From an uncultured virus (IMG/VR IMGVR_UViG_3300042691_027621) (Duplodnaviria > Heunggongvirae > Uroviricota > Caudoviricetes), in IMG/VR virus record IMGVR_UViG_3300042691_027621, positions 1 through 64,000 of that record: a stretch of DNA of 64,000 nt; one strand, 5' to 3'. The notes beneath the pieces were generated by a model that had not been told where the DNA came from, made no database searches, and worked only from the letters and a program-made list of their open reading frames with translations. This document shows, in pieces, positions 1 to 64,000 of the stretch. The number at the start of each line of letters is the position of its first letter. Position 1 is the stretch's first letter. A program made the position numbers and the translations under genes.

Positions 1-1633
1 AGGTAAGATTCACATCCGCCCGTGCTATCTGGGCCGTGGTACGATTCTCTACGAATGTAGGATAGTAAATGGTTGTTAGGCCGTTTGTGTCTGTTACATC
101 AACGGTTACAGCATTGACCCCTGTGAGTTGTGAGCCATTACCTAAAATGTAGTTGCCTGAAATGTTAGCAGTAGTTGTAATATTAGCTGCTGAAACTAAC
201 GCACTCACAACGTTGCCACTCAAGCTCAAGCCTGCGGCATTTACGTTACCGCCAGTGATATTGGCTGTGGTTGTGATTGCACTTGTAGTATTGATTGCAC
301 TCACAACATTACCACTTAGACTCAACCCTGCGGCATTTACGTTACCGCCAGTGATATTACCAATTACTGATACCGTTGATCCGTTGTATGTTCCAGTAAT
401 ATTAACATTGCCACCAGCAATATTTCCACTTGCTAGCACATAATTAACGTGAAGATCTCCAGCGGTTACCAAATTGCCACCGCTGATGTTGCCAGTTGTG
501 ATGATGTTAGCTGTATCTGTACCAGAAGCTAGGTAGTTTGCTACATCAGCATTGCCATAGCTTGAAGCAACGCCTGTTAGGAAAGCACCGTTACCTAAAA
601 TGTAATTACCGCTGACGTTGGCACCACTGAGAATGTTACCTGAAGCACTGATTACGCCTGTTACATATTCACCTGTTGCGGCAAATGTAGCAACACTGGT
701 ACCAGCCGCACCCACAGTAACGTTGCCCGAAGCGGCTGCTACCACATTGGATGTGCCATTCACAATCGATGTTGGAGTTCCGCCACCGGATATACCAGTT
801 AGCAACGAACCATTACCAATAAAGAAGTTACCGCTGATGTTGGCTGTGGTTGTGACATTGCCTTGTAGTGCTACCAAGTTGCCCGTGTATGTGGGCAAGT
901 ATGCAGCCACGTTAGCATTTGAATAGTTACCTGCTGGCAAGTTCGTCAGCTGACTACCATCACCAAGAATAAATGCACCAGTTACGTTGCCACTTGCACT
1001 TACATTGGCAGCAGTAATTGCGCCAGAATATGTGGGCAAATAAGCCGCTACGTTGGCATTGCTGTAGTTTGCTGAGATACCAGTTAGTTGGCTACCATTA
1101 CCAAGGAAAAATCCTGCTGTGACGTTGCCTGTGGTTAATATAGGATTTGAACCAAATGCTGCCAAATTGGCTGCTACGTTGGCGTTACCATATGCAGTGA
1201 TTGTGCCAGAACCAGACAACACAGTCTGTTGTCCTGACTCATTGGTCATTATGATTGAAGTTGCGTTGGCGCTGATTGAAGCATTGCCAAGGAAGATAGT
1301 ACCATTGGCTAGGAACAAGTCATTGAACGCATTGGTTGCACTACCAATGTTTTTTAATACGTTGCCAGCAGGCAATAAGTTGCCTGAAATTGTTAAATCT
1401 GTGCTGGAGAATACTGCTACGTTTCCTACACCTGCAACTTGAACTGTTACATTGGCTCCTGATCCACTGATGCTGACATTAGATGATCCATTAGTAATTG
1501 CCGCGCCACCGGATGCTACGATACCAGTAAGTGCAGCACCGTTACCAACAAAGTATGTGGCCAAAACATTTCCAGCCGATTGGATATTACCCGATGCGCT
1601 TATGCCTGTGGTGCCGTCTAGTTGAATTGCCAT
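1..1633 (-). CDS. Asn/Gly-rich repetitive tail fibre/adhesin-like virion protein (3' end runs off the window; absent from the ORF track)
   Basis: ATG at 1633 after a GGA SD-like sequence and a TAAATA box. Manual translation MAIQLDGTTGISASGNIQSAGNVLATYFVGNGAALTGI... stays open to position 1, with repeated F/ILGNGSxLTG, YSNANVAAYLPTY and GNITGGN motifs. Confidence 0.85.
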   Translation of the reverse strand, partial: MAIQLDGTTGISASGNIQSAGNVLATYFVGNGAALTGIVASGGAAITNGSSNVSISGSGANVTVQVAGVGNVAVFSSTDLTISGNLLPAGNVLKNIGSATNAFNDLFLANGTIFLGNASISANATSIIMTNESGQQTVLSGSGTITAYGNANVAANLAAFGSNPILTTGNVTAGFFLGNGSQLTGISANYSNANVAAYLPTYSGAITAANVSASGNVTGAFILGDGSQLTNLPAGNYSNANVAAYLPTYTGNLVALQGNVTTTANISGNFFIGNGSLLTGISGGGTPTSIVNGTSNVVAAASGNVTVGAAGTSVATFAATGEYVTGVISASGNILSGANVSGNYILGNGAFLTGVASSYGNADVANYLASGTDTANIITTGNISGGNLVTAGDLHVNYVLASGNIAGGNVNITGTYNGSTVSVIGNITGGNVNAAGLSLSGNVVSAINTTSAITTTANITGGNVNAAGLSLSGNVVSALVSAANITTTANISGNYILGNGSQLTGVNAVTVDVTDTNGLTTIYYPTFVENRTTAQIARADVNLT

Positions 1634-1657
1634 TTATTCAGTCCTTTAATCTTATAT

Positions 1658-2275
1658 TTATGGTACCACATTGAATGTCGATGAGCTGGGTACAGTAATA
1701 GACAATCCGCTAGGGATTGTCAAGGGGCTTACCATCATTGCAGATACATTGGCCTGTACTGTAATGTTAGCTGAAAGTGTACGAGGAGTTGCGATTACAC
1801 CGTTGACAAACAATGATGTTTGACTCACAGTGACTACATTGCCTGTGCCAGAAATGCCAATGGTCACATTGCCGTTGGCCGTGCCAATAGACACATTGGA
1901 GGTACCGTTTACAATGGCCTGACCGTTGCCAGACCCGCCAGAAATACCAGTTAGCAAACTACCGTTACCAACAAAATAACCAGCATAGATTGTGTCAAAT
2001 CGCAAACTGTTGCTGCCAATATCATGCACATTGCTGATATTAGGTAGTATACTGGCGTTGGCTTGTATTACACCAATGCCATTGGGTTTGAGAACAATGT
2101 TGGTATTTGTAGTAGTGGTTGTGATGGTGTTGTTGGCAATTTGTATATTGCTACCAACCGGTCCAGCTGTATAAATTTCAGTGAAATTACTATTGACCGC
2201 TTCAAACGCATTGCGCAACGGTTCGCCAGTGCCATCGTTAGCATTTGCACCAATATCGATTATCTGTTGAGACAT
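1658..2275 (-). CDS. Baseplate/fibre protein with a T4 gp9/gp10-type N-terminal domain
   Basis: The N-terminus QQIIDIGANANDGTGEPLRNAFEAVNSNFTEIY matches the gp9/gp10 INIG..DDGTGD.LR....KIN.NF.ELY motif. It shares FVGNGSLLTGISGG with neighbouring fibres. Confidence 0.75.
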   Translation of the reverse strand: MSQQIIDIGANANDGTGEPLRNAFEAVNSNFTEIYTAGPVGSNIQIANNTITTTTTNTNIVLKPNGIGVIQANASILPNISNVHDIGSNSLRFDTIYAGYFVGNGSLLTGISGGSGNGQAIVNGTSNVSIGTANGNVTIGISGTGNVVTVSQTSLFVNGVIATPRTLSANITVQANVSAMMVSPLTIPSGLSITVPSSSTFNVVP

Positions 2276-2333
2276 TACAATCCAAGTCCTTTGGTTGTAT
2301 TTACCAAAAGGTTTAGACTGCTGTTTTGTGGAA

Positions 2334-2357
2334 AACTGCGTTAGTAATACCGCAGTT
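2334..2357 (-). terminator. Possible intrinsic terminator after the 958-aa fibre gene
   Basis: AACTGCG/CGCAGTT 7-bp stem followed by a short U run on the minus strand. Confidence 0.4.
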
Positions 2358-2369
2358 GGCGTTTTTTAA

Positions 2370-5246
2370 TTAGATTCTGCCCACTACCACTTCAATGGTG
2401 CCTTGATCACCGTCAAAGTTTTCCAGGGCTTTGCCTATCACTGCGCCTACTGACGGATTGTCACAGGCCTGTGCTCGGCCGTTGCCTGCGCTGACCATCA
2501 TGTCACCTTTGGCAACAGGGCCTTGTACCAAACAAGGCACACGACCTTGCAGCGCAACCACAGCAGTGTGCTCTGCTTCCAGTCCGGCATTCATGAGATA
2601 GCTGGGTTTGGCAGAAACTACTCCGGCTATTCTGCGATCGTTAGCAGTTGTGCTTGCTGTGACTTCAGCTGTGCCGCCAAAGCTGACCACTGTGCCCGGC
2701 AGATAGAACTGATCTGCTGTGTACTTTTCTGCCAAGTCAGCGTACAGTGCTGTGGTTGCTGTGGCAAAAACTTGGTTGAAATAACTTGAGGCACTACCAA
2801 TGTTGCCCACAGCATTGGTACCTGTGTGAGTGATACTGTTGACACTCAGGATACCTGCGGTGCCGCTGGTTATTAGGTTGCCGCTGGTGATGTTGGCAGT
2901 GACAGTTAAACTGCTCAATGTGCCTACGCTGGTGATGTTGTTTTGTGCTGCTGTTGCGATGGTACCTAATAAATTACCACCCGAAATGTTTGCGGTTGTA
3001 GTGATATTGGCTGCGGTATTGATTGCGCTGACCACGTTGCCACTCAAACTCAATCCGGTAGCTTGTAGATTGCCGCCTATCAAATTACCAGTGGCTGATA
3101 CTAGCCCGCCTGTGTTGATGTTGCCCCCAGTGACGTTGCCACTGACAGAAATAGATGAACCAGTGATTGCAGAGCCAACAATGGTGCCAATTAAGTTGCC
3201 CCCAGTGATGTTACCAGTTCCGCTAACAGAACCAGACCCAAACGCAACACTTCCTACATGCGTACCTAATAAATTACCACCTGAAATATTTGCAGTTGTA
3301 GTGATATTGGCTGCGGTATTGATTGCACTGACCACGTTGCCGCTCAAACTCAATCCAGTGGCTTGTAGATTACCACCTATCAAATTACCAGTGGCCGATA
3401 CCAATCCACCTGTGGTGATATTGCCGCCGCGCACGTTGCCAACTGCTGATACTAGCCCGCCAGTGTTGACATTTCCACCAGAGATATTACCAGTGGCTGT
3501 AACTAACCCTGCTGTGCTCAAGTTGCCAACTGTGGCATTTCCAACAACAATCACAGATGTTAAGTTGCCTACCGATGTAATGTTGGCCTGGGCTGCATTG
3601 GTCACTGTGGCTGCGGTACCTGACACGTTGCCTGTGACGTTAATGGTGTAACTTCCACTCAAACGATCTGAACTTACAGTTCCTGATGTTAGTGCGTTGG
3701 CATTGATGTTATTGGTCAACAACGTACCAATATTAGCTGTACCAGTTACAAGAATGTTGGCTGCGTTTACATTGCCAGTGACACTGACGTTAGCAGAAGC
3801 ATTTACGTTGGCAGCAGAAACGTTGCCAGTGACACTTACCGCTCCAATGAAATTTGCGCCGCCTGGCCATAACACCATAATGTTACCAATAGCGTTGACA
3901 GTGGCAAAAATGTTTCCATTAGGACTAGATACTGCCAAAAGTGTTGTACCGCTAGAGATTTGGCTGACTGCAAGATTAGATACCGCAGTTACGTTTGACA
4001 AGAACCCGCCGTCGCCGATGAAGAAGGCACCGCCTTGAGCAGTAATATTTCCAACTGAATAAACTTGTCCAGCAGAATAAACTGCGCCAGCGTTGACGTT
4101 GCCTGTGGCAGATACTAGACCACCAGTGACTAGATTAGCGCCAGTGACGTTGCCTGTGGCTGTGACGTTGCCTGTGGCTGTGAGCATGCCAGTGCTGACC
4201 ACATTTCCAGCATTTATATTATTGGCAATCACGTTGCCTTGTGCAGTGACAATGCCTTGAGTAATTAAATTTGTGCCAGTGATATTGCCTACGGCAGTGA
4301 TTTGAGCATCACTGACTATGTTACCGCCTCGAACGTTGCCTGTGGCCAGTATACCCCCTGCACCTGCGGTGATTGATCCTGCGGTAATAAGGTTACCACC
4401 ATTGATATTACCTGTAACAGTAACTAGTCCGGCAGTGACAAGGTTGCCGCCAGTGATATTACCTGTAGAGGTTATCAATCCTGCGGTAATTATATTTCCG
4501 CCTGTTAGGTTGCCAACTGCTTGTAGTGTGCTACTAAAATAACCCGTGCCAGTAACACCAAATGTTGTAGTAGGTTCTGCATTAGCAATACCAACATTGC
4601 CATTTGGTAAAACAGTTACCACCACAGATGGAGTAACGGTCGTTCCTGTTAAAATTTCTAGTTTAGCGTTTCCTGTTGCATCAGTATATGTTGAACGTAA
4701 CGCCGTGGCTACACGAGCACCTGGAGTAGTAACGTCAGCAGTAAACCATTCAATTGCACCTACTACTGTGTTGGCCGTAGCTGTAGTATCTGTGTCCTGG
4801 AATCTCATAGTGGGCTGAGCTGCGCTGGCGTCTCGTTGAATTGTAATATTGCCCAAAGAAACTACGTTGCCGCTGCGAACGTTGCCGGTAGCACTAACAA
4901 GCCCGCCGGTGTTGATGTTTGCTCCAGTGACGTTACCTGTAGCCGATAACACTCCACTAATGAAAGCACCAGTATTAGCAAAAACAGCCACGTTGCTGGT
5001 GCCGTAAACACCAATGGTCACATTACCGCCTAGCCCCGACGATAATACTTGAACGTTGGAGTTACCTGAGAAAATTTGACTTACTGAAAGATTACCAGTT
5101 AAACTGGTATTTCCAGTAACAGTTAAATTGCCATCGACTACAACGTCAGCTTGTGCATTTCCTAGACCGCTAGAAAGGGTAATGCTGTCCCCTACTCCCA
5201 GCGTTTGAATGGTGTAGTCACCGTTGACAATTTTATAAGTGGCCAT
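2370..5246 (-). CDS. Long tail fibre with GNVTGGN repeats and a C-terminal intramolecular chaperone (peptidase G2-like) domain
   Basis: Dozens of (A/T)GN(V/I)TG(G/A)N repeats. C-terminal YADLAEKY...PGTVV...VALQGRVPC.V.GPV.KGD...VIGKALE pattern typical of self-cleaving fibre chaperones. Confidence 0.8.
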   Translation of the reverse strand: MATYKIVNGDYTIQTLGVGDSITLSSGLGNAQADVVVDGNLTVTGNTSLTGNLSVSQIFSGNSNVQVLSSGLGGNVTIGVYGTSNVAVFANTGAFISGVLSATGNVTGANINTGGLVSATGNVRSGNVVSLGNITIQRDASAAQPTMRFQDTDTTATANTVVGAIEWFTADVTTPGARVATALRSTYTDATGNAKLEILTGTTVTPSVVVTVLPNGNVGIANAEPTTTFGVTGTGYFSSTLQAVGNLTGGNIITAGLITSTGNITGGNLVTAGLVTVTGNINGGNLITAGSITAGAGGILATGNVRGGNIVSDAQITAVGNITGTNLITQGIVTAQGNVIANNINAGNVVSTGMLTATGNVTATGNVTGANLVTGGLVSATGNVNAGAVYSAGQVYSVGNITAQGGAFFIGDGGFLSNVTAVSNLAVSQISSGTTLLAVSSPNGNIFATVNAIGNIMVLWPGGANFIGAVSVTGNVSAANVNASANVSVTGNVNAANILVTGTANIGTLLTNNINANALTSGTVSSDRLSGSYTINVTGNVSGTAATVTNAAQANITSVGNLTSVIVVGNATVGNLSTAGLVTATGNISGGNVNTGGLVSAVGNVRGGNITTGGLVSATGNLIGGNLQATGLSLSGNVVSAINTAANITTTANISGGNLLGTHVGSVAFGSGSVSGTGNITGGNLIGTIVGSAITGSSISVSGNVTGGNINTGGLVSATGNLIGGNLQATGLSLSGNVVSAINTAANITTTANISGGNLLGTIATAAQNNITSVGTLSSLTVTANITSGNLITSGTAGILSVNSITHTGTNAVGNIGSASSYFNQVFATATTALYADLAEKYTADQFYLPGTVVSFGGTAEVTASTTANDRRIAGVVSAKPSYLMNAGLEAEHTAVVALQGRVPCLVQGPVAKGDMMVSAGNGRAQACDNPSVGAVIGKALENFDGDQGTIEVVVGRI
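2962..3401. repeat. Intragenic 140-nt direct repeat (2962-3101 and 3262-3401)
   Basis: Direct alignment shows 10 mismatches, all transitions. The encoded peptide VSATGNLIGGNLQATGLSLSGNVVSAINTAANITTTANISGGNLLGT is identical in both copies. Confidence 0.9.
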
Positions 5247-5831
5247 TTACAGATCCTTTGTGTTATTTATTCTGTTCAAGAACTCTGTCATTGGCATGGT
5301 TGTGTAGTTAGTGACACTTTCAAATTCTTTCACGTGCACAGTGGTATCGCCTATGACCCTTACAAACGGTGTTTTAGCGTGATCGCGCATGACCGTGGCC
5401 AGTTGTCTAGCCCAGTTGCCAGTATAGGTGGGCACAGCAGAACTTTTTTTGTAAAATTCTGAATCAGCATACACATTGTTGAATTTATTGTTTACAGGAC
5501 CCATATCAAAGCCCACAAGATAGACAATTTTAGCTCGATCAAAGCAGGCAATGCTGGCAGCAATAGGACCCGAACTGAAGCCATAGTACTTTTGCGGCAC
5601 ACTCAACGCTCCTAGATTTGCTATTGGCCGCCGGGTATAAAATCTATGATTTTTAGCATAGCCTTCGGTTTGTATTCTTTCGCTAATAGGACGGTCAGTG
5701 CTGACTAGTACTGTGGGCACAAAGTCCCTATAGAGAGCGTTGCAGCCATAGATATTGCCCATGTGACGCAGGTTGTTGAGATCTACCTGCTGTCTACTTA
5801 CTCCATTACCTAATACAAATGCTGCGGTCAT
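5247..5831 (-). CDS. DUF115/Maf/MptE-like domain protein (putative sugar-transferase-related)
   Basis: AFVLGNGVSR, YGCNALYRD, LVSTD, SSGPIA and VYLVGFDM motifs resemble this family. Strong AGGAGG SD. Confidence 0.55.
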   Translation of the reverse strand: MTAAFVLGNGVSRQQVDLNNLRHMGNIYGCNALYRDFVPTVLVSTDRPISERIQTEGYAKNHRFYTRRPIANLGALSVPQKYYGFSSGPIAASIACFDRAKIVYLVGFDMGPVNNKFNNVYADSEFYKKSSAVPTYTGNWARQLATVMRDHAKTPFVRVIGDTTVHVKEFESVTNYTTMPMTEFLNRINNTKDL

Positions 5832-5836
5832 AAAAA

Positions 5837-5863
5837 ATCCTCCTAGTAGTTATCTAGGAGGAT
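5837..5863 (-). promoter_or_regulatory. 10-bp hairpin that could act as terminator and RBS-sequestering stem, with a late-promoter-like loop
   Basis: The minus strand reads ATCCTCCTAG-ATAACTA-CTAGGAGGAT-TTTTT-ATG. Confidence 0.7.
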
Positions 5864-5880
5864 CCTGGAGTTACACCAAA

Positions 5881-6633
5881 TTAGGAGGTAACGTTGTCTA
5901 CCAAAGCCAGATTGACAGTGGTTTGAGCAGTACCAGACTTGATTACTGTGCCTTCGTCTGTGAAGAAGTTGGCAACGTAACGAACATCGTTAGTAACTTC
6001 AGATTGAGTAAATCCTGAACCGCCAGTGAAGTCCAACAAGAATTTGTTGGTTAGCTTGCTGATTGGGGTAGCAGTAGAGTCACCTGTGGCTTCTGTGAAT
6101 GTAATGCACATTAGACCAGCTGCTGGTGTTGTGTCATTGTCCAGTACACAGACCCCAACACTGTAGGCAGAACCATTGCCGCCACCGTCGGCACCAGTTG
6201 CTGTGAAAATTCCGCCTACTGCAAGGTCAGCTTCTGCACCAATTGATTGCCAATTGGTGGTGCCTAACGCAGCAACTTGATATGCTTGTCCAACCACAAA
6301 ACTGCCGTCGTTAACGCCTGTGACATCGCCAACTAGATATTTGCGGGAACCTTTCTGACGAATGACGTAGCCTTGAGCTACACCTATACCTGAGCCCGAA
6401 GGATCAGCAATGTTAACAATTACATCAACACGAGGAAATGTAGCACTAGGGGTGTCTGTAGGTGTTGCTCCGCCGACCACGCCCAAGAATTGGGTAGAAT
6501 TCAGTGTGTCGGATGAATTGACCACAGGATTGGTCAGGCTTGCGAAATTTGGAAAACCAAGGTCAACACTGACGCTAGCGCCGCCGTTGCCTGAACCAGT
6601 GGAAATTTTTTGTATTTTTAGAGGACGTCCCAT
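5881..6633 (-). CDS. Conserved phage late protein, probably a virion structural protein
   Basis: MGRPLK N-terminus and IRQKGSRKYLV motif; Gly/Thr-rich; AAGGAG SD; preceded by a perfect TATAAATA. Confidence 0.6.
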   Translation of the reverse strand: MGRPLKIQKISTGSGNGGASVSVDLGFPNFASLTNPVVNSSDTLNSTQFLGVVGGATPTDTPSATFPRVDVIVNIADPSGSGIGVAQGYVIRQKGSRKYLVGDVTGVNDGSFVVGQAYQVAALGTTNWQSIGAEADLAVGGIFTATGADGGGNGSAYSVGVCVLDNDTTPAAGLMCITFTEATGDSTATPISKLTNKFLLDFTGGSGFTQSEVTNDVRYVANFFTDEGTVIKSGTAQTTVNLALVDNVTS

Positions 6634-6732
6634 TTGTTTTCTCCTTAAAGAAGTCCGATGTGGGTTCTAGCCACTACGCGGTGGGTTTAAAGTACCGCAT
6701 AAAACACCGTATTGTGTTGACAAGTATTTATA
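6634..6732 (-). promoter_or_regulatory. Late promoter TATAAATA (6725-6732) followed by a structured ~90-nt 5' leader
   Basis: Four short hairpins lie between the promoter and the ATG, the last one covering the SD. AACCCAC occurs twice. Confidence 0.6.
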
Positions 6733-6772
6733 GAAATAGCAGATATACCTCAAGTTGCCATTAAATATCCAC

Positions 6773-7921
6773 ATGAACCCCAACGAACTTATTGAAACTG
6801 GAAACCAATTTAGATCCAAAAACCAACCCGAACAAGCATTAAGTTGCTATGCGCAGGCCTTTGTTCAAGATCGACACTATGCCGCTGCATTCAACAACTA
6901 CGGCAATGTACTGCGAGAAGTTGGAGAACCAGAAAATGCCGTTCCGTTTTTACAACGTGCAATACAGTTGGATCCTAATAACATCACTGCCAAATTTAAT
7001 CTAGCCATTGCTTATTTGTTGGCTGGAGATTACAAACAAGGATGGCCCGCCTATGAACATCGCTGGGACTACGAGCACCTAGCAGGAACCATGCCGCCAT
7101 TTACTAAACCAAGATGGCGTGGAGAAGATCTTCGAGGTAAAACTATTCTAGTTGTAGGCGAACAAGGCCATGGGGACAATATTCAGTTTGTGAGGTTTTT
7201 ATACAACCTGCATGTGATGGGTGCAGAGATTATACTGCAAGTAACTGACGGGCTGATTCCGTTATTGAAATCCAGTGCCATACTAAAACGAGTCACAGGA
7301 TACGATTACAGCATTGACGATTTTGATGTTTGGACTCCCATAATGAGTATTCCCGGACTGCTAGGGGTGGACTTGTCTAACTTACCTCGTCCTGTGAACT
7401 ATCTCAACGCAGATGCTGGGCTACAAAAACAGTGGCTTGCTTACTTTGGTCCAAAAACAAAAATGCGAGTAGGATTCAGTTGGAGTGGTCGTCGAGACAA
7501 CTGGTTGAATCGTCACAAAGGCATGCCATTTGATCAAATGATGGAATTGATCAAATCAAATCCTCAATACGAATGGATTAACTTGCAGGCAGACTGTACT
7601 CCAGAAGAAGAGATGCAGCTCAAACAAGCAGGCGCACATTGTTTGCCGCCTAATCCAAACATGTGGGCTGACACCGCTGCTCAGATGATGAGCATGGATG
7701 TAATTGTCAGCGTCGATACTGCTGTGGCCCATTTGGCTGCGGCCCTGGGTCGTCCTACCTGGCTAATGTTGAATTGGTTTGGGGTTGATTGGCGTTGGTT
7801 AACCAAACGGGAAGATAGTCCTTGGTACTCGACTATGCGTGTGTTTAGACAACCTGCTATGGGAGACTGGGTAAGTGTGACTCGCAAGGTTGGCCAGTAT
7901 CTGTCGTGGTTCAAGGTATAA
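6773..7921 (+). CDS. TPR-repeat protein with a C-terminal GT-B (family 9-like) glycosyltransferase domain
   Basis: TPR repeats (AFNNYGNVLREVG, AKFNLAIAYL), then W.GEDLRGKTILVVGEQGHGDNIQFVRF, DVIVSVDTAVAHLAAALGRPTW and SPWYSTMRVFRQ. Start moved to ATG 6773, just after TAAATA at 6762-6767. Confidence 0.85.
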   Translation: MNPNELIETGNQFRSKNQPEQALSCYAQAFVQDRHYAAAFNNYGNVLREVGEPENAVPFLQRAIQLDPNNITAKFNLAIAYLLAGDYKQGWPAYEHRWDYEHLAGTMPPFTKPRWRGEDLRGKTILVVGEQGHGDNIQFVRFLYNLHVMGAEIILQVTDGLIPLLKSSAILKRVTGYDYSIDDFDVWTPIMSIPGLLGVDLSNLPRPVNYLNADAGLQKQWLAYFGPKTKMRVGFSWSGRRDNWLNRHKGMPFDQMMELIKSNPQYEWINLQADCTPEEEMQLKQAGAHCLPPNPNMWADTAAQMMSMDVIVSVDTAVAHLAAALGRPTWLMLNWFGVDWRWLTKREDSPWYSTMRVFRQPAMGDWVSVTRKVGQYLSWFKV

Positions 7922-7988
7922 TCTAGTACAATACACATGTATCCAATATAAGATACAATACTAGCAAGGTCGTTAAACTATATTATTG

Positions 7989-8032
7989 ACCCCAACTACT
8001 CCTGGCATGACCCGCCTGGATGTTGGGGTTTT
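7989..8032 (+). terminator. Long hairpin/terminator between convergent genes
   Basis: ACCCCAAC (7989-7996) pairs with GTTGGGGT (8022-8029), with an inner TCCTGGC/GCCTGGA stem, followed by TTT. Confidence 0.55.
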
Positions 8033-8044
8033 CACATAGACAAT

Positions 8045-8932
8045 TTAGGTGTAATAAACAATCTCACCTGTTGTGGGATTGTATGCCATTTGATAAAAGC
8101 CCGCAGGTAATCCACTGGATCCACCGTTGCGCACAGGTTTCACTGTGAATGTGTTGGCTGTGGTTTGTTGTAGGTCTGTGCCTGTGGCATTGATGATGAT
8201 TGAGTTGTTGCCCTGATTCAATTCACCAGCATAGTAACCAATGGCCACTGCTGAGTTGCCTTGTGCGGTACTGCCAGCCAAGTAACCAATGGCCACTGCA
8301 CGATTTGCTTGTGAAGTAGCACCAGCATCTGTACCAATAGCCACGGCCTGGATGCCTTGTGTGTTAGTACCAGCACCAGCACCAACGGCCACTGCGGCAT
8401 TACCTTGATTGTTTTCTCCAGCTGAGTCCCCAATAGCAACTGCAACTTCTCCCTGAAAACTCAGCCCAGCACTTAATCCAATGGCCACTGCGTTAACACC
8501 TTGTGCATCATAACCAGCCGATGAACCAACGGCTATGGCTCCCGAGCCTTGAAATGTGTTGCCACCAGTATTCAGACCGATTGAAATGGATGCGGCGCCT
8601 TGTCCGCCTTGACCAGCATATTGACCTAGGGCTATGGCTGCATTGGCCTGGCCGTCAAGTCCGGCATTTTGGCCCAGGGCTATGGTATTGGGACCTGCGG
8701 CACCTGTTTTGTTGCTTAACAGTGCCCAGGTTGTTGCGCCACTGGGTGTAGCAACTGCTGTGAGTTCGCCCAGTGCATTGCCTATGTACAAAATAGTTGT
8801 GGCTTGATCTACCACAAGTTCCCCAGGTCTAGCATTGCCGTTGTAGTTTGCCAATGTCTCTTGAGCATTGTCCTTCATTGCGGCACGTGAAATGCCTGTG
8901 ATGTTGTCGTATGGTGGTGGTGGATTGGCCAT
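8045..8932 (-). CDS. Fibre/adhesin with YadA-head-like (trimeric autotransporter) beta-roll repeats
   Basis: About ten 16-aa repeats of the form Q(G)xxA(V/I)A(I/V)GxxAG. Confidence 0.75.
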   Translation of the reverse strand: MANPPPPYDNITGISRAAMKDNAQETLANYNGNARPGELVVDQATTILYIGNALGELTAVATPSGATTWALLSNKTGAAGPNTIALGQNAGLDGQANAAIALGQYAGQGGQGAASISIGLNTGGNTFQGSGAIAVGSSAGYDAQGVNAVAIGLSAGLSFQGEVAVAIGDSAGENNQGNAAVAVGAGAGTNTQGIQAVAIGTDAGATSQANRAVAIGYLAGSTAQGNSAVAIGYYAGELNQGNNSIIINATGTDLQQTTANTFTVKPVRNGGSSGLPAGFYQMAYNPTTGEIVYYT

Positions 8933-8954
8933 ACTTTACTTATGATATTGTTGT

Positions 8955-8988
8955 CAACAAAAAACCCGCCGAAGCGGGTTTTTTGTTT
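8955..8988 (-). terminator. Rho-independent terminator after the major capsid gene (cUUCGg loop, bidirectional tracts)
   Basis: The minus strand reads AAAAAACCCGC-TTCG-GCGGGTTTTTTG. Confidence 0.95.
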
Positions 8989-9003
8989 GGGTGCAATCTC
9001 TGA

Positions 9004-10200
9004 TTAGGAGAAAGACAAGTTAGACACGGCGATCTCACCAACGTAGTCACCAGCGTTACCAAAGCTGCTAGCAGTGTTGGTAAGTTCGATGTATCCGTAA
9101 CGAGTCATGAAGCTCACGACTGGTTCGAATGTTGTTGGGTCCAGAACAACACCGCTGCTCATCAATGGAATGTATGGGCAGTAGAATGCTGGAGCGTCAG
9201 CTTCCGAAGAACCTTTGTAACCAACCAACACAGGTGTTGTGTCGCTAGCATAGCTGTCGACGAACACACGCATTGCGCCGTTCAAGGTACCAACAAACTT
9301 GGTGTTTGTAGGAGCTTCGAATGTGCCTTCTGTAGTGCGAGCAAAAGCAGAAGTAGTTGCAGATTGCAACACTGTCAAGCTAGCTGGGCTAACCACAGCA
9401 TAGTTACCAGCGCCACGACGTGTACGCTGAGCGATCAGGTTAGCAACACGGTTGATCAACACGGCCAAAGCAGCGTGTTCGTCACCAACGAATGTAGCAG
9501 TACCAGAAACGGTAGCTTGGTTGTATGTGAACTCGGTAGAAGCCAAGCTGCGCAGACTCAAGAGAATCTCTTGGTCAATTTCAGCTGTAATTTCTTGAGC
9601 CAAAGCTGCCATGATTTCGGCTTCAACGTCGATACCATGCATAGCTTGTGCGTCTTGGGCACTTTCAAATGTCCAACGTGCTTGCAACTTGCGAGTCTTG
9701 GCTTCAACAGCCTGCTTCAAGATTTGCACGGAAATTTGCTTACCGCCATTACCTTCCATAACTGCTGTAGCGCCACCAGTGTAGCTTGTAGCAGTGCCGG
9801 TGTCTTTTGGTACTGTAGAATATGCAGTAGCAATAGTGAATGGGCTCAATGCTTCTTGGCCAGCTGTAACGCTAGTTGCGGCAGCAGAAGAATCAGTCAA
9901 GCTCTGTGCATAACGTACACGCAGAGTGTGGATCTGACCAACTGGGCCAGTCATAGGCTGAACGCCGACCAACTCGTTAGCAATAACGGTTGGCATTACA
10001 CGTCGAATCACGGGAAGAATCACGCGGTTTAGTGTAGCGATGTTACCAGCACTAGTAGAACCTGCAGAAGCGTTTTCTTTGAGGTACTTGCGAGTGTTTT
10101 CAAGGATCACACCCATGGAATTGCGCTTGGTGCCATTCAGACCTTCGAGCAGAGCTTCCTTGGTCTCGCCCCAGCGACTTTCTAACAATTGTTCTGACAT
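9004..10200 (-). CDS. gp23: Major capsid protein (T4 gp23-like)
   Basis: RRVMPTVIANELVGVQPMTGPVGQI, VEAKTRKLQARWTFESAQD, EITAEIDQEI, TRRGAGN, GYKGSSEADAPAFYCPYIPL and FMTRYG motifs. Confidence 0.97.
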   Translation of the reverse strand: MSEQLLESRWGETKEALLEGLNGTKRNSMGVILENTRKYLKENASAGSTSAGNIATLNRVILPVIRRVMPTVIANELVGVQPMTGPVGQIHTLRVRYAQSLTDSSAAATSVTAGQEALSPFTIATAYSTVPKDTGTATSYTGGATAVMEGNGGKQISVQILKQAVEAKTRKLQARWTFESAQDAQAMHGIDVEAEIMAALAQEITAEIDQEILLSLRSLASTEFTYNQATVSGTATFVGDEHAALAVLINRVANLIAQRTRRGAGNYAVVSPASLTVLQSATTSAFARTTEGTFEAPTNTKFVGTLNGAMRVFVDSYASDTTPVLVGYKGSSEADAPAFYCPYIPLMSSGVVLDPTTFEPVVSFMTRYGYIELTNTASSFGNAGDYVGEIAVSNLSFS

Positions 10201-10221
10201 TTAAGTCTCCTAAAAATTAAA

Positions 10222-11313
10222 TTACAGTCCTGCCAAACGTTTGAGGTCAATCACATTGCTGCGATCTTCTTCAGTTGTTTGCTTAGGAACAGTCTTATCA
10301 CCGGTTACTGCGGAAACGCTTTCTGTGATCACGGGTTTTGCTTTCACAGAACGGTCTTCCAGCACTGCTGGTAGATACTTTTCGAACGCATTCTTTAGAC
10401 GTGAAGTCTGAACACTTTCGAGCAAATTACGCATAACGTCGGCTTTTTCCCGGTTTAAGGGACTTAGCAATTCACGCATTGTGGTTTCACGTTCGTTGCT
10501 TTCCTTGATTACACGCAGTTCGCGTTCTTTTGACTCAACTACGGCGCGAGCCTTTTCGCTGAGTTTAATGGCTTCAGCCAATTGCTGATCTTTGTTCTGC
10601 AATGCAGAATATAGCTTGCGTACTTCGGCTTTCTCATTGAGGTGAGTAGCACCGAATTCGGCAGCATACGCTTCAAAGATTCGACGACCAAAACTGTTCT
10701 CGCGAGCAATTTTGATATCTTCTTGCAATTGATTAAGTTCACTCTTGAGGTGACGACTAACAGCCTGACTCATTTTCTCTGCACTTTCTTTTACGAAACG
10801 TGTCTTGAGAGTTTCAAGTTTTTCACGAGCTTCACGAACTAGGCGGACTTTTGTTTCCACCACATCACGTTTGTCTTGTGCAAATTCTTGAATTTCACGA
10901 GCCAATGCATGCACCATGAAGTTTTCCATTTTCTGTAAACCTTCAGTGTGCATCATGCGATCCTTGCGTAATTCGCCAATTTCTTCAGCTAATTTAGAAA
11001 CCATGAAGCTGTTGAACTTCTGTGCTGATTCCTTCATTTTAGACTGAAATTTGACGCGATCTTCAACTAGTTGTGCTTTTTCAGCAGCAACTGATTGAAT
11101 TTCAGACGCAAGGCCTTCTGTTACCATCTTGTCAAGAGCTTCAACCATGACTGACTTGTCGTGCTCATAGCGTTGTGCGAACTCCTCACGAAGTTCAGCA
11201 CGAGCCTGCTCACGAGCTTCATTCAGCTTGCTTTCCCAAGCCTCATTGATCTCTTGACGAGTTTCCTCGGTGATCAGGTTACTATCTAGCAATGGTTTGA
11301 TAGCATCTAACAT
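10222..11313 (-). CDS. gp22: Prohead core scaffold protein (gp22-like)
   Basis: Coiled-coil, Glu/Lys-rich protein between the protease and capsid genes; FGRRIFEAY motif; several L/I-x-E sites. Confidence 0.8.
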   Translation of the reverse strand: MLDAIKPLLDSNLITEETRQEINEAWESKLNEAREQARAELREEFAQRYEHDKSVMVEALDKMVTEGLASEIQSVAAEKAQLVEDRVKFQSKMKESAQKFNSFMVSKLAEEIGELRKDRMMHTEGLQKMENFMVHALAREIQEFAQDKRDVVETKVRLVREAREKLETLKTRFVKESAEKMSQAVSRHLKSELNQLQEDIKIARENSFGRRIFEAYAAEFGATHLNEKAEVRKLYSALQNKDQQLAEAIKLSEKARAVVESKERELRVIKESNERETTMRELLSPLNREKADVMRNLLESVQTSRLKNAFEKYLPAVLEDRSVKAKPVITESVSAVTGDKTVPKQTTEEDRSNVIDLKRLAGL

Positions 11314-11325
11314 GCCTGGTTCTCC

Positions 11326-11958
11326 TTATATTTTGAGTTCCTTGATGAGCTTGACAACCTCGCTCTTCAAGTACCTCTGCACTTTGTTGTCCTGGCCAGC
11401 TTCTTTAGCAATCTCAAGCAGGCGATGACCATATTTCATGTTCATCATACTTTCGTATACTGCCTTGGGATAAGCATTTGGAGCACTGGGCTGGGCAACT
11501 ACATCTACAGTGACAATTTCAAAGTCACTTACATGTCCTGTTCTGTCGTCGACATTTCCAGATCCACGACTTGATACTCCCAGTTTTACGCCAGATTGCA
11601 GCAGAGTCTTGATCAAGTTACCCATGGGGGTAGGCAAAATCTTGAGCTTGCCGCAGCCTGCGGTTCCATCCATCCACATTTCTTCTACACTATGGCACAC
11701 ACGGTCTAAGTTGATTTTCAGATCGTCTGGATGATCTACTTCACCTAGAACCGAATAACCTTCAGAGATCTGTTTGTTAATCGTGTTAACCGCTTTGGTG
11801 ATTTCATGTAGAGGGTACACTCGCTCATTTGCGTTGCGCTTGTTGCCCTCAATACAGATGCCTTTGAGATACAGGTTCTTGCCCCCGTTCATGTCGGACT
11901 CTTCCAAAACTTGGATGTTGGCTTGAGCGAAGGTAAGTTGTTCTCTTAGGGTTTTCAT
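11326..11958 (-). CDS. gp21: Prohead protease (gp21-like)
   Basis: NANERVYP, LGEVDHP, LKILPTPMG, GVSSRGSG and DVVAQPSAPNAY motifs. Confidence 0.95.
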   Translation of the reverse strand: MKTLREQLTFAQANIQVLEESDMNGGKNLYLKGICIEGNKRNANERVYPLHEITKAVNTINKQISEGYSVLGEVDHPDDLKINLDRVCHSVEEMWMDGTAGCGKLKILPTPMGNLIKTLLQSGVKLGVSSRGSGNVDDRTGHVSDFEIVTVDVVAQPSAPNAYPKAVYESMMNMKYGHRLLEIAKEAGQDNKVQRYLKSEVVKLIKELKI

Positions 11959-11960
11959 GC

Positions 11961-12785
11961 TTAGTTGTGCTTGCTAGGAATTACACTTTTGGTGTTTACA
12001 CCAGACGCCTGGGTTTTAACCGGGGCAGGAGCAGCACTCTTAAATGCTTTCTTGCCGGCTTCTTGTGTAGGTGTTACACCAATGTCTTTGACAGTGTTCT
12101 TATAAGCAGCTGAGTCGTGATGTCCGCCCATGCTAGCACCTGTGTGTACAGGCTTTACTGTGCTGCCGATTGGGCCTTTAGCGCCAGCATTAGCGGCTAC
12201 TGTAGACTTCTTGTTAACGCCGCCTTCTTCAGAAGTCACTGGCTTTGGGGCTGCTTTAAGGTCTAGACCTTCCATCATGCCCATTTCCATTTCTTCGGTG
12301 TCATCCATTTCGATGGCATCTCCGCCTTCATCAGGACCAAAGTCGTCGCCGTCGCCGCCGCCTTCGTCGCCCATAAGGTCTTCAAATTCGGCCATGAGTT
12401 GATCTAACTTGTCTTCTAGATTCATGATGTCGTCTTTGGTAGCTGGCTCATCGCTGCTGCCCATGTCGTCATCCATGTCGTCACCGCCGCCGATTTCGAT
12501 TTCATCGTCGTCGCCTTCGGCTTCCATGTTCATGTCAGATTCTTCTTCCATTTCGACTTCGTCGATCAGGTCGTCACTGGCATCACCGCCCATGGCGCCT
12601 TCTTCTAGCTCTTCGTCAGCAGCTTCTTCCAGCTCTTCGTCAGCGCCTTCGTCTAGCTCTTCTTCGGCCATAATATCTTCGTAGATTTCGCGACTTTTTT
12701 CCACAACAATGTCGTGGAATAGTTCACGTGCTTTTTGTTCTTCGTCGTTGATGACGTACTCAATGAGTTGTTCAAAACGGTTCAT
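11961..12785 (-). CDS. Highly acidic prohead core/internal protein
   Basis: Asp/Glu-rich with tandem EEL(D/E)E repeats and a basic C-terminus; lies between portal and protease like T4 gp67/gp68. Confidence 0.65.
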   Translation of the reverse strand: MNRFEQLIEYVINDEEQKARELFHDIVVEKSREIYEDIMAEEELDEGADEELEEAADEELEEGAMGGDASDDLIDEVEMEEESDMNMEAEGDDDEIEIGGGDDMDDDMGSSDEPATKDDIMNLEDKLDQLMAEFEDLMGDEGGGDGDDFGPDEGGDAIEMDDTEEMEMGMMEGLDLKAAPKPVTSEEGGVNKKSTVAANAGAKGPIGSTVKPVHTGASMGGHHDSAAYKNTVKDIGVTPTQEAGKKAFKSAAPAPVKTQASGVNTKSVIPSKHN

Positions 12786-12881
12786 AGGGTAAAAACTCCT
12801 TCTAGGTAAAGTGTGTTGTTATTTACACAGTAGAAGAAAAAGACGTGGTTTAAGGACAGAAAATGAAGATAAATGCCAAGT

Positions 12882-13100
12882 TTATGCAGGCGGTGCTGCA
12901 ACTTGTCCGTATTGTTGACGGATCAACTTTAGTTTTTCTTTGTACTCGTAGGTTCTTACGTCATTCATTTTTCTCAACTTATTGAGTTGACGCAGAGTTA
13001 GACGACTTTTGCGCAGGTCACCCAGCTGCGGTTGGCTGTTGTCCTGCGGTAAATCCTGATAGGCTTCAGGTTCTTTTTTCCAAAATTCGTTGAGTATCAT
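12882..13100 (-). CDS. Small conserved head-module protein
   Basis: 72 aa with RKSRLTLRQLNKLRKM; TATAAATA at 13106-13113 lies directly upstream. Confidence 0.7.
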   Translation of the reverse strand: MILNEFWKKEPEAYQDLPQDNSQPQLGDLRKSRLTLRQLNKLRKMNDVRTYEYKEKLKLIRQQYGQVAAPPA

Positions 13101-13108
13101 AACAATAT

Positions 13109-14878
13109 TTATACCGCAGGAGGTGCAGCGCCACCTGGTGCAACTGGCGCTGGAGCGCCAGCATCTGGTGCACCTGCGGCTGTGGCTGGTTCCATACCGG
13201 CAACATCTTCGCCAGACTGAATGTCAGTTTCTAAACCGCCAGGCGTAATACCCACTGCTCGTAGATCCTGTCCTGTAGTAGGCTGCATTTCTGGAGAATC
13301 GCGTTCTTCGCGCCACATTTCTTCGTTCTTCTTGATTTCGTCTTCGCTGAGTCCCAGGAATCGTTCTAACAAGAAACGTTTTGACATATAAGGCAGTGCT
13401 TCTAGTCCTTGGAAGGCTTGAATGCGAGTGTTGTCTAGTTCGCTTTGACGATAACTTGCAAAGTTCTGCGGTGCACAGAATTTCACTGAGAACAAGCCAG
13501 AATCAATGTTAAAGCCGCGCCACTTCAAGAACATCTTGAATTCATCATCTAGTTTCTGTGCAATCAATGCCTGCAGGCGTTCACAGTACTGATTGAAACG
13601 ATATTCTTGAATCAGAGCTGTACCTACTTTGCCGTCAGTCATAGCACGGTCTGAATCATCAGGACCTGTAGGCAAATAGCTACTAGGCACACGCAGACCA
13701 CGTGCCATCTTGTTGTTGAAATACTTCAAGTCATCAATTTCGCCCAGGTTCTGACCGCCGGGCAGTGTTTCAACACTGGATCCGCGACCGTCGGCTGTTT
13801 GTGGGAAAAAATAATCTTCGTTGATACTGAGTGGGTTGTAGCTGGCATCCATCATGTTGTTGCCGCCGCCTGTTACAGTGGGAATTCGGCGTTGATGCAT
13901 TTCGTTTTTGATGCGCTCAACAAACTGCATAGCAAGGTGACTGGGCATGTTGCCTACGTCAATTTTGAAGATTCGGCGTTCAGGAGCACGTTGCACACGA
14001 TAGATCAAGATAGCATCTTCCAACAGTTCTTTTTGCTTGAATACCTTGTAGATGTTTTCCAGTATTGAACGACCAAAAGGCCAAAACACATCTAGACCTT
14101 CGTTCAAGCTCATATGCACCACGTGCTTGGCATCCAGACAAACCTCGTTCATGGCCTGCATGAAACGACTGTTGCCCACACCACCGCCAGTGCCGCCGTT
14201 GGGCATGGTGTAGTTGGCGCTGCCGGCAATGGTTCCTGTTACTGGGTTGGTCATGTAGTCTGTGGTAGTTTTTGCTGCCACGCTCATGTTTTGGAAGTTG
14301 GGATTGATGTCACGAATCACATACTGTTCAGGACGTTTGCCTTCTGACTCGTTTACAATCACTCGAGCCACTTTGCTCATGTCCACCCAGTACATTTCAA
14401 ATGTTTCTGGATCACGTACAAACACTTGGTCTCCATACTTGATGGTATTGCGAAACAGTTTGAAAATGCGTTGATCCAGCTTGTTGAGCTTGACCCACTG
14501 CTGTAACTGTTTGCGAATGATGTCTATTTCGTGATCAGTGGGCTTGTCAGTGTACTGAATGTCAAATGGCGTGTTGTTTTGTTCGTTTATCTGTGTGCTA
14601 AATTCAGCAATAATATCAAGACACGCATTGATTTCTGAATCCATGTCCATGTTTTCGTACTGATTGTAGCGTTCAATACGATTAGGGTGTCCTGAGTATA
14701 CTTCTGGCAGTCGACTGGCATAGTTACGAAACACTAGATCAGCACGGCTGCTGGTGCCATCGTTTTTTCCGTAGCCTGGATATCCATCAGAATATCTGCC
14801 CGATATTGGACTCATACTACCTGAAGTGTCAGCAACTTTGAAATATTTTTTCCAGCCGGTTTTGTTTTGATCTGCCAT
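13109..14878 (-). CDS. gp20: Portal vertex protein (gp20-like)
   Basis: LLEDAILIYRVQRAPERRIFKIDVGNMP, EDYFFP, GSSVETLPGGQNLGEIDDLKYF and LRVPSSYL motifs. Confidence 0.97.
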   Translation of the reverse strand: MADQNKTGWKKYFKVADTSGSMSPISGRYSDGYPGYGKNDGTSSRADLVFRNYASRLPEVYSGHPNRIERYNQYENMDMDSEINACLDIIAEFSTQINEQNNTPFDIQYTDKPTDHEIDIIRKQLQQWVKLNKLDQRIFKLFRNTIKYGDQVFVRDPETFEMYWVDMSKVARVIVNESEGKRPEQYVIRDINPNFQNMSVAAKTTTDYMTNPVTGTIAGSANYTMPNGGTGGGVGNSRFMQAMNEVCLDAKHVVHMSLNEGLDVFWPFGRSILENIYKVFKQKELLEDAILIYRVQRAPERRIFKIDVGNMPSHLAMQFVERIKNEMHQRRIPTVTGGGNNMMDASYNPLSINEDYFFPQTADGRGSSVETLPGGQNLGEIDDLKYFNNKMARGLRVPSSYLPTGPDDSDRAMTDGKVGTALIQEYRFNQYCERLQALIAQKLDDEFKMFLKWRGFNIDSGLFSVKFCAPQNFASYRQSELDNTRIQAFQGLEALPYMSKRFLLERFLGLSEDEIKKNEEMWREERDSPEMQPTTGQDLRAVGITPGGLETDIQSGEDVAGMEPATAAGAPDAGAPAPVAPGGAAPPAV

Positions 14879-14892
14879 GTTGTTATTTACCG

Positions 14893-17800
14893 TTAATTGC
14901 TAGTGACTTGAAGGATCTTGGTGCTGATGTCATTGGCATTGCGTTGTTCACGTACCAGTTCAGAAATCATGTCAATCAATGTTTTGGTCTGTGCTACGTT
15001 TTCTTTTATTGATTCTGCTACCACATCATCGTTGTATCTGCTTTGTAGATCGACAACATCTGCTTCAGTTTTGGGGCCGGATTTTTTGTCTTCTTCTCCG
15101 TAGTTTTCTAGCATTTCCCGATCAAAACCTTTGGCCATTAACTCTGTTTTCATGTCGCTCAGTTTAGCAAACATCTTGGCTTGACTGGCAGCTACTACAC
15201 TATCAACATCTTGGTAAGTGTCTTTGCCAGTGTCGCCTTTCAAAAATTTCAAATTGTCAACTTGAGATTGAAATTGAAAATATTTCTTGATTTCATCGGG
15301 GAAATCCACAGGAATTCTGTTGCCCTTGAGCGGCATAACTGCTTCAGCGGTGCCACCTTCGCCAATAACAGCTGGTGTACCTCCAGGAGTAGGTTGCACA
15401 ATACCGCCTTCGGCTAGCATTTGCACATGAGGATGATCCTTAGCAATGAAAGGACGGAATAAACCAGCATTGGCCAACAGTTCGTCCATGGGCCCTTTGC
15501 TTTTGCCCATTCCTGCTACGCTGATGTCTACAGCATTGCCAACACCATGCAAACTGCCTTTGCCCGAACCTTTGACATTGTAAGTTTTGCCTTGGTAAGT
15601 TATTTCTTGATCATCTTTGGGAGCAGCAGGCATGTGAACACCCGGTTCATTGAGTATGTGGCCCCTGACCCAGAGTTCTGCCTGCTTCTGGTCTGATCTA
15701 TAAGCACTGTTTACATCTACTGATTTTCCAGTTGACTCTGCAAATTTTTGCAGTCTTGAAATCATTTCATTATTAAGACCAGACATGTCTGCGTTTGGAC
15801 CTATTTTGAGACTACCTTTGCCCCCGCCTTGTGCCTGACCTGCTGGCGTGGGTTGCCCTGGTTGACCGTCAGGTGCGCCTGCTGACGGAGGCGGTGGGGT
15901 CGAACTGCGTGTAGGTGCAGTAGTAGGAGCTGCGCCACCACCTGCTGCACCCCCGCCGCCTGCTGGCACTGCTCCTCCACCTGCTACCGGGGCCAACTTG
16001 CCTTTGAGCGTTGATATCTGTCCTGATCTTGTGTCAATACTAGCTTTGGTGTCAGCAATCTTTTGTTCAACTTTAGCAGTGCTAACTCCTTTGGCAGCAA
16101 GATTGGCTCTTTCTTCATTGAGTTTGGCCAGACGTTCAACTTCGCTGACATTCATGGTTTCCAGGCGAGCCAACTCTCCTTGATCAAGTCGTTGTTGTTG
16201 CCTTACTTTGCGTTCTTCTCTAGCCGCGTCTGCAATTTTCTTTTCTTGATCTAGCAGCGACTGCGAAGCCTTGGCATATTCTTCTTTGTTCTTGGCAATT
16301 TTTTCTTCAAGAGGTTTGAGCTCTTCACCGTACTTGCCTGCACGTTTGGCATCTTTGAGAGATTTTTCGTCAGCTTCTAATTGCTTGGCCAACAGATCTG
16401 CACGTTCTTGCAAAGGTTTAGCAACATCTCTTTCTTTGCTAGTAGCCGCCGCGGCCTTGGTTTCTTGTGCAGTTTTTGGTTGTTCTTTTGCTGGTTCCTT
16501 GACTCCAAGTCCAAAGAAGCCTAGTACTTTGTTCAATGCTTTGCTTAACATAGTAAACTGATCTGCTAGCACATTGGTAACGTTGCCTAGCTTTTCAGTC
16601 ACGCTCAGAGCCTTGTCAATGCCCACAAACACAGCATCTTCCATTTTCTTGTTGAGAGCTTGCTGTTTTTTAATGTTTTCAGCATATTGGTCAGTGATAC
16701 CATCGGCAGCTTTGCCACCGTCACGACCTTGTTTCTTCATGTCTTCTCGAATTTTTTCAGCTTCGGCTGCATTGTCTTTTTGTGTGGCCAATCCTAGCTC
16801 TGCGCCTTCACTGATTTTGAGCATGGTCTCTTCACCTACACCCATTTGGTATAGGTAGTTCATTTCTTTGGTCACTCGGCCTACAGCTTTACCAGTTTGA
16901 TCAAATGCTTCAATGCCTTTGAGTTGTCCTGCTTTTTGTTTGTCTAGGATGTTCAGAGCTTCGCCTTGTGTGCTTTGATACAGTTTCATAGCTGCATCAG
17001 TGCCCATCATGCCTGTGGCCAAATCTCCGTAACCAGTTGCGGCTTCTTTGCTGCGTTTGTACAGCATCTTGTAAGTCACTTCCATTTCGTCAGCGGCTGC
17101 AATCTGTTTGGCATCACCCGAGTTGCGCATTTCCTCCAGCTTGGCACGGAAACGCTGTTGACTACGTGCTGCTTCCAGAGCTTGCTCCTGCTCTTTACGA
17201 CTCATACCTGTGAGTTGAGTCAGTGCGTCTTGTTCTTTAAGATACTTGTTGGCACCTTCAGCTAGCTCCTTGGTAGTTAAATTCTGTGATTGCCCTATGC
17301 GACTTTGCAGGCGCAGATACTGCATGCTGGCATCGTTGATTTCTTGTTGAGTGTAACCAGCTGCCATCAAGCTCTTGCGATAGGGCTCCATGGCTGCGCC
17401 CATGTCTTCAAATTTCTTGCGACCATCTGCTACACTGCCAGCAAACAGGGTCAAATCACCTGCGTTGTCTGCTATTAGCCCAACATAGCTGTCAAGTTCG
17501 TTCATTGACAAGCCTAGTTTTTTGGCTCCTTGGTACACCCCTGTCATGCCATCGCTGGCAGCACCGCCAGCTTTGGCTAATTTGCTGTAGCCATCATAAA
17601 TTTTATCAGCCATGACATTGGCTGCTTTGATGTATTCAGCTGTGGCTGCTGTAACTGCGGTAAGACCAGCAATTAAACCTTTGATTAGTGGGCCGCCAGG
17701 AATCAGCAGTGTAAGAGCAGCACCTGCTAGTTTAGCAGCATTGGATAGCTCATCAATAGAACTGTTGAACGCTGCGGCACCTTTTTTACCCTCGTACATG

Positions 17801-18021
17801 GCCTTGGCGCCTTCTACGCCAGCCTTGGCTACACTGGTTAGCGCATCAGCAGCCGCGGTTGTGCCTTTGGTAAAATTTGTAATGCCATGTTTGCTTTTCA
17901 TTGCAGCATCTTGCACTTCGTCAGCAGTGCTCTGATGCATACGGCCATACAATTCCATCTCCCGGTTTACCCGGCTCATTAAGTCTGCTAATTCTTGTGC
18001 TTGCTGATTTACGTCGGCCAT
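14893..18021 (-). CDS. Tape-measure-like tail protein with an M15 (LAS-family Zn) peptidase domain
   Basis: Long Ala/Lys/Gln-rich helical region and a Pro/Gly linker, then SAYRS..Q, SLHGVGNAVDIS (SxHxxGxAxD) and DHPHVQ, then LAEGGIV...AVIGEGGTAEAVMPL. Confidence 0.8.
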   Translation of the reverse strand: MADVNQQAQELADLMSRVNREMELYGRMHQSTADEVQDAAMKSKHGITNFTKGTTAAADALTSVAKAGVEGAKAMYEGKKGAAAFNSSIDELSNAAKLAGAALTLLIPGGPLIKGLIAGLTAVTAATAEYIKAANVMADKIYDGYSKLAKAGGAASDGMTGVYQGAKKLGLSMNELDSYVGLIADNAGDLTLFAGSVADGRKKFEDMGAAMEPYRKSLMAAGYTQQEINDASMQYLRLQSRIGQSQNLTTKELAEGANKYLKEQDALTQLTGMSRKEQEQALEAARSQQRFRAKLEEMRNSGDAKQIAAADEMEVTYKMLYKRSKEAATGYGDLATGMMGTDAAMKLYQSTQGEALNILDKQKAGQLKGIEAFDQTGKAVGRVTKEMNYLYQMGVGEETMLKISEGAELGLATQKDNAAEAEKIREDMKKQGRDGGKAADGITDQYAENIKKQQALNKKMEDAVFVGIDKALSVTEKLGNVTNVLADQFTMLSKALNKVLGFFGLGVKEPAKEQPKTAQETKAAAATSKERDVAKPLQERADLLAKQLEADEKSLKDAKRAGKYGEELKPLEEKIAKNKEEYAKASQSLLDQEKKIADAAREERKVRQQQRLDQGELARLETMNVSEVERLAKLNEERANLAAKGVSTAKVEQKIADTKASIDTRSGQISTLKGKLAPVAGGGAVPAGGGGAAGGGAAPTTAPTRSSTPPPPSAGAPDGQPGQPTPAGQAQGGGKGSLKIGPNADMSGLNNEMISRLQKFAESTGKSVDVNSAYRSDQKQAELWVRGHILNEPGVHMPAAPKDDQEITYQGKTYNVKGSGKGSLHGVGNAVDISVAGMGKSKGPMDELLANAGLFRPFIAKDHPHVQMLAEGGIVQPTPGGTPAVIGEGGTAEAVMPLKGNRIPVDFPDEIKKYFQFQSQVDNLKFLKGDTGKDTYQDVDSVVAASQAKMFAKLSDMKTELMAKGFDREMLENYGEEDKKSGPKTEADVVDLQSRYNDDVVAESIKENVAQTKTLIDMISELVREQRNANDISTKILQVTSN

Positions 18022-18026
18022 GCTTG

Positions 18027-18060
18027 GTTACCTATAAGTAGAAGTATATTTATAGGTGAC
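18027..18060. promoter_or_regulatory. Symmetric pair of overlapping late promoters for divergent genes
   Basis: GTTACCTATAAGTA (+, 18027-18040) and GTCACCTATAAATA (-, 18047-18060) form a 12/14 inverted repeat. Confidence 0.7.
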
Positions 18061-18062
18061 AA

Positions 18063-18905
18063 ATGAACCAAACTGCTAACCCACTACGTCAATATTTTCG
18101 TCGTCCCAGCATCTATCTCAGACTGCCCAGTGGCGGAGATTTTTGGCCTCCGGAGTCGCTGAATTCTACGCAAAACGGTGAGCTTCCAGTTTTTCCCATG
18201 ACTGCCATCGACGAGATCACATATCGCACTCCAGATGCACTGTTTAACGGAGAAGCTGTGGTGTCAGTGATTCAAAGCTGTATTCCCAGCATTACCAACG
18301 CCTGGGACACTCCCGGATCAGACCTCAACAGTATCTTGGTTGCTATTCGAATTGCCAGCTATGGGCATGAATTGGAAATGGCATCCGTTTGCCCGGCCTG
18401 TCAAAACGAAGGTGAATACAAACTAGATCTACGCACAGTATTGGATCAACTACAAACTCCTGATTTCAAGTACAGTGTCAATCACGGTGATCTGCAGATA
18501 TTTTTCCAGCCCATTAGCTACCGACATCAGCAGGAAACCAATGCTACACAATTTGAAGAACAAAAAACAATTCAAATGATTCCTGGATCAGACCTGCCAG
18601 ATGATGAGAAAATAAAGAGACTCAATGCTGCACTCAAGCGCATCACGGAACTCACAGTAAATGCGCTCAAACACAGCATTGCTGGTATTAAAACTCCTAG
18701 TGCACTGGTCACTGAACCAGAATTTATTCAAGAATTTTTGAACAACTGTGATCGAACATTGTTTAACCAAATTAGAGATCATGTGATTGAACTGCGTCAG
18801 GCCAGTGAACTCAAGCCCTTGCAGATCAAGTGTAACAATTGCAACCATGAGTACAGTCAACCATTGACCTTGGACATGGCCAGTTTTTTCGCAGCCGCCT
18901 CCTGA
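18063..18905 (+). CDS. Baseplate hub/tail assembly chaperone (T4 gp26-like)
   Basis: NPLRQYFRRP..YLRLPSGG, ELPVFPMTAIDEI, DLNSILVAIRIASYG, CPAC and CNNC Zn motifs; ends LDMASFF like gp26. Confidence 0.75.
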   Translation: MNQTANPLRQYFRRPSIYLRLPSGGDFWPPESLNSTQNGELPVFPMTAIDEITYRTPDALFNGEAVVSVIQSCIPSITNAWDTPGSDLNSILVAIRIASYGHELEMASVCPACQNEGEYKLDLRTVLDQLQTPDFKYSVNHGDLQIFFQPISYRHQQETNATQFEEQKTIQMIPGSDLPDDEKIKRLNAALKRITELTVNALKHSIAGIKTPSALVTEPEFIQEFLNNCDRTLFNQIRDHVIELRQASELKPLQIKCNNCNHEYSQPLTLDMASFFAAAS

Positions 18906-19120
18906 CCTTAAGCTACGAAGAAATTGACAAGCTGGTCCAACAAATGGATCAGGAGGCTGACTCATTGCGCAAACAAGGACTCAAAATGTCATGGTACATG
19001 CGAGGAGGAGCTTCTTACGAGGATGTGATGAACATGAGCTATCATGAACGTGCCATGCTCAATGAGTTGATCAAAGAAAACTTAGAAACCACACAAAAAT
19101 CCAAACTACCATTCTTCTAA
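18884..19120 (+). CDS. Unannotated gp51-like chaperone segment in the -1 frame (own ATG at 18944, or reached by frameshift at 18884-18890)
   Basis: Manual translation FFRSRLLTLSYEEIDKLVQQMDQEADSLRKQGLKMSWYMRGGASYEDVMNMSYHERAMLNELIKENLETTQKSKLPFF*. Its TAA overlaps the next ATG. Confidence 0.75.
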   Translation, partial: FFRSRLLTLSYEEIDKLVQQMDQEADSLRKQGLKMSWYMRGGASYEDVMNMSYHERAMLNELIKENLETTQKSKLPFF

Positions 19121-19626
19121 TGTTAGATATAGAAAAAGTTAAACGAGATATTGAGCAGTGGATTGTGAACTTTGTAGAAGTTCCGCACCCTGCGTTGGGC
19201 GGATTTCCGCCTTGTCCTTACGCCCGTAGTTCACGACTTAAAAACAGTTATGATGTGATCATTGGCACAGATCCTTACTATGATCTCAATAATCAAGCAC
19301 GCCACGGCATGGGCGACAAAGAAGTTGTTATATATGTTTATGATCCTGTGGAATGGCCACATGACCAGTTTGCAGCAAATATAGATCAGGCCAATCAAGA
19401 CTTTTTGCTGGCTGCTGACTTGTTGTCTTTGGAAGATCATCCTGCTGATCAAGAGATAGTCAACGGAATTTGTATGAATCAAGGCACTTATGCACTAGCA
19501 CTAGTGCAAAGTGTAAGCGATCTTGATGCCAAAGCACGCTTGATGGCACGCAAAGGCTTCTATGATACTTGGCCGGAAGACTATCTTACAGCACTATTTC
19601 AACACAGAGAGGATCCTCGAAAGTGA
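19120..19626 (+). CDS. DUF1415-like protein
   Basis: W..NFVE......PCPYAR, LEDHP and LVQ...DL motifs; translationally coupled on both sides. Confidence 0.55.
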   Translation: MLDIEKVKRDIEQWIVNFVEVPHPALGGFPPCPYARSSRLKNSYDVIIGTDPYYDLNNQARHGMGDKEVVIYVYDPVEWPHDQFAANIDQANQDFLLAADLLSLEDHPADQEIVNGICMNQGTYALALVQSVSDLDAKARLMARKGFYDTWPEDYLTALFQHREDPRK

Positions 19627-20054
19627 CGTACCAGTTTGCCAGAATCAATTTAGAAAAAACAACATACCAGCCCCAAGTGGATTGGTTCTATATCACTGAG
19701 CCTGATATTGCTGAACTGCAAGACATTTATCGAACCTACTGCATCTACAAACACTTTGGCAGTGTGATGCCGTTGTTTGACAGCCAGTTCACAGAACCAG
19801 GTATGGATCTCATTGGCTACAGGGATCAAGGCCAACTGGTGGCGTTTTCAATGATGAAACGCTACGATGACAAAAATTTATTAGCCGCACAATTTGCCTG
19901 GAACTATCGCAAACCCCGATTACGTTTGGGAATTTCAAGTTTACAGACAGAATGTGCAATCTACAGACAGCGAGGATTTGAATACTTGTATTTGGATCAA
20001 GCGCACTTGTACAAACAGGACCTCGAAGGTTTTGAAATACTAGGACCACTATAA
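19623..20054 (+). CDS. Aminoacyl-tRNA-protein transferase-like GNAT protein (ATE_C/Bpt-like)
   Basis: GQLVAFS...AQFAWNY..PRLRLG..SLQTE....RQRGFEYLYL...YKQ...FEIL parallels the ATE1/Bpt C-terminal domain. GTG start at 19623 overlaps the upstream TGA. Confidence 0.6.
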   Translation: MTYQFARINLEKTTYQPQVDWFYITEPDIAELQDIYRTYCIYKHFGSVMPLFDSQFTEPGMDLIGYRDQGQLVAFSMMKRYDDKNLLAAQFAWNYRKPRLRLGISSLQTECAIYRQRGFEYLYLDQAHLYKQDLEGFEILGPL

Positions 20055-20389
20055 TGGACATTTACACAATTTGGGCAGACAAAGAAGGCGACATCTCAGA
20101 CTTGGACTGGGTCAACGGCATGAAAAGTTTCTTTGATCATTTGAAATCAGAAGGCCGGATGGAAGACTATCGCATCACTAGATGCAAGATGGGTTTTAGG
20201 TCAATCGCAGACATGCCGGAATGGATGATACTGATGGAGTTCCGAGACATGGCGCAGATGGACTCAGCATTTAAACGTGTTGCTCCTCTTGAAGGCGAAC
20301 TAGAAACCAAACACAAGTCATTCAATCAGTTTGTTTCTGGAACCATACAACATGCACTGTTCCGTGACTGGCCGGACCAGAATCTATGA
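20054..20389 (+). CDS. DUF6614-like small alpha/beta-barrel protein
   Basis: HLKSEG...YRITRCKMGF...MEFRDMAQMDSAF...H...ALFRDWPD pattern. Confidence 0.55.
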   Translation: MDIYTIWADKEGDISDLDWVNGMKSFFDHLKSEGRMEDYRITRCKMGFRSIADMPEWMILMEFRDMAQMDSAFKRVAPLEGELETKHKSFNQFVSGTIQHALFRDWPDQNL

Positions 20390-20760
20390 AAGTCATGGCA
20401 CCTATATCAGTAGGTGAACTGATTGACAAAATCACCATTCTAGAAATCAAACAACTCAGTGCTCGCACAGATCAACAGCGTGGCAACATTGATCGTGAAC
20501 TAGAACAGCTGATCAACATACTTGACTCATTGAGTCTGACTGAAGAGATTGCTGATTTACGAGCCAAGCTACGCGGGGTCAATCAAGCATTGTGGTACAT
20601 TGAAGACTACAAACGCCAATGCGAACGAGCTGACAGTTTTGAAGCTGGTTTTATCACGGCCGCAAGACAAGTTTATATCAAGAACGATCAACGTGCTGAC
20701 ATCAAACGCAAGATCAACGAGCTGTGTGGCAGTGATATCGTAGAAGAAAAAATTTACTAA
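20386..20760 (+). CDS. DUF6165 family protein
   Basis: PISVGELIDKITILEIK, VNQALWYIED, ARQVYIKNDQRADIKRKIN and GSDIVEEKIY motifs. Confidence 0.8.
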   Translation: MKVMAPISVGELIDKITILEIKQLSARTDQQRGNIDRELEQLINILDSLSLTEEIADLRAKLRGVNQALWYIEDYKRQCERADSFEAGFITAARQVYIKNDQRADIKRKINELCGSDIVEEKIY

Positions 20761-20772
20761 CAATATCAAATC

Positions 20773-21843
20773 ATGACAACAAAAATCATTGCTTTTTTAA
20801 CTGGAACAAATACTGGTTGCACATTTCTTGATTGGAGTGTGTTGTATTTGTCAGGGCAGACTGAGTTTTATTCATTCTTAGACCAAGATTACATACCATT
20901 GACACATAATCCAGTGACTCCGCTCAATGCGCACGGACACAAGAAAAATCATCTATGTGGGTTTGATCGAAACTCCGAAGAAGTCAAAACATTTTTGAAT
21001 CATTGTCAGGGGTTGTTGACCTTGTACCCTTGGACCTTGCGTTTTTCACAGGCTGCTGAACAAAACGGTATAGACATAGAATCTTCAATTCTTACGCAAG
21101 ATTTGATTGACAAGATTGAAGATTCCATGGCTCAGGATTTAAAAAAACTTTGGTTGTATTTGCATTCATTACAAGCCAAAGTGGTGTACGTAGAAGACGA
21201 TCCTAATCTGTCCTTGGCACATGTGGACCGTCGCAGTACTGAAGGTGGCATTAAAATGTTTAAGCCATCAACTCTAGAAGAAATTGACAAAGAATATCAA
21301 GAAATATTTTATTCAGACAGTATAAAAGCCTGGCAAGATCTTGGACTAAACAACATCTGGGATGACAGAGAACGGCGTGCATTAGACTTTCGACATCACC
21401 TTGACTACACACAAGCTAGGCAGCATATGATGCCATTTGATCTACCTCATCTAAGAGTCAACACCTCTGAGCTTTGGACGCAAGGAGAATGGGTAATAAA
21501 ACAGGTCATGGCTTTTTGTGAGCTTGAGATTGACCAATCTCGTTGGGAACACTGGACGGTTATGTATCAGCAATGGAAAGATAAACTGCAACAGAGAATA
21601 TTATTCTGTTATAGATTACCAACAATATTGAAATCCATAGTTAATAATTGGTATTACGACATTGGTGAGCTGACATTCATGCAAGAAGTTGTAGTGCAAC
21701 ATCTGTTGATTTACAAACATCAGTTGAATCTCAAAACATGGGAATTGTCTAAATTTCCACGCAATGCACAAGACCTACACAAACTTCTGGAACCAAATAT
21801 ACATTCAGTGCCAGACATCTACAATATAAGATCTACTGCGTAG
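20773..21843 (+). CDS. Hypothetical protein, possibly with a sulfotransferase-like P-loop fold
   Basis: 356-aa AT-rich ORF; the N-terminal beta strand followed by TGCTFLDWS resembles a 5'-PSB loop. Weak evidence. Confidence 0.4.
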   Translation: MTTKIIAFLTGTNTGCTFLDWSVLYLSGQTEFYSFLDQDYIPLTHNPVTPLNAHGHKKNHLCGFDRNSEEVKTFLNHCQGLLTLYPWTLRFSQAAEQNGIDIESSILTQDLIDKIEDSMAQDLKKLWLYLHSLQAKVVYVEDDPNLSLAHVDRRSTEGGIKMFKPSTLEEIDKEYQEIFYSDSIKAWQDLGLNNIWDDRERRALDFRHHLDYTQARQHMMPFDLPHLRVNTSELWTQGEWVIKQVMAFCELEIDQSRWEHWTVMYQQWKDKLQQRILFCYRLPTILKSIVNNWYYDIGELTFMQEVVVQHLLIYKHQLNLKTWELSKFPRNAQDLHKLLEPNIHSVPDIYNIRSTA

Positions 21844-21844
21844 A

Positions 21845-22275
21845 TCAGTTGTTTTCGCTATCGCTCAACAACTATTTTATTTAAAGAGCGAAGCGATTAA
21901 GTATTCATCCAGATCCAATGGTCACACTTTGCCCGCACAGGGCAAAGAAACTTCATCCGAGTCGGGCAAGTCACTTAGCGTTACAGCATTGCAGAGGCGG
22001 TTGTCCGGTACCTCGAGCTGCGTCTTTATCACAACGGCGGTTTGTATCACATACGCTAACATGCATACAAACGTGTACTATCACTAGTACGTCTTTTTCC
22101 CTTTTAAAATTCTGTTCAAACAATCAAACCGCAGGTGTTAAGCGATCGTGGTCCTGTCAAGGATACTGATTGAGTGCTCGCTGGCGCGGCGAGGCTTCGG
22201 ATCCCTGCGACACTGGGCCCAGGTTTCTACTGTTCGGCACACGAGGTTGACCTGTGCGAGTCCTAACTGCCTAGT
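21845..22275 (-). ncRNA. Candidate large structured non-coding RNA (~430 nt)
   Basis: The largest gap without a credible ORF in a gene-dense window. It has at least eight stems, a GUGA tetraloop on the minus strand and a possible 7-bp pseudoknot. Confidence 0.6.
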
Positions 22276-22704
22276 TTAGATTTTGTTGATTATGTGACTG
22301 CCATGTACACGAACTTGGATGTGTCCGTTATACCAGTCTTTTGATTCTAGCACTCTGCGTGAAAATTGTTCTCTTGCTTCGATATAGCTGCACTCTGATT
22401 TGCTTTTACAGTAATAAAGTATTTCTCTTGTAAAATTGTCTTTGCCTAAAAGTTCTACATCCTTGGACAGTTCTGGTGAGCTACCGTAGTAGTCTCTCCA
22501 GTCTGAATCCACTTTGGTGCGAATCTTCTTTTTCTTTTTAGTGCCGTTCTTGAGTTTGACTGTACGTTGTGTGGTACGAGAGAATTTTGCTAGTTTTTTG
22601 CCTATGTATTTGCGTTGATTGGTGACGTTGGTTATAAGATACACAAAGCCTACGCAGTCTTCGGGTAGCTCCTCTACAAGTTGATTGTTGTAAAACCATG
22701 TCAT
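22276..22704 (-). CDS. Minimal GIY-YIG (Seg-like) endonuclease
   Basis: GFVYLITN...RKYIGKK, DYYGSS, FTREIL, EAREQF and WYNG motifs; 142 aa with no separate DNA-binding domain. Confidence 0.85.
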   Translation of the reverse strand: MTWFYNNQLVEELPEDCVGFVYLITNVTNQRKYIGKKLAKFSRTTQRTVKLKNGTKKKKKIRTKVDSDWRDYYGSSPELSKDVELLGKDNFTREILYYCKSKSECSYIEAREQFSRRVLESKDWYNGHIQVRVHGSHIINKI

Positions 22705-22741
22705 CCATGTTAGTTATCTGCTGCCTGTCTAAATGTTATTT

Positions 22742-24505
22742 TTATGCCAAATCTACGTCAGTATTGTATTGTGTAAAGCCGTTTTCTTTGATCACTTTGA
22801 GAATGTTCTCAACACGACCAGCTAGTTCGTCTTTGTGACTCACAAGCCAGATACTCTTGTGGCGTTCGCGACTCATCTTCTTCAACAAGCCCAGACCGTT
22901 TTCTACACCCTGTGTGTCCAGACCATTGTCCATGAGCTCGTCGATGAACAGCAAGTTGATGGGATGATATAGGCTTTCCCAAACATCGCGGAATGCCCAG
23001 CTCATTGAAAGTATCAATCGGGTACGTTCGCCGCGACTCAAGTTATCAAAGTCCAGTTCTCGACCCAGTTCTTCAATGCTCACAGAAAGATCATTCTGGA
23101 ACTTTACTGTGTGTGGAAGACCAATACGATCCAAGTAGTGTGTGAGACGTTGATTGAGATAGCTCAAGTTTTGGTCAATGATTTTCTTGCGCACAAAGCT
23201 GTCTTTTGATGTTAACAGTTTTAGCAAGAAGTCTTGATGCTCTTGCAGCCTGGTAAGATCATTCAGTGTATCGTAGCTTACTGTCTGTAGAGCTTGGCCT
23301 TGCATGTCAGAAATTTGTTCGCCATACGGGTCTACCTCATTTTGACGAGTTTCTAGACTGTTTTTAAGTGTGCTCAAAGTATTGCGATGGTTTAGTGCAT
23401 TTTCCAAGGTATCGTAGAACACAATGGGTGCTGTGCCCAACGGACCCAGTTTGGACAATGTGTCTTGATGTTCTTGCCTTTGAGTATCATTGGCCAGGAG
23501 TTGCAGTGCAATTTCCTGTAGGCTTTTTTCGCGATCAGCACGAACTTTGTCTAAACTGTTGTCGTGTATCTCTGTACCACAAGCAAAACACCGATGTTGT
23601 TGGATCTCTTTAAGATCTTTGTCTAGTTGTTGTTTTTGTTTTTGTAGCTTGATGTCGTCAGTGGCAATTTGTCGTATCCAAAGATTCAAGTCATCAATGG
23701 ATTTTTTCTTGACGTGATAGGCGTCAAGATCACGATGGGCCTGGATTTCAACGTCAATGTTGATGTGTTCTAGGTCTGTGATAGCTTGTGCAAAATTTGC
23801 ACAATCCTCAGTTTGTTTTTTCAACCAAAGTGTCTGGCGCTTGCGCAGGCTTTCTATCTGCTCTTCAATGCGCTTGTTGGCTTCTTGTACTGCACGAATG
23901 CGAAATTCTTCTTGCGAGATAGCATCCTTGGTTTGTCGATTTAACTCTTTGACACGATCTGCACGTTCGCTGAGTTGCGTAATACCCAACAACTGTTCAA
24001 TGATGATTCTTTGTTCATTGGCTTTCAGACTCAGGAACGGTTCGGTATAAGTGTTCAGAGCCAGTACATGTTTAAACATGTCATGACTCATACCTAGTAT
24101 ATGCTCAATAGCATCCTGCGTTTCTCTGCTGTCACCTTGTGCTTCATCAGTAGCAGACTGTTCTTCGTTGTTGACGTAAAACTTCAGCACATTGGGTTTG
24201 CGTCCACGTTCAATCTTGTATTCTTTGCTGCCAACTGAAAAATCCAAACTCACCAACATGTGTTTAGCATTGGTCTTGTTCACAAGATTGTCCTTGCGAA
24301 TGTTTGACAGTGCATTGCCATACAAGGCATAGCTCAGTGCATTGATGATGGTGGTCTTACCAGTGCCGTTGCGACTGCCATCGCCACCTAGGTCAAGGTT
24401 CTCGCCTAGTACTAGAGTAAGGTCTCTGCGGTCAAAGTCAATGCCTTGTGTGGCATTGCCCACACTCATAAAGTTTTTTACAGTTAAATTTTTAAAACGA
24501 ATCAA
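22742..24505 (-). CDS. gp46: Recombination endonuclease ATPase subunit (gp46; SbcC/Rad50-like)
   Basis: KNFMSVGN, Walker A NGTGKTT, Zn-hook CFAC, signature LSRGE, Walker B LLFIDE and VSHK motifs. TTG start with a GGAG SD. Confidence 0.95.
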   Translation of the reverse strand: MIRFKNLTVKNFMSVGNATQGIDFDRRDLTLVLGENLDLGGDGSRNGTGKTTIINALSYALYGNALSNIRKDNLVNKTNAKHMLVSLDFSVGSKEYKIERGRKPNVLKFYVNNEEQSATDEAQGDSRETQDAIEHILGMSHDMFKHVLALNTYTEPFLSLKANEQRIIIEQLLGITQLSERADRVKELNRQTKDAISQEEFRIRAVQEANKRIEEQIESLRKRQTLWLKKQTEDCANFAQAITDLEHINIDVEIQAHRDLDAYHVKKKSIDDLNLWIRQIATDDIKLQKQKQQLDKDLKEIQQHRCFACGTEIHDNSLDKVRADREKSLQEIALQLLANDTQRQEHQDTLSKLGPLGTAPIVFYDTLENALNHRNTLSTLKNSLETRQNEVDPYGEQISDMQGQALQTVSYDTLNDLTRLQEHQDFLLKLLTSKDSFVRKKIIDQNLSYLNQRLTHYLDRIGLPHTVKFQNDLSVSIEELGRELDFDNLSRGERTRLILSMSWAFRDVWESLYHPINLLFIDELMDNGLDTQGVENGLGLLKKMSRERHKSIWLVSHKDELAGRVENILKVIKENGFTQYNTDVDLA

Positions 24506-24527
24506 TATCTACTCCGCAATAGTACAT

Positions 24528-24556
24528 AGTGTAGCAATTTTTAAGAAGTTAAGCAA
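24528..24556 (-). promoter_or_regulatory. sigma70-type promoter for gp46
   Basis: TTGCTT-17 nt-TACACT with an extended -10 TG. Confidence 0.6.
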
Positions 24557-24565
24557 GTTTTTCGA

Positions 24566-26035
24566 TCATTTGCACTGTCTAAAATACCGCATCAATTTTT
24601 GTCTATCAATTTTTCTACTTACAGTGTACTCGATTGGATTAAGATGCCTGGCAATTTTGTTAACCTTGACATGGTCAAAATGCCTGTCAAGGTACTGCAA
24701 AAACTCATGCTCGGCAGATTGACTTGGCGCCCATACGCTGAGATACAACTGTTGTTCTTCGTTGTCGATTACAACTGTAGCTCCGTCTACGCCAAACAAA
24801 TCATGAACCATCTTGTCAATGTCACCAAGATTTATCCACTCGTCACCAATTCTGAAATTAGTACCGCGGCCGTAAAAATAATAGTCGTTGTTTATTTTTT
24901 CAAATTTATCTGAACTGGTCTTCCACTGAGTTTCTCCTAGACCAAGAGCTCTAACATAGAGAAAACCGTCAATGATATCAAATTCAAAAAAATCATCTAG
25001 CTGTGGCCCAATGCGATTGGTAATATATTTGTCAGGATCAGTGTCTTGGTCAACGACCTTGACCAAAAATCCATATCCAATGGTAGTATCACCAAATACA
25101 TTTCGAATTGATGCAATATTTTTTTCTTGCATGAGTCGAACACATTGTTCGTTGACATAGAACAACGTAACAATATCCAAATTAAAATCAATCTTTGGAG
25201 TCTGTTCTAAGAAATTGATTAGTTTTTCTGAGCTATAGAGTAAGATTTTGTTGATCTGATGGTCAGTCACATATTTGCACAAATTTTTGTAGTAATTTGA
25301 ATCAGGATAATGGTTAAACACGTAGTGGTTTTTGCTTGTTATAAAACTAGGCAAAAAGTGATAACACATACTAGCACCGTGATGTAAATTATTGGTATGT
25401 AAAGTGTTTTCGTTGGGTTGAAAATTCAAATGTTTACACAGTCGCAGAGTTTGCAAAACAATTTCCTGATGAGTAATTTTGATTTGTCGCGGCAATCCAG
25501 TGGTCCCGCCTGTGGCAGTCCACACAGCATCTACATCGGGAGTTGCAAACGCAGTATTGAGTATTCTCGATACTAGACTATGATTTTGAATTTGATAGTT
25601 GTCAAAGTCTTGTTCAGTTATTATGACATTGCAATTGAGTCGATTCCGTTCGTGATCCCAGAAAGAATAGAAATCTTTGTCGTTGGGATCAGTTTGTCTG
25701 CTGTAAACTATGGCAAAATCAACTTTACCGTGCATGGTCATTCTATGACTAGTTGCATCTTCCAAACTGTAAGCATGCGGCCAATCTACAATCATGATCA
25801 TGCCTAATTCCCACACAGCAAAAACTGCACTATAGTAGTATGCGTTGGTGAGATTAAATTCTAACATCACTGTCTGCCCTGGCCGAGCCTTGTATTTTTC
25901 TACCAGCAGTATTTTCCAGTAGTCAATCATCTCACAGAATTCATCTCTGTCGATTTGAAAAATTTCTCCTGTGTTTAGATTTTCTTGGTGCAGAACAAAG
26001 TCTGCAGATATTAGATTCCTCGAAAGAATGTTCAT
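24566..26035 (-). CDS. Adenylate-forming (ANL/AMP-binding superfamily) enzyme, divergent
   Basis: TATGGTTGLPR (A3), NLHHGAS (A4), FGDTTIG (A5), WKTSSD (A7), YGRG...GDEWINLGDID (A8) and RKIDRQKL (A10). Confidence 0.75.
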   Translation of the reverse strand: MNILSRNLISADFVLHQENLNTGEIFQIDRDEFCEMIDYWKILLVEKYKARPGQTVMLEFNLTNAYYYSAVFAVWELGMIMIVDWPHAYSLEDATSHRMTMHGKVDFAIVYSRQTDPNDKDFYSFWDHERNRLNCNVIITEQDFDNYQIQNHSLVSRILNTAFATPDVDAVWTATGGTTGLPRQIKITHQEIVLQTLRLCKHLNFQPNENTLHTNNLHHGASMCYHFLPSFITSKNHYVFNHYPDSNYYKNLCKYVTDHQINKILLYSSEKLINFLEQTPKIDFNLDIVTLFYVNEQCVRLMQEKNIASIRNVFGDTTIGYGFLVKVVDQDTDPDKYITNRIGPQLDDFFEFDIIDGFLYVRALGLGETQWKTSSDKFEKINNDYYFYGRGTNFRIGDEWINLGDIDKMVHDLFGVDGATVVIDNEEQQLYLSVWAPSQSAEHEFLQYLDRHFDHVKVNKIARHLNPIEYTVSRKIDRQKLMRYFRQCK

Positions 26036-26976
26036 TGTTGCGAGCTAATGTTAAATTTGGAAATAATTGCGTTGTACTGTGTTTGATCGTTCTTGACTTT
26101 TTGTTTAAAATTGTTCAACGACATGGTGTGTAAAGAAATGTAGTCAAATCTTGACATAGTTTCTTGTACCCGTTGATCTTTTACTGCGTCACGTAGATCT
26201 CTTTCCAGTTGTTCTTTTACTGCTCGGGGAGCAGAGCTTGGCACATAAAAAGCACACCATGCAATTAGAGTAGTGATATTTTTACCAGTTAGTTCTTTTA
26301 CTGTTGGAATGTTAGGATAGCGAGAATCTCGTTGCTCGGCAGCAATAGCAAACCATTTGTTTTTGCCAGCTTGGACCATGCTTTTGGTTGTTCCGGTACT
26401 GCCAAATCCATATGCTACTTGTTTGGTAGAAATATCAGCTTGCCAAGTACCAAAATCTTTATAAGGTACGTGAGTGGCCTTGTCTGTGAACAACAAACCA
26501 TATTCAGCTCCTAATATATGACCCACTGAACCAATGTTCCAAGAGCTATAGGAAGGATTTTTCAAAATTTCTTGTTTAAGATCGTTGTAGGTCTGAATGC
26601 TAGCTGATGCAAACAAAGCCATGTTAGCGTCCAATACTGGAGCAACAGGTTCCAATCGACTAATAGGTTCGCTGTTCTTGAACAAAGAAGAATATGCAAC
26701 CACAGTGCCGCCGTCTAAAAAACCAATGGTGTAGCCGTCAGTGGGTTGATCATTGATATGATTCAACCCAATAACTCCAGCGCCCCCGGGTTTGTTTTCT
26801 ACAATCACAGGTTGTTTCCATTTTTCAGTTAGGACTTCAGAAATTTTTCTTGCCATGACATCAGGACCTGAGCCTACTCCAACTGACAAGACAATTTTCA
26901 CAGGTTTCTCGGGCCATGTTTGTGCATTAACAGCAAGAGTTGCAGTCAATGATAGAAGTGATAAAAATTTTTTCAT
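26032..26976 (-). CDS. tctC: Tripartite tricarboxylate transporter substrate-binding protein (Bug/TctC family)
   Basis: Signal peptide, then WPEKPVKIV..GSGPDVMAR, VIVENKPGGAGVIG, DGYTI, HVPYK and RYPNIPTVKE motifs. Confidence 0.9.
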   Translation of the reverse strand: MKKFLSLLSLTATLAVNAQTWPEKPVKIVLSVGVGSGPDVMARKISEVLTEKWKQPVIVENKPGGAGVIGLNHINDQPTDGYTIGFLDGGTVVAYSSLFKNSEPISRLEPVAPVLDANMALFASASIQTYNDLKQEILKNPSYSSWNIGSVGHILGAEYGLLFTDKATHVPYKDFGTWQADISTKQVAYGFGSTGTTKSMVQAGKNKWFAIAAEQRDSRYPNIPTVKELTGKNITTLIAWCAFYVPSSAPRAVKEQLERDLRDAVKDQRVQETMSRFDYISLHTMSLNNFKQKVKNDQTQYNAIISKFNISSQQ

Positions 26977-26988
26977 TTGATTTTTCCT

Positions 26989-28005
26989 TTAGAGATTTTG
27001 ATAAATCTTCAGCAACAGTTTGTTGTCGTAAAATTCAGATTCAATGTTGGTGAGCTGGTCTGTCACAATTTGATCCACTGATTCGAACTTAACATCACCA
27101 GGAGCCATGTCTTCGTCTACACCTACAGCTTTGTTTGGAATCAGGGCCATCTCACGCAGGGTGTAGTCCCGCACAAAAGTTTCTTTGATGAAGTTGGCTT
27201 CTTCGTATGAAATCTCAATGTCTAAGTTAACTCTAACATGCATCTTGGGTCGAAGCAGAGACGCAGCGTTGTCGATAAGATTTGCAAGGCCGTAAACCCT
27301 GTAGGTAGGCTGATCGGGCCAAGCATGATATACTGGATCTTTGCCCCATTCTAACACAGCGAGTCCGCGTTCGTCGTCACCGGCGTCTGCGTAGTTGTGA
27401 GGGAACGCATTTCCAATGTAGGTGATATTCTTTTTAGTCTGGCGTTTGTGAAAGTGCCCAGTGAACACATGACCAAAGCCTCCAAGATCTTCGCGACGAA
27501 TTTCGCCATGATCCGGCATCTCTACCATGGCATTCATCAGGTAACCGGGCAGTTCAAAGTGTCCAAACAGGTAATCGCCTTTTAGTTTGGCCAAGCGTCG
27601 ATGATCGTCCCCACATAACCAAGGGGCAATAGTGACATTACCATCGCTGAACCAATCATTGCAGATTTCCACACGAGGGAGGTGCTTCGCCCACTCCACG
27701 CTTTGAATGTCACGTTTATCGCGATAATATAGATCGTGGTTACCAGGAATAAAATACACACGTTCAAAGTTGTCATTCATGTGCTCCAGGGCTCGTAGGC
27801 TGTAGTTCAGGGTGACAATGTTCAGACTAGCACGATTGTTGTGCCAGTCGCCTAGGAACAAACAGGTTTCACAACCCTCTTGCTTGGCTTTTTCGGTAGC
27901 CCACTTCACAAAAGCCAAACAGTCTTCGTTGTGAACGGTGCTGTTTGACTTGAGCCCAAAATGTATGTCTGTGAAGATTGCGGCTTTTTTAAATAGATTA
28001 CTCAT
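26989..28005 (-). CDS. gp47: Recombination endonuclease nuclease subunit (gp47; SbcD/Mre11-like)
   Basis: FTDIHFG, FLGDWH, GNHD, GHFE and GHFH metallophosphoesterase motifs. Confidence 0.95.
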   Translation of the reverse strand: MSNLFKKAAIFTDIHFGLKSNSTVHNEDCLAFVKWATEKAKQEGCETCLFLGDWHNNRASLNIVTLNYSLRALEHMNDNFERVYFIPGNHDLYYRDKRDIQSVEWAKHLPRVEICNDWFSDGNVTIAPWLCGDDHRRLAKLKGDYLFGHFELPGYLMNAMVEMPDHGEIRREDLGGFGHVFTGHFHKRQTKKNITYIGNAFPHNYADAGDDERGLAVLEWGKDPVYHAWPDQPTYRVYGLANLIDNAASLLRPKMHVRVNLDIEISYEEANFIKETFVRDYTLREMALIPNKAVGVDEDMAPGDVKFESVDQIVTDQLTNIESEFYDNKLLLKIYQNL

Positions 28006-28011
28006 CTACTG

Positions 28012-28040
28012 ATTATACTACTCATCTAGACTAGAAACAA
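28012..28040 (-). promoter_or_regulatory. sigma70-type promoter giving an apparently leaderless gp47 mRNA
   Basis: TTGTTT-17 nt-TATAAT, with the ATG 6 nt after the -10 box. Confidence 0.6.
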
Positions 28041-28914
28041 CCGGTCCGGACATTTCTGCTGCACTCTTACCGCCGGCATTTTGACGAGTCCATGATGGGT
28101 TCAGGCCGTTGATTTCCAGGATGTCATCTCGTATGTTTTGCATTTTCTTCTCAATGTTGAGAATACGAGTAAAACTGTTGGTGATTGCGGCGGTATAGTA
28201 AGCGAATGGGTTCTGGCTTTTTGATTCGTCGAATTGTAGACCAATTTGACTGAGTTGAAGAAGAGCTTGTCCGCGCATTTCCTCGTTGTAGGTGTAGCCA
28301 CGCCAGTTTGATCTTGTGGCATAGCGTTCACACAGTTTCATAAACATCATAGCAAGCTTGCGGGTCATGTTGCCGTGTTCTCTCGAAAACTCGCCAGTTT
28401 CTAAATCGCCCCGCCAATGACTACGGCCAACCAGATAGGGATTTTTATCTTCATCTATGCGATAGTGTTCAAACGGCGGGAAATTCAATCTTACATAGTT
28501 CATGTCCAGCACCGGAACCTCTACTAGGTCATCCAAGGGGTCTGTTTCGACATCGTCTAGTTCAAAGATTTCATCCAGTTTCTTTTTCTTTTGCTCAGCT
28601 TTGGTAAGTTTTTTAGGTGCTTTGGGAATGTGATCCCAACAGGTAATACGAAACACTAGATCAGTGTTGGCAATTTTCTTCTGATCAATTACTTCGCCTG
28701 TTTCGCGCTTGATGCGGTCTGCACGGTTCTTACGTGCTTCAACCACAGTGCGTTGATTGATTTTGTCTACGCTGGGCAGTATCAAATCAAATTGATGATC
28801 CAATACTCTATCTCTGTACCAACAGTAGGTATTTTTACTGAGGTGAATTTCTTTGAGAATGTCTCGATTGTTAAGGTAGTTGACCTTGGCAGGGGTTTTT
28901 GTTAGTAATGTCAT
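28018..28914 (-). CDS. gp55: Late-transcription sigma factor (gp55-like)
   Basis: NYLNNRDILKEI and NWRGYTYNEEM...QFDESKSQNPFAYYT....NSFTRILNIEKK motifs. Start reassigned to ATG 28914 because a promoter lies just upstream. Confidence 0.88.
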   Translation of the reverse strand: MTLLTKTPAKVNYLNNRDILKEIHLSKNTYCWYRDRVLDHQFDLILPSVDKINQRTVVEARKNRADRIKRETGEVIDQKKIANTDLVFRITCWDHIPKAPKKLTKAEQKKKKLDEIFELDDVETDPLDDLVEVPVLDMNYVRLNFPPFEHYRIDEDKNPYLVGRSHWRGDLETGEFSREHGNMTRKLAMMFMKLCERYATRSNWRGYTYNEEMRGQALLQLSQIGLQFDESKSQNPFAYYTAAITNSFTRILNIEKKMQNIRDDILEINGLNPSWTRQNAGGKSAAEMSGPVVSSLDE

Positions 28915-28924
28915 AGATGTATGT

Positions 28925-28952
28925 ATTGTAGCATTTACGCAACAGTTGTCAA
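28925..28952 (-). promoter_or_regulatory. Strong sigma70-type promoter for gp55
   Basis: TTGACA-16 nt-TACAAT with an extended -10 TG. Confidence 0.75.
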
Positions 28953-28987
28953 CCAGAATTTGGTAAATATGGTAAACAGGAGCCATT

Positions 28988-29887
28988 ATGCTTACAGCAC
29001 CGGACTATTACTATTATCAACAACAGCAACAGGCAAACGCCTACAATGCTTATATTCAACAACAGCAACAAGCCCAGCAACAAGCCCAGCAACAGGCCTA
29101 TCTGCAACAACAAGCCTATCTTGCACAACAACAAGCATACTATGCTTATCAAGCTCAACAGCAACAAATTGCGCAACAACAAGCCTATCAACAGTATTTA
29201 CAACAGCAACAACTGGCCGCGCAACAAGCAGCTCAAGCAGCCGAACAGGCTCGTCAGTCTGCTGAAAACGCCGCTATTGAACAGGCTCGTGCTGCCCAGG
29301 CCGCACAGGTCGCTGCTATTCAGGCCGCTGCCCTGGCTGCTCAAGACATACTGGCTGCGCAGACTGCACAGGCTGCACAAGCCGCTCAAGATTTGGCAGC
29401 CGCACAGATACAGGCACAAATTGCTGCACAACAGTCAGCTGCCGCTGCCGCTGCTGCCGCGCAACAACAACAACAATTACAACTGGCATTGCAGGCACAA
29501 GGACAAGAACAATTTGCTGCTTCGGTGGCTGTGGCTGTAGGACAAGCATCCAACAGTGTGACAGCCAGCATTGAACAAGCTCAGGTAGCTGCTGGTCGTA
29601 CTCTGTTTTTGATTGATGTGTCTGACATAGTGGTCACTCAACCTGAACAGAGCTTCTATTCAGATCCGCAGTACACAGCGCAACAACCAGTAAACGTGCG
29701 AATTGGACCCACTTCCACAGTATATGATCCCAGTGTGCCCACGGTTACAACATCAGCTGCAACCACAGGATCAGTAAACACCAACTACAGTATAAATGTT
29801 GGATCAGATTACAATCTGGCTTTGCAACAGCTGGACAACCAAATCTACGCAGGACCTGCGGTTAGACTAACACCTGTTGCAGTGTAA
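28988..29887 (+). CDS. Gln/Ala/Tyr-rich low-complexity protein of unknown function
   Basis: TAAATA (28964-28969) and an AGGAG SD precede the ATG; 299 aa with QQQAY repeats. Confidence 0.65.
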   Translation: MLTAPDYYYYQQQQQANAYNAYIQQQQQAQQQAQQQAYLQQQAYLAQQQAYYAYQAQQQQIAQQQAYQQYLQQQQLAAQQAAQAAEQARQSAENAAIEQARAAQAAQVAAIQAAALAAQDILAAQTAQAAQAAQDLAAAQIQAQIAAQQSAAAAAAAAQQQQQLQLALQAQGQEQFAASVAVAVGQASNSVTASIEQAQVAAGRTLFLIDVSDIVVTQPEQSFYSDPQYTAQQPVNVRIGPTSTVYDPSVPTVTTSAATTGSVNTNYSINVGSDYNLALQQLDNQIYAGPAVRLTPVAV

Positions 29888-29942
29888 TCAGTTATCTACG
29901 CCTTTTTTGTTTTGAGTAAATAACATATAAAGGTCAGTAGAT

Positions 29943-32408
29943 ATGCCATGGATAACAATTGAAGCCGGTGAAGGATATATAAACGTTTGGGAAGAAGACC
30001 CCAAACCGACGCCTGTATCTGCGGCCTCAGATCCTGAATTACCGCAACCAGATCCCCCACCACCTGCTCCAACAGCGACCAGCACCACTGCATCCAACAA
30101 TGCTGCTACCACAGGCAACGGCACATCAACGCCAGCAGGAGATCAGTCAGGACCGACAGCTACCACCAGCACGGCAGATATTACTGCGCAGATTCGCGGC
30201 GAATTGTCTGGCGGTCCGCAAAATCAGGGCTATCTAAATCTAATTCTCAACAAATACAGCGCAGAAGATTTGGCACGAGCATATCCTGAGTTTGGTAATG
30301 CTGAGGATTATCGAGTTGCAAAAAATGGCTTGCCCAAGGATCTCATAGTGCCAGGAAGCTTGGACGCCGAAGGCCGACTACAACTAGTTCAAGGCACTCC
30401 TGAGTTTATTCGAGCAGAACAGCTTTCAAGACAAGCCAGCCGCGACGCTATACGAAAAGCAGCCATTGCCAATGGATTTCCGCCTGATGCAGCAATTCCT
30501 ACCACCGGCGACATCAACGGCCGGGTTTATATTACGCTAGAAAATGGTAAAAATATTGACATCACTGACTACTTTGAAGGCAACCCAAAGCCTCCAGTGA
30601 ATATACCTCTCAATGTGGCCACATACGGCACTTCTACAGTGACTACTCCGTTTAGAGAAGTAGAAATAACAGCTCTGCCTGCAGTATCTATAACTGTGAA
30701 CACTTCTGAAGGTGCAATAGTAGTTGATCCTAACTCTGAAACAGCTAGATTTATTCAGTGGCAAGGTTCTCAGCCTGGTATTGATGGACGCCCACTTAGA
30801 GAAACGTGGGCTCGACAAGGTATCTCTGATCCTTACAGCAATCCTGCAATTGTTGGTCAGGCGGTTAAACAAATTGATCGTGCAGATGCGCGAACAGAAC
30901 TGTTCAATCAAAGTGGAGTGACACCCCCGGCTGGACAAATTGCACCTTGGAACGATCCAAAATGGCCAGAATATCAAGGCAGCAACCGAGAAGCCTACGC
31001 ATCCGCTAGTGCAGCTCTCGCGGATGTTGATGTTAAAAATCAACTCAAAGCCGAAAACGGTTGGGACGAAGCCACTTTTCAAAGCTGGGCGTTGAGAGCT
31101 ACCAATCCTGAAGAGTGGGGTCGTCAGGCTGCTGCTTATGATGCAGCCAACGGCATTGTAGTAGGACCAAGTTCAGGTGCAACCACTGCTCTATCAGCCA
31201 ATGGTGCCACAGCGGTGACCACAACTGGCCAAGTCAACAGCCAGGGCTTTGCGGTGACTGCATATTCAGCAGTAAACAACGCCGCTGGTGCGGTTGATGC
31301 AGCGACTGGAGGATTGATTACCACAGGGGCAGGTGCTATTAACACAGCAACAAATATAGTTAATACAGCAATACCTGTGGCCACAGCGGCACTGGCAGGT
31401 TTTGCTAGTGCCTCAGCCGCCGCTGATGCTGCACAGTCGCTGATCAGCGGAGCCGTTAAATCAGCAGTGGCATTGCCATCGTCGCTGAGTCCATTTGTGA
31501 CTGCGGCCACTGATGCTTTTAGTGCCGCTGCCAGCACAGGATTGACCACAGTTGAAAACTTGTTTAGTGGTCAAGCGGCTACCTTGTTGTTGGCCAAAAA
31601 TCAAGCCACTCTGCAGGCCAGAAACAACGAAGCGGCCACAGCCGATTGGCGAGTGCGATTGCAATTGGGGACACAAGCTGACTATCTGTACAAGGATGCT
31701 GAACCTGGAATTTTGGCACCATTGTACGACACTGACGGTGTGATATTTCCCTACATGCCCACGATTGAAACTTCCTATGCTGCCAACTATGACAAATTTG
31801 ATCTCACGCATTCCAACTATCGCGGCTATTTTTACAAAGGCAGCAATGTCAATGACATCAATCTTCGTGCCACATTTACAGCACAAGACACACAGGAAGC
31901 TAACTACTTGTTGGCAGTGATACACTTTTTTAGATCAGTAACCAAGATGTTTTATGGCCAGGATGCGTATCGTGGCGCACCACCGCCCTTGGTGTTTTTG
32001 AATGGACTGGGCAATTATCAGTTCAATGAACATCCTTGTTTTGTGTCTAATTTTAGTTACAGTTTGCCCAACGATGTTGATTACATTCGAGCCCAGGCTC
32101 CCAACAACTACGGTAACTTGTTTAGCAAACGCGAACGCACTGGCAGCACCAGTGGAGGACTATTAGGCAGTGTAGCAACCAGATTGCTGGGTCTAGGAGT
32201 GTCTACCGTAAATCCAAGCATGCCCAATGTACCATCGCCGGGTATGATACAAAGCAATGTCACCAACATCAATGATGCCACTTATGTGCCTACCAAAATG
32301 GAAATCAACATTACTCTACTGCCAACAAACACTCGAGCTCAAGTCAGTCAACAGTTTAGCCTTACAGAGTTCGCCAATGGTAACCTGCTCAAAGGAGGAT
32401 TCTGGTAA
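29943..32408 (+). CDS. Baseplate tail-tube cap/initiator (gp48-like C-terminal domain) with a long variable N-terminus
   Basis: C-terminal DWRVRL...GVIFPYMP...THSNY...FTAQ..EANYLLAVIHFFRSVTKMFYG...GAPPPLVFL; lies upstream of the gp53-like gene; TAAATA at 29917. Confidence 0.65.
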   Translation: MPWITIEAGEGYINVWEEDPKPTPVSAASDPELPQPDPPPPAPTATSTTASNNAATTGNGTSTPAGDQSGPTATTSTADITAQIRGELSGGPQNQGYLNLILNKYSAEDLARAYPEFGNAEDYRVAKNGLPKDLIVPGSLDAEGRLQLVQGTPEFIRAEQLSRQASRDAIRKAAIANGFPPDAAIPTTGDINGRVYITLENGKNIDITDYFEGNPKPPVNIPLNVATYGTSTVTTPFREVEITALPAVSITVNTSEGAIVVDPNSETARFIQWQGSQPGIDGRPLRETWARQGISDPYSNPAIVGQAVKQIDRADARTELFNQSGVTPPAGQIAPWNDPKWPEYQGSNREAYASASAALADVDVKNQLKAENGWDEATFQSWALRATNPEEWGRQAAAYDAANGIVVGPSSGATTALSANGATAVTTTGQVNSQGFAVTAYSAVNNAAGAVDAATGGLITTGAGAINTATNIVNTAIPVATAALAGFASASAAADAAQSLISGAVKSAVALPSSLSPFVTAATDAFSAAASTGLTTVENLFSGQAATLLLAKNQATLQARNNEAATADWRVRLQLGTQADYLYKDAEPGILAPLYDTDGVIFPYMPTIETSYAANYDKFDLTHSNYRGYFYKGSNVNDINLRATFTAQDTQEANYLLAVIHFFRSVTKMFYGQDAYRGAPPPLVFLNGLGNYQFNEHPCFVSNFSYSLPNDVDYIRAQAPNNYGNLFSKRERTGSTSGGLLGSVATRLLGLGVSTVNPSMPNVPSPGMIQSNVTNINDATYVPTKMEINITLLPTNTRAQVSQQFSLTEFANGNLLKGGFW

Positions 32409-32710
32409 TGGCTGCTATCTATAACACCGCTAGTCCTTATTATTCCACTGGGTTCACACAGTTCTACCTTGACGTCATGGTCAACCGGCCTATACCACGG
32501 GAAACTGATGATAAAGAAGTCATAATCAATCAAACCTATCAATACAGACCAGATCTCATGGCCTATGACTTTTATGGCGATGGCAGTTTGTGGTGGGTTT
32601 TTTATCAACGCAATCCTAATACATTGACTGCTCCAGTGATAGATTTTACAGCCGGCAAGAGAATTTTTGTGCCCAAAATTTCTGTGTTGCAACAAAGTCT
32701 TGGAATATAA
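32408..32710 (+). CDS. Baseplate wedge LysM-like protein (gp53-like)
   Basis: YQYRPDLMAYDFYGDGSLWWVF..RN...DF.AG..IFVP motif. Confidence 0.8.
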   Translation: MAAIYNTASPYYSTGFTQFYLDVMVNRPIPRETDDKEVIINQTYQYRPDLMAYDFYGDGSLWWVFYQRNPNTLTAPVIDFTAGKRIFVPKISVLQQSLGI

Positions 32711-32713
32711 TCA

Positions 32714-35410
32714 ATGACCAATCCAGCAGCAGTTGCATCACAAATTAACTATTTAGAAAGCTTGATCGCGGGCTACGCATCAACTTTGAGAGATCCTACA
32801 TCCAGCCCGCAACAAAAATCTCAAGCACAGCGCGAAATTCCTCAGCTTGAATTGACCATAGAGTCTCTACGAACTCAGTTGACTCAACTGTCATTGACTG
32901 TGGCCAAAGATGCTGGAGTTGTGCCACCACCACCAAAAACTGCTGGTCAAACAGTCAACGACGACGCGGTGCCCAACCCAATCAAAACTGCGCCACTGGA
33001 AGCAGATCCAGTTACCGGTAGGATACGTCCTATTAAAACAGTGACGGAACCCAGCAACGCCGATATACCGTCTACGGCCGAAACCGGTGATGTCGATCGC
33101 AACATTGATGGCCCTGTAAAAGCATTTTTTACCACACAGGCTATATTTTCTCAACCTGGAGTGCTTGCTGGGCGTGCACTCTTTGATCCATCTACTATTA
33201 ACTATCCCAACACTGACGTCAGTTTTGGTATCAGACTACCTGGCAGCAACAGTGATTCAGGATTGTTCACTGGAGGCAGTGCTCCGATACAGCCAGGCAT
33301 TGGGTCCAATGACGATTTTCCATCTCCTAGCCCGCAAAAAACAGCCACAGAAGTCAACAACACCTACAACAATGCGCTGCCTATTCAACCGCAGCCCAAT
33401 GGCCTGGACCAATTTGGCAGCTATACATATTCAGTTAGCCTGTATTTGATGACTCCTCAACAGTACTCAATCCTGGTGCAGAGTAAAACCAAAACAGTGG
33501 TTGGCTATAATCTATTGATACAGAGTGCAGGTGCGCCCACAGAAGGTCGTAATCCTTATTTTGGCGATGATTTTTATATTGAAAGTCTAACAGTAGAAAG
33601 CAATTTTCCTGGCGGCGGCACACGCATGGCACATTCGGTGTCTAGCATGAAAATAACTATCACAGAACCTGCTGGTATTACTCTGTTAGATAGACTATAC
33701 AAAGCTGTGCAGGATTTTATTCCCAAGGATGGTGCTGGCGCCATTAACTATACCTCAGTGCAATACCTGTGTGTGATACGCTGGTATGGCTGGGACCTTG
33801 ACGGCAAATTGATAAAAAATCCTGGTGGTGGTACAACATTGTCAGACCCCAATGCAGCTTTTGAAAAATTTATTCCGTTTAACATTCGAAAAATAAACTG
33901 GGGTGTCAGCAACAAGTTGGTGAGCTATGAATTAGATTGTGCACCCATTGGACAAACGCTGGGTGCATCTACTGCTCGAGCAACCATACCTTATGACATT
34001 GAACTCAGTGAGAGCACAGTCAAAGGTCTGCTGAGCGGCGATGCTGTGACAACCACAACTTTTACACCTACAAATAATTCTACTACAACGTCTACACCAG
34101 CACCTGACAAGGCCAATGCTGCACCCAGTACCAAAACAGTGATACGGCAGGGTCTCATGGGCGCCATGAATGATTTTCAACAAAAGTTAGTGTCAGACGG
34201 CATCTATGAAGTTGCTGATCAGTATGAAATTGAATTTGTCAACGGGGCAGAAGTCATTGCCAATGCCAGCGTGACCAAACCTGGTAACGTAATAAAAAAT
34301 CAAAGCGCCACTCCCATGGCTCCGCCAGTGACCAAAAGTCCCGGTGGTGTAGATCCTAAAAAAACCAGTGTGGATAACACTGTAAGGAATTTTGCTATCA
34401 CTGCCGGACAACAACTCATGCAGGTCATAGATCTGGTGATTCGCAACAGTACTTTTATCACAGACCAGGCCAGAGTAAGCGAACAAGAAGAAACTGAAAT
34501 TTTTGAAGATGAACTGGGCAACGTAGTAGAGATACCAAAAAACACCGCAACCAAGGCCACAATTTTATGGCACAATGTAACCATGGATGCGGTGCCTATC
34601 AAGTATGACAAAAAACGCAATGACTATGCTTACAAAATAACCTATGTTGTAAGCACCTATGTGGCGCCAAACTTTGACAGCAAGTACTTTCCGATACCAA
34701 ACTTCAATGGCGTTCACAAGAGTTACAAGTATTGGTGGACAGGCGAAAACATTGGAATTTTAGATTATCAAGTTTCCTTCAATGCTTTGTACAACATGAC
34801 TATCTCTGGTAGTGAGCCAGGAAATTCAGCCACAGAACGCATACGCCAACAGCGTAGTTCCAGCATGCGAGACATTCCCAAATACACCTACCAAGCTCGT
34901 AGTACTGAAAGTTCATCTGGTGCCAAAGGCACCGGCAATGAAGTAGCGGCCAATGCAGCCGAATACCTGTACAGTCCCAATGACTTGAGTCAGGTCAAAC
35001 TACGCATTGTTGGAGATCCAGCCTGGATCATGCAAGGCAGCTTGGCCGAAGGTATAAATGCAAAAAATTTCAATCGCTCAGGATTTTTGCCTGACGGTAC
35101 TATAAACTTTGACAGCCAGCAGGTGTTGTTTGAAATAGCCTGGCAGCGTCCTCAAGACTACAATCTTGACACAGGTCTAGCAGATCCTTACGCATTGGTA
35201 AGTGGAGCGCGGGAACCTATTCAAAGTAACATCTATCATGCAAGAAAATGTCTTAGCGAATTCCGACAAGGCAAATTTGAACAAACCATTGAAGGTGCTC
35301 TATACTCCTGGCCAATCCCTGCAGGACAGAACACACCGGCTACAACAGTACGCAGCAATGCTGCGGTAAATCAAGCCAACAGTGGGCAGCCCGCAGGTGG
35401 CGGAGTGTGA
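32714..35410 (+). CDS. Baseplate hub protein (gp27-like)
   Basis: Lies between the gp53-like and gp5-like genes; NGLDQFGSYTY, ITITEPAG, LRIVGDPAWI and FRQGKFEQTIEG motifs. Confidence 0.6.
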   Translation: MTNPAAVASQINYLESLIAGYASTLRDPTSSPQQKSQAQREIPQLELTIESLRTQLTQLSLTVAKDAGVVPPPPKTAGQTVNDDAVPNPIKTAPLEADPVTGRIRPIKTVTEPSNADIPSTAETGDVDRNIDGPVKAFFTTQAIFSQPGVLAGRALFDPSTINYPNTDVSFGIRLPGSNSDSGLFTGGSAPIQPGIGSNDDFPSPSPQKTATEVNNTYNNALPIQPQPNGLDQFGSYTYSVSLYLMTPQQYSILVQSKTKTVVGYNLLIQSAGAPTEGRNPYFGDDFYIESLTVESNFPGGGTRMAHSVSSMKITITEPAGITLLDRLYKAVQDFIPKDGAGAINYTSVQYLCVIRWYGWDLDGKLIKNPGGGTTLSDPNAAFEKFIPFNIRKINWGVSNKLVSYELDCAPIGQTLGASTARATIPYDIELSESTVKGLLSGDAVTTTTFTPTNNSTTTSTPAPDKANAAPSTKTVIRQGLMGAMNDFQQKLVSDGIYEVADQYEIEFVNGAEVIANASVTKPGNVIKNQSATPMAPPVTKSPGGVDPKKTSVDNTVRNFAITAGQQLMQVIDLVIRNSTFITDQARVSEQEETEIFEDELGNVVEIPKNTATKATILWHNVTMDAVPIKYDKKRNDYAYKITYVVSTYVAPNFDSKYFPIPNFNGVHKSYKYWWTGENIGILDYQVSFNALYNMTISGSEPGNSATERIRQQRSSSMRDIPKYTYQARSTESSSGAKGTGNEVAANAAEYLYSPNDLSQVKLRIVGDPAWIMQGSLAEGINAKNFNRSGFLPDGTINFDSQQVLFEIAWQRPQDYNLDTGLADPYALVSGAREPIQSNIYHARKCLSEFRQGKFEQTIEGALYSWPIPAGQNTPATTVRSNAAVNQANSGQPAGGGV

Positions 35411-35431
35411 TTATGAAAAGGAAATGTCAAA

Positions 35432-35704
35432 ATGCGTTCTAATCCTGTTGGCTCTCCATCACGACTCAAAATACCAGGAGCAGGTCCAATGATTGATCCT
35501 CAATCGCCAATCTTGGTTCCACGACAATCTGCTCCTGGACTGCTTGCAACACGTGATACCAATGCTCCGGCACGCCAGAAAAATAATCCCCCAACCAGTA
35601 ATGGAGAACTGGTTGGAGTTAATGTGCCCTTGCCCCCGCCGCTACTGATAAATTCATCAACGCTGACAACTGAACCATTACAGTTAATCAGCAGTTCACC
35701 TTAA
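35432..35704 (+). CDS. Small Pro-rich hypothetical protein
   Basis: AAGGA SD; same frame as the upstream hub gene; fills the gap to gp5. Confidence 0.45.
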   Translation: MRSNPVGSPSRLKIPGAGPMIDPQSPILVPRQSAPGLLATRDTNAPARQKNNPPTSNGELVGVNVPLPPPLLINSSTLTTEPLQLISSSP

Positions 35705-35714
35705 AGGATAAAGC

Positions 35715-37211
35715 ATGGCAGAAGACGTCCAAAGAACACGCGGTCGGCCGCAGAATTACAAGCAAGACCGAGGCGGCGTACCAGCAGAATATGGTCCATA
35801 CCTAGGCAAAGTAATGAGCAATGTGGACCCTACTCGTGCTGGACGTCTACGTGTGTTTATTGAAGCGTTTGCTGACGGACCACAGGATGATGACAACAAA
35901 TGGATCACAGTGAGTTACCTGCCTAACTACTACGGTTCCACTCCCAACGCAGGTACAGGCACAGGTACAGGCACGTACCCTGGCAACCGTAACAGCTACG
36001 GTATGTGGTTTACTCCGCCAGACGTGGGCATAACAGTGATATGTATTTTTGCCAACGGTGATCGCAACCAGGGCTTTTATATTGGTGTGGTGCCTGAACA
36101 AGCATCTACACACATGGTTCCGGCTATTGGAGCCAGCAAAAAATTTGCAGTGGCCAACCAAACTCAACAAAAATTTTTCTATGGTGCTACTCAACTGCCA
36201 GTGGCTGAAATCAACGTCAACGATCCAGACATTGTTAATCAGCCTCGGTATTTTGAAGAAACCAAGCCTGTACAAAGTTACCAGGCTGCAATTATGTTTC
36301 AGCAGGGATTGATTCGTGATGTTAATCGTGGACCTATTTCCAGCACCAGCCAACGTGAAACTCCCAGTCAGGTGTTTGGTATCAGCACTCCTGGACGCCC
36401 AATTTATCTGGGTGGAAAAACACAAGAAGAAGTTATACAAAATCTTGACAACATACAGTCAGGAGAACTAAAAGTAATTGGACGTCTAGGCGGTCACACT
36501 TTGGTCATGGATGATGGCGCCACTGATGGTAAAGATCAACTGGTAAGAATTCGTTCAGCCAAAGGTCACCAGATAACCATGCATGACAGTGAAGAATTTT
36601 TCTACATCACACATGCCAACGGCAAAACCTGGATTGAATTTGGCAAAGAAGGCACCGTAGATGTTTACAGTACTAATTCTGTGAATGTTCGTACCGCAGG
36701 CACAATAAATCTGCACGCCGACCAAGACATCAACATGTTTGCCGGTAGAAAAATCAACATGAGAAGTTTAGATGACATCAACGTTGAGTCGGTGAAAAAT
36801 ATCAACATCAGTTCTGAAGCTAACTTGACTGTGTATGGAAAAACTGCGGTGCGAGTCAAATCTGACGGCACATTGGCCATACAAAGTGCCAGCACCGGAT
36901 CCTGGGGAGCCAGTGCATTGGTCTTCAAAGGAGACACTATTGATTTGAATGGTCCATGGGCGCCCACGGTTACCAAACCTGCACCAATTGTGATATCCTC
37001 ACTGGATGACACCGAATTCAATGCCAGCGAAGGATGGCAGGTCAAAGCAGCCGCGATTAAAACATCAGCCACACGAGCACCCACGCACGAACCGTATCCA
37101 TATCACAATCAAGGTGTATCTACTGCCGGTCCGGCTGCATCTTCAGTCAGCAACACGCCTCCGGGATCTCAGTCGGTGCCGTCTGGGGTCTCAGTGGGCA
37201 GAAATTCTTGA
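35715..37211 (+). CDS. Baseplate central spike (gp5/VgrG-like OB fold plus beta-helix)
   Basis: GKVMSNVDPTRAGRLRV, SYGMWFTPPDVG, GHTLVMDDG, GHQITMHD and beta-helix repeats; no T4-lysozyme domain recognised. Confidence 0.8.
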   Translation: MAEDVQRTRGRPQNYKQDRGGVPAEYGPYLGKVMSNVDPTRAGRLRVFIEAFADGPQDDDNKWITVSYLPNYYGSTPNAGTGTGTGTYPGNRNSYGMWFTPPDVGITVICIFANGDRNQGFYIGVVPEQASTHMVPAIGASKKFAVANQTQQKFFYGATQLPVAEINVNDPDIVNQPRYFEETKPVQSYQAAIMFQQGLIRDVNRGPISSTSQRETPSQVFGISTPGRPIYLGGKTQEEVIQNLDNIQSGELKVIGRLGGHTLVMDDGATDGKDQLVRIRSAKGHQITMHDSEEFFYITHANGKTWIEFGKEGTVDVYSTNSVNVRTAGTINLHADQDINMFAGRKINMRSLDDINVESVKNINISSEANLTVYGKTAVRVKSDGTLAIQSASTGSWGASALVFKGDTIDLNGPWAPTVTKPAPIVISSLDDTEFNASEGWQVKAAAIKTSATRAPTHEPYPYHNQGVSTAGPAASSVSNTPPGSQSVPSGVSVGRNS

Positions 37212-37227
37212 CAAGGCATAGTCTACC

Positions 37228-38634
37228 ATGGCAACATATAATTTTCGCAATGTAGATAACGGTCTTTCTTATTTTGTAAGAGGACCAGCTTCTCTCACCA
37301 AAGAACAGGCAGAAAGAATTTTTAATCAACAGCAGTCAGCAGGCGCCTTGATTGCTATCCAGCCTGGGCAAGCAATCACAGCAGAATTTCAATTGTCCAA
37401 TGGTCTTACTACGGCTCAATCAGCAGTGACCAAAGATATTGCACAGTTTTCAAATGTTATTGCCAACAAGTTAGGAGAACTGCCCAAGATTGGTGTGACC
37501 GATGGAATAACTATTGCAAACTACGCCAAGCAAGCCCCGGTTGTAGAAGGTATAAAAAACATATCCAGCGTTGAAGTCACAGGGGTATTGGCACAGTGCC
37601 AAAATCTCACACAACAAAAAGCCACAGAAGCTACCAATTTGGGAGCAGGCAAGTATGCATTTACTGTTTCGCAATTGGAACGTGCAGGGTATGTCAAGCC
37701 TGGCACCACAACCACTTACATGACTTCAGGCACACGCAGTACTCTCACAGTGTTGAATATGACAGAAATTTGGTCAGGCAAAGATGGCATATCTAATCTA
37801 ACTCAGTTGTTGTCTAACTCATCGTTGCAAGATACAATTCAACAATTTTTAATGAGTTCAGGCCTGGACCAGCTGGCTGAAGTGGGCATTGATGTAGATC
37901 AGTTGCCCTCAAAAACTCAGGCTGGCCTGGCATGTCTCAGCGCCATTGATCCAGCACTAGCAGTGAACTGGGTTAAAAATACATCGGCAACCGCATCTAT
38001 TGCAGTACTTGGACGAATTGGTCCAGCGACATCGGCTGCAATTACAGCTGGAGGTTTTAAAAATTGGCAAACTCCAGATCGCATTGTCAGAGACGCAGCA
38101 TTTGCCTGTGAATTTTCTGTTACAAAAACCAACAATGCCATGCGCAACGAAACAGCAGAAGTTTTTGTGATCAACCCCGAAACTATTGTTGAGCAGCAGG
38201 TGATAAATTTTGCCTGTAATCAAATTGTGGGCAATGATAAAGTGGCAAAAATAGGCTACGGAGGCACCCTACCTCCTGCTGACTTGGTCCAGACACTGAC
38301 AGAACTTACACAGGAGCTGACCAGTATCAGCAACCAAACCACAGCGGCACTAGAGCAAAAAATCACAGTGTTTAATGCATCAGTTCGCCGTACTCAGTTA
38401 GAAACGTATCGTAAAGAACTGGTAAATCTCAATGCCAATTTTTCTTTACTGACCAACAAGGCCTTGACAGCTACACCGGTGTCTGCACAGTTTTTAGCTG
38501 ATATCGAAGTGCAACGTTTGTCTATCCAAAATTTAGTTTTAAGGATAGATCAAGTACTACAAGTGATAGCGCAGGTACTAGGTCAACGCACAATTAGAAC
38601 ACTAGGCGATATAGTCACTGGTGCTGGTGTATAA
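37228..38634 (+). CDS. Baseplate-associated protein with a possible lysozyme-like middle domain and a coiled-coil C-terminus
   Basis: Lies between gp5 and gp25; contains GAGKYAFTVSQLERAGYVKPG...WSGKDG. Confidence 0.45.
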   Translation: MATYNFRNVDNGLSYFVRGPASLTKEQAERIFNQQQSAGALIAIQPGQAITAEFQLSNGLTTAQSAVTKDIAQFSNVIANKLGELPKIGVTDGITIANYAKQAPVVEGIKNISSVEVTGVLAQCQNLTQQKATEATNLGAGKYAFTVSQLERAGYVKPGTTTTYMTSGTRSTLTVLNMTEIWSGKDGISNLTQLLSNSSLQDTIQQFLMSSGLDQLAEVGIDVDQLPSKTQAGLACLSAIDPALAVNWVKNTSATASIAVLGRIGPATSAAITAGGFKNWQTPDRIVRDAAFACEFSVTKTNNAMRNETAEVFVINPETIVEQQVINFACNQIVGNDKVAKIGYGGTLPPADLVQTLTELTQELTSISNQTTAALEQKITVFNASVRRTQLETYRKELVNLNANFSLLTNKALTATPVSAQFLADIEVQRLSIQNLVLRIDQVLQVIAQVLGQRTIRTLGDIVTGAGV

Positions 38635-38642
38635 ATATTATC

Positions 38643-39017
38643 ATGACCGTATTTGTTGGATTCAATACTATTAACCAGTTCAAAAAGTTTACACTGACAG
38701 ACTTTGATCTAATCAAGCGTGATCTACTGAACGCATTTAATATTCGCCAAGGACAACTGCCTGGACGTCCTGCATATGGCAGTTCAATCTATGATTTTGT
38801 GTTTGAGCCACAGACTCAAAAAACACAACAAGAAGTAATTCAAGAAATACAGAGAGTGGCCGGCGGCGATCCAAGAATTTATGTCAGTGACCTCAAATGC
38901 TATCCACAAGAAAATGGCCTGTTGGTAGAATTACAAATACAGGTCATTCCATCTAAAAACGCCGAACGCCTGAGCATCTTTTTTGATCAACAACAACGCA
39001 ACGCCAGCTACGTATAA
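38643..39017 (+). CDS. gp25: Baseplate wedge/sheath initiator (gp25/GPW-like)
   Basis: LIKRDLLNAFNIRQGQ..GRPAYGSSIYDFVFEP...DPRI motif; TATAAATA at 38630-38637. Confidence 0.9.
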   Translation: MTVFVGFNTINQFKKFTLTDFDLIKRDLLNAFNIRQGQLPGRPAYGSSIYDFVFEPQTQKTQQEVIQEIQRVAGGDPRIYVSDLKCYPQENGLLVELQIQVIPSKNAERLSIFFDQQQRNASYV

Positions 39018-39071
39018 CTGAGCCGTTTTTTGTCACCATAAATACTTCAAGGTGACTTAAGGTTAACAAGC

Positions 39072-42000
39072 ATGGCAAAAACCACTAGACAAACGGCAAT
39101 ATTTGGCGTAGAAGACTGGAAACAGATCTATCAAACCTATCGTGAAGCTGACTTCCAAAGCTACGATTTTGAGACTCTTCGCAAGAGTTTCATTGACTAT
39201 CTACGTTTGTATTATCCCGAAACGTTCAACGACTACATCGAAAGCAGTGAGTTTATTGCACTGTTAGACGTAATTGCGTTCATGGGGCAAAGTCTTGCAT
39301 TCCGTACTGACCTTAACACTCGCGAAAACTACCTAGACACTGCTGAACGTAGAGATTCAGTGGTACGACTTGCCAACCTTGTTAGCTACAGTCCAAAGCG
39401 TAATACTGCGGCGCAGGGCCTGCTCAAAGTTTTTAGCATGAGCACCACCGAAAATGTTGTGGACTACAACGGTGTAAATCTTAGCAATGTCACAGTTAAC
39501 TGGGCCGACCCAACCAATCCAGACTGGCAAGAGCAATTCACTGCTATTATAAATGCCAGCTTGGTAGACAGTCAACGCATAGGTCGCCCAGGCAACCGTC
39601 AGACTATACTGGGTGTGCGCACTGACGAATATGCTATTAACCTGCTGCCAGGATTTTTGCCTGTAATTCCTTACACAGCCACAGTGGATGGCGTGAGCAT
39701 GCCTTTTGAAGCAGTTACATCAACGTCTATCAATCGTGACTACATCTACGAACCAAGTCCTCAGCCCAATTCGCCATTTAATATTTTGTTCCGCAATGAT
39801 CAGCTGGGGTTTGACAGCGCCAACACAGGATATTTCTTTGCGTTCAAGCAAGGCACACTGACCAACACAGACTTTAACCTAGCTGAACGTATCAGTAACC
39901 GCACAGTAAACATCAACGTAGAAGGCGTCAACAACGAAGATCGTTGGTTGTTCCAACTTGACAACATTGGCAACATTGCTCGCGAGTGGGCCTACGTAGA
40001 AAGTGTGTACACAGCCGCTGCTGAACAACAAGTAGAACTACGTCCAATTTTTTCTACAACCAGTAGAACCAATGACCAAATTACCCTGGTTTTTGGCGAC
40101 GGTGTGTTTTCAGAAATTCCTGTGGGTATTTTCCGTTGTTATACTCGTGCTAGCAACGGTTTAGAATACATCATCAACCCAGAAGAAATGCAGGCAGTAT
40201 CACTGCCTATCAGCTACACTGACCGCAATGGCAACCTGCAGACCATAACATTTACTTGTGGAATCACTCAGCCAGTGACCAATGCACAGGCACGTGAAAC
40301 CATTGATGCTATCAAACAACGTGCCCCTGCTCGTTACTACACACAGAACCGCATGGTCAACGGCGAAGACTATAATATCTTCCCGTTCACAGCCTACAAC
40401 TCAATTATCAAGAGCAAGGCCTTGAACCGTTCAAGTATTGGTACTAGTCGCTATCTTGATCTTGTGGACAACACTGGCAAATATTCCAGTACCAACACAT
40501 TCTCCAGTGACGGAGCACTGTGGGAACAAAACATATTACCGGCCATACTGTTCTCGTGGATCAATCGCAATGACATCGCTGACTTTGTGACCAATCAGGT
40601 GCAACCACAGCTGAGTGAAGCCACCATGAAGCAGTTTTACTATGCTAATTTTCAACCTAGGCCACAGCTCAACACCGCACCTACTGCACTGAGTACCTGG
40701 AATCAAAGCACTACACTGGCCAACGAAACCACTGGCTATTTTAAAAATGCCACAGGCACACCTATTCCTGTGGGCACAAATACCACAACAAATTTCAAAT
40801 ATGTGCAGGTAGGAAGCTTGATCAAGTTTACCGCGCCCACAATCAATGAGCAGTCCTACTACTTTGACAAAAACAATCGATTGCAACCTGGTACACCCAC
40901 CCGACCTGATGAGCGACTGGACATTTGGGCCAGTCCCATGGCCATCATTGGCGACGGCTATAACAACGGACTGGGCAATTTGATCAACGGCCAAGGACCA
41001 GTTACACTCAACAATTTTGTGCCCACAGGTGCCATAGTCAGCGAAGTGATACCAGTATTTGTTACTGATTTGTCGGTGACACTGGAACAAGAAATTGGAG
41101 ATCAAATTGAACTGCTACGAAACTTTGGACTGGGCTACGACTGGCTAGGTACAATAACTGGTACTATAGGATCCTGGTATTTGATTACACAGCAAAATCT
41201 AGCTACTGATGCAGAGTTTAGTTTGACCAACGCTGGTTCTACTTCAGGTACGGGCCAAGATGCCAGCTGGTTGGTACAGTTTGAAGTTGAAAATCAAAAC
41301 TACACAGTGACATTCCGTGGCCTGGCCTATTACTTTGGTTCAGTGCTACAGACACGATTCTTCTTTTATGACAATCAACTGATCTACGACAGCCGCACAG
41401 GAACAGTGATCAAGGACTTTGTGAATGTGTTGGCTATGAACACACAGCCTGACAGTACTAGTCCGTTGCCAGGCGACGTATACATGACCATTATTGGACA
41501 ACCTGTGGAGTCAGATGGCTACGTTGACGACTTCCAGGTCCTGGTCAGCTATCGAGATTCAGACAATGATGGTGTACCTGATGATCCAGATTTCTTTAAT
41601 GAAATTGTTGCCCCCAATGTCAACGCCAACCAGAAACTGATATTTTTACAACAAACTGTGGACTTTGACAATCTACAACGTTATCTTCTAGTAGAAGAAG
41701 GTGTGGTCAACAGTGACTATGCTACCTATGATGAAATAGAGTTAGCAAAAAGCGAGTGGTCGCCGGGTCAGGTGTTCTATGCCTACAACGAAGGTACTTT
41801 CTGGTTGCTGAGTGTCAACGTAGCCGGAGTTCGCACATTGGTGCAGCAGTCAGGCTGGATTGCACGCAATGGCCGACAAGACCTCTACTTCCAGTATCGT
41901 CACAACTCTCCGTTGACAGCAAGAATAGATCCAGGTACTACCAACATTATCGATCTTTACGTGGTCACACAGGCCTACTATACAGCCTACCAAAACTGGA

Positions 42001-42515
42001 TCAGAGATACTACAAACACAGTGACAGAACCCAGTGTGCCTACCATTGATGAGTTGAGCACAGCATATCAAGGTCTGCAGGACTACAAAATGATTTCAGA
42101 CAACGTGGTTCTAAATTCAGTGGTATTCAAACCACTGTTTGGTGCCAAGGCTGCACAACAGCTACGGGCCACTATCAAAGTGATTCGTGCACAAGGATCA
42201 ACCGCCAGCACCAGCGAAATAAAAAGCTCTGTGGTAGCTGAACTCAACAAATATTTCAGTATTGATAAATGGAATTTTGGCGATACATTCTACTTCTCAG
42301 AACTGGCAGCGTATCTGCATCGTCAGCTGGGTAGTATCATTAGTTCTGTTGTGTTGGTACCATTGGATCCACAAAAGAGTTTTGGTGACTTGTATGAGAT
42401 TAGATCTGCTCCCAACGAAATTTTCGTTAATGCAGCAGACATAACTAATATAGATGTGATTGAGGCTTTAACCAGCACCAATCTCCGAACAGCTCCTGGT
42501 AGCGGGGTAATTTAA
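39072..42515 (+). CDS. gp6: Baseplate wedge subunit (gp6-like)
   Basis: YDFETLR, ENYLDTAERRDSVVRLA.LVSYSPKR, LVFGDGVFSEIP and ETIDAIKQRAPARYYTQNRMVNGEDY motifs. Confidence 0.9.
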   Translation: MAKTTRQTAIFGVEDWKQIYQTYREADFQSYDFETLRKSFIDYLRLYYPETFNDYIESSEFIALLDVIAFMGQSLAFRTDLNTRENYLDTAERRDSVVRLANLVSYSPKRNTAAQGLLKVFSMSTTENVVDYNGVNLSNVTVNWADPTNPDWQEQFTAIINASLVDSQRIGRPGNRQTILGVRTDEYAINLLPGFLPVIPYTATVDGVSMPFEAVTSTSINRDYIYEPSPQPNSPFNILFRNDQLGFDSANTGYFFAFKQGTLTNTDFNLAERISNRTVNINVEGVNNEDRWLFQLDNIGNIAREWAYVESVYTAAAEQQVELRPIFSTTSRTNDQITLVFGDGVFSEIPVGIFRCYTRASNGLEYIINPEEMQAVSLPISYTDRNGNLQTITFTCGITQPVTNAQARETIDAIKQRAPARYYTQNRMVNGEDYNIFPFTAYNSIIKSKALNRSSIGTSRYLDLVDNTGKYSSTNTFSSDGALWEQNILPAILFSWINRNDIADFVTNQVQPQLSEATMKQFYYANFQPRPQLNTAPTALSTWNQSTTLANETTGYFKNATGTPIPVGTNTTTNFKYVQVGSLIKFTAPTINEQSYYFDKNNRLQPGTPTRPDERLDIWASPMAIIGDGYNNGLGNLINGQGPVTLNNFVPTGAIVSEVIPVFVTDLSVTLEQEIGDQIELLRNFGLGYDWLGTITGTIGSWYLITQQNLATDAEFSLTNAGSTSGTGQDASWLVQFEVENQNYTVTFRGLAYYFGSVLQTRFFFYDNQLIYDSRTGTVIKDFVNVLAMNTQPDSTSPLPGDVYMTIIGQPVESDGYVDDFQVLVSYRDSDNDGVPDDPDFFNEIVAPNVNANQKLIFLQQTVDFDNLQRYLLVEEGVVNSDYATYDEIELAKSEWSPGQVFYAYNEGTFWLLSVNVAGVRTLVQQSGWIARNGRQDLYFQYRHNSPLTARIDPGTTNIIDLYVVTQAYYTAYQNWIRDTTNTVTEPSVPTIDELSTAYQGLQDYKMISDNVVLNSVVFKPLFGAKAAQQLRATIKVIRAQGSTASTSEIKSSVVAELNKYFSIDKWNFGDTFYFSELAAYLHRQLGSIISSVVLVPLDPQKSFGDLYEIRSAPNEIFVNAADITNIDVIEALTSTNLRTAPGSGVI

Positions 42516-45500
42516 TGTCAAGAATTAGAAGTGTAGATTTTTTACCTGAGATTTTTCAAACTGATGTCAACAAGCAGTTTTTTGCTGCTACTTTGGATCA
42601 GTTGATACAAGAACCTCAATTTAAGAAGACCCAGGGCTTTATTGGCCGCACAGTGGGACCTGGGGTCAACCCCAACGACCGTTATGTGATCGAGCCTAAT
42701 CGTGTTCGCGCTGACTATCAGCTAGAAGCAGGTGTGATCAGTCTTGAACCAGGCACAGGTAAAATTCAAGATGCTATTACCTATCCTGGTCTGCTGGATA
42801 GCATAGCTTATCAGACGGGTAGTCCTGGACTGACTAGTGGCATTATCTCTACCGAAGGTGGCGACAGTATTCGTCCAGACCGACTGTTCGAAAGCCAATA
42901 CTACACTTGGGACCCGTTCATTAACTGGGATACCTTTATCAACTTCAGTCAGTATTTCTGGTTGCCCAATGGCCCAGATGCTGTGACTGTGGCTGCTTCT
43001 ACTGTACCAGCTACCAACAACTTCACAGTTACTCGTTCTAACGATTATTATAACTTTTCTGGAGTACAAGGCAACGATCCTACTATTGATCTTGTGCGTG
43101 GCGGCAGCTATACTTTCCAAGTAGCTCAAAATCAAAAGCAAACCATAAACTACGGAGTAGGAAACAACGGCACCAGTGCTTATATAATAAATCTGGCAGC
43201 TAACCCCACTGTGTCTCTGGTACGGGGGAACACCTACACCTTTACATTGAGTCTAACAGGCGACTATCCGTTTTACATCAAAACATCGCCTACCACTGGT
43301 CTGACCAATATCTACAGCGATGGCGTAACCAACAATGGCGCTGTCACAGGCGTGATCACTTTTGTTGTACCACAAAATGCTCCAGACGTATTATACTATG
43401 CCGCTGCAAATCAAAGCAACATGCGTGGACAATTCAATGTCATTGACGCATCATCAGGCACTGGTTCCGGCTTCTGGATCCAAACAGCACCAGGGGTAAG
43501 CGGGCGAATTCCAGCTACACCAAACATCAGCAGTCGTGATGTACTGGGAGTGACCAACAACGGTGAAGACCTTGGCACAATCACTTTCAATGTGCCCACT
43601 AAAACTGCTCAACAATTCTATTACGGCCTACCTAACGTAGGTGGCGGTACTAGTCCTTACAATGTTGACTTAATTACAGATCTTAAATTCAATCAAATTG
43701 ATGGAATAAAAGTCACTGATTTCCTAGCTACCTATGGTGGCATCGATGGCATCACTGAACTCAATGGTCGCACATTAGTTTTTGATCAACCCATTGTGGA
43801 CGTTGACCAAGGTGGCTGGTACAGCACTTCAATGTTTGATCCATTGAGTGCAGGCAGCACCAACAATGGTCTACCTGGTAGCTTTGACAGCTTGCCTTAT
43901 GCTCTGCAAACCACAGTACCGGTGAACGAACGATATAGCGTATGGCAAATCAACTATGTAGACAACGATGGCTATGTGACTATTCAGTTGGTTAGTACTC
44001 AGTTGATTGGCAATTTAGAAAAATTTAATATTCTGTACGGTACTACATACGCCAGCACTAGTTGGTACAAAAACGATGCTGGTTTCCTGCGACAAATACC
44101 TTTGCTCAGTGCTATTCAAGATACTTTGTACTATCAAGACGGTACTAACCCAGAAATTTTTGGACGTATTCGACTAATTGAACAACCGTTGGCATCAACA
44201 CTGTTCATAGAAGAAATACTAGGCAAAAAAACTTATACCAGCCCCAATGGAATTACATTTACCAACGGACTAAAAATTATTTTACGTGGTGAAGTAGTAC
44301 CAGCCAGCTATGCTGACAAAGAATACTATGTATCAGGCGTGGGCACAGCCATTGAACTGTTGCTGGTATCAAACTTTGTTGTGCCTGAAACTTATGTAGT
44401 TGACGCCAACGACAGTACCGCTGCGGTAGAACCAGCTGAGCTTGACTACTTGACTATAAACCGTGCCAGCAAAGATCTCAATGCCTGGACACGCAGCAAT
44501 CGATGGTTCCATATTGACGTTATCAATGCCACAGCTGAATACAACAGCACCACAGCTGATATCGACAACAGCTACAGAGCCAAACGACCAATCATTGAGT
44601 TTCGTCCTGGACTGCGCCTGTTTGACATGGGCACTGAAGGCAAGCAACCCGTTGATATAATAGATTTTGAAGAAACTGATGCGTTTTCTAATATTCAAGG
44701 TGCCACAGCCTACAGTGTTGATGGTTACAATTTAGTCAACGGCAGTCGAGTTATTTTTGCTGCTGACGAAGATGCAGATGTACGAAACAAAATTTGGGTG
44801 GTAAACTTTGTTGATCCAGACTCGATACCTCCACTAATTGCACAGCCAATTATTAACCTGACCTTGGCCACCGACGGCATAGTGCTGTTTAATCAATGTA
44901 CAGTTTGCACAGAAGGTACCACACTCAAAGGACTAACTTTCTGGTATGACGGTGTTGATTGGATCCGAGCACAACAAAAACAAGGTGTTCAACAATCTCC
45001 GTTGTATGATGTTTACGATGCCAACGGTGTTAGCTTTGGCAATAGAGCTGTATACCCATCGTCTACGTTTGTAGGCAGCAAGTTGTTTAGCTATGCGGTG
45101 GGCGACACAGGAATACTAGATCCTATATTACAGTTTCCTTTGCAGTATCTCAACCTCAACAACGTTGGCGATATTGTGTTTGAAAACAACTTGTACAAAG
45201 ATACATTCTTGTATGTTCGGGACAACGTGTCTGTTACTGAACCTATCAGTGCAGGTTTTGTTCAAGAATTTTTAACCAGAACAACAAGTGTTCGAGACAT
45301 TGGATGGAAAGTGGCAGCCACTGACACCCAGATTCGACAACAGTTTAAATTTACCTACACTGGTGAGTCATTGAAGTTAGACATCAAAGTTGAGTCAACA
45401 GTGGCACCTTTACAAAATCCTGTGCCTCCAGTTAAAGTATATGTTGGTTCAGAATTCAAAGACCCGGACACATATACTGTTGTTACCACAGACAACACTA

Positions 45501-48500
45501 CCACTATTACACTAGACGAAACCTATTTTGTTGGTGATATAATTGAAGTTTTAGCTTTGAGCAATCAAAGCAGTGCAGTGGCTTTTTATCAGGTGCCTAT
45601 TAACCTTGAAAAGAACCCACTCAATGGAAACAGTGCAAGTTTTACACTGGGTACAATTCGCACACACTACGAAAGTATCTGCGAAAATTTGTTGGATCTG
45701 ACTGGATCAATCAACGGTGCCAACAACACTAGAGACCTTGGTGACATTGGCCCGTATGGCTTGATAATTCTTCAACAGAGTGCTCCGTTGACGTTGGCTG
45801 GTTACTTTAATCGCAGCAAAGAATACAATATCTTTGCCAGCCTTCAATACAACAGTCGCGAGTATACCAAGTTTAAAAACCTGCTGATGAAAGAAGTTAC
45901 TCAACTAGAGATTAACTTTCAGACCACGGCTGAACTGCTCACAGAAGCCATGGCAAATATCACCGCTGGCAGAGTAGAAACCAACCCATTCTATTGGAGC
46001 GACATGTTGCCCAGTAGTTCAGTGTTTACTCAAACAGTGTACACAGTGAGCCTGATAACGACCAACGTATTTGATACAGTACAGGTATATAATTACACTT
46101 CTGCTAACTATCTTGGCCTGCTGGTTTACAAAAACAATCAACTGTTGATTCGCGGCATTGACTATGTTGTTGCCACAGATGGTCCACGAATCACAATCAC
46201 AACAACTCTGGCAGTGGGTGATAAAATCACCGTACAAGAGTTTCCAGCTACCTACGGCAATTTTGTGCCAAACACACCAACCAAATTGGGACTATACCCA
46301 GCATGGAAACCCGGCATAGTCACAGTAGACACCACCACTGGCACAGCTCAAGTAATCGTAGGACACGACGGCAGCCAAACACCTGTGTTTGGTGACGTGC
46401 GCGACGATGTGTTGTTGGAATTTGAAAAACGTATCTACAATAACCTCAAGGTAGACGGAAATCCAGTACCACTCAGTGTGTACGATGTATTGCCTGGACA
46501 ATTCAGAGACACTGGTTATAGTTTTTCAGAGATCAATCAGATTCTAGCACAAGATTTTTTAAGCTACGTTGGTTGGAACAAACTAGACTACAACAATCAG
46601 AATTACATTGCCAGCAATGAATTTAGTTGGAATTATTCTAATGCTACCAACAAGCTCAACGGAGAAAATCTTCTAGGTGCCTGGCGCGGGATCTATCGTT
46701 ATTTCTATGACACTCAAGATCCTTCCCGCACACCATGGGAAATGCTGGGCTTTACTATTGAACCTACCTGGTGGATCTCTACCTATGGTCCAGCACCTTA
46801 TACTAATACCAACCTGGTACTGTGGGATGATTTAGAAGCTGGCCTGATACGTGATCCTGCTGGCTCGTATTTCTTGCCGCAATATGTAAGGCCTGGTCTT
46901 ACTGATGTAATTCCAGTGGACTCAGAAGGCAACTTACTGAGCCCATTTGATTGTGTTGTTCAAGACTACGATGACCAGCAATGGCAACGAAGCTGGGTAG
47001 CAGGCGACGGCGGACCAGTAGAAGCATCTTGGTGGAATTCTAGTTCTTATCCTTTTGCTGTAATGCGACTGTTAGCATTGACTCGTCCAGCTAAATTTTA
47101 CAGCCTGTTTGCTGACCGAGATCTTTACAAGTTCAACGATGCGTTTAGCCAGTATCTTTACAATCAACGTTACCGCTTGGACGCCAACGGCATTGAAGTC
47201 TACGGCGACGGCGTCAGCAAAGCCAGTTATATCAACTGGATTGTGGATTACAATCAGCAGTTGGGTCTAAATTCTACAAAACGATTACAAGACGACTTGG
47301 CCAATTTAGATGTTCGTCTGTGCTATCGCATGGCCAGTTTCAGCGACAAGCAGTATATCAAACTATACACAGAAAAATCTAGCCCCAACAGTCTCAACAG
47401 CACGTTGCAGATCCCAGACGAAAGCTACGATTTACTGTTGTACAAAAATCAACCTGTTGAGCGATTGATTTACAGTTCTGTGGTAGTCCAAATAGTCGAA
47501 GGCGGGTACGCAGTCTATGGTTATTCAACTTCTCAACCCTATTTTAACATTGCAGTAAGCCAAGGTATTGGTAGGTTACGTCCTATCACCGTTGGTGATG
47601 TCACGGTCAGAGTTCCTACACAGTACACCAATTCAGTGGCTCAGGTTCCCTATGGCTTTGTGTTCACCAACCCCACCAGTGTGTGTGATTTCTTGTTGAG
47701 TTATGGCAAATTGTTGAAAGATCAAGGGTTGACCTTTGATGATCGCGCCAACGGATTCATACTAGACTGGGATCAAATGGCTCAGGAATTTTTGTATTGG
47801 ACACAGCAAGGATGGGAAAATGATAGTCTTATCAATCTTAACCCATTGGCAGGAAAGTTGATCATCACTAAACCAGGTTTGGTTGCTGACAGTATCGTAA
47901 CGCAGACCAGCGAAAACATTTTGTTGAATCAAAACAAACGTGAACTGAATACTCGCAACTTGAACATTGTACGTTTGGGCAACACACTGAGCCTTGAGCC
48001 ATTGACAGACGAAAGTTTGAGTTTTGCTGATTTTAGATTTACCAATTTTGAACACATGATTGTGCTAAACAATCGTAGTGTGTTCGGAGACTTGATCTAT
48101 GAACCAGTAACCGGAGCTAGACAAAGTCGTCTTGACCTAGTTGCCTTTAACTCAACACAGTGGAATGGTGTTGTTGATGCCCAGGGCTTTATTCTCAATC
48201 AAGACAACGTTGAAGAATGGACTGGATTTAAGAAATACACCAAAGGCCAAATTGTCAAATACAAAGATCAGTTTTGGAGTGCGCAAACCATAGTGAACCC
48301 AAAATCAAACTTTGATTTCAATGATTGGGTCAAGAGCGATTATGAACAAATTGAGCAAGGTTTGTTGCCTAACATTGCCAACAAATCCAATCAGTTGCAA
48401 CAGACCTACAGTGTTAATTCTGCTAACTTGGAACAAGATCAGGACTTGTTGAGTTATGGTCTAATTGGATTCCGACCAAGGCAGTATATGGCTGCACTGA

Positions 48501-51500
48501 ATCTAGATGATGTCAGTCAAGTCAACATATATCAGCAGTTCCTTAAGACCAAAGGAACTATTCTATCTGCCGAATTGTTAAGTCGAGCAAACCTAGGCAA
48601 AGAAGCAGCCGACTACAATATCTATGAAAATTGGGCAGTTCAGCGTGCGGTGTACGGCGCCAACGCCAACCGTAGTTTTGTTGAACTACGCCTTAACCGA
48701 GCACTGTTGAGTAGTAATCCAAGCCTGGTACAAGTGATTGAACCACAGCAAGTAAGTCAAGCTGACCAACAAATTTTGTTGAGTGATGTTTGGAAACAAA
48801 GTTACAAACTCACCGGAACAAACTTTTTGCCTACCACCGAAGAAACCATCACTGATACTGCTTTGCCCAGTGCCGGTTATGTAAATCTTAATGATGTAGA
48901 TATTACTGCATTTTCACTGACTGATGATAGTTCTGCCATTGAGGCAGCCCTTGGTGCAGTCAAGGTTGGATCAGATCTGTGGGTAGCCAAGGTCAACACC
49001 TATGATTGGGATGTATTCCGTTGCGTACAAGTTCCTGGATATATTGATCACGTCTGTGACAATCTTGACGGAACCAGTATTGCAAGATTTACCAAGGCAC
49101 ACGGACTAGTTCCAAGTGACCAACTGATCATCAGAGAATTTGATCCGTTGGTAGACGGTGTCTACACAGTGTTAGAAACACCAGACATCAACAGTGTTGT
49201 TATTGCGTATACGTTTGTTGGATCGCAGAGCGTGATTGAAGGTGTGGGCATTGGTTTTAGCTTGCAATCAGAGCGAGTAGCACAGGCCAGTGATATAATC
49301 AATCTTCCCTACGCTAATGATATTACCACAGGCAACAAAGTCTGGGTAGACAACAACGGCAACGGTCGCTGGGCAGTACTGGAAAAACAAAATCCGTTCT
49401 CAGACATTACTGAACTTGCGCCGCAACTTTTAGATGCCACAGAAGAGTACGGAGTAGCTGTAGCCCAGGCCAAAAATAGATTGGCAGCATTGGTAGGCAG
49501 TCCACGATACGGATTTAACGTTGGTGCTGAAAAAGGCGGAGTGTATGTTTACGTTAAAAACTACGGTGATCAATACATTCCTGTCAGTCCGCTAGATCAA
49601 GGAGATGCTGTACTCACACTTGACGTTACTGGAGCCCTAGGCTACGGTAATGCGGTGGACTTTGGAAATCAAACCTGGGCTATAGCTGGCGCCAGCAAGA
49701 GTCTAGGACCCGCAGGACAAGCAGATGTAGGTTATGCTGCAATCATTTATCGTGATCCTACACTGGGAGAACCAGGAGTAAATCCATATGCACAATGGCA
49801 ACTCATTGTGCCTGAAGATTTAGATACCCTGGGAGAGTTTGGTCACAGTGTTACCGTGAGCACAGATGAGCGCTGGGCTTATGTTGGAGCACCAGGAGCC
49901 AACAAAGTCTATGCCTATGGACGTGTGGATTGGGAAGACCAATTTGTACAGGCATTGGGCAACGGAACAACCAAGACTTATCAAATTGGTAATGTTATTC
50001 AAATCAATGCCAACACACAGTTAACAGTCACACTTGACGACACTGTGCAGTTTCTCACCACTGACTATACTGTAGCCGCTGATTTCAACTCTGTAACATT
50101 TACAACTGCTCCAGCAGCAGGTGTAGTGGTCAAAATACAAAGAATCAATCGTCTTAACGTGGATGGTGGTACCTATTTCAACGTAACTCAAAGCTCTACC
50201 ACTGGTGGCGGCTCTGGAGCAACATTTACAATTGAACGAATCAGAGGCCAAGTAGGACAGCTTCCGGGAGCTCCAACTATCAAGGGTAGAGTGGGTCTAG
50301 TGGCTGGAGGTATAGGTTACGCAGCCGGCAATACTGTTAGATTTGCTCCAAGCAAATTTGGCGGAACTGGAACCAGTCCCAGCAATGATATTGTTTTAAC
50401 AATCACTGGAGTCAACGCAACCACCGGTGCTATCGAAGCATATACTATTGCGTATAGTGCTCCAATAACAAACACATTCTCATTGAATGAATATTTCTTC
50501 ACAGCAACCAACATATATTCGTTCTCAGTGTATGTTGACGGTGTGTTGCAACGCCCACAGATTGATTACACATTTGGAGAAGATTCAACCTACGACCTTA
50601 CTTTGACTTCCAGCAGTTCTGGCTACAATGTTTATGGAACTGTAATTGAAGTACAAGCACAAAGTTACTTTGATTATGTTTACACGTTGACTGTTGCTGG
50701 ACTTGACGCTGGTGCAAGATTTGGTCACAGTGTGGCCACATCCACTGACGGTCGTCAAGTACTAGTCGGAACTCCTGACCGCACTGTTAGTGGCAAAGTA
50801 GAAGCCGGTAGTGTCTATGTATTTGATCGTAACGTGCAAAGATTTATCTACGGAACCGATCCAAGCTCAGTTGCATTTACAGTACTCGGAACAGTGACAG
50901 AACCAGTGAGTGTTATTGTAAACAATCAATTTTTGGTCAACGAAGCCAACGATGTTCTCAATGGCACCAATACCTTTACTGTGGCAGGGAATCTTGTGAC
51001 AGTAAACACTGATTTGGCAGTTGGCGACACAGTTGAAATAGAAACCAACCAATTTAGATTGATGCAGGCTATCACACAAAATACTGTTGCAGAATTTTCT
51101 AATTTTGGACAAGCGGTAGACCTTTGTGCTTACAATTGCAGCTTGTATGTTGGAGCACCACAAGATAGTACCGCCACCTGGAAAGCAGGTGCAGTGCAAC
51201 GCAGTGTAAATCAAAGTCGCAGCTATGGTACAATCACTGCCACAGTGGCCAACCCAAGTATCACAGTCGGCGACACACTGAGAGTCAACAACATTGACGT
51301 TGCAGTACCGTCAGCTGGCACACTGACCAGTTTTGCTTCGGCTATCAATGCTGATGTTCCCAATGTGATTGCAACTGTCAACAACGGTTTGTTGACTTTG
51401 AAAGTAAAAAATGCTGCCGCAGCCTCGCCTACAGACCTACTACAAGTTGCACCGGGCTCAGTTGGCACTGCATTTAATGCGTTTGGATTCCAGACGTTTA

Positions 51501-54500
51501 CCTACTCTCAGACACTGTACAGTCCTTACCCAACAGAATTTGCTCAGTTTGGTTACAGCGTGTCTGTGGATGAAACTGCGGTGAACCTAGTAGTGGGATC
51601 GCCACAGGGAACTTTGTGGGTGCTAACAATATGGGACGATGGACTGGTAGACTGGGACGGCAACAGTACCACATTCTTTAGTACCGTGGAGCAGAGCGGT
51701 AGTGTATACACCTACGATTATTTGCCTGCTGCCAACGAAAGCGCAGCCAACACAGGAAAATTTGTGTTTGGAATTCAAATAATTGATTCCAATGTAAGAC
51801 CGTTGGACGGTTATGGTACTTCGGTGAGCTATGTAGACGGGGTGCTGATGTTAGGTGCTCCGGGCAGCGATGCTGTGGCCAGTGACAGTACCGCTGCTGA
51901 TTACGGCCGAGTTTTTGTGTCACAAAACCCAAATAGAATTCCTGCGTGGACCACATTAAGACAACAACAACCAGTGGTTGACATTGGACTAATCAATGGA
52001 GTATTCACATACGATCGAATCACCAGTGCTCGTACTGAACAGTTTGATTTCTTTGATCCTTTGCAAGGCAAAATACTTGGCGCAGCAAGACAAAACATCG
52101 ATTACATTGGAGCTGTTGATCCAGCACAGTACGACAACGGTCCAACCAACAACAATGGCACAACATGGTTTGCAGAGCATGTGGGAGAAATTTGGTGGGA
52201 TATTGGTACAGTAAGATTTATTGACCCCAACCAAGATGATATCGTATATGCCAGCCGACGCTGGGGACAACTGTTCCCTGGTAGTACTGTAGACATTTAT
52301 CAGTGGGTCGAAAGCACAGTACCGCCAGCGTCTTACTCAGGACCTGGAGTACCTCTCAACATAAATTCGTTTAGTTTCAGCGCTCGTCTCAGCACAGACG
52401 GTGTTGTGAACACATATTATTATTTCTGGGTTCGAGGTATAACCACAGTGGCCACTAACAAAGGTAAAACTTTGAGTGCTACAACTGTAAGTCGCTACAT
52501 TGAAAATCCAAAAAGCAGCGGTATTCCGTACATTGCTCCTATCAATGCCAGCACAATTGCCTTGTATAATGCCGCAAACATCATCGAAGCGCAGGATACC
52601 ATAATCAACATTGAGTATGATCGTGAGTATACCACCAACAATGTTCACGTAGAGTATGAGCTGATTGCGCAAGACAAGTCCGACGGCTTCTTGAGCGACG
52701 GATTATATCGTAAATTACAGGACAGTTTCTGCGGAGTTGACACAGCAGGTAATCTTGTACCAGATCCTAACTTGAACGCAGCAGAACGATACGGTGTCCA
52801 ATTCCGTCCGCGCCAGTCAATGTTTGTGGATCGCTTTGAAGCTCTGAAAAATTATTTACAACGTGCCAATGCAGTGTTGGCCATGTACACTATTTCCGAA
52901 AGTAGAAGTTTTAATCTGCTGAATTCCAGCGATCCTGAGCCAGATTCCACCACCCCTGGACAGACTGAGCCAAACTGGAACATGCGTGTAGCCAACTTGG
53001 AAATTTTGAGTTTCCAAAACATATATGCTGTGCCAATTGGTTATAGATATCTAGTAGCCAGCGACAGTAGCAACAACGGTCTGTGGACAATCTATCAAGT
53101 GCAATACGTACAAAACGGACTATTTGATGCTCGAGAGTTAGTACTAATCAAGGTACAAAACTATGACACCAAACGTTACTGGAGTTACATTGACTGGTAC
53201 TTGCCGGGATACAACCCATCTACTAAAGTAACTGCAGAAGTTCCTAACTTCAGTACGTTAGACACCTTGTCTGTTCCTGTGGGAACCAGTGTGCGAGTGA
53301 CTGCTAACGCACAAGGTAAATTTGAAATTTATCTCAGGTCGTTGACTGGCTGGGATCGAGTGGCTTTAGAAGACGGTACCATTGCATTCTCGGCTGAATT
53401 GTGGGATTATGCACTGGGACGTTTTGGATTTGACGTTGAAGTGTTTGATGCGCAGTACTTTGATCAAGAGCCAGTGATTGAAACTCGCAAGATCATTCAG
53501 GCCATCAATCAAGAACTGTTCATCGACGACCTGCTGTTAGAACGCAATCGCAGCTTGACGCTGATGTTTAACTATGTGCTCAGTGAGTTTGCAGCCCCTG
53601 AGTGGTTGGTTAAAACTTCGTTGATTGACGTTGATCACCGAATTCGAAATCTAGAACCCTTCCAGAACTATCGTCAAGATAATCAGGAATTCGTTCTTGA
53701 CTATATTCAAGAAGTCAAGCCTTATCACGTACAAATTCGTGAATTTAATCTGTTGTACAATGGTCAAGACCAGTACGGCGGCGACGTCACTGACTTCGAT
53801 GTGCCAGCATACTACAACACTAGTTTGCCAATACCGCAGTACACAAGTCCAATATTAAACATCAGCGACACAACTGATCCACGTTACCAATCGCCATATT
53901 TGCTCAGCACTCCTGAACCTGATAACACACTCAGCGACGCTGATCCAGGTGCGTTAATTTGGCAAACTTGGCCTTACACACAATGGTATGGCAACTATTT
54001 GCTGAACTTACAAAGAATTGAGATAGTAGATGCAGGCTCAGGCTATACAGATGTTCCAACTGTGATTATCACTGGTGATGCTGATGTTCCTGCTACTGCT
54101 GAAGCTTTCTTGACCAGCTTTGGATCTATTGCTTTTATTACTATAACTGATCCAGGATCAGGATATTTTGCCACTCCAGTGATTACATTTGACGGGGGCA
54201 ACGGCACAGGCGCAAGAGCTTATCCTATAATGGGCAATGATCTTGTTCGTAGCTTTAAGACAGTGATCAAGTATGACCGTTGTTCGTATCAAACACAAGT
54301 TCTTACTTGGGATCCTAGTGGCACGTATGAAGACGGCACACTGGTACGATTCACTGATCGTGTATGGAGAGCATCTAGTCTAGATTCAACGGCTGTAGTA
54401 GGACCAACGTTTAATCTTGAAGATTGGACTCTAGTACCTGCCAGCGAACTTGGCGGCATAGACCGAACAGCTGGTTATTATGTTCCTGGGGTCAACGAGC

Positions 54501-57133
54501 CTGGTATAGATTTGCCTTTGTTGATTGATGGCATAGACTATCCTGGTGTACAAGTTTATGGTAAAGAGTTTGTGTCTGGGGAGACCCTGGATGTTGAGTA
54601 CAGCAGCAGTTTTACTGACGTATATCTTGGCACACGAGTTACAGACATCAATGTTGATGGTGGCGAGTTCATTGGACTGTACGAAGGCCATGCACCTGAA
54701 GAACTAGTAAATGGCAGCGAGTTTGACACTGTTGATATCAAAGTGTTCACACGCCCGGGCAGTGATTGGTCTTTGCTTGACGGTGTTGCAGGAAATGACG
54801 GTCATGGATTTCAAATAGCTAGCCGTCGCTACACAGTGTCTGATGTGGGTAATGCTGTGTTTAACTGGGACGGTATTGAAGAACATCCTGTTTATCTTGA
54901 TGTTGCAAACATTACTACTGGCGTAAATCTGGATCTCAGTACAGACTATACAGTTGATTGGGTAGCAAAAACTGTTACAGTTACTGGTAATATCAGTGTC
55001 AACGATTCTATATCAATCACAGCTTATGAAGTTGGCGGTGGTAGTCAGCTATATCGAGCCAATGCCATAGGTGATAACGAAGATTTCTTAATAGTACCTG
55101 TAGCAGCTAACGAAATTTACGATGTTGTGCTATTTGTCAACGGCGTGTTGACTCAGGTCAACACATGGGAAGCTTACTACCCAGCTGACGTTTGGAATCA
55201 ACTCACAGCCTACAACAGATTAGATGTAGTCTATACCACAGGTCCTAGCTATTACCGTGCTATTCAAAATGTTCCTGCTGGTATTGCAATCACCAACACT
55301 GATTATTGGCAGTCTTTTGTGCCTGGGCAGTTAAGCAAGGTCAACTTGTCTACTGCTTACACCGCCAGCGACTATTTGACTTTTGTTGTACTAGGCATCA
55401 CTACACCAATTCAATATTCCTGGAGCACTCCACAAACTGAATATTTTACAGTTGATGCAGCAATCAATGCGGCTCGCACTGTAAATCTTTCCAACAACAC
55501 TGGCGGCACCAATCCTTGCAACGCCATTGTTGAGATCAATGGCTTACGCCTGCGTCCTTCGGAAGGCGCAGAATACATTGGAGACAACACTACCACAGGA
55601 TTTGCTTTGCCAACCCGAGGTGGATATTCCCAAGGTATTGTTAATGCACTAACTGATGTGACGGTGTATGTTAACAATGTGCTGCAACAGCAAAACACTG
55701 GCGCAGGCGGAGCTTATGTAGTAACTCCCTGGAACAGCGTCAGTAATGACCGTGAAGTAGTGTTTGCAGTACCTCCGGCAGTTGGTGATCGTATATTGAT
55801 TGCTGTAAGTACAGTAGCTGAATACCTTATTGTGAACTCACAACTACAACTAGTTACTGCACCCACAATTGGCGCAACTATTGCAGTGACCACTTATAAC
55901 GACACAAGTCAACAAAATATTCTTACCTTGGTATTCCAGGGTCCATTGAATACTGGTATCACTGTAACTGAAAGCTATGACAGCACTACTTTTGATGCTG
56001 GCAGCACAACCGGTGCTCCAGGATCTTATGATTATTCTGCTGGTGCAATAATTCCAGACAACAATCTTGATCTTCAGCGATTGGGAGTACAAGCTGGTCG
56101 TTTGTGGGTCACACTCAACGGCTATAGACTGTTTGACGGTGTAGATTACACTGTACAGGGCCAGTATCTCATACTGGCATCTGGACCAATGGCCAGTTCT
56201 GATATTGTTGTGATAACTGAGTTCACAGAAAGCGTGGTGCCTGAGGCATTGGCTTTCCGTATTTTCCAAGACATGCGCGGAGTGCAGGCAACCTATCGCA
56301 TGACTACCGCAACAACCACATTCTTAACAGCCAATGTCACTGCCAGTGCTGATATCATTTATGTTAATAATGCCAGTGCGCTGACCGAACCAGATTTGCC
56401 CAACGGAATTTTTGGTGTGTGCATGATAGAAGGCGAACGTATTATGTATCGCAACAGAAATACAGCATTGAACACCATCAGTGGACTCATGCGTGGCACA
56501 GCAGGAACTGCTACAACTGGCCACAGTGCTGGTACTGTGGTCTATAACATGGGACGCGGCAATTTGATGTATGAAGAATACCAAGATCGTATTGTAAAAG
56601 ATACATCGTTGGGCGACGGTTCTACTACTATTTTCTATGCACCCAACATCAATGCTGTGCCAGAATATCCACGTGACAGCAGTACTGCTTATATTGATCA
56701 CAGCATTGAAGTGTATGTAGGCGGAATTAGACAGTATCCTATCACTGAGCTTGAAACCCCAAGTCAGTATAGATACACTGTGTCTATGATAGAGCCATTG
56801 AGCATTGAGTTTATCACTGACAATGATCCAGTTAGTCCGCTGCTGGCACCAGCTGCTGGTGAAGAAGTTTCAATAACTCAACGAGTAAGCAAGAGCTGGT
56901 ACGATCTTGGAACTATTTCTCCAGTCACCAGCATCGTGGTTGGAAACAGCTACTTTATCTGGGCTCTAGGAAATACCAACTGGATTGCACTGGGCGCTGA
57001 AGACGCTAGAGAAGGTGCGTTGTTTACAGCTACCGCAGCAGGAACGGGAACAGGACAAGTGCGTACTGCCAGCGATGGTATAGCTCTGCAGGAAACTGAC
57101 ACTCAGGCTGCAAGGTTCCTGCGTGGTTTATAA
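42515..57133 (+). CDS. Giant (4872 aa) baseplate/virion structural protein (gp7-like position) with beta-propeller and Ig-like repeats
   Basis: Single 14.6-kb ORF after gp6; DFLPEIFQT N-terminus, FG(H/Y)SV...VG(A/T)P propeller repeats, VKPYHVQIR, and G.GY...P.ITF.GG repeats. Confidence 0.8.
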   Translation: MSRIRSVDFLPEIFQTDVNKQFFAATLDQLIQEPQFKKTQGFIGRTVGPGVNPNDRYVIEPNRVRADYQLEAGVISLEPGTGKIQDAITYPGLLDSIAYQTGSPGLTSGIISTEGGDSIRPDRLFESQYYTWDPFINWDTFINFSQYFWLPNGPDAVTVAASTVPATNNFTVTRSNDYYNFSGVQGNDPTIDLVRGGSYTFQVAQNQKQTINYGVGNNGTSAYIINLAANPTVSLVRGNTYTFTLSLTGDYPFYIKTSPTTGLTNIYSDGVTNNGAVTGVITFVVPQNAPDVLYYAAANQSNMRGQFNVIDASSGTGSGFWIQTAPGVSGRIPATPNISSRDVLGVTNNGEDLGTITFNVPTKTAQQFYYGLPNVGGGTSPYNVDLITDLKFNQIDGIKVTDFLATYGGIDGITELNGRTLVFDQPIVDVDQGGWYSTSMFDPLSAGSTNNGLPGSFDSLPYALQTTVPVNERYSVWQINYVDNDGYVTIQLVSTQLIGNLEKFNILYGTTYASTSWYKNDAGFLRQIPLLSAIQDTLYYQDGTNPEIFGRIRLIEQPLASTLFIEEILGKKTYTSPNGITFTNGLKIILRGEVVPASYADKEYYVSGVGTAIELLLVSNFVVPETYVVDANDSTAAVEPAELDYLTINRASKDLNAWTRSNRWFHIDVINATAEYNSTTADIDNSYRAKRPIIEFRPGLRLFDMGTEGKQPVDIIDFEETDAFSNIQGATAYSVDGYNLVNGSRVIFAADEDADVRNKIWVVNFVDPDSIPPLIAQPIINLTLATDGIVLFNQCTVCTEGTTLKGLTFWYDGVDWIRAQQKQGVQQSPLYDVYDANGVSFGNRAVYPSSTFVGSKLFSYAVGDTGILDPILQFPLQYLNLNNVGDIVFENNLYKDTFLYVRDNVSVTEPISAGFVQEFLTRTTSVRDIGWKVAATDTQIRQQFKFTYTGESLKLDIKVESTVAPLQNPVPPVKVYVGSEFKDPDTYTVVTTDNTTTITLDETYFVGDIIEVLALSNQSSAVAFYQVPINLEKNPLNGNSASFTLGTIRTHYESICENLLDLTGSINGANNTRDLGDIGPYGLIILQQSAPLTLAGYFNRSKEYNIFASLQYNSREYTKFKNLLMKEVTQLEINFQTTAELLTEAMANITAGRVETNPFYWSDMLPSSSVFTQTVYTVSLITTNVFDTVQVYNYTSANYLGLLVYKNNQLLIRGIDYVVATDGPRITITTTLAVGDKITVQEFPATYGNFVPNTPTKLGLYPAWKPGIVTVDTTTGTAQVIVGHDGSQTPVFGDVRDDVLLEFEKRIYNNLKVDGNPVPLSVYDVLPGQFRDTGYSFSEINQILAQDFLSYVGWNKLDYNNQNYIASNEFSWNYSNATNKLNGENLLGAWRGIYRYFYDTQDPSRTPWEMLGFTIEPTWWISTYGPAPYTNTNLVLWDDLEAGLIRDPAGSYFLPQYVRPGLTDVIPVDSEGNLLSPFDCVVQDYDDQQWQRSWVAGDGGPVEASWWNSSSYPFAVMRLLALTRPAKFYSLFADRDLYKFNDAFSQYLYNQRYRLDANGIEVYGDGVSKASYINWIVDYNQQLGLNSTKRLQDDLANLDVRLCYRMASFSDKQYIKLYTEKSSPNSLNSTLQIPDESYDLLLYKNQPVERLIYSSVVVQIVEGGYAVYGYSTSQPYFNIAVSQGIGRLRPITVGDVTVRVPTQYTNSVAQVPYGFVFTNPTSVCDFLLSYGKLLKDQGLTFDDRANGFILDWDQMAQEFLYWTQQGWENDSLINLNPLAGKLIITKPGLVADSIVTQTSENILLNQNKRELNTRNLNIVRLGNTLSLEPLTDESLSFADFRFTNFEHMIVLNNRSVFGDLIYEPVTGARQSRLDLVAFNSTQWNGVVDAQGFILNQDNVEEWTGFKKYTKGQIVKYKDQFWSAQTIVNPKSNFDFNDWVKSDYEQIEQGLLPNIANKSNQLQQTYSVNSANLEQDQDLLSYGLIGFRPRQYMAALNLDDVSQVNIYQQFLKTKGTILSAELLSRANLGKEAADYNIYENWAVQRAVYGANANRSFVELRLNRALLSSNPSLVQVIEPQQVSQADQQILLSDVWKQSYKLTGTNFLPTTEETITDTALPSAGYVNLNDVDITAFSLTDDSSAIEAALGAVKVGSDLWVAKVNTYDWDVFRCVQVPGYIDHVCDNLDGTSIARFTKAHGLVPSDQLIIREFDPLVDGVYTVLETPDINSVVIAYTFVGSQSVIEGVGIGFSLQSERVAQASDIINLPYANDITTGNKVWVDNNGNGRWAVLEKQNPFSDITELAPQLLDATEEYGVAVAQAKNRLAALVGSPRYGFNVGAEKGGVYVYVKNYGDQYIPVSPLDQGDAVLTLDVTGALGYGNAVDFGNQTWAIAGASKSLGPAGQADVGYAAIIYRDPTLGEPGVNPYAQWQLIVPEDLDTLGEFGHSVTVSTDERWAYVGAPGANKVYAYGRVDWEDQFVQALGNGTTKTYQIGNVIQINANTQLTVTLDDTVQFLTTDYTVAADFNSVTFTTAPAAGVVVKIQRINRLNVDGGTYFNVTQSSTTGGGSGATFTIERIRGQVGQLPGAPTIKGRVGLVAGGIGYAAGNTVRFAPSKFGGTGTSPSNDIVLTITGVNATTGAIEAYTIAYSAPITNTFSLNEYFFTATNIYSFSVYVDGVLQRPQIDYTFGEDSTYDLTLTSSSSGYNVYGTVIEVQAQSYFDYVYTLTVAGLDAGARFGHSVATSTDGRQVLVGTPDRTVSGKVEAGSVYVFDRNVQRFIYGTDPSSVAFTVLGTVTEPVSVIVNNQFLVNEANDVLNGTNTFTVAGNLVTVNTDLAVGDTVEIETNQFRLMQAITQNTVAEFSNFGQAVDLCAYNCSLYVGAPQDSTATWKAGAVQRSVNQSRSYGTITATVANPSITVGDTLRVNNIDVAVPSAGTLTSFASAINADVPNVIATVNNGLLTLKVKNAAAASPTDLLQVAPGSVGTAFNAFGFQTFTYSQTLYSPYPTEFAQFGYSVSVDETAVNLVVGSPQGTLWVLTIWDDGLVDWDGNSTTFFSTVEQSGSVYTYDYLPAANESAANTGKFVFGIQIIDSNVRPLDGYGTSVSYVDGVLMLGAPGSDAVASDSTAADYGRVFVSQNPNRIPAWTTLRQQQPVVDIGLINGVFTYDRITSARTEQFDFFDPLQGKILGAARQNIDYIGAVDPAQYDNGPTNNNGTTWFAEHVGEIWWDIGTVRFIDPNQDDIVYASRRWGQLFPGSTVDIYQWVESTVPPASYSGPGVPLNINSFSFSARLSTDGVVNTYYYFWVRGITTVATNKGKTLSATTVSRYIENPKSSGIPYIAPINASTIALYNAANIIEAQDTIINIEYDREYTTNNVHVEYELIAQDKSDGFLSDGLYRKLQDSFCGVDTAGNLVPDPNLNAAERYGVQFRPRQSMFVDRFEALKNYLQRANAVLAMYTISESRSFNLLNSSDPEPDSTTPGQTEPNWNMRVANLEILSFQNIYAVPIGYRYLVASDSSNNGLWTIYQVQYVQNGLFDARELVLIKVQNYDTKRYWSYIDWYLPGYNPSTKVTAEVPNFSTLDTLSVPVGTSVRVTANAQGKFEIYLRSLTGWDRVALEDGTIAFSAELWDYALGRFGFDVEVFDAQYFDQEPVIETRKIIQAINQELFIDDLLLERNRSLTLMFNYVLSEFAAPEWLVKTSLIDVDHRIRNLEPFQNYRQDNQEFVLDYIQEVKPYHVQIREFNLLYNGQDQYGGDVTDFDVPAYYNTSLPIPQYTSPILNISDTTDPRYQSPYLLSTPEPDNTLSDADPGALIWQTWPYTQWYGNYLLNLQRIEIVDAGSGYTDVPTVIITGDADVPATAEAFLTSFGSIAFITITDPGSGYFATPVITFDGGNGTGARAYPIMGNDLVRSFKTVIKYDRCSYQTQVLTWDPSGTYEDGTLVRFTDRVWRASSLDSTAVVGPTFNLEDWTLVPASELGGIDRTAGYYVPGVNEPGIDLPLLIDGIDYPGVQVYGKEFVSGETLDVEYSSSFTDVYLGTRVTDINVDGGEFIGLYEGHAPEELVNGSEFDTVDIKVFTRPGSDWSLLDGVAGNDGHGFQIASRRYTVSDVGNAVFNWDGIEEHPVYLDVANITTGVNLDLSTDYTVDWVAKTVTVTGNISVNDSISITAYEVGGGSQLYRANAIGDNEDFLIVPVAANEIYDVVLFVNGVLTQVNTWEAYYPADVWNQLTAYNRLDVVYTTGPSYYRAIQNVPAGIAITNTDYWQSFVPGQLSKVNLSTAYTASDYLTFVVLGITTPIQYSWSTPQTEYFTVDAAINAARTVNLSNNTGGTNPCNAIVEINGLRLRPSEGAEYIGDNTTTGFALPTRGGYSQGIVNALTDVTVYVNNVLQQQNTGAGGAYVVTPWNSVSNDREVVFAVPPAVGDRILIAVSTVAEYLIVNSQLQLVTAPTIGATIAVTTYNDTSQQNILTLVFQGPLNTGITVTESYDSTTFDAGSTTGAPGSYDYSAGAIIPDNNLDLQRLGVQAGRLWVTLNGYRLFDGVDYTVQGQYLILASGPMASSDIVVITEFTESVVPEALAFRIFQDMRGVQATYRMTTATTTFLTANVTASADIIYVNNASALTEPDLPNGIFGVCMIEGERIMYRNRNTALNTISGLMRGTAGTATTGHSAGTVVYNMGRGNLMYEEYQDRIVKDTSLGDGSTTIFYAPNINAVPEYPRDSSTAYIDHSIEVYVGGIRQYPITELETPSQYRYTVSMIEPLSIEFITDNDPVSPLLAPAAGEEVSITQRVSKSWYDLGTISPVTSIVVGNSYFIWALGNTNWIALGAEDAREGALFTATAAGTGTGQVRTASDGIALQETDTQAARFLRGL

Positions 57134-57151
57134 CAAGGTAAATAAGTGATC

Positions 57152-57301
57152 ATGTCAAATACAGTACCAAACAAGCAACAACCACCAAAAATGCCGGCTG
57201 CACCGCGCCGGCCCAACGAGCACGGTACAATCAGCGTACAGGGTTATTTTAGAGTGTTTGATCCAAAAACACAAAAAACCATTGTGGAGGGTCGCTCATG
57301 A
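57152..57301 (+). CDS. Unannotated 49-aa late protein
   Basis: MSNTVPNKQQPPKMPAAPRRPNEHGTISVQGYFRVFDPKTQKTIVEGRS*; TAAATA at 57139-57144; ATGA overlap with the next gene. Confidence 0.7.
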   Translation: MSNTVPNKQQPPKMPAAPRRPNEHGTISVQGYFRVFDPKTQKTIVEGRS

Positions 57302-57903
57302 TAGTTCCTGGATTGGCCAAAATTGAAGGTTTTGTAAAAATTCACAACCCAGAAACCGGCGAAGTTTTTGTTGACAAGAAAAATGCTATTCACTACGAAA
57401 ATATTAGTATCAGCATGGCACAAACACTGAGTGATCGCAACACCGGCTACATCTATGCTATGGCGTTTGGCAACGGTGGTAGCTCGGTAGATCCCACTGG
57501 TGTTATTACATACTTGCCGCCTAACACAACTGGCCAAAACGCTGACTTGTATAATCAAACTTATATTAAAGTTGTCAACGATAATTCAGCAGCCGACACT
57601 GACCCTGAAAACAACAAAATGACTGTGATTCACACTCCAGGCACAGTGTATACAGACATTCTTGTTACTTGTTTGTTGGACTACGGGGAACCTCCTGAAC
57701 AGCAGGCATTTGACAATTCAACCAATTTCAATGGTGAATATGTTTTTGACGAGCTTGGACTCAAAGCCTGGAATGGCAGCGCAGACAATTTAAGATTGAT
57801 CACTCATGTGATTTTTCACCCTGTGCAAAAGAGCTTGAACCGTCAAATTCAAATTGACTATACCTTGCGTATTCAAACGCTCAGCAACATAAATGCTGTA
57901 TAA
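57298..57903 (+). CDS. Baseplate/tail-collar protein
   Basis: KNAIHYEN, MAFGNGG, FDELGL and THVIFHPVQKSLNR.IQIDYTLRI motifs; position after the giant baseplate protein. Confidence 0.6.
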   Translation: MIVPGLAKIEGFVKIHNPETGEVFVDKKNAIHYENISISMAQTLSDRNTGYIYAMAFGNGGSSVDPTGVITYLPPNTTGQNADLYNQTYIKVVNDNSAADTDPENNKMTVIHTPGTVYTDILVTCLLDYGEPPEQQAFDNSTNFNGEYVFDELGLKAWNGSADNLRLITHVIFHPVQKSLNRQIQIDYTLRIQTLSNINAV

Positions 57904-57933
57904 ATATGATATAATTAGGAACAGGTAACTGAC

Positions 57934-59670
57934 ATGGCTTATGTAATCAACCTTACCGATGGTGCTACTTTTGCTACCATTGCAGATGGTACTATCAATA
58001 CTTCTAGCTCAATGACGCTGGTAGGTAAAAACTACGCCGGCTACGGTGAGTTCTTAGACGAAAACTTTATTCACTTGTTGGAAAACGGTTCTAACACCAC
58101 TGCACCCCCAGCACCGTTGACTGGTCAGCTTTGGTGGGACAAAACCAATAACTTGCTGAAAGTTTACAACGGCTCAACATTCAAAACTATTTCAGCAGCT
58201 ACAGCCAGTGCCAGTGCACCTGCATCTAATGTCACAGGAGATTTGTGGTACGACACGGTTAACCAGCAACTTAAGGTGTGGACTGGTTCTGCTTTCTTAG
58301 TAGTTGGTCCGGCCTTCTCTAGTGCTACAGGCACAGCTGGCGCTATTCCTGAAACTATTAACGATTCAGGCGGCAGCCCGCACTTTGTTACCACTTTGTA
58401 CGTAAACAACAGCAGACAGGCTATTGTCAGTTTAGACTCGGCTTTTACACCTGCGTCGCCAATTAACACCAACTTCCCAACTATCTATCCAGGTATAACC
58501 GTGACCAAGAACGCCAGCAGTGTTCTCAGCGGAAACGTGGTCAACACTGGTAACCTTACTTTAGGCGCAGGCGGCGCAACCACTGTTACTGTAACTAGCA
58601 CAGGCGGCAACATTTCTGGCTATGTTAGTGCTAGTGGAAACGTTACAGGTGGCAATTTAATCACAGCTGGCCTGGCCACAGTGTCTGGCAACGTTACAGG
58701 TGGCAATTTCTTAACCAGCGGCATTGTCAGTGCCACAGGCAACATCACCGCCGGCAACGTTGCAGCAACCAATTACACTGGTACCGTAGTTAGCGTGACT
58801 GGCAACGTCACCGGCGGTAATGTACTAACAGGTGGAATTTTGAGTGCTAGTGGTAACATCACTGGTGGCAATATTGCTGCTACATTGCACACTGGTACCG
58901 CAGTTAGTGTTACAGGAAACGTCACTGGTGGTAATTTGATTACTAGTGGTCTAGTGACTGTGACTGGTAATATCAACAGTTCAGCTAACATTGCAGGTAG
59001 TTACTTCTTGGGCAACGGTGCATTACTAACTGGTATCAGTGCAGCGGTTAGTGTTCAAAAGATCTCTGCTGGCACAACCGAAGTTAACATTCCTAGCTCA
59101 GGTGGATCAATTTTTGCCAACGTAGCAGGAACTTCCAACGTCATGGTTGTTTCTAGTTCAGGCGCTACCTTCAGCGGCATTACTGTGCCCAGCATTGGTA
59201 AAAGCGGTTCAAATGCTGTGGGCAACATTGGATCTAGCTCAAACTATTTTAACCAGGTATTTGCCACAGCAACTACAGCACTGTACGCTGACGTTGCAGA
59301 ACGATTTGAAGCTGACGAAGTCATGGAACCAGGTACAGTGGTCGAACTTGGTGGCGAAAAAGAAATTACCAAATCTCGTGCAGAACTCAGCGACTTAGTG
59401 TTTGGTGTGATAAGTACAAAGCCCGCATTTACTATGAACGGTGGAGCAGGCGAAAACGATACTCATCCTCCTGTGGCAATGACTGGTCGCGTTCCAGTTA
59501 AAGTTTCAGGTATAATACACAAAGGCGATCGATTAGTTTCAGCAGGAGATGGGTTGGCCCGTGCAGCTCGCCCAGGCGAAGCAACATCATTTAATGTGAT
59601 CGGGCGTGCATTGACATCCAAGCTGAGCACAGATATTGGTACCGTTGAAGCAATTGTGAGTATCAAATAA
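57934..59670 (+). CDS. Tail fibre with a baseplate-attachment N-terminus and a C-terminal intramolecular chaperone domain
   Basis: TLVGKNYAGYGE..ENFIHLLEN...PLTGQLWWD, GNVTGGN repeats and YADVAERF...PVAMTGRVPVKV...KGDRLVS...VIGRAL; TATAAATA at 57899-57906. Confidence 0.8.
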   Translation: MAYVINLTDGATFATIADGTINTSSSMTLVGKNYAGYGEFLDENFIHLLENGSNTTAPPAPLTGQLWWDKTNNLLKVYNGSTFKTISAATASASAPASNVTGDLWYDTVNQQLKVWTGSAFLVVGPAFSSATGTAGAIPETINDSGGSPHFVTTLYVNNSRQAIVSLDSAFTPASPINTNFPTIYPGITVTKNASSVLSGNVVNTGNLTLGAGGATTVTVTSTGGNISGYVSASGNVTGGNLITAGLATVSGNVTGGNFLTSGIVSATGNITAGNVAATNYTGTVVSVTGNVTGGNVLTGGILSASGNITGGNIAATLHTGTAVSVTGNVTGGNLITSGLVTVTGNINSSANIAGSYFLGNGALLTGISAAVSVQKISAGTTEVNIPSSGGSIFANVAGTSNVMVVSSSGATFSGITVPSIGKSGSNAVGNIGSSSNYFNQVFATATTALYADVAERFEADEVMEPGTVVELGGEKEITKSRAELSDLVFGVISTKPAFTMNGGAGENDTHPPVAMTGRVPVKVSGIIHKGDRLVSAGDGLARAARPGEATSFNVIGRALTSKLSTDIGTVEAIVSIK

Positions 59671-59683
59671 TTAGGACAAAAGC

Positions 59684-60649
59684 ATGACATACGTAAGCGG
59701 TGGTTTAATACAGGCCACAGACTATAATGGATTCGTAAGTACCAATGCCAATGCCAACGTCAACGACGTTTGGGGCACTGGATCGGGAGACAAAGGCTGG
59801 GGGCAAAGTGCGCTGGCCACTGTGAGTGCTACCAATACAATCACTGCTACTCAATGGGGTAGTTTGGTCAACACTCTTGCCAGCATGGGAAGCCAGACCA
59901 ACACCGCAATCACTGCAAGATCAGCACCCACCACTGGGCAAACCATTGGCATACTATCAGCTCTCAACACTGATCTAACCAACATAACCACTAACCGCGC
60001 ATTTGCAGCAGCCAACGGTAGTCAATTTACAGGATGGACTGGCACCAATTCTAAAACCGCTGCCACATCGGGCGCACCCTGGAGCATTACTTTTACCAAT
60101 ACAGTAACTTTTGCTAGTGCAAATGCTGCTCGCTGGTTTTTCAATGCTGGAGGTCGAATCAAACTAGACGTAAGCAAAACAGCCACAGGTGCCACAGGCG
60201 ATCCAGAATGGAACGATCTGGCCAATACCTTGTGTGGTGATATATTTTTCACCGGCATTGCTGCCAGCAAAACTATTGCTGGTGCTGCATACACTGGAAC
60301 TACCAAAGTTGGCGGTTCGGGTACGCCCAACACACTGAGCACTGCTACTGGTTTTTATGCTTTGACCCCTGGTGCAGCAGCCACTATTATCTATAAACAG
60401 TTTGCCGATACTGCTCCGTACACCGCAAACTTTATTCAACACAGTGTGGCGCTGAACGCCGCTTCGACTGTTTTAACATTTACTACACTTTGGTCAGCAT
60501 CAGACGGCGACCCAATTTCGGGCGGTACTGCAAGTACAGGAGCCACTCCCGGAACTGCACCTACTACTATTTGTACATATTTCCCGCCCTCAACAACATA
60601 TTTGAGCAACAGTTGGGGAACACCAGCTGTAGCTGCTACAACAGTTTAA
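59684..60649 (+). CDS. Thr/Ala/Gly-rich virion structural protein (tail-associated)
   Basis: I.ATDYN...GWGQ...ITATQW..L and VTFASANAARWFFNAGGRI motifs; last gene before a terminator. Confidence 0.6.
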   Translation: MTYVSGGLIQATDYNGFVSTNANANVNDVWGTGSGDKGWGQSALATVSATNTITATQWGSLVNTLASMGSQTNTAITARSAPTTGQTIGILSALNTDLTNITTNRAFAAANGSQFTGWTGTNSKTAATSGAPWSITFTNTVTFASANAARWFFNAGGRIKLDVSKTATGATGDPEWNDLANTLCGDIFFTGIAASKTIAGAAYTGTTKVGGSGTPNTLSTATGFYALTPGAAATIIYKQFADTAPYTANFIQHSVALNAASTVLTFTTLWSASDGDPISGGTASTGATPGTAPTTICTYFPPSTTYLSNSWGTPAVAATTV

Positions 60650-60652
60650 TCA

Positions 60653-60690
60653 AAAGGGCCGCAAGGCCCTTTACTTTTCTCTTTTTTTCC
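60653..60690 (+). terminator. Rho-independent terminator ending the tail operon
   Basis: AAAGGGCC-GCAA-GGCCCTTT followed by a pyrimidine/U-rich tract. Confidence 0.85.
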
Positions 60691-60698
60691 TGTATACT
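60670..60698 (+). promoter_or_regulatory. sigma70-type promoter overlapping the terminator tail
   Basis: TTTACT-17 nt-TATACT, with the ATG 6 nt downstream. Confidence 0.55.
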
Positions 60699-60704
60699 AA
60701 CATC

Positions 60705-61013
60705 ATGGATACTGATGCCCTTGTTGCTCACGCACGAGCAAGATTTAATCATGCTGTTGCAAAACGGCTACTAAAAGAAAAATACCTGGCCAAAATGACC
60801 TTTGCTTATCGCGGTGGCATGTGGCGTGCTGGTCCTGAACTGCTGGCTGTGTTACAAACTGTGCCAGTAGAAGATGAAGTGGTTATTGTTGACTTATACG
60901 AAAACCCTGTTAAAATTGATCCACTAGAACTACAGCACTTGGCATTTGACCGTTGGCAAGAACAAATGAATGCCTGGCACGTGGAGTTTGAAGAAATGAG
61001 CAAACGTCGATGA
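60705..61013 (+). CDS. Hypothetical protein
   Basis: 102 aa; GGMWRAGPELL...IVDLYENPVKI; ATGA-coupled to the next gene. Confidence 0.7.
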   Translation: MDTDALVAHARARFNHAVAKRLLKEKYLAKMTFAYRGGMWRAGPELLAVLQTVPVEDEVVIVDLYENPVKIDPLELQHLAFDRWQEQMNAWHVEFEEMSKRR

Positions 61014-61813
61014 CCACCGGCGCACTGATATTTGCATTTAACAATGAACAAACCGACTACCTTGCTATGGCTCGATGGAATGCTGCAAACATTCGTAGGC
61101 ACCTTAACATTCCAGTGGCCGTGGTCACAGACCAAACAGGATCTGATATTGTGGAAGGATTTGATCACGTCATTCATGCAGACCCCAAAGCGGGAGGAAC
61201 CCGTTATTTCCAGGATTATGATGCCACTGTTACGTGGCATAACGCAGGCCGAGTTGATGCTTATAGTTTGTCCCCTTGGGACTGCACACTAGTATTAGAT
61301 GCTGATTATGTTGTGGCCAGTGCTGCACTGCGCAATGTAATCAACGCTGATCGTGACTTTATGTGCTATCGCTGGGCCACAGACATGACCACTGGACGGG
61401 AGTTAGAAGCTCTCAACACATTTGGGCGCCATCAAATGCCCATGCGTTGGGCCACAGTAATGATGTTCCGTAGATCAAACACAGCACAATATATATTTGA
61501 CTGTATGCAAATGATTCAAGACAACTGGCAACACTATCGCGATTTGTATGCCATAGACAAAAGCACATATCGCAACGACTTTGCATTGAGTATTGCTCTG
61601 GGCATTGTAAGTGGACACACCAACCATGTAAGTGATATTCCATGGCCCATGATGAGCGTCATGCCTGAACATACTTTAAAGCAAGTGGACGCTGACAGTT
61701 ACGAGATTACATTTGTAGATGCTGATCGAAAACCTCAAACAGTAGGCTGGATTGGTTTTGATTTCCATGCCATGGGCAAACGTCATTTGGAGAATATCGT
61801 TGCGTCCTGTTGA
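61010..61813 (+). CDS. Putative GT-A fold glycosyltransferase (GT8-like)
   Basis: DYLAMA, VAVVTD, LSPWDCTLVLDADY (DxD), WATVMMF and RNDFALSIA motifs. Confidence 0.7.
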   Translation: MTTGALIFAFNNEQTDYLAMARWNAANIRRHLNIPVAVVTDQTGSDIVEGFDHVIHADPKAGGTRYFQDYDATVTWHNAGRVDAYSLSPWDCTLVLDADYVVASAALRNVINADRDFMCYRWATDMTTGRELEALNTFGRHQMPMRWATVMMFRRSNTAQYIFDCMQMIQDNWQHYRDLYAIDKSTYRNDFALSIALGIVSGHTNHVSDIPWPMMSVMPEHTLKQVDADSYEITFVDADRKPQTVGWIGFDFHAMGKRHLENIVASC

Positions 61814-62564
61814 AGAACAAGGTTACATTATTCCTGCGTTCAATGTAGACAAGATAGACTACGTTGATTGTGCTCGTACCTTGGCAAAAACTTTACTGGC
61901 ACAACATCCCAGGGCACGTATCTGTTTGCTGACCAACGAACCCTATGCAGCGGACTATAGTTTGTTTGCCTACACACACGTTGTAGACATCAATCGAGAA
62001 AATCCCTATGCCAACGACCCTTTGGTATTTGCTCAAACACCCTTCCGCGAAACTATCAAGCTAGAAGCAGACATGCTGATTGCCAGTCCAATAGATCACT
62101 GGTGGACCATGTTTAGGCATCGTGATGTGGTGTTGTCCACTGGCTGCCGTAACTGGCGCGACGAAATCAGCACAGCTCGAGACTACCGAACAGTTTTTGA
62201 TCAAAACAATTTGCCAGACGTGTACAATGCTATTACCTATTGGCGTCGCAGTGAAATGGCCAAAGAGTTCTTTGACACTGTGCGCAATATATTTGTTCAT
62301 TGGACAGAATATCGTCGGCTCATCAAATACTCGCCCGATGTACCAGATACAGATTTGGTCTATGCCATGGCTGCACAGGTTATAGGGCCTGAATTGGTTA
62401 CTATTCCAGGATCGCCCTCAATTGTACACATGAAACAAGCACATGCAGGCACAGCCACAAAAGACTGGACACAAGAATTGGTTTGGGAAATGAATCCATT
62501 GAGAATCAATACCGTTGCTCAATGGGGTGCGTTCCACTATAATGTTAAAAGGTGGCAACCATGA
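61800..62564 (+). CDS. Putative GT-A fold glycosyltransferase (paralog of the upstream gene)
   Basis: DYVDCARTLA, TPFRETIKLEADM, LPDVYNAITYW, TDLVYAMA and HMK motifs; probable TTG start at 61800 after GGAG. Confidence 0.65.
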   Translation: MRPVEEQGYIIPAFNVDKIDYVDCARTLAKTLLAQHPRARICLLTNEPYAADYSLFAYTHVVDINRENPYANDPLVFAQTPFRETIKLEADMLIASPIDHWWTMFRHRDVVLSTGCRNWRDEISTARDYRTVFDQNNLPDVYNAITYWRRSEMAKEFFDTVRNIFVHWTEYRRLIKYSPDVPDTDLVYAMAAQVIGPELVTIPGSPSIVHMKQAHAGTATKDWTQELVWEMNPLRINTVAQWGAFHYNVKRWQP

Positions 62565-62887
62565 TGACCCCAGATGAATTCTTTGGTGTATTAGAAAGTA
62601 TGCCACAACCTCAGTCTGTATTTTATAGACTGTATTATGAAGGTGAACGCCCACTATTCTACAGCATGGAAGACTTGCCCGGTACATACATTGAAGTTAC
62701 CCCTGAACAGTATGCTAGGAGCCAAATGAAAGTGCGTATTCGCAACGGAAGGATAATTCCTATCACTTGGCAAACGGCACAAAAACTCGCACCCAGCAAC
62801 GCAGGCACACTGTGCCATTTGCAAGATGTTGCTATTGTTGTAAAAGAAAACGGAACCTATTGGAGCAAACGGACTTATGAAAGTTGA
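62561..62887 (+). CDS. Hypothetical protein
   Basis: FYRLYY..G...FYSMEDLPG.YIEV motif; coupled to both neighbours. Confidence 0.65.
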   Translation: MMTPDEFFGVLESMPQPQSVFYRLYYEGERPLFYSMEDLPGTYIEVTPEQYARSQMKVRIRNGRIIPITWQTAQKLAPSNAGTLCHLQDVAIVVKENGTYWSKRTYES

Positions 62888-63797
62888 TATCGCAGATTTA
62901 GACTGCATTTACTTAACCTATGACGAACCACAAAAAGAAGAGTTTTGGATCAAAATTCGCAACATGGTGCCTTGGGCAAAACGGGTGGATGGCGTTAAGG
63001 GCAGCGATGCTGCTCACAAAGCGGCGGCGCAGGCCAGTGACAGTGATAGATTCATTCTCATTGATGGCGACAATCTCCCCAACCCGTCGTTTTTTAATCA
63101 GACGCTTGTTCTTCCTAATGAAGAATACAAGAACGCTGTGTTCCGGTGGCGGGCACGTAATCACATTAACGGTTTGATGTACGGCAACGGAGGCCTAAGT
63201 TCATGGACAAAGGAGTTTGTGATGAACATGCAAACTCATGAAGCCACAGACGGACGAGATGAAACTCAGGTAGAGTTTTGTTTTGATCCCTTGTATTGGC
63301 CCATGCATGATTGTTATTCAACAACTTACCCCAACGGTGATGATTTCCATGCGTGGCGTGCAGGATTTCGAGAAGGCGTTAAGATGTGCCTGCAACGCGG
63401 TCGCAAACCCACGGTAGAAGAATTTAAAAATCAAGTGCTACGAAACTTAGACAATCTCACAATCTGGCACAACGTGGGCACAGATGTAGAATATGGCGAG
63501 TGGGCCATCGCTGGCGCACGTCAAGGCACCTATATGACCATGCTTACTAATTGGGATCATACCTTGGTGCAAAGTTTTGATGCCTTGGCCGAACTATGGC
63601 TCACAGTGAAAGATGGCCAACCAAGATTGCTCAGTAATCGGTTGGCCGAGGACTTGCACACACAATTGGATCTGCCAATGGCCATCCTAGAATGTGAACA
63701 AAGCGCATTTTTTAAACATCACTATCGTTTGAACTGGCACAATCAAGGTGTTATGGTTCGAGAAATTGACGTTATTCGCAAGATAGAAGGTTGGTAA
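62877..63797 (+). CDS. Putative GT2-like glycosyltransferase
   Basis: YLTYDEP, RVDGVKGSDAAHKAAA, FILIDGDN (DxD), NGLMYGNGG and AWRAGFREGVKM motifs. Confidence 0.7.
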   Translation: MKVDIADLDCIYLTYDEPQKEEFWIKIRNMVPWAKRVDGVKGSDAAHKAAAQASDSDRFILIDGDNLPNPSFFNQTLVLPNEEYKNAVFRWRARNHINGLMYGNGGLSSWTKEFVMNMQTHEATDGRDETQVEFCFDPLYWPMHDCYSTTYPNGDDFHAWRAGFREGVKMCLQRGRKPTVEEFKNQVLRNLDNLTIWHNVGTDVEYGEWAIAGARQGTYMTMLTNWDHTLVQSFDALAELWLTVKDGQPRLLSNRLAEDLHTQLDLPMAILECEQSAFFKHHYRLNWHNQGVMVREIDVIRKIEGW

Positions 63798-64000
63798 TGA
63801 GCAAAGGCGACCAAAGCCGATTCATGAGCAGTGCGGAACAAATGTCGCAGGACCTAGGTCCTGCGCTGTGTTTGGCTAAATGGAAGCAGGTCAGCTTTCA
63901 CTTGCCCACAGGTCTAAACAACTCATGTTACCATCCGCCCCTGCACCAAATTACCGCAGACGATTTGACACGCCCTGGTGGCCTGCACAATACAGCACAC
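63797..64000 (+). CDS. 5' part of a SPASM/twitch-domain radical-SAM-type protein (truncated by the window)
   Basis: TAATG overlap; MSKGDQ...ALCLAKWKQVSFHLPTGLNNSCYHPP...LHNT resembles the C..(P/K)W...G...(S/P)C SPASM motif. The SAM motif is not in the window. Confidence 0.55.
   Translation, partial: MSKGDQSRFMSSAEQMSQDLGPALCLAKWKQVSFHLPTGLNNSCYHPPLHQITADDLTRPGGLHNTAH

Follow-up and report, generated by a model that had tools for sequence, protein, structure and literature searches.

A conserved gene module behind the tail chaperone of large uncultured T4-like phages, with a predicted thiolate-haem oxygenase and a putative ATE/Bpt-derived GNAT domain

Three overlapping genes (ORF1, ORF2 and ORF3) form a conserved module in large uncultured T4-like phages; they bring together divergent representatives of enzyme groups already known, in a combination undescribed in the literature searched. 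The module was analysed in a stretch of 64,000 nucleotides (the window), which is part of a 75-kb viral record and contains T4-like portal, baseplate and SbcC genes. ORF1 is predicted to be a thiolate-haem oxygenase of the AglA group, ORF2 is, judging by its model and by sequence profiles, a lone second-GNAT domain from the ATE/Bpt lineage, and ORF3 is an accessory protein of the module. The best reading, which we put forward tentatively, is that of a late tailoring module following the logic of AglC and AglA in the biosynthesis of argolaphos. No paper on the module was found in the literature searched, which lay largely outside subscription papers and included the accessible parts of PMC2922099 and PMC12801897.

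Close relatives of the window are carried by contigs of up to 320-347 kb, two of which have terminal repeats. The rightward unit begins with the hub/chaperone gene and ends with the module, and it is followed by a variable stretch and by leftward GIY-YIG and SbcCD genes (Table 1). The arrangement given in the original prediction, with the three ORFs placed directly behind the tail chaperone and joined by TAATG (chaperone stop/ORF1), GTGA (ORF1/ORF2) and TAATG (ORF2/ORF3) overlaps, is confirmed by the sequence; the ORF3/ORF4 overlap is ATGA. The dN/dS values for ORF1, ORF2 and ORF3 are around 0.01-0.08 in the five pairs computed, and thousands of relatives exist (2568 among 2600 candidates for ORF1 and 2458 among 2469 for ORF2, counts in which the far range of the families is under-sampled). 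Therefore, ORF1-ORF3 are real genes under purifying selection.

Table 1. Features of the module and of its upstream region (positions in the window)
Feature	Position	Strand	Basis
T4-late-promoter-like octamer TATAAGTA, upstream of the chaperone operon	18033..18040	+	sequence reading
T4 baseplate-hub/tail assembly chaperone family gene; the unit begins here	18063..18905	+	PF12322 E 2.7e-15; phrog_150 E 7e-15
Second chaperone frame, ATG at 18944, 58-aa ORF; stop overlaps ORF1 start	18884..19120	+	read from sequence
ORF1, 168 aa, predicted cysteine-ligated haem oxygenase of the AglA (YqcI/YcgG) / DUF6875 (P422) / DUF1415 fold group; Cys32 candidate axial ligand	19120..19626	+	model, profiles
ORF2, 143 aa, GTG start, putative ATE/Bpt-derived single GNAT domain	19623..20054	+	sequence profiles, model
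ORF3, 111 aa, DUF6614, very conserved accessory protein	20054..20389	+	PF20319 E 5e-23
ORF4, DUF6165, ATGA-coupled to ORF3	20386..20760	+	PF19662 E 2e-10

The octamer upstream of the chaperone operon presumably corresponds to a T4 late promoter, to whose consensus we liken it, and of 122 distinct 60-mers taken from upstream of the hub gene, 62 contain ATAA[AG]TA, compared with 2.8 in shuffles. Tail assembly chaperones use programmed frameshifting, and the slippery T-TTT-TTC at the end of the hub gene (18884-18890), from which the -1 frame can be read on into the 58-aa ORF, resembles such a site. It is likely that a -1 slip at this place gives access to the second chaperone frame, which yielded no family match above cut-off; the FFRxRLL frame is open likewise in loci L012 and L258. 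No clear ribosome-binding site is seen in the sequence before ORF1. Because of the late-promoter-like octamer, the slippery site and this start, expression of the module is likely to be late, low-level and coupled to translation of the tail chaperone. Between the tape-measure-like gene and the hub gene there are 41 bp (18022-18062), in which late-promoter-like octamers stand back to back, and the tape-measure-like protein (14893-18021) carries a VanY/M15 peptidase domain.

The original prediction had proposed gene-neighbourhood co-occurrence as a check, and the genes do stand together elsewhere. The 283 fetched loci with an ATE-like gene represent 166 distinct proteins, and adjacency was counted where at least 2 kb of flank was available, loci with shorter flanks being excluded. 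ORF1 adjoins the ATE-like gene in 108/108 short-form and 24/24 long-form cases (132/132 distinct cases in total), in a set gathered by similarity to ORF2 or to the long form, drawn from related rather than independent phages and with 107 of the 108 sharing the tail position. ORF3 accompanies the short form in 105/109 loci and the long form in 21/24. The long ATE-like phage form (221-235 aa) fills the slot of ORF2 on the opposite strand, converging on ORF1 and mostly diverging from ORF3 across about 40 bp (L258-L303). The linkage is kept through this strand change and also in two non-tail contexts, the only 2 of the 132 loci with enough flank that are devoid of tail context. In these two loci (L056 and L296) four genes are found together away from the tail genes, among what we take to be 7-deazaguanine pathway genes. 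Each of five near-complete genomes contains one ATE-like gene and one ORF1.

ORF1-ORF3 probably belong to one shared pathway. The contrary view, in which the ORFs are co-located at a transcription-unit junction and move as a block, appears improbable. It would account for the convergent orientation of the long-form gene and ORF1, the former being the last gene of the opposite transcription unit, for the 7 of 133 loci from which ORF3 is missing, for six bacterial DUF6614 loci with neither partner nearby and for dS values that are lower than in the hub gene and suggest block exchange, but the linkage outlasts inversion, trimming and relocation and a single enzyme family provides 28 of the 29 genes inserted in the operon. 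In comparisons with L005, L015, L033 and L042, ORF2 and ORF3 have much lower dS values (0.44-1.15) than the hub gene, for which they reach 1.9-2.1 or are saturated, which suggests that the module has been exchanged between phages. Neither ORF2 nor ORF3 has a match among cultured phages, and ORF3 has none in plasmids. A pattern scan of GTDB with alignment A1 gave no confirmed match among 113 stretches, a scan that missed the diverged copies in L085-L087; four ORF3 matches in GTDB are located on MAG contigs resembling mis-binned phage. The GTDB MAG contigs L085, L086 and L087 carry the gene order of the module phages and are probably mis-binned phage DNA.

The model of ORF1 (pLDDT 94) was compared with 999 realigned chains. 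Four AglA entries lead with Z scores of 7.4-7.7 over 148-150 of the 168 residues (rmsd 3.7-3.8), and AglA alone exceeds Z 4, the next fold being at 3.9; however, the sequence identity is 8-9% and Z 7.7 remains below 8, which calls for caution. With Foldseek nothing was found under E 0.001, and AglA occupied rank 41 (E 0.35) with the top TM-score among the matches listed. In profile comparisons ORF1 reaches a probability of 86% with DUF1415 (16 bacterial sequences), 54% with DUF6875 (2 sequences) and 1% with YqcI (4 sequences only). The DUF1415-like label initially given to ORF1 holds at this level, where the CP[YF]A and HP motifs are aligned, but not in Pfam, in which ORF1 matches neither DUF1415 nor PF08892 and the best result is DUF6875 (E 0.008, 16.7 bits for a cut-off of 24.5). 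One distant relative of ORF1 does reach the DUF6875 cut-off (24.6 bits).

Cys32 of ORF1 is invariant (93/93), and in the alignments it coincides with the cysteine that DUF1415, DUF6875 and YqcI proteins have in CP/CV. The N-terminal helix, the CP cysteine motif and the HP motif of P422 (DUF6875) and DUF1415 also align with ORF1, although the RxGxVCP and tryptophan-clamp motifs given for P422 in the accessible text of 10.64898/2025.12.11.692455 are missing from ORF1, which carries GGxxPCP instead. AglA and the DUF6875/P422 proteins are described in the available parts of their sources as cysteine-ligated haem oxygenases (PMC12866846 and 10.64898/2025.12.11.692455, respectively), and for this reason a haem ligand motif is the best reading of the CPYAR sequence of ORF1, in preference to a substitute for the ATE zinc site. 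That ORF1 binds haem is thus very probable. Its substrate, on the other hand, is not fixed by the fold group, because tryptophan is oxidised by the P422 enzymes, which belong to it (10.64898/2025.12.11.692455, accessible text). Distant relatives of ORF1 occur in five cultured phage records in which no ATE-like gene was detected, and a 2OG-Fe(II) oxygenase lies one or two genes upstream in 2 of 3 inspected cultured-phage loci with such a relative. Bacterial DUF1415 proteins (L333-L346, L354 and L355) have the CP cysteine and HP motifs common to P422 and YqcI/YcgG proteins, so DUF1415 may be another thiolate-haem family. In one locus (L240:2804-4496) a divergent second ORF1 paralogue and a gene that by eye resembles an arginine methyltransferase are inserted before ORF1.

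ORF2 had been described as ATE_C/Bpt-like, and what stands of this description is the lineage. Its score against Pfam ATE_C is 22.1 bits, below the cut-off of 25 (E 2.5e-4), and the direct profile comparison with Bpt gives 1%; the connection passes through the long form, which compares with ORF2 at 99.65% and with Bpt at 79%. Of the long forms, two score above the ATE_C cut-off (27.3 and 28.4 bits) and one below it, and in the ESM Atlas ORF2 falls with ATE_C/GNAT clusters. ORF2 corresponds to residues ~57-195 of the long form and, as had been noted from its length, has no N-terminal ATE part. In the phylogenetic tree the short form is one clade (100/100), but the root is not fixed and there are long-branch warnings, so that derivation of the short from the long form is not given by the tree. 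Among 4950 candidates for fused or longer forms of ORF2 there was one match, of half length and on a homoserine dehydrogenase, which was rejected as a likely chimera; the lack of a fused form among them is weak evidence.

The fold predicted for ORF2 is a GNAT (pLDDT 88.5). The top Foldseek matches are the aminoacyl-tRNA-dependent synthases Sba18 and Sbb17 (PDB 9WQY and 9WQX; E 3e-6 to 1e-5), whose structures were solved with streptothrisamine, and VipF, MprF, aaPGS and ATE1 (E 4e-5 to 1e-4) are also among the matches listed. Realignment shows that the model fits the second domain of tandem GNATs, as found for Sba18/Sbb17, MprF/aaPGS and FemX, which are two-domain enzymes of at least 285 aa whereas ORF2 is a single domain. 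The Z scores to acyl-CoA and tRNA-dependent GNATs range from 12.5 to 14.5 (VipF 14.5, NMT 14.3, MprF 14.3, L-PGS 13.7, FemX 13.6), and since both kinds of enzyme tie at Z 13.5-14.5, the fold does not name the donor of ORF2. When ORF2 and alignments A1-A3 were searched by sequence against solved structures, no match had an E value below 0.79.

ORF2 has in common with Bpt/ATE1 (Pfam ATE_N + ATE_C) the lineage, the GNAT core and the retained LG..E..G..YL..YK pattern, whose C-terminal Tyr130-Lys131 is present in 38/38 short forms and likewise in 20/20 Bpt. However, it is around 90 residues shorter and acidic (median pI 6.1 in its family compared with 8.6 in Bpt), and it has lost several elements, all of these losses being common to the long form. 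The zinc cysteines (CxxC) and a GFRRSG-like sequence are absent from all 38 short forms, but are found in 20/20 and 18/20 Bpt proteins, respectively. The segment of the tRNA helix contains 2 K/R over a length of 27 aa in ORF2 and 7 K/R over 37 aa in Bpt (medians), and the long helix is absent from the model at the position of the basic helix of Bpt. According to the accessible part of PMC10115844, ATE1, FemX, L-PGS and LFTR use this helix to bind the acceptor arm of tRNA, and a zinc finger holds the substrate cleft of ATE1 open. By its anatomy, as far as sequence and model tell, ORF2 is not an ATE1/Bpt member; it may work like ATE1/Bpt all the same, perhaps as an oligomer.

It had also been suggested that the Cys/His-containing neighbours supply the missing ATE N-terminal domain, ORF1 and/or ORF3 being subunits of a split transferase. 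The tight translational coupling would suit such an enzyme, and so would the acceptor site of ORF2, which may need completing by something else since ORF2 matches just the second of the two domains in tandem-GNAT enzymes. Nevertheless, this idea is not supported and seems highly improbable: ORF1 and ORF3 show no ATE_N homology, their profile matches to Bpt are under 1%, CxxC is found in 0/93 and 0/28 of them, the predicted fold of ORF1 is a different, AglA-like one, relatives of ORF1 exist without ATE, and the 24 of 24 long forms that keep an N-terminal part still have ORF1 alongside.

As for the donor, acetyl-CoA GNATs have a pyrophosphate loop known as motif A (R/Q-x-x-G-x-G/A). The original prediction was to be abandoned if the structure matched an ordinary acetyl-CoA GNAT without the basic tRNA-binding helix; the helix is indeed lost, but the CoA-binding loop is absent too, with motif A in 0/38 short and 0/17 long forms. 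We slightly favour a charged tRNA as the donor of ORF2. The alternative that ORF2 no longer depends on tRNA, either acylating an amine from acyl-CoA or an acyl-carrier or acting as a binding module, would still leave the operon as a tailoring pathway with ORF1. It gains from the acidic protein without basic helix and from the second domains of VipF and NMT, which tie for the top Z, VipF covering ORF2 over 148 residues vs 197 for MprF, but we consider it unlikely in view of the missing motif A, the YK kept in all forms and the two long forms above the ATE_C cut-off.

The partners of the module point to guanidino chemistry. Among 136 distinct trios, the genes inserted inside the operon encode an amidinotransferase in 28 of 29 cases and another protein in 1. 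These amidinotransferases belong to several subfamilies and are inserted at either junction; the L018 insert matches HsvA, AGAT, SxtG and inosamine amidinotransferase, and the HxD and GGxHC motifs are kept in 37/38 and 31/38 of the amidinotransferases examined. An in-operon copy was found in 17 of 84 trios, most being without it. Amidinotransferases are also encoded elsewhere in 5/5 near-complete genomes, often several of them, which means that they are also common island genes. In the genomes G001-G005, at least one full amidinotransferase and weaker matches are located in variable islands of each.

Tagging of proteins for destruction, as first proposed, survives as a minor rival. In this proposal ORF2 aminoacylates protein N-termini to give N-degrons for ClpS/ClpAP, perhaps after oxidation of the target by ORF1. 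ATE/Bpt ancestry, the ATE1 structures among the Foldseek matches and the single copy in each of the five near-complete genomes are in agreement with it, but GFRRSG and the zinc finger, a determinant of the ATE1 cleft in the available text of PMC10115844, are absent (0/38), and the amidinotransferase inserts would be left without a role; we judge it improbable. It is likely that the module builds an oxidised arginine-like group on its target and not a tag for destruction.

The closest known system is the pair AglC + AglA (AlpF/AlpO + AlpD) of argolaphos from Streptomyces monomycini, formed by a tRNA-fed GNAT ligase and a YqcI/YcgG thiolate-haem guanidine hydroxylase (PMC12866846, PMC8976061, the latter with the gene cluster table, both as partly accessible). 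There, AglC with ArgRS, tRNA and Arg produces AMPn-Arg, which is then hydroxylated by AglA (PMC12866846, available part). ORF1 shares the AglA fold in its model. The argolaphos proteins are larger (AglC, likened to ORF2 by description, has 342-356 aa vs 143 aa, and AglA 274 aa vs 168 aa), and the phage loci inspected show no phosphonate genes, have amidinotransferase and DUF6614 as partners, and are viral and tail-linked.

By this logic, ORF2 would transfer an amino acid from charged host tRNA to an amine, and the predicted thiolate-haem oxygenase ORF1 would then act on the product of ORF2 and N-hydroxylate a guanidino group there. The guanidino group could come directly from Arg-tRNA or from an amidinotransferase, and ORF3 would be accessory to this pathway. 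As a first guess, ORF2 may use as acceptor a small amine or an amino sugar that belongs to the virion or the cell surface, since there are sugar-modifying genes nearby and the top Foldseek matches act on an amino sugar. A bolder version, which we hold to be rather doubtful, is that a widespread group of large phages has its own secondary-metabolite-type pathway. In it, a single-domain transferase would draw amino acids from host tRNA while lacking the helix employed by all solved relatives, and a viral thiolate-haem oxygenase would convert the product to an N-hydroxyguanidine, located on DNA or at the surface of the virion.

The likely late promoter, and the two modules placed among putative 7-deazaguanine pathway genes, would also be compatible with hypermodification of phage DNA after replication, an aminoacyl group being added and then amidinated or hydroxylated. 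Nonetheless, tail context is missing from only those two of the 132 loci, and the ORF2 protein is acidic, with neither a basic cleft nor an HTH-like insert in its model. The precedent is Mom of phage Mu, also a phage GNAT fed by charged tRNA (Gly-tRNA; PMC13219725, accessible text), which has both of these elements and acts alone on DNA. Mom is not among the fold matches listed for ORF2, and we regard DNA modification as quite unlikely.

The DUF6614-like assignment first made for ORF3 is clear, as the protein scores 81.7 bits against a Pfam gathering score of 25. A search of NCBIfam gave no match. The six bacterial members of DUF6614 found in 301 genomes have neither an ORF1 nor an ORF2 partner within 1.5 kb. 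Matches of ORF3 to coproheme decarboxylase were discounted (E ~1), and Druad1 was rejected as a lead for DUF6614, being in the accessible part of 10.1101/2024.04.14.589459 a protein of 44 aa labelled by HHpred alone. ORF4 (DUF6165) accompanies the module in 5 of 80 loci and is not a fixed member.

If the preferred tailoring pathway is true, it would be a second way, beside Mom, by which phages divert charged host tRNA from translation, and ORF2 would offer a minimal scaffold for studying tRNA recognition by such transferases. Viruses would then be added to the range of the AglA/P422-group thiolate-haem oxygenases, DUF1415 would gain a lead to its function, and the N-hydroxyguanidine would be a viral modification not described in the papers searched. 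Even under the rival explanations, thousands of conserved phage proteins obtain a fold assignment.

Some other features of the window deserve mention. Between SbcC and SbcD (24566-26976) there are inserted genes for an AMP-binding enzyme and for a solute-binding protein of the TctC family, and a 299-aa ORF of low complexity, rich in Gln/Ala, is located at 28988-29887. At 60705-63797 there is a run of ORFs resembling glycosyltransferases by eye, of which the two scanned gave no Pfam match.

Follow-up and report, generated by a model that had tools for sequence, protein, structure and literature searches.

Behind a small GIY-YIG nuclease gene of an uncultured phage lies a gap without a credible open reading frame (ORF), which raises the questions of what the gap encodes and whether its product works with the nuclease. 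The window referred to below is the whole stretch of DNA analyzed, 64,000 nucleotides in length, and all coordinates are positions in it. An earlier interpretation of its letters (the sequence-only reading) had proposed a large structured RNA on the strand of the GIY-YIG gene, serving as scaffold, guide or regulator of the nuclease or representing an undescribed class of noncoding RNA. The locus is laid out as follows.

22742-24505, minus strand: co-oriented upstream gene for a gp46/SbcC-like ATPase (phrog_77, E 9.8e-97; AAA_23, SMC_N)
22750-22777, minus strand: candidate sigma-70-like promoter upstream of the GIY-YIG gene (consensus scan)
22276-22704, minus strand: SegE-type GIY-YIG nuclease gene, 142 aa, catalytic domain only (PF19835, phrog_447)
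21828-22274, minus strand: whole structured RNA of about 445 nt (conserved at the DNA level over its full span in relatives, with a 108-pair covarying structure, noncoding)
21830-21846, both strands: terminator-like hairpin (helix 22, 6/6 pairs compensatory), overlapping the stop of the plus-strand ORF
20773-21843, plus strand: convergent ORF of 356 aa with no assigned family; the RNA is the final element ahead of this strand switch

Our results showed that positions 21828-22274 of the minus strand are a real, conserved noncoding RNA of about 445 nt, which bears out the large structured RNA of the sequence-only reading. The length of the full RNA was estimated at about 445-500 nt. The minus strand is backed as the RNA strand by an Rfam match and by many G-U pairs, and no conserved ORF was found between the 142-aa GIY-YIG ORF and the convergent plus-strand ORF ending at 21843. 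The impression of an unusual density of stems did not hold, as the RNA sequence found in the window, folded by itself, has an ordinary folding energy (MFE z = -1.39; 11 of 100 shuffles fold equally well). This non-significant score and an 83-aa ORF on the plus strand would favor a gap that codes for a small protein, or stems that arose by chance. There is, however, next to no chance that either is correct. The 83-aa ORF, whose conservation as a protein would have spoken against the RNA, is open in only 11 of 123 homologs, its region changes in length by a non-multiple of 3 in 84 of 123, it has no Pfam match, and the covariation is far above controls. The coding or chance-structure reading was thus refuted by covariation and ORF decay among homologs.

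The covariation was assessed for a structure of 108 pairs in 22 helices across 33 sequences, with pairing partners slid by 1-3 columns and 500 shuffles as controls. In this structure, 91.4% of the cells were paired, compared with 36-41.5% in the slid controls. Double-sided (compensatory) changes were found in 79 of 108 pairs, compared with 26-36 in the slid controls, and none of the 500 shuffles matched the observed pairing and covariation values. Mutual information (MI) analysis of 136 unique sequences recovered the same helices. The structure model was derived by hand and from MI, and it replaced the RNAalifold output, which on alignment A1 contained only 58 pairs, including one implausible long-range helix. 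From 5' to 3', the RNA (21828-22274) consists of a 5' leader, a Polynucleobacter-1 domain, an A-rich linker, a 3' domain and the terminator hairpin, with the following parts.

22267-22270, minus strand: 5' strand of pseudoknot PK0, upstream of the start of the Rfam model and 6-9 nt past the GIY-YIG stop codon
22118-22262, minus strand: 5' domain, RF01718 Polynucleobacter-1 (79.1 bits versus a gathering score of 37; model positions 1-141 of 141)
22183-22186, minus strand: 3' strand of PK0, located in the S3 hairpin loop within the 5' domain (helix 1)
22092-22117, minus strand: A-rich linker between the domains, ending in a conserved AAAGAC that is repeated at 22023-22028 (alignment A1)
22075-22090, minus strand: hairpin B1 with a GUGA tetraloop (helix 9, 5/6 pairs changed on both sides)
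22040-22072, minus strand: hairpin B2, whose loop at 22053-22059 forms pseudoknot PKb (helices 10 and 11)
21983-22035, minus strand: core pseudoknot, in which GUUGU at 22031-22035 pairs with ACAAC at 22000-22004 (helices 13-15)
21975-21981, minus strand: 3' strand of PKb, partner of 22053-22059 (helix 12, 7/7 compensatory, 98.7% paired)
21951-21963, minus strand: module 1, with a variable heptamer at 21952-21958
21927-21947, minus strand: hairpin B6, separating the two modules (helix 17, paired in 88.6% of cells and largely invariant)
21903-21915, minus strand: module 2, with the same heptamer at 21904-21910
21886-21896, minus strand: small hairpin B7 with a GCUUCGC core (helix 19, 3/4 pairs with double-sided changes, only 75% paired)
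21848-21872, minus strand: hairpin B8 with an inner GC/GC stem, a GNNA loop and a GAGCGAUAGCGAA motif (helices 20 and 21)

Most of the stems drawn by the sequence-only reading are among these helices. The stems GTACTA-GTGA-TAGTAC (22075-22090) and GTTTGTAT/ATACAAAC (22040-22072) are real and covary, as are and do the smaller stems CTCG/CGAG, TCCT..AGGA, GCACA/TGTGC, GCAGC/GCTGT and GAGG/CCTC. The stem CTTTGCCC/GGGCAAAG (21927-21947) is also real and forms the mostly invariant helix 17. The suspected pseudoknot between TTAGCGT (22053-22059) and ACGCTAA (21975-21981) is PKb, in which all seven pairs changed on both sides and 98.7% of the cells were paired. The CGG/CCG stem was unsupported; its bases sit in a loop, and another pseudoknot arises there by pairing of the loop's ACAAC with a GTTGT further upstream.

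A search of 21600-22800 against Rfam at E <= 10 returned only RF01718 plus a chance NBR2 row. A match to a known family had been named in advance as evidence against the sequence-only reading, and RF01718 indeed scored above its threshold over the 5' third, while the rest was unmatched. The suggestion of an undescribed RNA class therefore stands for the 3' part of about 280 nt, for which no Rfam 15 family was found at E <= 10, and fails for the 145 nt of the 5' domain. In the RF01718 region, pairing was 79-100% in helices 3-8, and each of these helices had 1 to 6 pairs that changed on both sides. The RF01718 model does not contain the whole RNA, as the conserved covarying structure goes beyond the match by 8 nt on the upstream side and by about 290 nt on the downstream side. 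The upstream extension holds the 5' strand of PK0, for which the MI pairs r18-105 and r21-102 provide support. The leader and the loop of PK0 covary among loci (e.g., ACACCAA/TTGGTGT and CCGTTA/TAACGG), also in bacterial copies. In the window itself, two inner pairs of PK0 are mismatched in the chosen register, and helix 1 overall was only 68.9% paired.

According to the table of Weinberg et al. (2010; PMC2864571), the Polynucleobacter-1 motif ranges over Burkholderiales and fresh water/estuary, and the rows of its 2010 alignment were about 135-172 nt long (Weinberg et al., 2010). Positions 22118-22262 are a full-length member of this family, and runs labeled freshwater and lake are among the DNA runs containing the stretch. 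The model has 141 positions, whereas here the motif opens an RNA of about 445-500 nt; the remainder includes an additional 5' pseudoknot strand not covered by the model and a 3' domain (about 280 nt) absent from Rfam 15. Given the RF01718 identity of the 5' domain, the 141-nt motif represents just the opening third of a far longer RNA. What was catalogued as an orphan motif in 2010 is the front part of an RNA three times its length.

The 3' domain is the more widely conserved part and is found with other 5' domains too. It comprises the terminator, the GAGCG..AGCGAA hairpin, two pseudoknots and the two repeated modules. In 20 loci of phage type 2, no Rfam match was found, yet the dom3 HMM matched; 7 of 20 DUF6641-linked bacterial sites likewise had the 3' domain without RF01718. 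Type 2 and the RF01718-less bacterial variants, searched against Rfam at E <= 0.1, returned a sub-threshold potC row only. In the core pseudoknot, the ACAAC lies in the loop of the nested stems B4 (22017-22021/21983-21987) and B5 (22011-22014/21994-21997), and the MI of r255-286 was 0.89. The most conserved block of the RNA, GGUACCGG..ACCGCC, is in this pseudoknot and is common to type 2 and the bacterial copies. The motif of B8 is the best conserved one between phage and bacterial copies. A stretch rich in A/T and variable in length lies between B7 and B8. The terminator scan passed 21830-21846 on both strands, with 2 sites found versus 1.0 expected, and the minus-strand tail of this hairpin is only moderately T-rich. 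Rfam and ARAGORN (0 genes in the region) agreed with the earlier statement that hallmarks of tRNA, tmRNA, RNase P or group I/II introns are missing, and the flanks of the element contained no split ORF.

The heptamers of the two modules were identical to each other in 128 of 129 phage RNAs, across which nine variants were found. A variable segment within a conserved scaffold, together with targets for it, had been proposed as something to look for. The segment was found, in twin copies of 7 nt; a search of the loci for sites complementary to the heptamer gave scattered matches only, none of them consistent. With a length of 7 nt, the heptamer is too short for a genome-wide target search. Moreover, neither residues nor alignment columns of the GIY-YIG protein covaried with the heptamers above background.

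The nuclease matches PF19835 (SegE_GIY-YIG) with E 1.4e-33 over residues 3-129 and profile positions 1-123 of 123, and phrog_447 (148 positions), one of the homing-endonuclease PHROGs, with E 5.2e-38. As the catalytic profile covers residues 3-129 of 142, a separate or appended DNA-binding domain is absent, as had been read from the sequence. The "basic insert" singled out at the same time is no special feature; it belongs to the profile of the protein family, takes the form of a long beta-hairpin in the structure model, and one RNA-bearing subclade has a version shorter by 6 residues. The GIY and YIG motifs and the later R, E and N positions were invariant in 26 sequences. The structure model (pLDDT 86) has the catalytic domain of I-TevI as its best Foldseek neighbor (probability 0.96, E 0.16, a weak match), and the sequence matched no PDB chain below E 0.32. 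T4 Seg proteins and I-TevI carry an appended DNA-binding domain, and T4 segB sits among tRNA genes. The phage protein shares with them the SegE GIY-YIG domain, the homing-endonuclease PHROGs, the I-TevI-like model and an adjoining RNA gene. Unlike them, it has 142 aa and no C-terminal DNA-binding domain, and its gene is nearly fixed among RNA-bearing phages and strongly conserved (55-91% identity) instead of sporadic. Its close homologs occupy at least two genomic contexts: in one they follow gp46 and the RNA is present, in the other they lie between an nrdB-like gene and a membrane-protein gene. The gene is most likely a homing-endonuclease-type gene fixed beside a conserved RNA gene.

Full-length homologs of the RNA were also found on integrative islands of Polynucleobacter chromosomes, where there is no GIY-YIG gene. 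They share with the phage RNA the order of domains, the covariation of PK0, the B8 motif and the terminator, and RF01718 was present in all 15 bacterial loci checked. For the 3' domain, homology between bacterial and phage copies was seen in a MAFFT alignment and in HMM matches, with E 1e-5 to 1e-21 for some copies and none for others. A divergent DUF6641 gene adjoins 15 of 15 bacterial loci, and a tyrosine recombinase gene (188 aa) follows in 7 of 15. Given that the upstream gene is on the other strand, the bacterial copies require a promoter of their own. The RNA exceeded the cut-off in 9 of 81 genomes of Polynucleobacter species, sporadically and in 1-2 copies. Among 20 further DUF6641 copies, 12 had no match to any RNA HMM, one of these on a 530-nt contig end, and one (L336) matched the HMM of the 5' domain only. 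The GIY-YIG query matched only three phage-like MAG contigs (L227, L280 and L287) and no DUF6641-linked locus. In tblastn, neither the window nor any viral locus matched DUF6641, the tyrosine recombinase or either of two other island proteins. The islands also carry an AAA ATPase and integrases. PADLOC detected no known defense system among the bacterial neighbors; its matches were limited to weak AAA rows and, in one island, an AbiEi-like protein. The Protein Atlas returned DUF6641 clusters only, and the literature search on DUF6641 found no paper.

Does the RNA serve the nuclease? In phages, the GIY-YIG gene lies upstream of 76 of 77 RNA loci (directly in 70 and within about 1.3 kb in 6), with the pattern-scan matches L115, L123, L147 and L155 left out as chance or fragmentary. 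This linkage may be explained by common descent, and a functional tie would explain it as well. An RNA that scaffolds or guides the catalytic-domain-only protein, with the twin heptamers giving target recognition, would also fit the common strand, the start of the fold 6-9 nt past the stop codon, the lack of a separate DNA-binding domain and the concerted variable segment in a conserved scaffold. Such a partnership is nevertheless quite unlikely, as each is found without the other. The complete 162-kb phage genome G001 (100%, terminal repeats) has a 76% identical GIY-YIG gene, and the RNA was found there neither by BLAST nor by nhmmer at E <= 10, with the window as a positive control giving 2e-64. 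With this genome included, the RNA is missing at 13 of 78 evaluable loci collected by their protein, where the gene is in another context; the linkage among homologs, proposed earlier as a check, is not obligate. While 499 cultured phage records contain the protein family, blastn of the gene-plus-RNA stretch (21700-22800) matched none of 50,697 phage records, and the Melnitz and ACP17 loci had no HMM match to the RNA. In the phage locus L137, the RNA follows a RusA-like gene. Whole extra ORFs, with no family in Pfam or PHROGs, are tolerated between gene and RNA, and the RNA is kept when other ORFs become its neighbor. Moreover, the 5' domain is swapped in L027 with no notable change in the protein, which is still 85% identical; no protein column covaries with the heptamers above background, and the heptamers have only nine variants in 129 phage RNAs. 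A literature search on GIY-YIG proteins with structured or noncoding RNAs in phages gave no relevant paper among those listed. RNA-guided nucleases and recombinases of mobile elements include the OMEGA systems (IscB/TnpB with omega-RNA) and IS110 with its bridge RNA. Similar to these, a structured RNA is encoded here beside a small DNA enzyme on mobile DNA, and a short variable segment is present twice in a conserved scaffold. Different from them, the co-occurrence is not obligate, no target was found, the enzyme folds are other ones, and the variable segment has only 7 nt and few variants. The RNA and the nuclease are independent of each other in bacteria and in one complete phage genome. Given its relatives on bacterial mobile islands without the nuclease, the RNA is probably an independent one and not a guide of the nuclease, and the idea that it guides the adjoining minimal nuclease is not supported.

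Two further roles were considered. The RNA is always last in the operon before convergent genes, a layout repeated in phage relatives, and it ends in a terminator-like hairpin. In addition, phages show no conserved promoter for the RNA itself: a search before the phage RNA found no conserved -10 hexamer, the highest count at a single position being 12 of 98. It might hence be a cis-acting 3' untranslated element that stabilizes or terminates the gp46/GIY-YIG message or regulates expression of the nuclease. This is very unlikely, however. The bacterial homologs are free-standing with a divergent upstream gene and thus have no upstream message to protect; the RNA is kept where other ORFs replace GIY-YIG as its neighbor; and about 445 nt with four pseudoknotted interactions and twin specificity-like heptamers exceed what a 3' end needs. 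Still more far-fetched is an element that acts at the DNA level, with a transcript working at its own locus, for instance as an R-loop primer at a replication origin. The A/T-rich stretch of variable length between B7 and B8 and the AAA ATPase and integrases of the bacterial islands would be consistent with it. Selection on RNA pairing, including G-U pairs, argues against it, as do the location at a convergent junction behind a terminator and the lack of a replication gene consistently adjacent in phages; cumulative GC skew showed no turn near 22 kb.

We consider it likely that this is an autonomous, multi-pseudoknotted noncoding RNA of a family common to uncultured freshwater T4-like phages and to islands of Polynucleobacter and related bacteria. 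It is a large RNA carried by mobile elements and an extension of a motif already known. Since no conserved promoter lies between gene and RNA, the phage RNA would be transcribed as the tail of the GIY-YIG message. The site at 22750-22777 might be the start of this gene-plus-RNA transcript, which is only weakly suggested because 3 sites were found versus 2.1 expected. The transcript would end at the bidirectional terminator hairpin, and its folded portion probably persists as a stable RNA. Tentatively, with the chances somewhat below even, we propose that the RNA acts in trans as a compact particle whose partner, a protein or nucleic acid, is dimeric or present in two copies and is read via the twin heptamers. 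On the bacterial islands, adjacency makes the divergently encoded DUF6641 protein a candidate partner. It is unlikely, though conceivable, that the phage copy serves the phage against such host islands or by imitating them. The RNA could also be a portable, programmable recognition scaffold that lends specificity to adjoining DNA enzymes consisting of a catalytic domain only, which we regard as highly improbable. These enzymes would be the 142-aa GIY-YIG protein in phages and the 188-aa tyrosine recombinase on Polynucleobacter islands, with the RusA-like resolvase standing in for the nuclease in one phage, and the concerted change of the heptamers would suggest a repeated or two-fold target. 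If true, it would represent a novel type of RNA-directed system for cutting or recombining DNA.

Large, intricate, pseudoknotted RNAs are rare, and past examples have been ribozymes or cores of molecular machines. ROOL and GOLLD are large, elaborately folded RNAs of phages and mobile elements for which we know of no fixed protein partner and no function. The autonomous RNA proposed here resembles them in being large and elaborately folded and in its occurrence on phages and mobile elements without a fixed protein partner. It differs in that neither of their Rfam models matches the window, the phage RNA is smaller and has twin covarying heptamers, and the bacterial copies are linked to DUF6641. 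The family covers hundreds of contigs of large freshwater phages, several of them > 200 kb, as well as islands of an abundant freshwater bacterium. The 7-nt element that is written twice and changes together and the constant DUF6641 neighbor are the leads to its role. Polynucleobacter strains are cultivable, so the ends, partners and phenotype of the RNA are directly testable.

Metatranscriptome contigs covered pieces of the RNA and also the GIY-YIG gene; contaminating DNA is a possible source of them, and they are weak evidence for expression of the RNA. In six RNA runs, only 5-8% of the sampled words were present. The contigs of four sequencing runs left 21600-21863 uncovered. A metatranscriptome contig of 195 nt with a depth of 48.8 lies on 21918-22075 with one difference, and two metatranscriptome contigs from different studies have ends at 22275 and 22281.

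The RNA under study lies downstream of a GIY-YIG gene, and the features of its locus are as follows (w, window coordinate).

w22742-24505, minus strand: gp46/SbcC-like ATPase gene (phrog_77, E 9.8e-97)
w22276-22704, minus strand: 142-aa GIY-YIG ORF, next after the gp46/SbcC-like gene (PF19835-type SegE profile, phrog_447)
w21828-22274, minus strand: the RNA, ~445 nt
ending at w21843, plus strand: convergent ORF, bounding ~430 nt without a conserved ORF 3' of the GIY-YIG gene

The 5' third of this RNA matched an Rfam family, the Polynucleobacter-1 RNA (RF01718), at w22118-22262 on the minus strand, scoring 79.1 bits (gathering score, 37) over model positions 1-141 of 141. Apart from RF01718, only a chance lncRNA row appeared at E <= 10 when w21600-22800 was searched with permissive filters. 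ARAGORN found 0 tRNA or tmRNA genes in the window, in agreement with the sequence-only reading of the gap. The table of Weinberg et al. (2010; PMC2864571) marks Polynucleobacter-1 'y' both as an RNA and as cis-regulatory; its range is given there as Burkholderiales and fresh water/estuary, and the supplement holds 16 representatives with alignment rows of ~135-172 nt. The catalogued motif is the 5' domain of a larger RNA, which is real and of which two-thirds lie outside every Rfam 15 family. The earlier idea of an undescribed RNA class fails for the 5' third and stands for the remainder.

Relatives of the GIY-YIG protein were found on at least 576 viral contigs, and 80 were kept as protein-first loci. 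By blastn, the span w22275-21828 was conserved throughout at 67-96% identity in most of these 80 contigs. Mutual information (MI) was calculated on an alignment of 33 sequences (A1) and on a larger set of 136 sequences with a median identity of 65% to the window; the structure written from both comprises 108 pairs in 22 helices. The structure was derived from the same sequences on which it was scored, so the scoring on A1 is biased in its favour: 91.4% of cells were paired, vs 36-41.5% with partners slid 1-3 columns; 79 of the 108 pairs had changed on both sides, vs 26-36 after sliding; and the covariation score was 0.46, vs 0.06-0.09 after sliding. None of 500 shuffles reached the observed values. 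The distance from the controls with slid partners, together with the type counts of individual pairs, makes chance an unlikely source of the structure, and the proposal of a structured RNA in the gap was borne out. The folding energy (z = -1.39) was by itself insufficient to reveal the fold. An 83-aa plus-strand ORF was rejected as a protein: it was open in only 11 of 123 homologues, with frame-breaking length differences in 84. On sequence grounds, the gap region is non-coding.

In RNA numbering (r = 22288 - w), leader positions r18-21 pair with the S3 hairpin loop (r102-105) in a pseudoknot that lies partly beyond the Rfam model and co-varies strikingly across loci, bacterial copies included. 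A small helix, r26-29/r36-39, is interlocked with S1, and helices S2-S6 make up the rest of the Polynucleobacter-1 domain. An A-rich linker, B1 with its GUGA loop and then B2 follow; the B2 loop takes part in the pseudoknot suggested in the sequence-only reading, for which all 7 pairs showed compensatory changes. In the core pseudoknot 3' of B2, GUUGU pairs inside the loop that nested helices B4/B5 close and an invariant GGUACCGG..ACCGCC block is enclosed. After the core come two repeated modules either side of B6, the small hairpin B7, an A/T-rich linker of variable length, B8 (GAGCG-GNNA-like loop-AGCGAA) and a final hairpin scoring as a terminator on both strands.

Both modules consist of GUGAC, a mini-hairpin of 2-3 bp and a 7-nt segment. 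The two heptamers, w21952-21958 and w21904-21910 on the minus strand, are 48 nt apart and both read GGAUGAA in the window. They were identical within the RNA in 128 of 129 phage RNAs, with nine variants overall, and the MI of equivalent positions was 0.89-0.98 bits, vs at most 0.51 for the next best partner of the same columns. Bacterial copies carried other heptamers, identical as a pair in 11 of 13, in a test whose regular expression caught only 64 of 159 sequences. This covariation is same-base and in parallel register, not Watson-Crick, and would fit a single dimeric or repeated partner that reads both sites. Of the variable segment once anticipated within a conserved scaffold, the twin 7-nt segments exist, but no consistent site complementary to them was found in the loci; neither was a GIY-YIG residue coupled to them.

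The GIY-YIG protein matched a SegE-type domain across the entire Pfam profile (E 1.4e-33) and phrog_447 (148 positions, E 5.2e-38). Its AlphaFold model (pLDDT 86.1) shows a GIY-YIG fold with a long beta-hairpin (residues 40-66) tipped by a lysine run; the best Foldseek neighbours were I-TevI catalytic-domain structures, weakly (prob 0.96 and 0.91, E 0.16). The very basic insert pointed out in the sequence-only reading is this hairpin, which belongs to the family profile; in a subclade (57-64% identity) it lacks 6 residues and the RNA still adjoins the gene.

In phages the RNA and this gene co-occur almost universally, which leaves a small probability for the proposal that the nuclease is the functional partner of the RNA. 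An RNA-first pattern scan gave at least 119 loci, 81 of them callable. Among the matches listed, the GIY-YIG gene ended 246-324 nt before the pattern, directly 5' of the RNA, in 70 of the 81, stood 1041-1307 nt before it with one same-strand ORF interposed in 5, and ran into a truncated 5' domain in one (L159). It was absent within 1.5 kb in 5, of which only L137 had both RNA domains; the other four were rejected as chance or fragmentary matches. With these discarded, the gene lies upstream of the RNA at 76 (70 + 5 + 1) of the 77 true phage loci among the matches listed. At L137 (654-1220) the gene directly preceding the RNA, in the usual GIY-YIG place, encodes a RusA-like resolvase (phrog_244, E 1.3e-21).

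From the protein side, the full RNA adjoined the gene in 38 of the 80 loci, and the contig ended inside the RNA in 4 more. The RNA followed an inserted ORF in 4; a type 2 RNA, with the common 3' core, adjoined the gene in 10, and the 3' core followed an inserted ORF in 5. Matches were partial in 4, the contig ended too early to judge in 2, and 13 had no RNA despite at least 650 nt downstream. In type 2 RNAs (alignment A2) the Polynucleobacter-1 domain is replaced by another conserved 5' domain of ~190 nt, which matched no Rfam family.

Type 2, ~140-190 nt after the GIY-YIG stop: L024, L027, L029, L037, L044, L050, L071, L073, L077, L078
RNA-less, GIY-YIG gene between nrdB-like and membrane-protein genes (9 of 10 opened): L035, L038, L040, L048, L051, L054, L060, L069, L079
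RNA-less, GIY-YIG gene after a gp46-like gene: L065

In the nrdB-like context, a related phage lineage, the GIY-YIG gene is 73-77% identical and its stop is overlapped by the start of the membrane-protein gene (334-388 aa). One RNA-less contig (G001) is a complete genome of 161,882 bp with terminal repeats, in which neither BLAST nor nhmmer with both domain HMMs (E <= 10) found the RNA. In cultured phages the GIY-YIG family occurred in 499 records, 339 of them Synechococcus phages, all below 60% identity (best match, Methylophilales phage Melnitz, 51%); the RNA region had 0 blastn matches there, and the Melnitz and ACP17 loci had no RNA HMM match.

The RNA also occurs in bacteria. Scanning species-representative genomes for a motif yielded 100 loci, mostly chance; 20 matched the HMM, 3 being phage-like MAG contigs with the GIY-YIG gene. 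Among the others are Polynucleobacter chromosomes and related MAGs, which lack this gene. All 15 bacterial loci checked scored 46-104 bits for RF01718. The bacterial copies aligned with the window in the same part order across ~500 nt: Polynucleobacter-1 domain, AAAGA motif and hairpin, ACCGCC core, twin modules around a hairpin, A-rich linker, B8 motif and terminator. In all 15 of these loci, a divergently oriented DUF6641 gene (PF20346) lay 165-330 nt upstream. The bacterial RNA must therefore have its own promoter; a TATAAAT hexamer was found 5' of the leader in 6 aligned copies. In 7 of the 15, the DNA 240-370 nt downstream encodes a tyrosine recombinase of 188 aa consisting entirely of its catalytic domain (PF00589, E 3e-24, profile positions 2-168 of 172). 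The surroundings are islands, which carry full-length integrases, an AAA ATPase, restriction-modification, AbiEi-like and Fic genes; PADLOC found no known defence system around these RNAs, and a literature search no publication on DUF6641.

In the 81 Polynucleobacter species genomes sampled, RF01718 exceeded the cut-off in 9 (1-2 copies each) and DUF6641 occurred in 39 (up to 6 copies), adjoining 13 of 13 RNA matches. Of 20 further DUF6641 copies, 7 adjoined the RNA 3' domain without an RF01718 match. From this distribution and the islands, we infer that the common denominator of the family is the 3' domain, not the catalogued motif, and that the family is accessory and mobile. The RNA is best seen as an autonomous element of mobile DNA that would ride at the end of a GIY-YIG operon in phages, its tie to the nuclease being historical or positional, not mechanistic; a functional partnership with the nuclease appears improbable. 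The best leads to RNA function are the twin heptamers and DUF6641.

In a Polynucleobacter island cassette (L276 1309-3323; L322 2181-8997; L320, L321, L323), an 'INEI' small protein and DUF6641 are on one strand and the RNA and 188-aa recombinase on the other, with an AAA ATPase and a 424-aa integrase further on. In one Polynucleobacter genome (G009:C1:401229-401366 and 419563-419698), the RNA occurs twice on the same strand at a distance of 18 kb. Both copies have a separate DUF6641 and tyrosine recombinase, an arrangement resembling two related islands in tandem.

Regarding expression, 14 apparent DNA runs (kind guessed by the tool) held at least one third of the sampled words of the stretch and 6 RNA runs 5-8%. 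Four metatranscriptomes had contigs over RNA and GIY-YIG pieces, which may include DNA carry-over. One 195-nt contig (depth 48.8) lay on w21918-22075 with one difference, and contigs of two studies ended at w22275 and w22281, beside the GIY-YIG stop codon. These are a weak hint of a stable RNA with its 5' end at the gene end, DNA carry-over being an alternative. The phage RNA lacks a conserved -10 hexamer in front of it and would therefore be co-transcribed with the GIY-YIG gene, possibly from a promoter-like site at w22750-22777.

The virus record holding the window is 75 kb, with an estimated completeness of 22%. Rfam also places a freshwater-2 RNA (RF02980) elsewhere in the window, at w6631-6719 on the minus strand (71.8 bits vs a gathering score of 49.9). 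The GIY-YIG start is preceded at 8-12 nt, in the window (w22705-22730, minus strand) and in many of L001-L160, by a conserved (G)ATAACTA-like motif bearing a small inverted repeat; the motif occupies the expected ribosome-binding-site position and may be a translational mask or phage promoter. Three loci (L014 2106-2969, L018 1016-2961, L052 1100-2991) have 1-2 ORFs between gp46 and the GIY-YIG gene with CxxxCxxC-type cysteine motifs, which by eye look radical-SAM-like; in the window, by contrast, an AMP-binding enzyme of 489 aa is encoded upstream of gp46.
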